From the NCBI GenBank assembly GCA_963835065.1, contig CAWIEK010000027.1, positions 1 through 21,306 on the forward strand: 21,306 bases of DNA, given 5' to 3'. The stretch comes from an uncultured Chthonomonadaceae bacterium. Lineage in GTDB: Bacteria; Armatimonadota; Chthonomonadetes; Chthonomonadales; Chthonomonadaceae. The notes below the pieces were generated by a model. The model was not told the origin of the DNA, searched no databases, and saw nothing but the letters and a program-made list of their open reading frames with translations. The position numbers were made by a program, and so were the translations under genes. Below are positions 1-21,306 of the stretch, piece after piece; position 1 is the first letter of the stretch; each line of letters begins with the position of its first letter.

Positions 1-1
1 C

Positions 2-2233
2 GCAGGCAGAACGGTAAAGTTGATTGCGCGGACGGGCGGCAAGTACCATTTGCGCTGGTCGCCGGATGGCAGCCAACTGGCGTTTTTGTCGTGGCTCGAT
101 CCGCAGTTGTCGTATTCGCGGGAGTGCGTGTTCGTAACGGATGTGCCGCAGGAAGCGCCTGCCCACGCCTCCACAGAATACGGCCAGAACGCGCCCGGAT
201 TAACCGACTGCCGCCTGCTGGCCGATATAGATTACGACCTGAGCGCGTTTGAGTGGGCGCGTCCCATAGAAGACGCAGAAGAAGATTCTGAAGAATCTGA
301 GAACAAAGCAACAGAAAAAGCAACAGAAGCCGAAGAATCTGAAAACAAGCAAGCAACAAACAAGGAATCCGCGACAAGCGAAAACGTTTCCAACCCTGCC
401 TTCACGCCGCGCTCTCCGAATGTTGCTCCCCCTGTTCTCGGCTATGCGCTCGCCGCCGTCCGCACCGGCTCTGAAATCGCGCAAATCACTCCAGGCGAAG
501 CGAACAAATCCGGTGAAGCAACAGAAAACACTGCCACTTTCCTAACGGCTCCGCAATCCTCCCAAACCAACGCGCCATCGCCCAACGAGCCATTGCCCAA
601 TGAACAATCCAAAATCCAAAATCCCCCATTCTCAATTGATGATCTGGCGCTTGATCCGGGTGGGCACAGTGTGGCCTACGTGCAGGAAAGCGCCCAATCC
701 CTCCCCGAAATCTTTCTGCGCGACGAAACGGGTGCGGTTCACCAACTGACACAACTCAACGCCGACTTCGCCAAAAACTACCGGTTACCGCATCAGGAAG
801 TGGTGTCGTGGACGAGTCCCGACGGGCTTGTCATTGAGGGCGTGCTGACGCTGCCGGGAATAGGGAACAGGGAACAGGGAACAGGGAACAGAGGAGAAAC
901 CTCACCCCTCAACCCGGACGTCCACCCGCAGGGAAGGACACAACCCCCAACTACTGTTCCCTGTTCCCTGTTCCCTGTTCCCTTAATCGTGCAAATTCAT
1001 GGCGGGCCGAAAGGACGCTCCACGAATACGCTGCAAAATTACAGCATGGCTCCCGTGTGGGCGGCGGAAGGGTATGCGGTGCTGCGGCCTAACTTCCGGG
1101 GCAGTGAGGGGTACGGGAATGAATTTGCGATTGCCAACCGGCGCGATCTGGGCGGCGGGGATTTTGCCGACATCATGGCGGGCGTGGACTGGTGCATCGC
1201 GCAATCTATTGCCGACCCGGAAAGGTTGGGCGTGATGGGCGGGTCGTATGGCGGCTACATGACCAACTGGGCGATTGGACACACCAACCGCTTTAAGGCC
1301 GCCGTTTCCATGTTCGGCATCTTCCACCTGCAAACCGATTACAGCAATTCGGAGTTGTCAAGATGGGAAAACGAGTATGCGGGCGCGTACTATTGGGAAG
1401 ACCCGGAGATTTATCGCCGCATGTCGCCCGGCACGTATCTGGACGCCATCCAAACTCCCACCCTGATTATTCATGGGGATGAGGACAGCAACACGTTCAT
1501 CAGCAACTCTAAAGAGATGTATCAGGCATTGCGGCATCGGGGCGTAACCGCGCAGTTTGTCCACTATCCCCGCGAAGGACACGGCCTGCGCGAACCCAAC
1601 CACAAAATGGACGAAATCCGCCGCTGCCTGAACTGGATGGACAAGTACCTCCGCCATGCGGGGCAAAACCCGTCCACGTACCGCATGGGCGACAAGGTTC
1701 CGAGCGCGAACGGCCTGCTGGAATTGTGCGTCACCCGCGCCGACTTAGCCACGTTCGTCGGCCAGCCCAAGCCCGAAAAGGACGCGCCCAATCCCACCCA
1801 ACTGCTCGAAATCGTCTTCACCATCAGCAACAAAGACAGCCGCGAACACGTCCCGCCCCTGCTGCTGCCCTTAGCGACCATCCGGCTGGAAGAAAGTGAA
1901 GCCGGGAATACGGAATACGGAATACGGAATACGGAAGCACGGGAGCCAACCACCAACCACCAACCACCAACCACCAGTTACCCCATCGGCGTTTCCCTCG
2001 ACGTGCTGGGCGGCAAAGTGCTGATAGAGGGCGAACATCTGCGCGCGTCGCAGCACCCGGACGAGGACACGGGGCAATTGGCGTTCGGCTGCGCGATTGT
2101 CTACCGCATCCCCAAAACCCAAAGCGCGGGACTGCTGCACATTCTGGACTTTGCGCCCGTGCAGTTACACTGGTCGGCGGAAGACGACAAGGACGAGGAA
2201 AAGGACGAAGCAACCGAGAAAGCGGAGGAGTAA
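2..2233 (+). CDS. S9 family (prolyl oligopeptidase/acylaminoacyl peptidase-like) serine peptidase, 5'-truncated by the window edge, with low-complexity insertions and an extra C-terminal region
   Basis: Frame open from position 2. WSPDG propeller motif, PLIVQIHGGP, PNFRGSEGYG, nucleophile motif GGSYGG, LIIHGDED and YPREGHG. Confidence 0.92.
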   Translation, partial: AGRTVKLIARTGGKYHLRWSPDGSQLAFLSWLDPQLSYSRECVFVTDVPQEAPAHASTEYGQNAPGLTDCRLLADIDYDLSAFEWARPIEDAEEDSEESENKATEKATEAEESENKQATNKESATSENVSNPAFTPRSPNVAPPVLGYALAAVRTGSEIAQITPGEANKSGEATENTATFLTAPQSSQTNAPSPNEPLPNEQSKIQNPPFSIDDLALDPGGHSVAYVQESAQSLPEIFLRDETGAVHQLTQLNADFAKNYRLPHQEVVSWTSPDGLVIEGVLTLPGIGNREQGTGNRGETSPLNPDVHPQGRTQPPTTVPCSLFPVPLIVQIHGGPKGRSTNTLQNYSMAPVWAAEGYAVLRPNFRGSEGYGNEFAIANRRDLGGGDFADIMAGVDWCIAQSIADPERLGVMGGSYGGYMTNWAIGHTNRFKAAVSMFGIFHLQTDYSNSELSRWENEYAGAYYWEDPEIYRRMSPGTYLDAIQTPTLIIHGDEDSNTFISNSKEMYQALRHRGVTAQFVHYPREGHGLREPNHKMDEIRRCLNWMDKYLRHAGQNPSTYRMGDKVPSANGLLELCVTRADLATFVGQPKPEKDAPNPTQLLEIVFTISNKDSREHVPPLLLPLATIRLEESEAGNTEYGIRNTEAREPTTNHQPPTTSYPIGVSLDVLGGKVLIEGEHLRASQHPDEDTGQLAFGCAIVYRIPKTQSAGLLHILDFAPVQLHWSAEDDKDEEKDEATEKAEE
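574..626 (+). repeat. 15-bp imperfect tandem duplication followed by AATCCAA heptamer repeats, inside the S9 CDS
   Basis: GCCATCGCCCAACGA / GCCATTGCCCAATGA (574-603), then AATCCAA AATCCAA AATCCCC (606-626, encoding QSKIQNP). Confidence 0.65.
856..983. repeat. Palindromic heptamer-arm element in frame within the S9 peptidase
   Basis: GGGAATA+(GGGAACA)x4 at 856-890 and (TGTTCCC)x4 at 955-982. Perfect 30-bp inverted repeat 862-891/954-983. Confidence 0.95.
1905..1976. repeat. Two adjacent, different heptamer arrays in frame within the S9 peptidase
   Basis: (GGAATAC)x4 at 1905-1932 and (CCAACCA)x4 at 1946-1973. Confidence 0.93.
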
Positions 2234-2237
2234 AAAC

Positions 2238-2276
2238 AAGCGGGGTGAACGTCAACGGCTGACATTCACCCCGCTT
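2238..2276. terminator. Hairpin, probable bidirectional intrinsic terminator between the convergent S9 gene and tRNA
   Basis: AAGCGGGGTGAAcGTCA-acggc-TGACaTTCACCCCGCTT. The A-run at 2232-2236 gives a U-tract on the minus strand, and TTT follows on the plus strand. Confidence 0.8.
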
Positions 2277-2279
2277 TCA

Positions 2280-2353
2280 GGCCTGAGACAGGACTTGAAC
2301 CCGCAACCGACGCATTACAAGTGCGTTGCGCTACCAAATTGCGCCACTCAGGC
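2280..2353 (-). tRNA. tRNA-Thr(TGT), CCA not encoded
   Basis: Reverse complement folds as a cloverleaf: acceptor GCCTGAG/CTCAGGC, D arm GCGC-AATTTGGTA-GCGC, anticodon arm ACGCA-CT TGT AA-TGCGT, T arm GCGGG-TTCAAGT-CCTGT. Confidence 0.95.
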
Positions 2354-2839
2354 AATTGTAACCAAACCCGCGTGTAGTTCCGCATGGCAATTGGCACACA
2401 ACAATATACACTTATCCAATTCTTTTGTCAAGACAGATTTGCGGCGCGTATGGTTGCCGCCAATGGTAAATTTTTTCGCGTCGGCATCGAGATGGTGAAA
2501 TTGCAGCGCGCCCATACATCGGTTGTATCCGCAGATTGCGCATCCCCCACCCTTGTAGGCAATCGCCTACTGCTTCACAACGAAACGGTTTTTGTGAACG
2601 GAACAGGTATTGCAAAGTGTGCGCCGATGGCCTCCGGTACGCTTGTAAACAACGCCCTTGCCGCACTCACGACAAACGCATTGCTCACCATCTCTTGAGG
2701 GTAGTGTCAAGTCAACTGTATTGTGCCTGTCAAATGGCGAACATTCCAAACAGAACTTGCGCTTGTTTAGAAACCGCTCTTTGCCGTCTACAATAAGGCG
2801 ATTGGGAAACTTCTCTTTGCATTTGTGACACGTTGGCAT
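2348..2839 (-). pseudogene. HNH endonuclease with N-terminal CxxC zinc ribbons, interrupted by one in-frame TAG (2567-2569)
   Basis: Manual read-through of the 90-aa ORF continues in frame: KQ*AIAYKGGGCAICGYNRCMGALQFHHLDADAKKFTIGGNHTRRKSVLTKELDKCILLCANCHAELHAGLVTIA-stop (CxxC...HH...CANCHxxxH). Four more CxxC pairs lie upstream of the TAG. Confidence 0.88.
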
Positions 2840-2859
2840 GAGACATAAACCTCAATTTG

Positions 2860-2890
2860 TGTTATAATAGGCTCAGAGTTACCATCGAAA
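2860..2890. promoter_or_regulatory. Candidate overlapping divergent sigma70-type promoters
   Basis: Plus strand extended -10 TGtTATAAT (2860-2868). Minus strand TTCGAT-17 nt-TATAAC ahead of the HNH/tRNA unit. Confidence 0.45.
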
Positions 2891-2917
2891 ATGAAGCCAA
2901 TGGAAAGGAAGAGGCCA

Positions 2918-3142
2918 ATGGCTGATCACGTAGAAACTACGAGCGCGCAGGAAAATCCTTCAGCGCTGACGGGGCGGCATGAGCAGACGGGACAGAAGTT
3001 CTCGCCTTTTGCCGCGCCCGCGCCGTCCACAGCGGTGGAACCGCCACGCGCGCCCTGCGCAGTTCCCATCCAAATACCAATTTTGAATGGGGAGTATGAG
3101 CGGCTAAAGGAAGCCGCAGAAACGGATACGTCCAGCCTATAG
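2918..3142 (+). CDS. Hypothetical protein (possibly the separated N-terminus of the next gene)
   Basis: ORF with purine-rich GGAAGAGG before ATG 2918. Shares a motif with the N-terminus of the next ORF. Confidence 0.5.
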   Translation: MADHVETTSAQENPSALTGRHEQTGQKFSPFAAPAPSTAVEPPRAPCAVPIQIPILNGEYERLKEAAETDTSSL

Positions 3143-3159
3143 CGAGGAGGTAGAACAAG

Positions 3160-4774
3160 ATGCTCAAGTCCCGCCGTTCCAGTCGCCCGGTTCCGCTTCC
3201 CGGCACCGCCATAGCCGGAGCGCCTTCTCCACCATCAAGACAATTTACCCCCAGCGGCCCGCTTCCGCAGGCTCCCGCCATTCCCAACCGCCGTCCCCGG
3301 CCCGCTACGACACGTTACCCCATAGCGAATAGTGACTTCCAGGCCGCGCAGCAGTATGCGGAACAACCCACTGCGCCGGCGTCGCAGGCGGGCGACAAGC
3401 CCGATGCGGCCATTGTGCCGGATATGGCAGCCGCCGCAGGGGCCGCGGCGCTGTCTGCCTTTCCTGCCCTGCCTCCCGCGCCGACTTCTATTGGAACCGG
3501 CCCCGCTCCCACAGTCGTGACTACCTTTGCAGGCATTGGCGTCAACGGCTTTTTCCCCGCCGATTGCGCCCTTGCCGCCGGACCGGAGCATGTCCTTATT
3601 GCGGTCAACTCCATGATTGCTCTTGCTGACAAACAGGGGGGCCTGGTTTCTCAAGTCACGCTGGACCAGTGGTTCTCCAATGTTGTTCAGCAGCACAAAA
3701 TCTTTGACCCACGCGCCCTCTATGATCAGTATGCGGACCGATGGATTGTGGCTGCCGCCGCTTTGGGACCGGATAACAGTCAAATCTCGCTGTTTCTGCT
3801 TTCGGTTTCCGATACCTCGGACCCTACAAAAACTTGGAGCAACTATGCGCTGGACGCCACGGTGGATGGCACTGTCAAAACCAACAACTGGGGAGACTAC
3901 CCGACGCTGGGAGTGGACGACAAGGCCATCTACATCACCGCCAATATGTTTGTTTTTGATGGCGCATTTGCCTATGCCAAGATTCGCATTATTGACAAGA
4001 GCGGGCCGTACTCAGGCGGTTCGGTCACGTTTACGGACATTCCCAATCTGAAAGACCCGAATAATAGCCCGGCGTTTACGGTACAGCCCTGTCATACATT
4101 CGGTGCCAACCCTCCGGCTCAATATTTTGTCAGCGCGGTGTTTCCCGGCAGCAATGAACTGGCGCTGTGGACGCTGACGAACCCGCTTACCCCTGCCCCA
4201 ACGATTGCGGCGGCTACAGTGCCAGTCAGCGCTTACAACCTGCCTCCCAAAGCGGAGCAGCAGGGCGGCGGCAACCCCATTGACACCGGTGATACTCGCC
4301 TGCAAAACGCCGTCTTTCGCGATGGTTCCGTTTGGACAGCGCTGACTACGCGGCACAACTGGGGCGAACCCAAAAACCGCGCCGCGTTGCACTGGTTCGA
4401 AATTGACCCTCTGGATGCGAACGGCCCGGCGCTCAAGCAGGAAGGCGTGTATGGAGCCGGTGGAGTCCACTACTTTTATCCCGTTATCCTGCCAACTGCC
4501 GGGGGCGGCGTTCTCCTCGGCTTCTGGCCGCTCCGGCGCAACGGAATTTGCCGGCGCGCATGTGACCGGCCGCGCCGCTGCCGACGCGGCAGGGACTCTG
4601 CGATCCAGCGCCGTTCTTCAAGCAGGACTAACCAACTATACGGGGCTGCCCCGCTGGGGAGATTACGGAGGCATCGGCTTGGACCCCCAGGATGAGAACC
4701 TCGTATGGACCTATAAGGACCATGCTGATGCAACGGGAGACTGGGCCACGATAGTCGGCTCTATCCGCATCTAA
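3160..4774 (+). CDS. Uncharacterised beta-rich protein with two WGDY motifs, +1 frameshift near 4525-4528
   Basis: GAGGAGG before ATG 3160. PADCALAAGPEH..AVN, FDPRALYD and WGDYP. After VLLGF the protein-like sequence continues in the 4403-4774 frame (GRSGATEFAG...RWGDYGGIGLDP...WATIVGSIRI). Confidence 0.75.
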
Positions 4775-4785
4775 CAGCAAAGTCA

Positions 4786-4950
4786 TTAGAGAAACTCGAC
4801 ATCCAGGATAGGATGAAGTTCCATGGCGTTGGTGACCGCCACGCCATTTTGACCGTGCATAGTATCAAAAACCCCATCCCGGTGATCCGAACCGCAAGGC
4901 TGGCGTTCCTTGACCGGCCAGCGTTCTTTCCCGCTGTTCGCGGGGAACGC
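4786..4950 (-). pseudogene. Internally deleted remnant of a conserved hypothetical (ERWPVK...HGQxGVA...ELHP) gene
   Basis: GKERWPVK lies about 15 nt from VRITGMGF, then a frame change in a T5 run leads to DTMHGQNGVAVTNAMELHPILDVEFL-stop. Family recognised from memory only. Confidence 0.5.
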
Positions 4951-5024
4951 CCAATTTTCCTGCAAGACGGAAAATCTACTGTTGAACAAGAGGTAAATTT
5001 TCACAACAGTCACATTCACGGCAA

Positions 5025-5053
5025 TTGACTTTTGGCTGAAGCTGCGGTATAAT
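5025..5053 (+). promoter_or_regulatory. Near-consensus sigma70 promoter upstream of greA
   Basis: TTGACT (5025-5030), 17-nt spacer, TATAAT (5048-5053). Confidence 0.85.
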
Positions 5054-5114
5054 CCTGCGCACGAAACAGAATTCATGCGCAGCGAGTGATACAAGGTTGT
5101 TGCTGAAAGATTTC

Positions 5115-5150
5115 AGGCACGGGGGATAGCGGCATCCTTCGTGCTTTTGT
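5115..5150 (+). terminator. Intrinsic terminator within the greA leader
   Basis: 11-bp stem GCACGGGGGAT/ATCCTTCGTGC (two G-U pairs), 6-nt loop, followed by TTTTGT. Confidence 0.7.
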
Positions 5151-5337
5151 CACATCCGTAGACAGTTTTGCCGATAATCCCTGTAAATCGGGTGCAAACC
5201 GGCGCGTAACGTTCGTACTTGTCTTAGAATTGTCTTAGAAATTATTTTCAGACGGAAATTCACCTTAAAATTGGCATAAAAGCAGGCTTGGAAGCGCGAC
5301 AACTGTGTTGATTATGTTGTCAAGGAGATAAGAGGGG

Positions 5338-5817
5338 ATGTCCCAGGAAGCAGAACTCGTGTTGACGCCGCGCGGACACGCAAAGCTGGAACAGCGGCTG
5401 GACTACTTGCGCAACGTGCTGCGTCCCGAAGTGGCCGTGCGCCTGCGCGACAGCAAACAATTTGGCGACCTGACGGAAAACGCCGAGTACGAGGACGCCA
5501 AGCAGGGACAAGCGCTGGTAGAAAGCCAGATACTCGACATCCGGCGCGTCCTGCAAGTGGCCCGCGTCCTGGAAGACGCGGACATTCCCACAGATGTCGT
5601 AGGCATCGGCTCCATCGTGAAAATGACCAATCTGGAAAACGACGATGAGTGGGAATTTACCATTGTCGGCTCTGTGGAAGCCGATCCCGACAACGACCTC
5701 ATTTCCAATGAATCGCCCATCGGCGAAGCCATCATGGGCAAAAAAGTCGGGCAAACCGTCTTCATTCAAGTGCCCAATGGGGCGCTTCAGTATCGGATTG
5801 ATAGCATAAGAAAGTAG
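5338..5817 (+). CDS. greA: Transcription elongation factor GreA
   Basis: LTPRG..KL, GDLTENAEYEDAK, EADP..ISNESPIGEAIMG; 159 aa; AGAGGGG ribosome-binding site. Confidence 0.97.
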   Translation: MSQEAELVLTPRGHAKLEQRLDYLRNVLRPEVAVRLRDSKQFGDLTENAEYEDAKQGQALVESQILDIRRVLQVARVLEDADIPTDVVGIGSIVKMTNLENDDEWEFTIVGSVEADPDNDLISNESPIGEAIMGKKVGQTVFIQVPNGALQYRIDSIRK

Positions 5818-5937
5818 TCAGTAGTCAGTAGTCAGTAGTCAGTAGAAATGCCCTTCTACTCGTAGCTTTGTGCAAGAGGAACAGCTTTTAAGAAGAGTTT
5901 TCTACTGACTACTGACTACTGACTACTGACTACTTTC
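5810..5937. repeat. Palindromic heptamer-arm element between greA and lysS
   Basis: Perfect 39-bp inverted repeat: GAA(AGTAGTC)x4AGTAGAAA at 5810-5848 and its reverse complement at 5899-5937, with a 50-nt spacer. The greA TAG lies in the first unit. Confidence 0.96.
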
Positions 5938-5949
5938 CAGGATTATATC

Positions 5950-7564
5950 TTGGACGAGCAGCACACCCCATCGCAAGACCCTATACAAAATCAGCTTCAG
6001 CATCCGGGGCAGGACCCGGTTGCCGCGCTGTCGCCCCACCATCCGCCGGAAGACGAGCTTGTGGCGCAGCGCTTGCGCAAGCTGAACGCGTTGCGGGCGC
6101 AGGGGCAGGACCCGTTTGCGCAGGAGCGTTACGAGCGGACGCATACGGCGGCGCAGGTTGTGGCGCGAAGACGCGGCGCACTGGAAACTTGCGGAAGACG
6201 AGCAGAAGGCATTACAATTTGCCATCGCCGGGCGCGTGACGGCGCACCGGGGCGCGGGCAAAGCCATTTTTGCCGATGTTCGGGACGAAAGCGGGCGCGT
6301 TCAAGTCTATGCGCGTATCAACGATTTGGGTGAAGCCGCATTTCAGCAGTTCAAGGAACTGGATTTGGGCGATATTATCGGTGTGCGCGGCTTTCCGTTC
6401 CATACGCGCACGGGCGAACCCAGCATCCACGTTACCGAATATATCCTGCTTGCCAAAGCCCTGCGCCCCGCCCCACTCGGCAAACAGGACGATGAGGGCC
6501 GCACCTACAACGCGCTTGCCGATCAGGAAGAGCGGTATCGCCAGCGCCATCTTGACCTGCTTGCCAACCCCGCTTCCCGCGATGTGCTGACCAAGCGCAG
6601 CAAAGTAGTTTCCACCATGCGGCGATTTCTGGAAGACCGGGGCTTTCTGGAAGTGGAAACGCCCGTGCTGCAATTGGTGGCGGGTGGGGCGGCGGCCCGT
6701 CCGTTTATGACGCACCACAACGCCCTTGACCACGACTTCAAATTGCGCATTTCGCTGGAACTGTACTTGAAGCGGCTGATTATCGGCGGCTACGAGAAGG
6801 TGTTCGAGATCGGGCGCGTGTTCCGCAACGAGGGCATGTCCACGCGCCACAACCCGGAATTCAGCCTGATGGAACTCTATCAGGCGTATGCCAATCTGGA
6901 AGACATCATGGAACTGGTCGAAGCGATGTACGAAACCATCTGCGCGGCCATCAACGGCAAGCCGTCGTTTCAGTATGGCGAGCAGACCGTCGAAATCGCG
7001 CGCCCGTTCCGGCGTCTTCCCATGCTGGAAGGCATCGCGCAGTACGCGGGCATCGCGCCCGAAGAACTGACCGATCTGGAAACCGCCAAAGCCGCCTGTC
7101 GCCGCATCAAAGTGCCGTTCGCCTTAGACAAGGAAGAGACGTTAGGCGGATTGATAGAAAAACTGCACGAAGTTTACACGCAGCCCAATCTCATACAGCC
7201 AACGTTCATCACGGATTTTCCAACGGAAACGTCTCCTCTTGCCAAAAAGCGCCCGGACAATCCCGCCCTCACGCGCCGTTTCGAGATATACATGGCGACG
7301 CAGGAGTTGGGCAATGCGTTCAGCGAAATCAACGACCCCATAGATCAGCGCGAGCGTTTCGAGGGGCAAGTATCGCAGCGCGAAGCAGGCAACGACGAAG
7401 CGCACCCGATGGACGAAGACTTTTTGCGCGCGATGGAGTACGGTATGCCACCGACGGGCGGGTTGGGCATCGGCATGGACCGCCTCGCCCTCGTCCTGAC
7501 CGGAGCCGAAAGCGTCCGCGACGTAATTCTCTTTCCCCTGATGCGCCCTGAAAACGCGCACTGA
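5950..7564 (+). CDS. lysS: Lysine--tRNA ligase (class II) with a +1 frameshift near 6160-6168
   Basis: N-terminus (QRLRKLNALRAQGQDPF) in the 5950 TTG frame. The rest is in the 6116 frame: IAGRV, RYRQRHLDL, FLEVETP, GGAAARPF, FRNEG...HNPEF, YGMPPTGGLGIGMDRL. Confidence 0.95.
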
Positions 7565-7595
7565 GCCATTACCGCTAACTGAGCAAACAACAATA

Positions 7596-7695
7596 CTTAC
7601 CACGGAGGACACGGAGGAAACAGATGAACACGGATCAGTTTATACTGCCCTCCTCATCCGCGTTTATCCGTTTCCTCCGTGTCCTCCGTGGTAAG
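7596..7695. repeat. Palindromic element with roughly 9-mer arms between lysS and pcm
   Basis: 40-bp inverted repeat 7596-7635/7656-7695 with 3 mismatches, built from CACGGAGGA-like units; 20-nt spacer. Confidence 0.93.
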
Positions 7696-7705
7696 AGTTT
7701 TTCCT

Positions 7706-8359
7706 ATGGACGAGCAGGCGTATAGTGAGGCGCGGGAGCGCATGGTGCGGGAGCAGTTGCAGGCGCGCGGGATTGTAGACACGCGCGTTCTGGACGCCCT
7801 GCGCCGTGTCCCGCGCCATTTGTTTGTGCCAAAGGAACTGGCGGAGCGCGCGTATGCGGATCGCGCCCTGCCGATTGGGAACGGGCAGACGATTTCGCAG
7901 CCCTATATGGTGGCCTCGATTGCGCAAACGCTGGAATTGCGCGGGCATGAGCGCGTTCTGGACGTGGGCACGGGGTCGGGGTATCAGGCGGCGGTTCTGG
8001 CGGAACTGGCCGCACAGGTCGTCAGCATCGAGCGGCACGAAAGCCTGGCGGTAAGCGCCCGGCAAACGCTATTAGAAGCAGGCTATAGCGATGTGGCAGT
8101 GGTAGTCGGGGATGGGACGCAGGGCTATGCGGCAAATGCGCCGTATGATGCCATTGCCGTCGCCGCCGGTTCGCCGCAGGTTCCGAGCATGCTTGTGGCG
8201 CAGCTTGCCTCACCGGGACGGCTTGCGCTGCCGGTTGGAACAGCGGCGGCGCAGCGCCTGACCGTCCTTATCAAAGACGCGCAGGGTCAAATCACGACGC
8301 GAACGCTGGAGGAGTGCCAGTTTGTGCCTTTAATTGGCGAACAAGGCTGGAAGGAGTAG
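7706..8359 (+). CDS. pcm: Protein-L-isoaspartate(D-aspartate) O-methyltransferase
   Basis: VPRHLFV, AYADRALPIGNGQTISQPYMVA, VLDVGTGSGYQAAVL, GDGTQG..APYD, FVPL. Confidence 0.96.
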   Translation: MDEQAYSEARERMVREQLQARGIVDTRVLDALRRVPRHLFVPKELAERAYADRALPIGNGQTISQPYMVASIAQTLELRGHERVLDVGTGSGYQAAVLAELAAQVVSIERHESLAVSARQTLLEAGYSDVAVVVGDGTQGYAANAPYDAIAVAAGSPQVPSMLVAQLASPGRLALPVGTAAAQRLTVLIKDAQGQITTRTLEECQFVPLIGEQGWKE

Positions 8360-8490
8360 GGTATTCAGGTATTCAGGTGTTCAGGTATTCAGGTGTTGGG
8401 AGTTTAGTGGGTCGGCGTAACATTTCGATAGAATAGTACAGGCTTGTAGTTCCATTCCTGAACACCCGAACACCTGAATACCTGAATACC
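8360..8490. repeat. Palindromic octamer-arm element between pcm and kptA
   Basis: (GGTRTTCA)x4+GGTGTTGG at 8360-8399 and four inverted units at 8459-8490. 34-bp inverted repeat with 2 mismatches, starting directly after the pcm stop. Confidence 0.95.
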
Positions 8491-8500
8491 GGAGTTTCCT

Positions 8501-9064
8501 ATGAGTTTACTATCTTCCGAACAGCAGCGACAGTTGAGCAAGTTTATGTCCCTTGTACTGCGTCATGAGCCGCAGAAGATCGGGCTGACATTGGGCGCAG
8601 AGGGGTTTGTGCCGTTGGATGAGTTTGTCATAGCAGTACGCAGGCAACGCAACTGGCAGTGGATACGCGAGGAACACATCCGCGAAGTGGTGGAAGCCTC
8701 GGACAAGCAGCGCTATGAGATCGTGAACGGGCAGATACGGGCGCGGTACGGACATTCGGTTGCGGAAGCCGTCACGTACCCCGAAACCGATCCGCCCGCC
8801 ATTTTGTATCACGGCACGACGGCGCAAGCGGCGCAGGCGATTTTGCAGACCGGCTTGCAGTCCATGCAGCGCCAGTACGTACATTTGTCTTCTACGGTAG
8901 ACCAAGCGATTATCGTAGGCCGTCGGCGCACACCACATCCCGTAATCTTGACCATTCGAGCGCAGGACGCGCAGCAATCAGGCGTGAAGTTCTATAATCC
9001 CGAACCGCGCCTGTACCTGTCCACCACCATTCCGCCTGAGTTCATCCGCAGCAACCGTCCATGA
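8501..9064 (+). CDS. kptA: RNA 2'-phosphotransferase (Tpt1/KptA family)
   Basis: LSKFMSLVLRH, DKQRY, IRARYGHS, LYHGT, RQYVHLS. Confidence 0.95.
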   Translation: MSLLSSEQQRQLSKFMSLVLRHEPQKIGLTLGAEGFVPLDEFVIAVRRQRNWQWIREEHIREVVEASDKQRYEIVNGQIRARYGHSVAEAVTYPETDPPAILYHGTTAQAAQAILQTGLQSMQRQYVHLSSTVDQAIIVGRRRTPHPVILTIRAQDAQQSGVKFYNPEPRLYLSTTIPPEFIRSNRP

Positions 9065-9085
9065 ATACTATATCAGGCAGTAGGA

Positions 9086-9355
9086 GTGGCTTCTGTGAAC
9101 AACGATGATTTGATTCATGCTAAGATGGAAGAAATGTTTTGTACCCGTCCATGGAGGGGGGTAGTTTCTGTTGACGAGGCGCTTGCTTACGCAATCCACT
9201 ATCGTGATTGCCTGCCTCCCGCAGAACAGGAACTCTACGATGAACAGATACTGAGTGGACGGCATCCGAGCAATGCGCAAGAACTAATAGAGATCATGCG
9301 TGAACGGGGCTATTTTGCCACAAAGGAACTGGCGACAACGGCAGCAGGGGTGTAG
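9086..9355 (+). CDS. Small hypothetical protein (start may be GTG 9095)
   Basis: ORF with protein-like composition directly after kptA; AGGAG at 9082-9086. Confidence 0.5.
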   Translation: MASVNNDDLIHAKMEEMFCTRPWRGVVSVDEALAYAIHYRDCLPPAEQELYDEQILSGRHPSNAQELIEIMRERGYFATKELATTAAGV

Positions 9356-9367
9356 GAAGGAAACAGC

Positions 9368-9750
9368 GTGTTCATCTTTCGTTTCCCACAAAGGAAGCAT
9401 TTTGGCATCATGGCGGATAGTTTGGCGGCGCCGGCATTGCTGATGGGCGTTGGCGTGGCGCGAACGCGAGGGTACAGCCGATTGCCGAAAGCGGCAGAAG
9501 CGATGGCTTCCCATCCGACATTGCGCAGATGACGCGGGGCATTGACGCGCAGAACATCGAGCGGACGATTCACGCGCTTGTCGTCTTTGGAACGCGCAAC
9601 ACGCTGTCCACGCAAATCGATCCGAAACAGGGCATCAGCGCGGCAAGGGACTGGATGACCGGGGAGTTTCGTAAAATCGCCGCGCCGTCGGATGAACGCA
9701 TGACCGTCGAATTGCAATCTTTTGTGAAACGGGTACCCTTTCAATCATGA
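9368..9750 (+). pseudogene. Truncated, frameshifted N-terminal remnant of an M28 peptidase paralog
   Basis: IDAQNIERTIHALVVFGTRNTLS...GISAARDW aligns by eye with IQADNIERTIRKLVSFGTRNTLS...GIGAARDW of the next gene. A leader-like segment upstream is in another frame. Confidence 0.8.
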
Positions 9751-11165
9751 AAATCAGAACTATTTCTCTTTCACTTTTCTGCATCGCCGTTGTGCTGATA
9801 AGTTGTCCCATGTCTCTCGCGCGCGGTCAAGAGAAAGTAATTGCGGCACAGTCCTCTGCACCGATCACTCCCATCCAGGAGCATAGTGACCCCAACATCC
9901 TGCGCATCCTGCACGATATTCAGGCCGACAACATCGAACGCACCATCCGAAAACTCGTCTCGTTTGGAACGCGGAACACGCTGTCGGTTCAGGATAACCC
10001 ACAGCGAGGCATTGGCGCGGCCCGCGATTGGCTATATAGTGAGTTTGTCAATCTGCGAGCTGCGTCCGGCAATCGGCTGCGCGTTGAAAAGCAAACCTTT
10101 ATCCAGCCCGTTGCGGCCCGCGTTCCACAGCCGACGCCCCTGACCAACATTGTGGCCGTGCTTCCCGGCGATCTGCCGCAGGGCCAGGAAAGATATATCA
10201 TCGTCAGCGGGCATTACAACTCAATATGTACCAGCCCGACCAACGCAATTGATGATGCGCCGGGAGCCAATGATGATGCCAGTGGCGTTGCCGTGGTGCT
10301 GGAAACAGCCCGTGTCATGAGCCAATATCGCTTTCACGCTACCCTCGTCTTCTTGACCGTGGCAGGTGAGGAGCAGGGCTTGCTCGGCTCCACATACTTT
10401 GCGGCGCAGGCGAAACAAAACGGCTGGCGGATCGAGGCTATGTTCACAGACGACATCGTGGGCGGCACAAAAGGTGGCAACGGCGTTCACGACGACCGGA
10501 CTGTTCGCGTTTTTTCGGAAGGTATCGCCTCGAACGAAACAGACGCGGAGGCCCGAACACGGCGCTCCGTCGGCGGCGAAGAGGACGCGCCCTCTCGCCA
10601 GATCGCCCGCTATATTCAAGAGGCCGCCCACCGTTACATTCCCCACATGCGCGTGATGCTGATTGCGCGCCGTGACCGTTATCTGCGCGGCGGCGACCAC
10701 ATCCCCTTCAACGAACAGGGCTTTCCTGCCGTTCGCTTTACGGAACCCAACGAAGACTACCATCATCAGCACCAGAACGTGCGAACCGAAAACGGCATCG
10801 TCTACGGCGATTTGCTGGAGTTCGACGATTTTCCTTATATCGCCAATGTCGCTCGCGTCAATGCCGCCGCCCTTGCTGCCCTCGCGCTGGCTCCCGACAC
10901 GCCGCAGGGCGCAGGGCTTGTCACACGGCGGCTGACTACGGATACCGATTTGGAGTGGAAAGCCAACGGCGAGTCGAATATCGCAGGCTATGAAATTGTG
11001 TGGCGCGAAACAACGGCCCCGCTGTGGACGCATAGCCGCTTTATTGGCAACGCCACAAAGTATACCGTTGAGGGTTTGTCCAAAGACAACTTTATTTTTG
11101 GCATCCGAGCCGTTGACAGTTCAGGGCGTCGCAGCCCCGTCGCTTATCCTCACCCTGTTCGCTAG
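9747..11165 (+). CDS. Secreted M28 family metallopeptidase with a C-terminal FN3-like domain
   Basis: Signal peptide; SGHYNS, PGANDDASG, AGEEQGLLGS, DIVG, GDHIPF; C-terminal LEW..GYEI..YTVEGL..FGIRAVD. Confidence 0.92.
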   Translation: MKIRTISLSLFCIAVVLISCPMSLARGQEKVIAAQSSAPITPIQEHSDPNILRILHDIQADNIERTIRKLVSFGTRNTLSVQDNPQRGIGAARDWLYSEFVNLRAASGNRLRVEKQTFIQPVAARVPQPTPLTNIVAVLPGDLPQGQERYIIVSGHYNSICTSPTNAIDDAPGANDDASGVAVVLETARVMSQYRFHATLVFLTVAGEEQGLLGSTYFAAQAKQNGWRIEAMFTDDIVGGTKGGNGVHDDRTVRVFSEGIASNETDAEARTRRSVGGEEDAPSRQIARYIQEAAHRYIPHMRVMLIARRDRYLRGGDHIPFNEQGFPAVRFTEPNEDYHHQHQNVRTENGIVYGDLLEFDDFPYIANVARVNAAALAALALAPDTPQGAGLVTRRLTTDTDLEWKANGESNIAGYEIVWRETTAPLWTHSRFIGNATKYTVEGLSKDNFIFGIRAVDSSGRRSPVAYPHPVR

Positions 11166-11350
11166 CGTATCAAACCTGTATCGCGACCATTGACAGCCTG
11201 CCCGCCCCCGGCAAGTCGTGGCGTCCCGTGTTGATCGCCCAGATCACGGCGACATGGCTGGCAGTGGCCGTCACTGTGATGGTGGAGGTTCGCAAACGAC
11301 GCAAAGCCGCGGCTTTGGGGGCAGAGAATACACAGGAGCAACCCGCCTGA
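11166..11350 (+). pseudogene. Possible headless C-terminal remnant of a membrane protein
   Basis: Frame reads ...IATIDSLPAPGKSWRPVLIAQITATWLAVAVTVMVEVRKRRKAAALGAENTQEQPA-stop: a hydrophobic helix followed by a basic cluster, with no convincing start. Confidence 0.4.
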
Positions 11351-11401
11351 ACCAGGCACCGTGTACGGGTAAGCACATAGTGAGTAAGGAAAAGCGAGAA
11401 A

Positions 11402-11959
11402 ATGCAACAAACCTTTGAAGAAATTGAACAGCCTTTACAAACCTTGCCCGCACTCAACCTTACGCCACCACAGATGCAGACCCTCCCAAAACAGCCTCGT
11501 AAGCGCGTCGTAAGTAAGGGCGAATACGTTGTCAAGACAACGCTCGCCATAGGATTCAGTGGAGGTCTGATTGTTTGCGGCCTGTTCCTGGCGTTGTGGC
11601 TGCTGTGTCTTCCCGTTTTTATGCGTGAGGACGAAAAAGAACGAAGGATATGTATCGCGCATGGGTTTGATTGTGCTAATGACCCTAGCACTTTAAGTAT
11701 TACGATACCAGTCTGCTTCTGCATGCTTCTTATTGGTTTGTGCTTTTGGTGGGCCACTCGGAAAAGTTGGAGAACTGTGGACGCGATGCGGCCTATAACT
11801 CGCGCCAACACCGCCGACCTGCCCGCACCAGAAAGCCTGGTGCGGGCCTCTGCGAAACCGATCCAGGAACAAGAGGCCGTGCTGCTGCGAGCCGTTGCCG
11901 ACGCTCAGGAGAGGCACGAGGAGCAGTTGGTGCGGGCTATGGAAGGAACACAGGAGTAA
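11402..11959 (+). CDS. Hypothetical two-TM membrane protein
   Basis: Two hydrophobic helices; C-terminal repeated LVRAS/LLRAV/LVRAM motif; AAGGA upstream. Confidence 0.75.
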   Translation: MQQTFEEIEQPLQTLPALNLTPPQMQTLPKQPRKRVVSKGEYVVKTTLAIGFSGGLIVCGLFLALWLLCLPVFMREDEKERRICIAHGFDCANDPSTLSITIPVCFCMLLIGLCFWWATRKSWRTVDAMRPITRANTADLPAPESLVRASAKPIQEQEAVLLRAVADAQERHEEQLVRAMEGTQE

Positions 11960-11974
11960 GGAGAAGGGCGCTTA

Positions 11975-12117
11975 CTTTGCGCCGCGCGTTCCAGGGCGGC
12001 AATGAGTTGCCGATTGAGCGCATATTGCTGCCGCTCCCGATGCAGCCATACGCCACAGGCGGCACACAGCGCAAGCACAACAGTTATGGAGAGCAGCAAG
12101 GCGCGTCGTGATTTCAT
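11975..12117 (-). pseudogene. Truncated N-terminal remnant of a membrane-anchored protein
   Basis: GGAG then MKSRRALLLSITVVLALCAACGVWLHRERQQYALNRQLIAAL, after which the frame runs into the convergent gene. Confidence 0.5.
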
Positions 12118-12299
12118 GAGCGCAAGTTCTCCATTGGAGCGGAGGGTTCCTGCGCGAGATTGGCCTGTCTTCCCTGCAAAATGCCAAAAAGTTGTGAACT
12201 CCTGCCGATTTTCAACGTCAACATAGGCACGAATCGCTTGCGAACAGACAAAGCAGAAAAGTATGCGGGCGAGCAGGAATTTTGTACAGGAGAAGCGAA

Positions 12300-13097
12300 A
12301 TGAAAACATGGCGAATGGTTCTGACAGCGGGATTGCTGGCGACGAGCGTGACGGCGTGGGCGCAAACGGGCGGGCAGAGCGGCGATACTTTCGGCAGCCC
12401 CGACATTTACAACACGGGCAAAACCGGCAGCAAAACCCTGCCGCCCGCGGGAGCCAATCCTTCCACAAACTCCTCAACAAACTCTGTGACGAACCCTGCT
12501 GGAAGCGCGTCGGCAAATTCGCCTTACAAGCGAGCGCTTCAGGAAATCTACAACAAGTGCGTGGCGGCGACCAAAAAACGGGATAAATCGGTTCTCGCGG
12601 CCTTGCGTACGCAGGATTTTACGTTCCGGGACGCGAAAGGCAAAGTAATGTCGCGGGGGGATGTGGAAGCCGGCGAACGGCTCACGCTCACCAACGCCGT
12701 TTCCATTGATAAGGTCAGCAGCCAGGTGGAAAGCGTCCAAACAAGCGGCGGCAAAGTGACCGCGACGCTGCACCACTATTACGCGGAAACCGCCAACGAC
12801 GCGCAAAATAAGCCGCACAAAATGGCGCTGACTACCAATTCGCAGGAAGTCTGGACGACGGCAGGCAATGCCTGGAAACTGCAAAGCGTGAAGGTGCTGT
12901 CGCAGCAGGAAACCGTAGACGGCAAGCCCTACGATCCCAACGCGCAAAACAACACCAACAAACAAACCAATAATCAGAACAACGGGAACAGGCAGGCAGG
13001 CAGAAACAACAGGTACAACGGCTACAATGGCTATCGCGCCCCGCGCATCAAAACACCTAAAATACGCACCTTCGGCGGCAACATCATTGGGGGATAG
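12300..13097 (+). CDS. Secreted protein with a probable NTF2/SnoaL-like (DUF4440-like) domain
   Basis: AGGAG ribosome-binding site, signal peptide ending AWA-Q, AALRTQDFTFRDAKGKVMSR and EVW...WKL pattern, N/Q-rich tail. Confidence 0.75.
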   Translation: MKTWRMVLTAGLLATSVTAWAQTGGQSGDTFGSPDIYNTGKTGSKTLPPAGANPSTNSSTNSVTNPAGSASANSPYKRALQEIYNKCVAATKKRDKSVLAALRTQDFTFRDAKGKVMSRGDVEAGERLTLTNAVSIDKVSSQVESVQTSGGKVTATLHHYYAETANDAQNKPHKMALTTNSQEVWTTAGNAWKLQSVKVLSQQETVDGKPYDPNAQNNTNKQTNNQNNGNRQAGRNNRYNGYNGYRAPRIKTPKIRTFGGNIIGG

Positions 13098-13187
13098 CGG
13101 CCCGGAGCAAACACAAACGGACCGTGTTGTTGTTCGCCCGTAGTTCCTTACCACTCTTTTCAATTACGAAGCGGAGACAAACGCGCC

Positions 13188-14117
13188 ATGTTCAAACCGT
13201 CGCGCAAGGAAGCGGCAGGAGTCATTGCAGTCATCGTCGTGTTCGGCCTGGCGCTGACCGGGCTGATCGTCAAAAGTATGCGGGCGGCAACCGAACCCGG
13301 CATCACGCTGCGCGAAACGTTCGCGCAGCCGCCGGGTGGCCCGCTTCCCGGTCGTCCTGCCGCAGCCTCTATTCCGACAAATACGCCTTCCTCTTCCGGC
13401 GTAAATGTTTCGTCCTCACCCCCGTCCACGCCTTCAACCGCTTCCCCGTCGGCGGCATCAACGTCTGCAATTTCGCCTACTGATGCAGGCCCGTCGCCGA
13501 ATAGAGAAGGCGCAAATGCGGGCAATGCTTCCACTCCCGCCAATTCCACGAATGACATTGTGGTGCATGTGGCGGGCGCGGTGAAAAAGCCGGGCGTGTA
13601 CCATTTGCCTGCCGGGTCGCGCAACAATGACGCCATTCAAAAAGCGGGTGGGCCGACAGCCGAAGCGAATACGGACGGCCTCAATCTGGCGTCCCGCGTT
13701 GAGGACGGCAGCCAGCTTTATCTTCCCACGCGCAAACAGCACCCCGAAGGCGGCGCGGACGCCCCCACAACCACGTCTACGTCGGCTCCCATTTCCGCCG
13801 TCTCTTCCCCTGCCACCAAAACAAGCGGTAAGTCAGCTTCCAAAACCGCAGCACAGAGCGGCGCGAAAACAGCAGGCGGGGCAAAGGGCGGCAAGGGCGG
13901 CAAACTCAGCGATCCGGCGCAGGGAACCGTCAATATCAACACGGCAAGCGCGGAAGAACTTCAGCGCATCCCCGGCATCGGCCCCGCAATGGCCGAGCGC
14001 ATCCTCGACTTCCGCAAGCAAAACGGCAAATTCACCGCTCCCGAAGACATGCTGCAAATATCGGGCATCGGCGAAAAGAAATTCGCCAAAATGCAACCCT
14101 TTGTTCGCGTACGCTAA
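13188..14117 (+). CDS. comEA: ComEA-family competence DNA-binding protein (TM, SLBB, HhH)
   Basis: IVVHVAGAVKKPGVY..GSR..AGG, VNINTASAEELQRIPGIGPAMAERI, ISGIGEK. Confidence 0.93.
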   Translation: MFKPSRKEAAGVIAVIVVFGLALTGLIVKSMRAATEPGITLRETFAQPPGGPLPGRPAAASIPTNTPSSSGVNVSSSPPSTPSTASPSAASTSAISPTDAGPSPNREGANAGNASTPANSTNDIVVHVAGAVKKPGVYHLPAGSRNNDAIQKAGGPTAEANTDGLNLASRVEDGSQLYLPTRKQHPEGGADAPTTTSTSAPISAVSSPATKTSGKSASKTAAQSGAKTAGGAKGGKGGKLSDPAQGTVNINTASAEELQRIPGIGPAMAERILDFRKQNGKFTAPEDMLQISGIGEKKFAKMQPFVRVR

Positions 14118-14128
14118 GAACCAGCACC

Positions 14129-14755
14129 ATGATGGACACTGCAACAAAAACACAGACTCGGCGATTGCTGATTACCCTCGCGCAAAAGCGGCAGCGAAAA
14201 GGTAACGGCAGTGACGCCGCCTTTCTTCAAGAAAGAACAACGCGCATGTTGTTTCCCAATCCCGCATCCCTCCTTGCGCCCCTGCGTTGGGCCGTCATTG
14301 GAGCCGCCGCCACTCGCCTGTACATGCCGGAACGCGCCACAAATGATTTAGACATCCTCATACGAGTTCAGGATGCAAACGCGGCGCGAACGAAACTGAC
14401 ACAGGCTGGCGCTGCTTACAAGTCCGAGTTGACAATTGGAGGAAGTTCGTGGATTTTGGCGAACGGTTTTCCTCTGGACGTAATCGAGTGCCGGGAAGCG
14501 TGGGCGGAAACAGCATTGGAGCAGGCACAAACCAATATGGATACGCAGGGTATGCCCATTGTTCCGCTTCCCTATCTGGTGCTGATGAAGTTTCAAGCCA
14601 GCCGCGTTCAGGATTTGGCGGACATTACGCGCATGTTGGGTCAAGCCTCCGCAGAGCAATTAGATGCGACGCGGGTCGTGTTTCGTCAATGGATACCGGA
14701 CGAAGCCGAAGATTTGGAAAGTCTCGTCATGCTCGGCCAGTTAGAAATGAAGTAG
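14129..14755 (+). CDS. Nucleotidyltransferase-fold hypothetical protein
   Basis: WAVIGAAA..Y..RATNDLDIL, LDVI, LVLMK..R.QD..DI pattern. Confidence 0.7.
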   Translation: MMDTATKTQTRRLLITLAQKRQRKGNGSDAAFLQERTTRMLFPNPASLLAPLRWAVIGAAATRLYMPERATNDLDILIRVQDANAARTKLTQAGAAYKSELTIGGSSWILANGFPLDVIECREAWAETALEQAQTNMDTQGMPIVPLPYLVLMKFQASRVQDLADITRMLGQASAEQLDATRVVFRQWIPDEAEDLESLVMLGQLEMK

Positions 14756-14838
14756 CTTTTGTCTGATCCTAATCTTGGTCGGCGTAGAAGAATACGGGAA
14801 CTATGATTTCGTTGACGCGATGGGTGAGGCGCAGGCGT

Positions 14839-15498
14839 ATGAACGTGGTGAAGGGGTTTGGCAAGGGCGCAAAGGAGACAGTTCTGCGCCTGACGTTGTG
14901 CGATACCAATGCCGATATGACCGACGCATGGCTGGACAGCTTTTTCGGCGTGGACGGGGTTGAAATCGTGCAGGGCGATTTGCTGGATGCCGCCGAGGAT
15001 GCGGTTGTGTCGCCCGCCAACAGCTTCGGGGATATGAGCGGCGGCGTGGACAAGCGCATTGACGACTTTTACCGGGGCGCGGCGCAGGAGTGGATCACAC
15101 AGGCCATACGCGAACAATTCTTGGGTGAACTGCCGGTCGGCATGGCGCTTGTCGTTGCCATGCCCGACAGCCGTATCCCATTCGTGGTTGCGGCTCCCAC
15201 CATGCGCGTCCCGCAGCCCGTGCCCGACAGCATCAACGCCTACCTCGCCCTCCGCGCCGCCCTCGTCGCCGTCACGCGCCACAACGCCCAAAACATTCAA
15301 AACACTCGCCCCGTCCACAGCCTCGCGGTTCCAGGCTTATGTACAGGCGTCGGCGGCATGTCGCCTGCCCTCGCCGCCCGTCAAATGCGCGCGGCCTACG
15401 ACAATATCATAGGCGAAGGCTGGAAACAGGTAGAACATCCCGCAATGGCTCCCTTCGCGCTGAACCGCAAAATTCTCACATGGCGCGACACGCCGTAG
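14839..15498 (+). CDS. Macro domain protein (ADP-ribose binding/hydrolase); start uncertain
   Basis: [41 protein letters not shown]. Confidence 0.9.
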
Positions 15499-15578
15499 CA
15501 CTTGACCGTGACGTTTTTGCGGAACGCCTTAACGGTTTCCACGCTGATGATCTTGCCGCTAATCGCCGCCTGTATCCG
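15483..15578 (-). pseudogene. lepA: Orphan fragment of the lepA (EF4) C-terminal domain
   Basis: Manual translation [32 protein letters not shown] matches the LepA signature IQAAIGGKIIARETVKAxRKxVxAKCYGGDxSR, with GD missing. Confidence 0.85.
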
Positions 15579-15582
15579 AGCG

Positions 15583-15837
15583 TTACGGCGCTTCTCCAGC
15601 CACAGCAGGAATTAACCAGACATTAAGTTGTTCATCCAGGCTCAACTGCGTTTCCACATCCGCAAGTGCGTCGTAGTATTCAAATGTACTTGACGGCTGT
15701 GCGCTGGGAAGAACAGGGACGTACCAGGTGTTGTTTTCGTGACGGATACCCTGCGCCACAACGGCAAGATTGACGCCGCCGGGGTGCTGATACTGCAAGC
15801 GTTCCTGAATCAGTTCAAGCACTTGTTCTTTACTCAT
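15583..15837 (-). CDS. Small hypothetical protein coupled to the HEPN gene (putative partner/antitoxin)
   Basis: 84-aa ORF overlapping the 3' end of the HEPN gene by 8 nt; GGAG upstream. Confidence 0.7.
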
Positions 15838-16210
15838 TGAGAACTCCTAACTCGCGCAAAACAAAACTGGCATCGCGCAAAAAGCGAATAGCATCCGGGC
15901 GGTCAATCGGCGTATGAGGCCGATAATCAACATTTTCTCTGGCGGTGCGCAAGCGCCGAACCGCTCGGTTTAGTGGAAAGCGCAAAGCACGGGGCAGACG
16001 CATGGTGTTCAGAATCAACTCTGGTAGTTGATCATGTGCAGGGTTATTCCACCCATGCGCGAACTGCACTCCCTGCGCGACTAATTCAGCCGTTACCGCA
16101 CAGTAAGCCGCATAGTAGGCTCGGCTAACGCTGCTGCGCAGATGGCCTTCATTCAGCAGTTTTGTCGCCGCCTGAAAATTGTCGCTGCTCAACTCCTGCC
16201 ATGTTGCCAC
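15830..16210 (-). CDS. HEPN domain protein
   Basis: A..LL..G..RSSVSRAYYAAY, conserved H, and the RENVDY (RxxxDY) motif. Confidence 0.85.
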   Translation of the reverse strand: MATWQELSSDNFQAATKLLNEGHLRSSVSRAYYAAYCAVTAELVAQGVQFAHGWNNPAHDQLPELILNTMRLPRALRFPLNRAVRRLRTARENVDYRPHTPIDRPDAIRFLRDASFVLRELGVLNE

Positions 16211-16248
16211 TGTTTTATCCTGCTGTCAATCTGCTCTGAGAATGGAGA

Positions 16249-17655
16249 TTATAATTGGTGGGCTATTTCCTCAGCCTGCCTGCGTTTATGTTCGTGTCTT
16301 CCCTCGTTAAGTATATCACTCATTCTCACCAAACAACGTTCGGCATCTGCCTTTTGCCCGGTTTGCAGATTGGCCTTTGCGAAATAATACAGTTGGTCAA
16401 AGCTGCTTTTGGGGAATACATCCATCGCCCCATTCAACAATGGCAATGCCGCTTCGGGCTGACCTGCCTTAACTAAAGTTCGCCCGCTTACGTAATCCGC
16501 TAAACCAATGCTCACACTGTCCGCTTGCTCTTCGGCAATCTTGCGGGAGGCTTTCAACAGCGCCAGTGCTTCTGATGTTTGACCCAATTCGGCATGGTAA
16601 GAGGCCATGTCGCGCAGAAAGTGCGTACGCACTTCTGCCTTGACCGCAAGCGTGTTCCATTCGTCCAAAACGCCGATCCCGCGTTTGTATCCCTTCGGCG
16701 TACCCGTCAAAGTCTCGTAAGACGCTTCCATACTGGCGGCCAGAAACCAGAATGTGTTTAATTTATGAAATTTGTCATCCTGCGCAAGAGTAGTTCGCGC
16801 GAACTTCATCACGCTGCGAACATACTCATGCATCTCTTTGAAGCGCCCTTGCCAGACAAGATGATCCGCATGGTGAGTCCAGATAAATGCCAGTATACGT
16901 TGCGCCTCAGCATTTCGCTGCGCGAACGGCCATAACTGCGCTTCCAGGGCAAGAAAAGCAAGATCAAGCGGCGCTTCGCACCCCCGATGTACCATCCAAA
17001 CCTGCCGTTGCGCAAAATCATCCAGAGATTCCAATGTAAGGGATTGATCTACAAAAGGGCAGGTAAGCCAGGAGCGGCGTCTGCGAAGTTCTGCTGTCTC
17101 CGTCTCCGTTGCATGGCACAACGTCAGGAGAGCTTCTACTCGATGTTCAGGAACGGCGCATTGCGCATGTTCCCACTTGCTGACACGGGGCGTATCTACG
17201 CCTAACGACTGCGCGACCTGCGCTGTGGTCAATCCTGCCCGTTGTCGTAATGCTTTCCACAGGTCGCCGACAGAAGGCATATAAGCAGGCGCATATCTGT
17301 TGTTGGCTGTTCCCAATGGCTGCGGCTTGGGTTGAACCCGCAGGACGCGCGGCGCATTGATCAGGGATTGCAGTTGCTCCGCTTCCTCAGAAGTTGCAGC
17401 CAACGCCTTCAGCAACAGCGGCAAACTGCCGGTATTGGGCAGGTACTCGCCTGCTTCCCATTGGCGGTAAGTGGCGTATCCGATTATCCCATCCGCTGTC
17501 ACATCGCGCATGGTCAATCCCCTGCTTTCACGCAGTTGCCGTAATACAGTCGCAAACGGTTCGTGCCTGATCTGCTTCACTCTAGCAGCCTCCATTTCCG
17601 TAACCGAAAACAGGTTCTTATCTTCTTTCATCCCATATGTCTCGTGTGTTTCCAT
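16249..17655 (-). CDS. Transcriptional regulator with two XRE-type HTH domains and a TPR-like helical C-terminus; start uncertain
   Basis: LRQLRESRGLT..WEAG..P and WKALRQRAGLTTAQVA..VSKWE; helical repeats GQTSEAL, GQPEAAL, GQKADA. Confidence 0.82.
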   Translation of the reverse strand: METHETYGMKEDKNLFSVTEMEAARVKQIRHEPFATVLRQLRESRGLTMRDVTADGIIGYATYRQWEAGEYLPNTGSLPLLLKALAATSEEAEQLQSLINAPRVLRVQPKPQPLGTANNRYAPAYMPSVGDLWKALRQRAGLTTAQVAQSLGVDTPRVSKWEHAQCAVPEHRVEALLTLCHATETETAELRRRRSWLTCPFVDQSLTLESLDDFAQRQVWMVHRGCEAPLDLAFLALEAQLWPFAQRNAEAQRILAFIWTHHADHLVWQGRFKEMHEYVRSVMKFARTTLAQDDKFHKLNTFWFLAASMEASYETLTGTPKGYKRGIGVLDEWNTLAVKAEVRTHFLRDMASYHAELGQTSEALALLKASRKIAEEQADSVSIGLADYVSGRTLVKAGQPEAALPLLNGAMDVFPKSSFDQLYYFAKANLQTGQKADAERCLVRMSDILNEGRHEHKRRQAEEIAHQL

Positions 17656-17850
17656 CGGTAAAATTCGTCGTCTGTAGTTCCATTCCTGCCGACAAGCGCT
17701 TAGTTTTAATGCAACATTTGCTTTTTTCCGGGCGGACATGCTATCAAATTGCTAACGTTTGTCAAAGAACAAACTTTTGTCTTTTCAGGCCATTGTCATT
17801 GTCTGTTCAGGAAGATACAGCCTGGCCAAACACTTTTACAAAGGAAAACT

Positions 17851-18048
17851 ATGAGTTTCAAAACAGCAACGCTGATTGCGCTAATCTGCACCGCCCTGCA
17901 AACCCTTATTATTGGCGGAACCTTTGTAAGCCCATCAATGCGATACGAAATCCAGAGCAACATTTTGTTCCGTTTTATCGGGCTGGCTGGCCTCGCCAGT
18001 ATGACCCTGTTCTTTTTTACCCTGTACTCCAAGCAACAGAAAGGATAA
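17851..18048 (+). CDS. Small two-TM membrane protein (65 aa)
   Basis: AAAGGA before ATG 17851; two hydrophobic segments; 4 nt from the next gene. Confidence 0.65.
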   Translation: MSFKTATLIALICTALQTLIIGGTFVSPSMRYEIQSNILFRFIGLAGLASMTLFFFTLYSKQQKG

Positions 18049-18052
18049 AACC

Positions 18053-18712
18053 ATGTTGGACGATCTGAAAGCGCTGCTCGAAATACCTGTCACGCCAAAA
18101 GCAACGGCAAGTCACTATACAAGCCAGACACGAAGTGATTCAATGACTTCATCTGAACAATTCTACGCCAATTCTGTAATGACAAGGTATTGCGACGCTT
18201 ATCTTGTCGCCCGCGTGACAACCGGCTTTGGCGGCATTATCAAAGCTATCGGCATTGCGCTTGCCGTTGGTATTTTCATGGGTGGTATTGTTGTTGGCAG
18301 CGCAATGGCAAGAATGTATGGCAGTGAAATACAGACGGGCTTGGGTATCCTGGGAGCCGCGTTTGCTGCCGTGATCGGCGCAACATTCTACCTGTTCGGC
18401 ATTTTGGTATCCGCCCAGGGGCAGATACTGAAAGCCACACTGGATGGAGCCGTCAATAACTCGCCATTTTTGACGAACGATCAAAAGGCGCAAACCATGT
18501 CGCTGCAAGCAGCATCTGGTTCCGCCAGACCTGCACAGCAAAATATGGAACAAATGGAGGCGGCTACGGTTGAGATGCCTGCGCCGCGTCCTGTAGCCCC
18601 CCCGCCTCCCGGAGTCGAGTGGAAATGCCGATGCGGAGCGACGAACGCAGGGAACATAGGCGCCTGTCCCAATTGCAAGCGCACGGCATTGGATTTAAAT
18701 GCGGTCATGTAA
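18053..18712 (+). CDS. Two-TM membrane protein with a C-terminal zinc ribbon
   Basis: Two Gly-rich hydrophobic helices, Pro linker, WKCRCGATN...CPNC (RanBP2-like pattern). Confidence 0.78.
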   Translation: MLDDLKALLEIPVTPKATASHYTSQTRSDSMTSSEQFYANSVMTRYCDAYLVARVTTGFGGIIKAIGIALAVGIFMGGIVVGSAMARMYGSEIQTGLGILGAAFAAVIGATFYLFGILVSAQGQILKATLDGAVNNSPFLTNDQKAQTMSLQAASGSARPAQQNMEQMEAATVEMPAPRPVAPPPPGVEWKCRCGATNAGNIGACPNCKRTALDLNAVM

Positions 18713-18810
18713 CGAGCCATCGCGCCTATTTTGGTCCATGTTGACATGCAGACGAGGACATGGGCAAAGGCAACAGTAGTCGTTCTTATTTTTCGGAGGA
18801 GGATCAAGCC

Positions 18811-19047
18811 ATGAAATACGTTACAGTGCGCGTTGTAGATGGAAGTGGCCGCCCACAGTCGAACGCTAAAGTCGCGTTTTGGGTTGGGGGTATCGCAGGC
18901 GGGTTCTTGCCGCCGCAGTACACCAATTCGGACGGCGAAGCCGACTTCAAACTCAATGACAGCTACTCCGAAATCTCGGTCAGCGTCAACGACAAAGAGC
19001 GCGTCCCGCGCGGCAGCGTCCGGGCTGAGTACAAGATTGTAATCTGA
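18811..19047 (+). CDS. Small beta-sandwich protein (carboxypeptidase regulatory-like/Ig-like)
   Basis: GGAGGAGG ribosome-binding site; VRVVDGSGRP..NAKV...TNSDGEA pattern. Confidence 0.7.
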   Translation: MKYVTVRVVDGSGRPQSNAKVAFWVGGIAGGFLPPQYTNSDGEADFKLNDSYSEISVSVNDKERVPRGSVRAEYKIVI

Positions 19048-19159
19048 TTGTTGTTGATGGTTTACGGGCGCAAGTATGTCTGCGTTCGCTTTCATAATCG
19101 TGGGTAAGCAAACGCGGATGTCCTTAGTTTCCAGTGTCGAAACTAATAGGAAATAAGAA

Positions 19160-20559
19160 ATGATGCGAGTACAAGATCAGCTTCGAGAAGCGGTCAACAC
19201 GGGTGATCTTGCTCAGGTAAAAGCCTTGTGCGCGCAAGGCGCGGATGATGCCTGGGAAGATTATAATGACTGGTCTGGCCTACTGCTTTATGATGCTTGT
19301 AAGGAGGGGCATGTAGGCATTGTGCAATACCTACTTGCGCGAGGCGCAAACCCTTCTTATCACAACCTCAATTACGAGGGTCAGATCACGGACACGCCCC
19401 TGCATGTTGCTGCCAATCGCGGGGATGTTCATATCGCTGAGATGCTTCTCGCCGCAGGAGCCGAGGTCAACATCGAACGTGGTTATGATTATGGCAGCTG
19501 TACACCTTTATATCTGGCAGTGCGAGGCTACGATGAATGTGATGGAAACGAAACTCCCTTGAAGACCAGTGAAAGAAAACCGCTTTAACAGCAGATGATA
19601 GCCCTGCTGCTGGATAATGGCGCGGATGTTAACGCGACAGATGGAGAGGGTGTAACTATACTTCACGGCGGTATTAGCGCGAGCATGACTGCGTACCTGA
19701 TTAGCAGAGGGGCCGATGTCAATGCCAAGGATAATGAAGGTTGTACGCCACTGCACCGCGCTGCATCCGGTACGAACAACATTCGGATAGCTCAACGCCT
19801 GCTGTTAGCGGGTCGAAATCAAGTCTCTCCGCCGGACAGTCTTGGGCTGAACGCTCCTCAGAAAGTAATTGTTCTCCTGCAAGGAGGAGCTAATGCAGGC
19901 GTGAAAAACTACGCGGGGCGTACACCCCTTGACTTTGCGCAAACGGCAAGTAAATTGGGCGTAGACAATTCCGAAGTCATTCGGCTACTGGAAGACGATC
20001 AATATTCTCGGAACGCACATCTTGCCGCCAGCATAACAAACGCTCCTTCTTTAATGACAGAAAGCAAGCTCACGACAAACGGTTATGGAGGCAAAGCGGC
20101 GATACAGAAAATTGCGGCAGTCTTGGTAATAGCGTATTTGGCGATTTGGATCATTGCGTCTGCTGTAAACAGTTTTCGGCATCGCTCTGCCACGAACTCT
20201 GCTGCTATTCTAAACACAAACAAGTCACCTAATGCAAGTAGTCCGTCTGTGCTTGACACTTCCAACCCTGCGCTTGGGAACTATGTTGCGCTCACGTCAC
20301 AGCGCAAATTAACACAAGCGGACTGGTCGGCTTATCGAAATCAGACCTGACCGTGATGCGAAATGCGCCTTACGCGCGGCATCATTACCAGTTCGGGCAG
20401 GGACAGAGCAGTGCGCCCCTGTTCAGCTACTTCAACAAACAACCCTGGTATGTTCCGCAAACAAAGGATATAGAACGTATCTATGACACGTTCAGCCCGG
20501 TTGAACGCGCTAACGTCAACTTCATCCTGAACTACCAGAACAAATACGGCTTACGCTAG
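19160..20559 (+). pseudogene. Ankyrin repeat-TM-YARHG protein split by an in-frame TAA (19586-19588) and a 1-nt deletion (about 20323)
   Basis: Ankyrin motifs TPLHVAA, LLAAGAEVN, GADVN, GCTPLH, GRTPLD. The 19160 and 19595 ORFs share a frame. Restoring one C gives DLVGLSKSDLTVMRNAPYARHHYQF...YF..QPWY. Confidence 0.82.
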
Positions 20560-20617
20560 AACAGCCTTACGTCTGATCGTTTGCCTGCATACCTGCTGTT
20601 TCCCTTGCGGATCGTGA

Positions 20618-20974
20618 CTACAGCAGGTCAAGGTATGTTTTCAGAACCATGCGTATCTGTTCGCGTAAAGCTTCGTCATTCAGATATCCGTAAGAACCAA
20701 GCAGACGTTCTTTGGCGACAACACGAACCTGCTGCGCCATGACAATGGAAGCGTTGGGCTGACCGGCAATCCCGGCAGGCAGCAGTACCTCTGTGGAACG
20801 TAAGCGCCGTCCTGGACGCCATGTTGTTACCGACACAACGGCTACAACCGTCAGGGAGGTATTGATGGCTTCACGAGACACAATCAGGGCGGGCCGTATT
20901 CCTGCTTGTTCAGAGCCGCGTACCGGGTCAAAGTTTGCCCGCACCATTTGCCACTGATAGGGCGAGTTAATCAT
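20618..20974 (-). CDS. Type II toxin, PemK/MazF family endoribonuclease
   Basis: FDPVRGSEQAGIRPALIVS, QVRVVAKERL. Confidence 0.93.
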   Translation of the reverse strand: MINSPYQWQMVRANFDPVRGSEQAGIRPALIVSREAINTSLTVVAVVSVTTWRPGRRLRSTEVLLPAGIAGQPNASIVMAQQVRVVAKERLLGSYGYLNDEALREQIRMVLKTYLDLL

Positions 20975-21254
20975 GTCCTTCCTCTTCGTCCATCATCCGC
21001 GCCGTTTCCGCATCAATGTATTTGTACGCTTCCATCGTTTCTTCCATATCCTGCACGAACATTGGGTCGGACATGGCTTCTTCAAATTCGCGCCGCAATC
21101 TTTCCTCACGCGCCTGCTTGTCTATGGCTGTGGCCTCTTGTTCTGCCAGTTCACGCCTGAGCAGGAAACTGACAAAACCGTTCACATCCTGCCCCGCGCG
21201 TTTTGCCGCCGCCTCAATTTTCTGCTCCAACTCCGGTTCCAGCGTAATGGTCAT
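20967..21254 (-). CDS. Cognate antitoxin (ribbon-helix-helix-like N-terminus, acidic C-terminus)
   Basis: MTITLEPELEQKIEAAAKRAG; overlaps the toxin start; AAGGAG ribosome-binding site. Confidence 0.8.
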   Translation of the reverse strand: MTITLEPELEQKIEAAAKRAGQDVNGFVSFLLRRELAEQEATAIDKQAREERLRREFEEAMSDPMFVQDMEETMEAYKYIDAETARMMDEEEGHD

Positions 21255-21306
21255 CGTTCGCTCCTTTTGGTCTTCAGTCCTTTTCGCGTTGTTTCGCGGT
21301 TCTAAC

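Follow-up and report, generated by a model that had tools for sequence, protein, structure and literature searches.

The tRNA-Thr(UGU) locus and its HNH gene

The window, the whole 21,306-nt stretch of DNA that was analysed, carries on its minus strand a tRNA-Thr(UGU) gene with no encoded CCA (2280..2353), called by both ARAGORN and Rfam (64 bits). It is the genome's only Thr(UGU) locus, present in two strain copies, and its mean identity to the HNH-free alleles of the family is 72%, most of those alleles averaging 80-90%. Directly beyond the tRNA, scanning and folding reveal an intrinsic terminator (2230..2276, unstranded), a hairpin of 17-18 bp at 2276-2238 with a folding z of -6.7, just where an earlier sequence-only reading by a model had placed one. 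The Rfam mir-9201 row obtained for 1800-3400 (E 0.06) is this same hairpin. The terminator lies between the tRNA and a convergent S9 peptidase gene (20..2233, plus strand) and is likely shared by the two; the peptidase gene is the conserved flank that marks the orthologous locus in genomes G001, G002 and G033 and in the environmental contig X2.

Integrase islands use the tRNA 3' end. Here the tRNA 3' end is followed by the conserved terminator and peptidase gene, no tRNA-end repeat of the kind that marks such islands occurs in 1800-3400, and no integrase is apparent by eye among the window ORFs (four proteins were domain-scanned), as the earlier reading had also found. Within the peptidase gene, 1905-1980 holds short tandem repeats (GGAATAC and ACCACCA types) that are strain-variable and frequent in public contigs. 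On the other side of the locus, a 511-aa gene at 3160-4774 has no Pfam match, and its C-terminus seemingly continues in another frame (4403-4774), a possible frameshift. Farther away are three small gene sets, at 14129-14755, 15583-16210 and 20618-21254, that look by eye like toxin-antitoxin modules, putatively with a nucleotidyltransferase, an HEPN-like pair and a PemK/MazF-like pair.

The minus-strand frame 2839-2348 consists of 163 codons and a TGA, with a single in-frame TAG at codon 91 (2569-2567), and we annotate it as an HNH endonuclease pseudogene (2348..2839, minus strand) from a PHROG 2255 match and homolog alignment. Its product has zinc-binding CxxC motifs toward the N-terminus and an FHH...CANCHAELH core toward the C-terminus. 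The sequence-only reading had described just such a zinc-ribbon and HNH frame with one TAG, and the profile search it called for bears this out: residues 1-158 of the read-through protein match PHROG 2255, 'HNH endonuclease', at E 2.5e-39, a full-length sequence match. A sequence search gave 598 homologs, and F114 H115, C148, C151, H152 and E154 are invariant across 45 of them. The Pfam HNH_2 match fell below the cut-off (16.5 versus 21 bits), and a search of NCBIfam returned no useful match. The predicted structure of the read-through protein has a pLDDT of 94.4; Foldseek returned nothing at E<=0.001, its weak top rows (E 0.04-0.6) being HNH domains (Cap5, Gme HNH, EndoVII and T5 SciA), and the best row of a PDB sequence search was McrA, also weak (E 0.017). 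Judged by the sequence match and the His/Cys core, the protein belongs among the HNH (beta-beta-alpha-Me) endonucleases, in PHROG 2255, a family for which we know of no tested function or target.

The gene sits outside any intron or intein: the tRNA is contiguous, and Rfam finds the tRNA alone in 1800-3400. No adjacent structured guide RNA of the HEARO/OMEGA type was matched among the known Rfam families in that interval (E<=1), and no hairpin that would mask the ribosome-binding site, of the sort known from T4, is predicted (folding z +1.07).

Homologs, alleles and the TAG at codon 91

Genome, viral, metagenome and phylum searches yielded a family set of 264 loci, of which 263 were matched and 236 remained after 90% redundancy reduction; these are the best ~80 loci of each scan and not a random sample. 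Among the best loci listed, a tRNA gene occurs within 300 nt for 63 of the 76 non-redundant full-length homologs (2 of the 76 lack room), the chance level being 147 of 20000 random segments of the source genome (0.7%). Broken down by source, again for the best loci listed, the full-length forms found within this distance number 20/23 in genomes, 17/20 in metagenomes and 26/33 in viruses, and the short forms 33/38 in viruses, 27/51 in metagenomes and only 14/71 in genomes. The shorter bacterial-genome homologs are mostly not tRNA-linked, which limits the link to part of the family. Many homologs reside in phage tRNA clusters. Named relatives place the host probably in the Armatimonadota, and a search of 401 genomes of that phylum added 17 loci, every one within 82 nt of a tRNA. 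Subclades in the phylum occupy Thr(UGU), Arg(CCU)-Ser(CGA), Phe, Pro and Thr(GGU) loci, each with tight junctions.

A tree built from 76 core domains (79 columns, with many forks open) has 37 changes in the label of the downstream tRNA among 70 labelled rows, compared with at least 50 in 200 shuffles, a contrast that kinship inflates. The window falls in a 9-row clade (support 99/83) with P0003, P0004, P0005, L103 and L010, whose neighbours, where known, are Thr(UGU) or Ile(UAU); L010 lies upstream of Thr(UGU). This last element, from genome G176 (L010/L318), can be compared with congener G126 (L316). The two share the upstream promoter, after which an HNH gene and a tRNA-Thr in G176 replace the native tRNA-Thr before tRNA-Tyr. 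The tRNA-Thr of G176 is only 39/72 like that of G126, and the next gene, tRNA-Tyr, is 79/83. For this one genome pair, the pattern fits a nuclease and its tRNA allele moving together by co-conversion.

Related arrangements occur elsewhere. A third homolog in the source genome (G000:C11:127675-128187, L008) is intact, 39% identical, and located between tRNA-Arg(CCU) and tRNA-Ser(CGA); the same order is found in G001 and G011, and G005 and G030 are empty there, with the tRNAs about 40-50 nt apart. Four homologs (L092, L110, L178 and L220) have same-anticodon tRNAs (Asn or Lys) on both sides. The source genome also has a 16-gene tRNA array (G000:C49:430274-432286), and a similar array in G001 has an HNH homolog (L006) inserted between Ile(GAU) and Ser(GCU). 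ARAGORN further calls a 96-nt tRNA with anticodon TTA at G000:C42:1858-1953, probably falsely.

The peptidase-tRNA locus itself exists in several states. The empty alleles that the sequence-only reading had proposed looking for are present in G001 (same genus) and G033, which have a native promoter and no HNH gene at the orthologous locus, the peptidase lying 1.1 kb and 3.2 kb, respectively, downstream of Thr(UGU). Occurrence of the gene is optional, these empty alleles standing against the intact allele in X2, and the empty G126 against the occupied G176; homologs are patchy, any homolog being found in 4 of 61 relatives. Together with the tRNA linkage of the full-length loci listed, these empty alleles uphold the proposal of a tRNA-linked, selfish-type HNH gene in a chromosome. 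Intact alleles come from public contigs of runs X2, X4 and X5, about 86-90% identical over 2339-2600, and the X2 contig additionally covers the peptidase end and terminator. The broken allele is that of the window and its strain duplicate C29, which has the same TAG.

Comparison of these alleles located no cut site or immunity determinant. The anticodon arm as immunity site is not supported, the intact X2 and X4 carrying the same family-type arm as empty alleles. Between the window's tRNA and its strain copy (2310-2338 against G000:C29:11748-11820, L005) there are 6 substitutions and 1 indel, nearly all of them in the anticodon arm. The window has the same arm as G037, from another family, and the arm in C29 has an A-A mismatch at the last pair, which suggests gene conversion of the tRNA arm.

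The TAG (2567..2569, minus strand) occupies a position where P0003-P0005 have Trp and where TGG is found in all four environmental contigs that cover it (runs X2, X4 and X5). It is known from two contigs of one assembly, C27 and C29, which are identical over 2421-4524 and so do not provide independent evidence. C29 was considered as a second mobile copy and rejected: it is a 14.1 kb duplicate, 98.6% identical, that also repeats lysS and greA, and most likely represents a second strain. Recoding was likewise rejected, TAG being an ordinary stop in the source genome (it terminates 364 of 1387 long ORFs) and no CUA-anticodon tRNA appearing among the 102 ARAGORN calls. One might still suppose a functional, intact gene whose TAG stems from faulty assembly or is read through. 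The frame is otherwise clean with all 18 invariant columns, the TAG is confined to one assembly, and an identical public contig (X1, 2624-2911) ends before reaching it; yet the TAG is in both strain contigs, a single transition turns TGG into TAG, and the codon usage and tRNA calls just cited speak against read-through. We regard an intact gene as very improbable here. An active free-standing homing endonuclease has an intact reading frame, as the related alleles do and this one does not, and the window's allele is likely a broken member of that class and not an active one. The TGG of the environmental alleles at this codon makes a recent death of the gene likely.

Until then the protein was under purifying selection: 17 of the 22 differences listed between X2 and the window fall at third codon positions of the HNH gene. 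This bears on the idea that the gene was passive cargo, brought on a phage or island fragment to a tRNA hot spot, never homing in the chromosome and retained only for its promoter (see below). Homologs are indeed common in phage tRNA clusters, no two of the genomes seen (G000, G001, G002 and X2) share an upstream flank, and cutting is a proposed activity. Against it, besides the third-position excess, stand the independent subclades at five kinds of tRNA locus in one phylum with tight junctions at each, the replacement of the G176 tRNA allele between conserved flanks, and the conserved terminator and peptidase gene that follow the tRNA 3' end in the window. On balance we find this explanation unlikely and prefer a homing origin.

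A predicted tRNA promoter within the HNH reading frame

Inside the 3' end of the HNH gene, 78 nt before the tRNA, the promoter scan identified a predicted sigma-70 promoter of the tRNA, TTGACA-17-TATATT (2403..2431, minus strand), that matches the consensus at 11 of 12 positions; allele comparison and a vestige in a related genome, both described below, point to the same site. Its hexamers coincide with codons Leu137-Thr138 and Cys144-Ile145-Leu146, beside the catalytic motif. In the interval scanned, 1500-4000, 4 sites were found, against 1.0 +/- 1.0 in shuffles. From the promoter position, the predicted 5' leader of the tRNA (2354..2397, minus strand) would overlap the last HNH codons. The sequence-only reading had instead assigned the tRNA to a promoter upstream of the HNH gene. 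A candidate does exist there (TTTTCG-16-TATTAT, 2891-2864), with a Shine-Dalgarno-like GAGGT of the HNH gene at 2853-2849 (together 2849..2891, minus strand), but this best upstream candidate is weak, scoring 8/12, and is absent from the list produced by the scan. A tRNA promoter inside the HNH gene had been named as a finding that would tell against the reading, and at the level of sequence one lies at 2431-2403; for this allele, reliance of the tRNA on the upstream promoter is not supported. The HNH upstream region is also overlapped by a divergent scan match (GAGACA-17-TG-TATAAT, 10/12, 2840..2868, plus strand) that likely serves the gene at 3160.

Thr(UGU) genes of the family were collected for comparison, with matches in 28 of 42 genomes; 27 alleles were scored for promoters, a set that includes two added alleles and omits duplicates, one copy within an array and two alleles lying at the ends of contigs. 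Of the 24 HNH-free alleles, 22 carry a 10-12/12 promoter 38-90 nt upstream of tRNA-Thr(UGU), and one of the two exceptions is the second gene in an operon. Because these alleles have their promoter at a like position, the internal site appears to correspond, in both position and sequence, to the promoter that this tRNA normally has in the family. A promoter common to the KCIL codons of all homologs was considered and rejected: among 240 homolog loci, scores at this codon register cluster around 5-7 of 12, the window's locus alone reaches 11, and the next best is 9. In two phage subclades (L093-L098, L170 and L176), whose genes precede tRNA-Glu or tRNA-Gln, promoters scoring 11-12/12 overlap the ends of the ORFs themselves at a different register and may be independent embedded promoters.

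The alleles differ least around the predicted promoter. In X2, 0 of 26 third positions differ in 2370-2449, compared with 16 of 40 in 2450-2569 (p 8e-5), and X5 agrees (0/13 versus 16/40, p 0.005); these counts use the 40 difference rows listed out of 57, which are apparently complete for X2 and X5 away from contig ends and partial for X3 and X4. The quiet zone fits a second constraint on promoter and leader, or it could reflect recent gene conversion next to the tRNA.

A further allele state comes from congener G002, which has no HNH match and keeps only the last ~28 HNH codons. Its 84-nt leader is identical to the HNH tail at 58 of 84 positions (z 10.4, 300 shuffles), the z values of 24 other leaders ranging from -0.8 to 3.4, and its translation is still ...LTNGLVACILLCAEC... 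All 12 hexamer bases are kept, and spacer and leader drift. Because the ELDKCILLCxNCH motif is family-wide, the change runs from gene to leader. This vestige is known from one genome, 80% complete, and an HMM search for more upstream of 38 Thr(UGU) rows recovered only G002, weakly (E 0.04). Both the promoter and the vestige findings hold whether or not the TAG is genuine.

As the sequence-only reading had pointed out, the last HNH codon and stop (GCC TGA) are the first six bases of the tRNA, ARAGORN and Rfam both placing it at 2353-2280. From this it had been argued that nuclease expression is tied to tRNA processing. Spelled out, such a model would run as follows: the HNH gene and tRNA would be co-transcribed from the upstream promoter, the RNase P cut at tRNA +1 would remove the stop, and the non-stop mRNA would go to tmRNA, so that nuclease output is limited by tRNA processing. 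The overlap is real, the genome encodes tmRNA, and such overlaps are rare, about 1 in 15000 mRNAs genome-wide as given in PMC4131195. Among the best loci listed with a sense tRNA within 150 nt, 35 of 79 homologs stop inside it, 15 of them at -10, and 23 of the 35 share the frame class to which the U8-A9-G10 triplet belongs; that one frame class dominates favours early stops and leaves room for a non-stop-mRNA side effect. The proposed layout of native promoter, HNH gene and tRNA, with no internal promoter at this register, does fit the sister element in G176. In the window, the TAG would halt translation 73 codons before the tRNA, and the internal promoter outscores the upstream one. Moreover, the other 44 of the 79 listed homologs stop before the tRNA, and the stop position varies within the Thr(UGU) clade: -6 here, -15 in L010, and about -30, -37 and -39 as inferred from P0011, P0004 and P0003. 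We consider coupling to tRNA processing improbable as an account of this locus; it may hold as a side effect in intact alleles and is not the state of this one. That the frame ends within the tRNA is likely an incidental effect of how tightly the two genes adjoin.

Proposed history of the locus and comparison with known systems

Taken together, the evidence makes it probable that the window holds a recently broken tRNA-linked HNH gene, likely a free-standing homing nuclease that travelled with its tRNA-Thr(UGU) allele; the predicted promoter of this essential tRNA is written into the final codons of the gene, whose tail has probably been kept as a promoter. The family adjoins tRNA genes, those next to the window's subclade being Thr(UGU) or Ile(UAU) where known. 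An intact enzyme would nick or cut the empty allele at the tRNA gene or close to it; recombinational repair would copy in the nuclease along with the tRNA allele it travels with, and no integrase would be involved. The codons for ...LT..ELDKCIL turned, in this lineage, into a near-consensus TTGACA-17-TATATT; if this acts as a promoter, the tRNA would cease to depend on transcripts that run through the nuclease gene. The frame then decays, by the TAG here, and G002 has lost everything upstream of the promoter with both hexamers in place. The tail would be retained for its promoter function, because its deletion would silence the only Thr(UGU) tRNA.

A broader reading is possible, though we hold it more tentatively. 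Chromosomes of this phylum may host tRNA-specific gene drives, small HNH nucleases that would each target one housekeeping tRNA locus and swap in their own allele; here, codons beside the catalytic motif would have become the tRNA promoter, and the element would then have died and left the promoter behind. Empty, intact, nonsense and promoter-only alleles, which would be all the stages of such a history, are found at one locus. Natural intact, broken, vestigial and empty alleles make the homing and promoter claims directly testable. The locus would also give a housekeeping promoter a traceable origin in nuclease coding sequence, and indicate how alleles of an essential tRNA may be exchanged with no integrase at work.

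Components of this idea are already known from phages. Edgell et al. (2010, PMC2988022) describe the T4 genes segG, segA, segE, mobB and mobC as free-standing homing endonucleases with the downstream gene's promoter in their coding regions, and argue that such an embedded promoter favours retention of the nuclease gene. As with segG, a free-standing nuclease gene lies upstream of an essential gene whose promoter is within the nuclease ORF, here as a predicted match with conservation. SegG itself is a GIY-YIG enzyme, whereas our case concerns a bacterial chromosome, a dependent tRNA gene, a predicted sigma-70 promoter over codons beside the catalytic motif, and a promoter-only end state in a congener. 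A single chromosomal locus would exhibit the T4 argument, that a selfish nuclease gene is protected from clean deletion by a promoter embedded in it, and its outcome as well: the host can be rid of the nuclease gene yet retain some 85 bases of it as a promoter.

T4 SegB, likewise encoded by a free-standing gene amid tRNA genes, cuts a motif in a tRNA and thereby promotes the spread of its own gene and of the tRNA genes next to it (Brok-Volchanskaya et al. 2008, PMC2330249). It is a GIY-YIG enzyme, phage-borne, within a cluster and a proven cutter; the gene in the window encodes a zinc-finger HNH protein beside a single housekeeping chromosomal tRNA, the allele is broken and homing is putative. 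HNH genes conserved beside tRNA arrays, and proposed to spread them, have been reported for Anabaena all8564 (PMC8421152) and in mycobacteriophage clusters (PMC6409571); as presented in these sources they flank long mobile arrays, not a single essential tRNA, and the likeness drawn here is one of gene setting. At the level of protein sequence, the comparison is with other members of PHROG 2255, such as Bacillus phage Anthony protein P0020 (51% identity), from which this lineage is set apart by its internal promoter, unique at this register among the 240 homolog loci. Hudson et al. (2014, PMC4131195) predicted that CDS-tRNA overlaps give non-stop mRNA, and the overlaps treated in their main text, where HNH is not mentioned, likewise involve an upstream CDS ending inside a same-strand tRNA; in the window the earlier TAG and the internal promoter make such an effect moot. 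The literature searched, mostly outside the subscription journals, contains no paper that traces the promoter of a chromosomal tRNA to an HNH gene. What appears to be new, as read from these alleles, is a predicted promoter built of codons beside the catalytic motif of a nuclease and surviving as a vestige of its gene.
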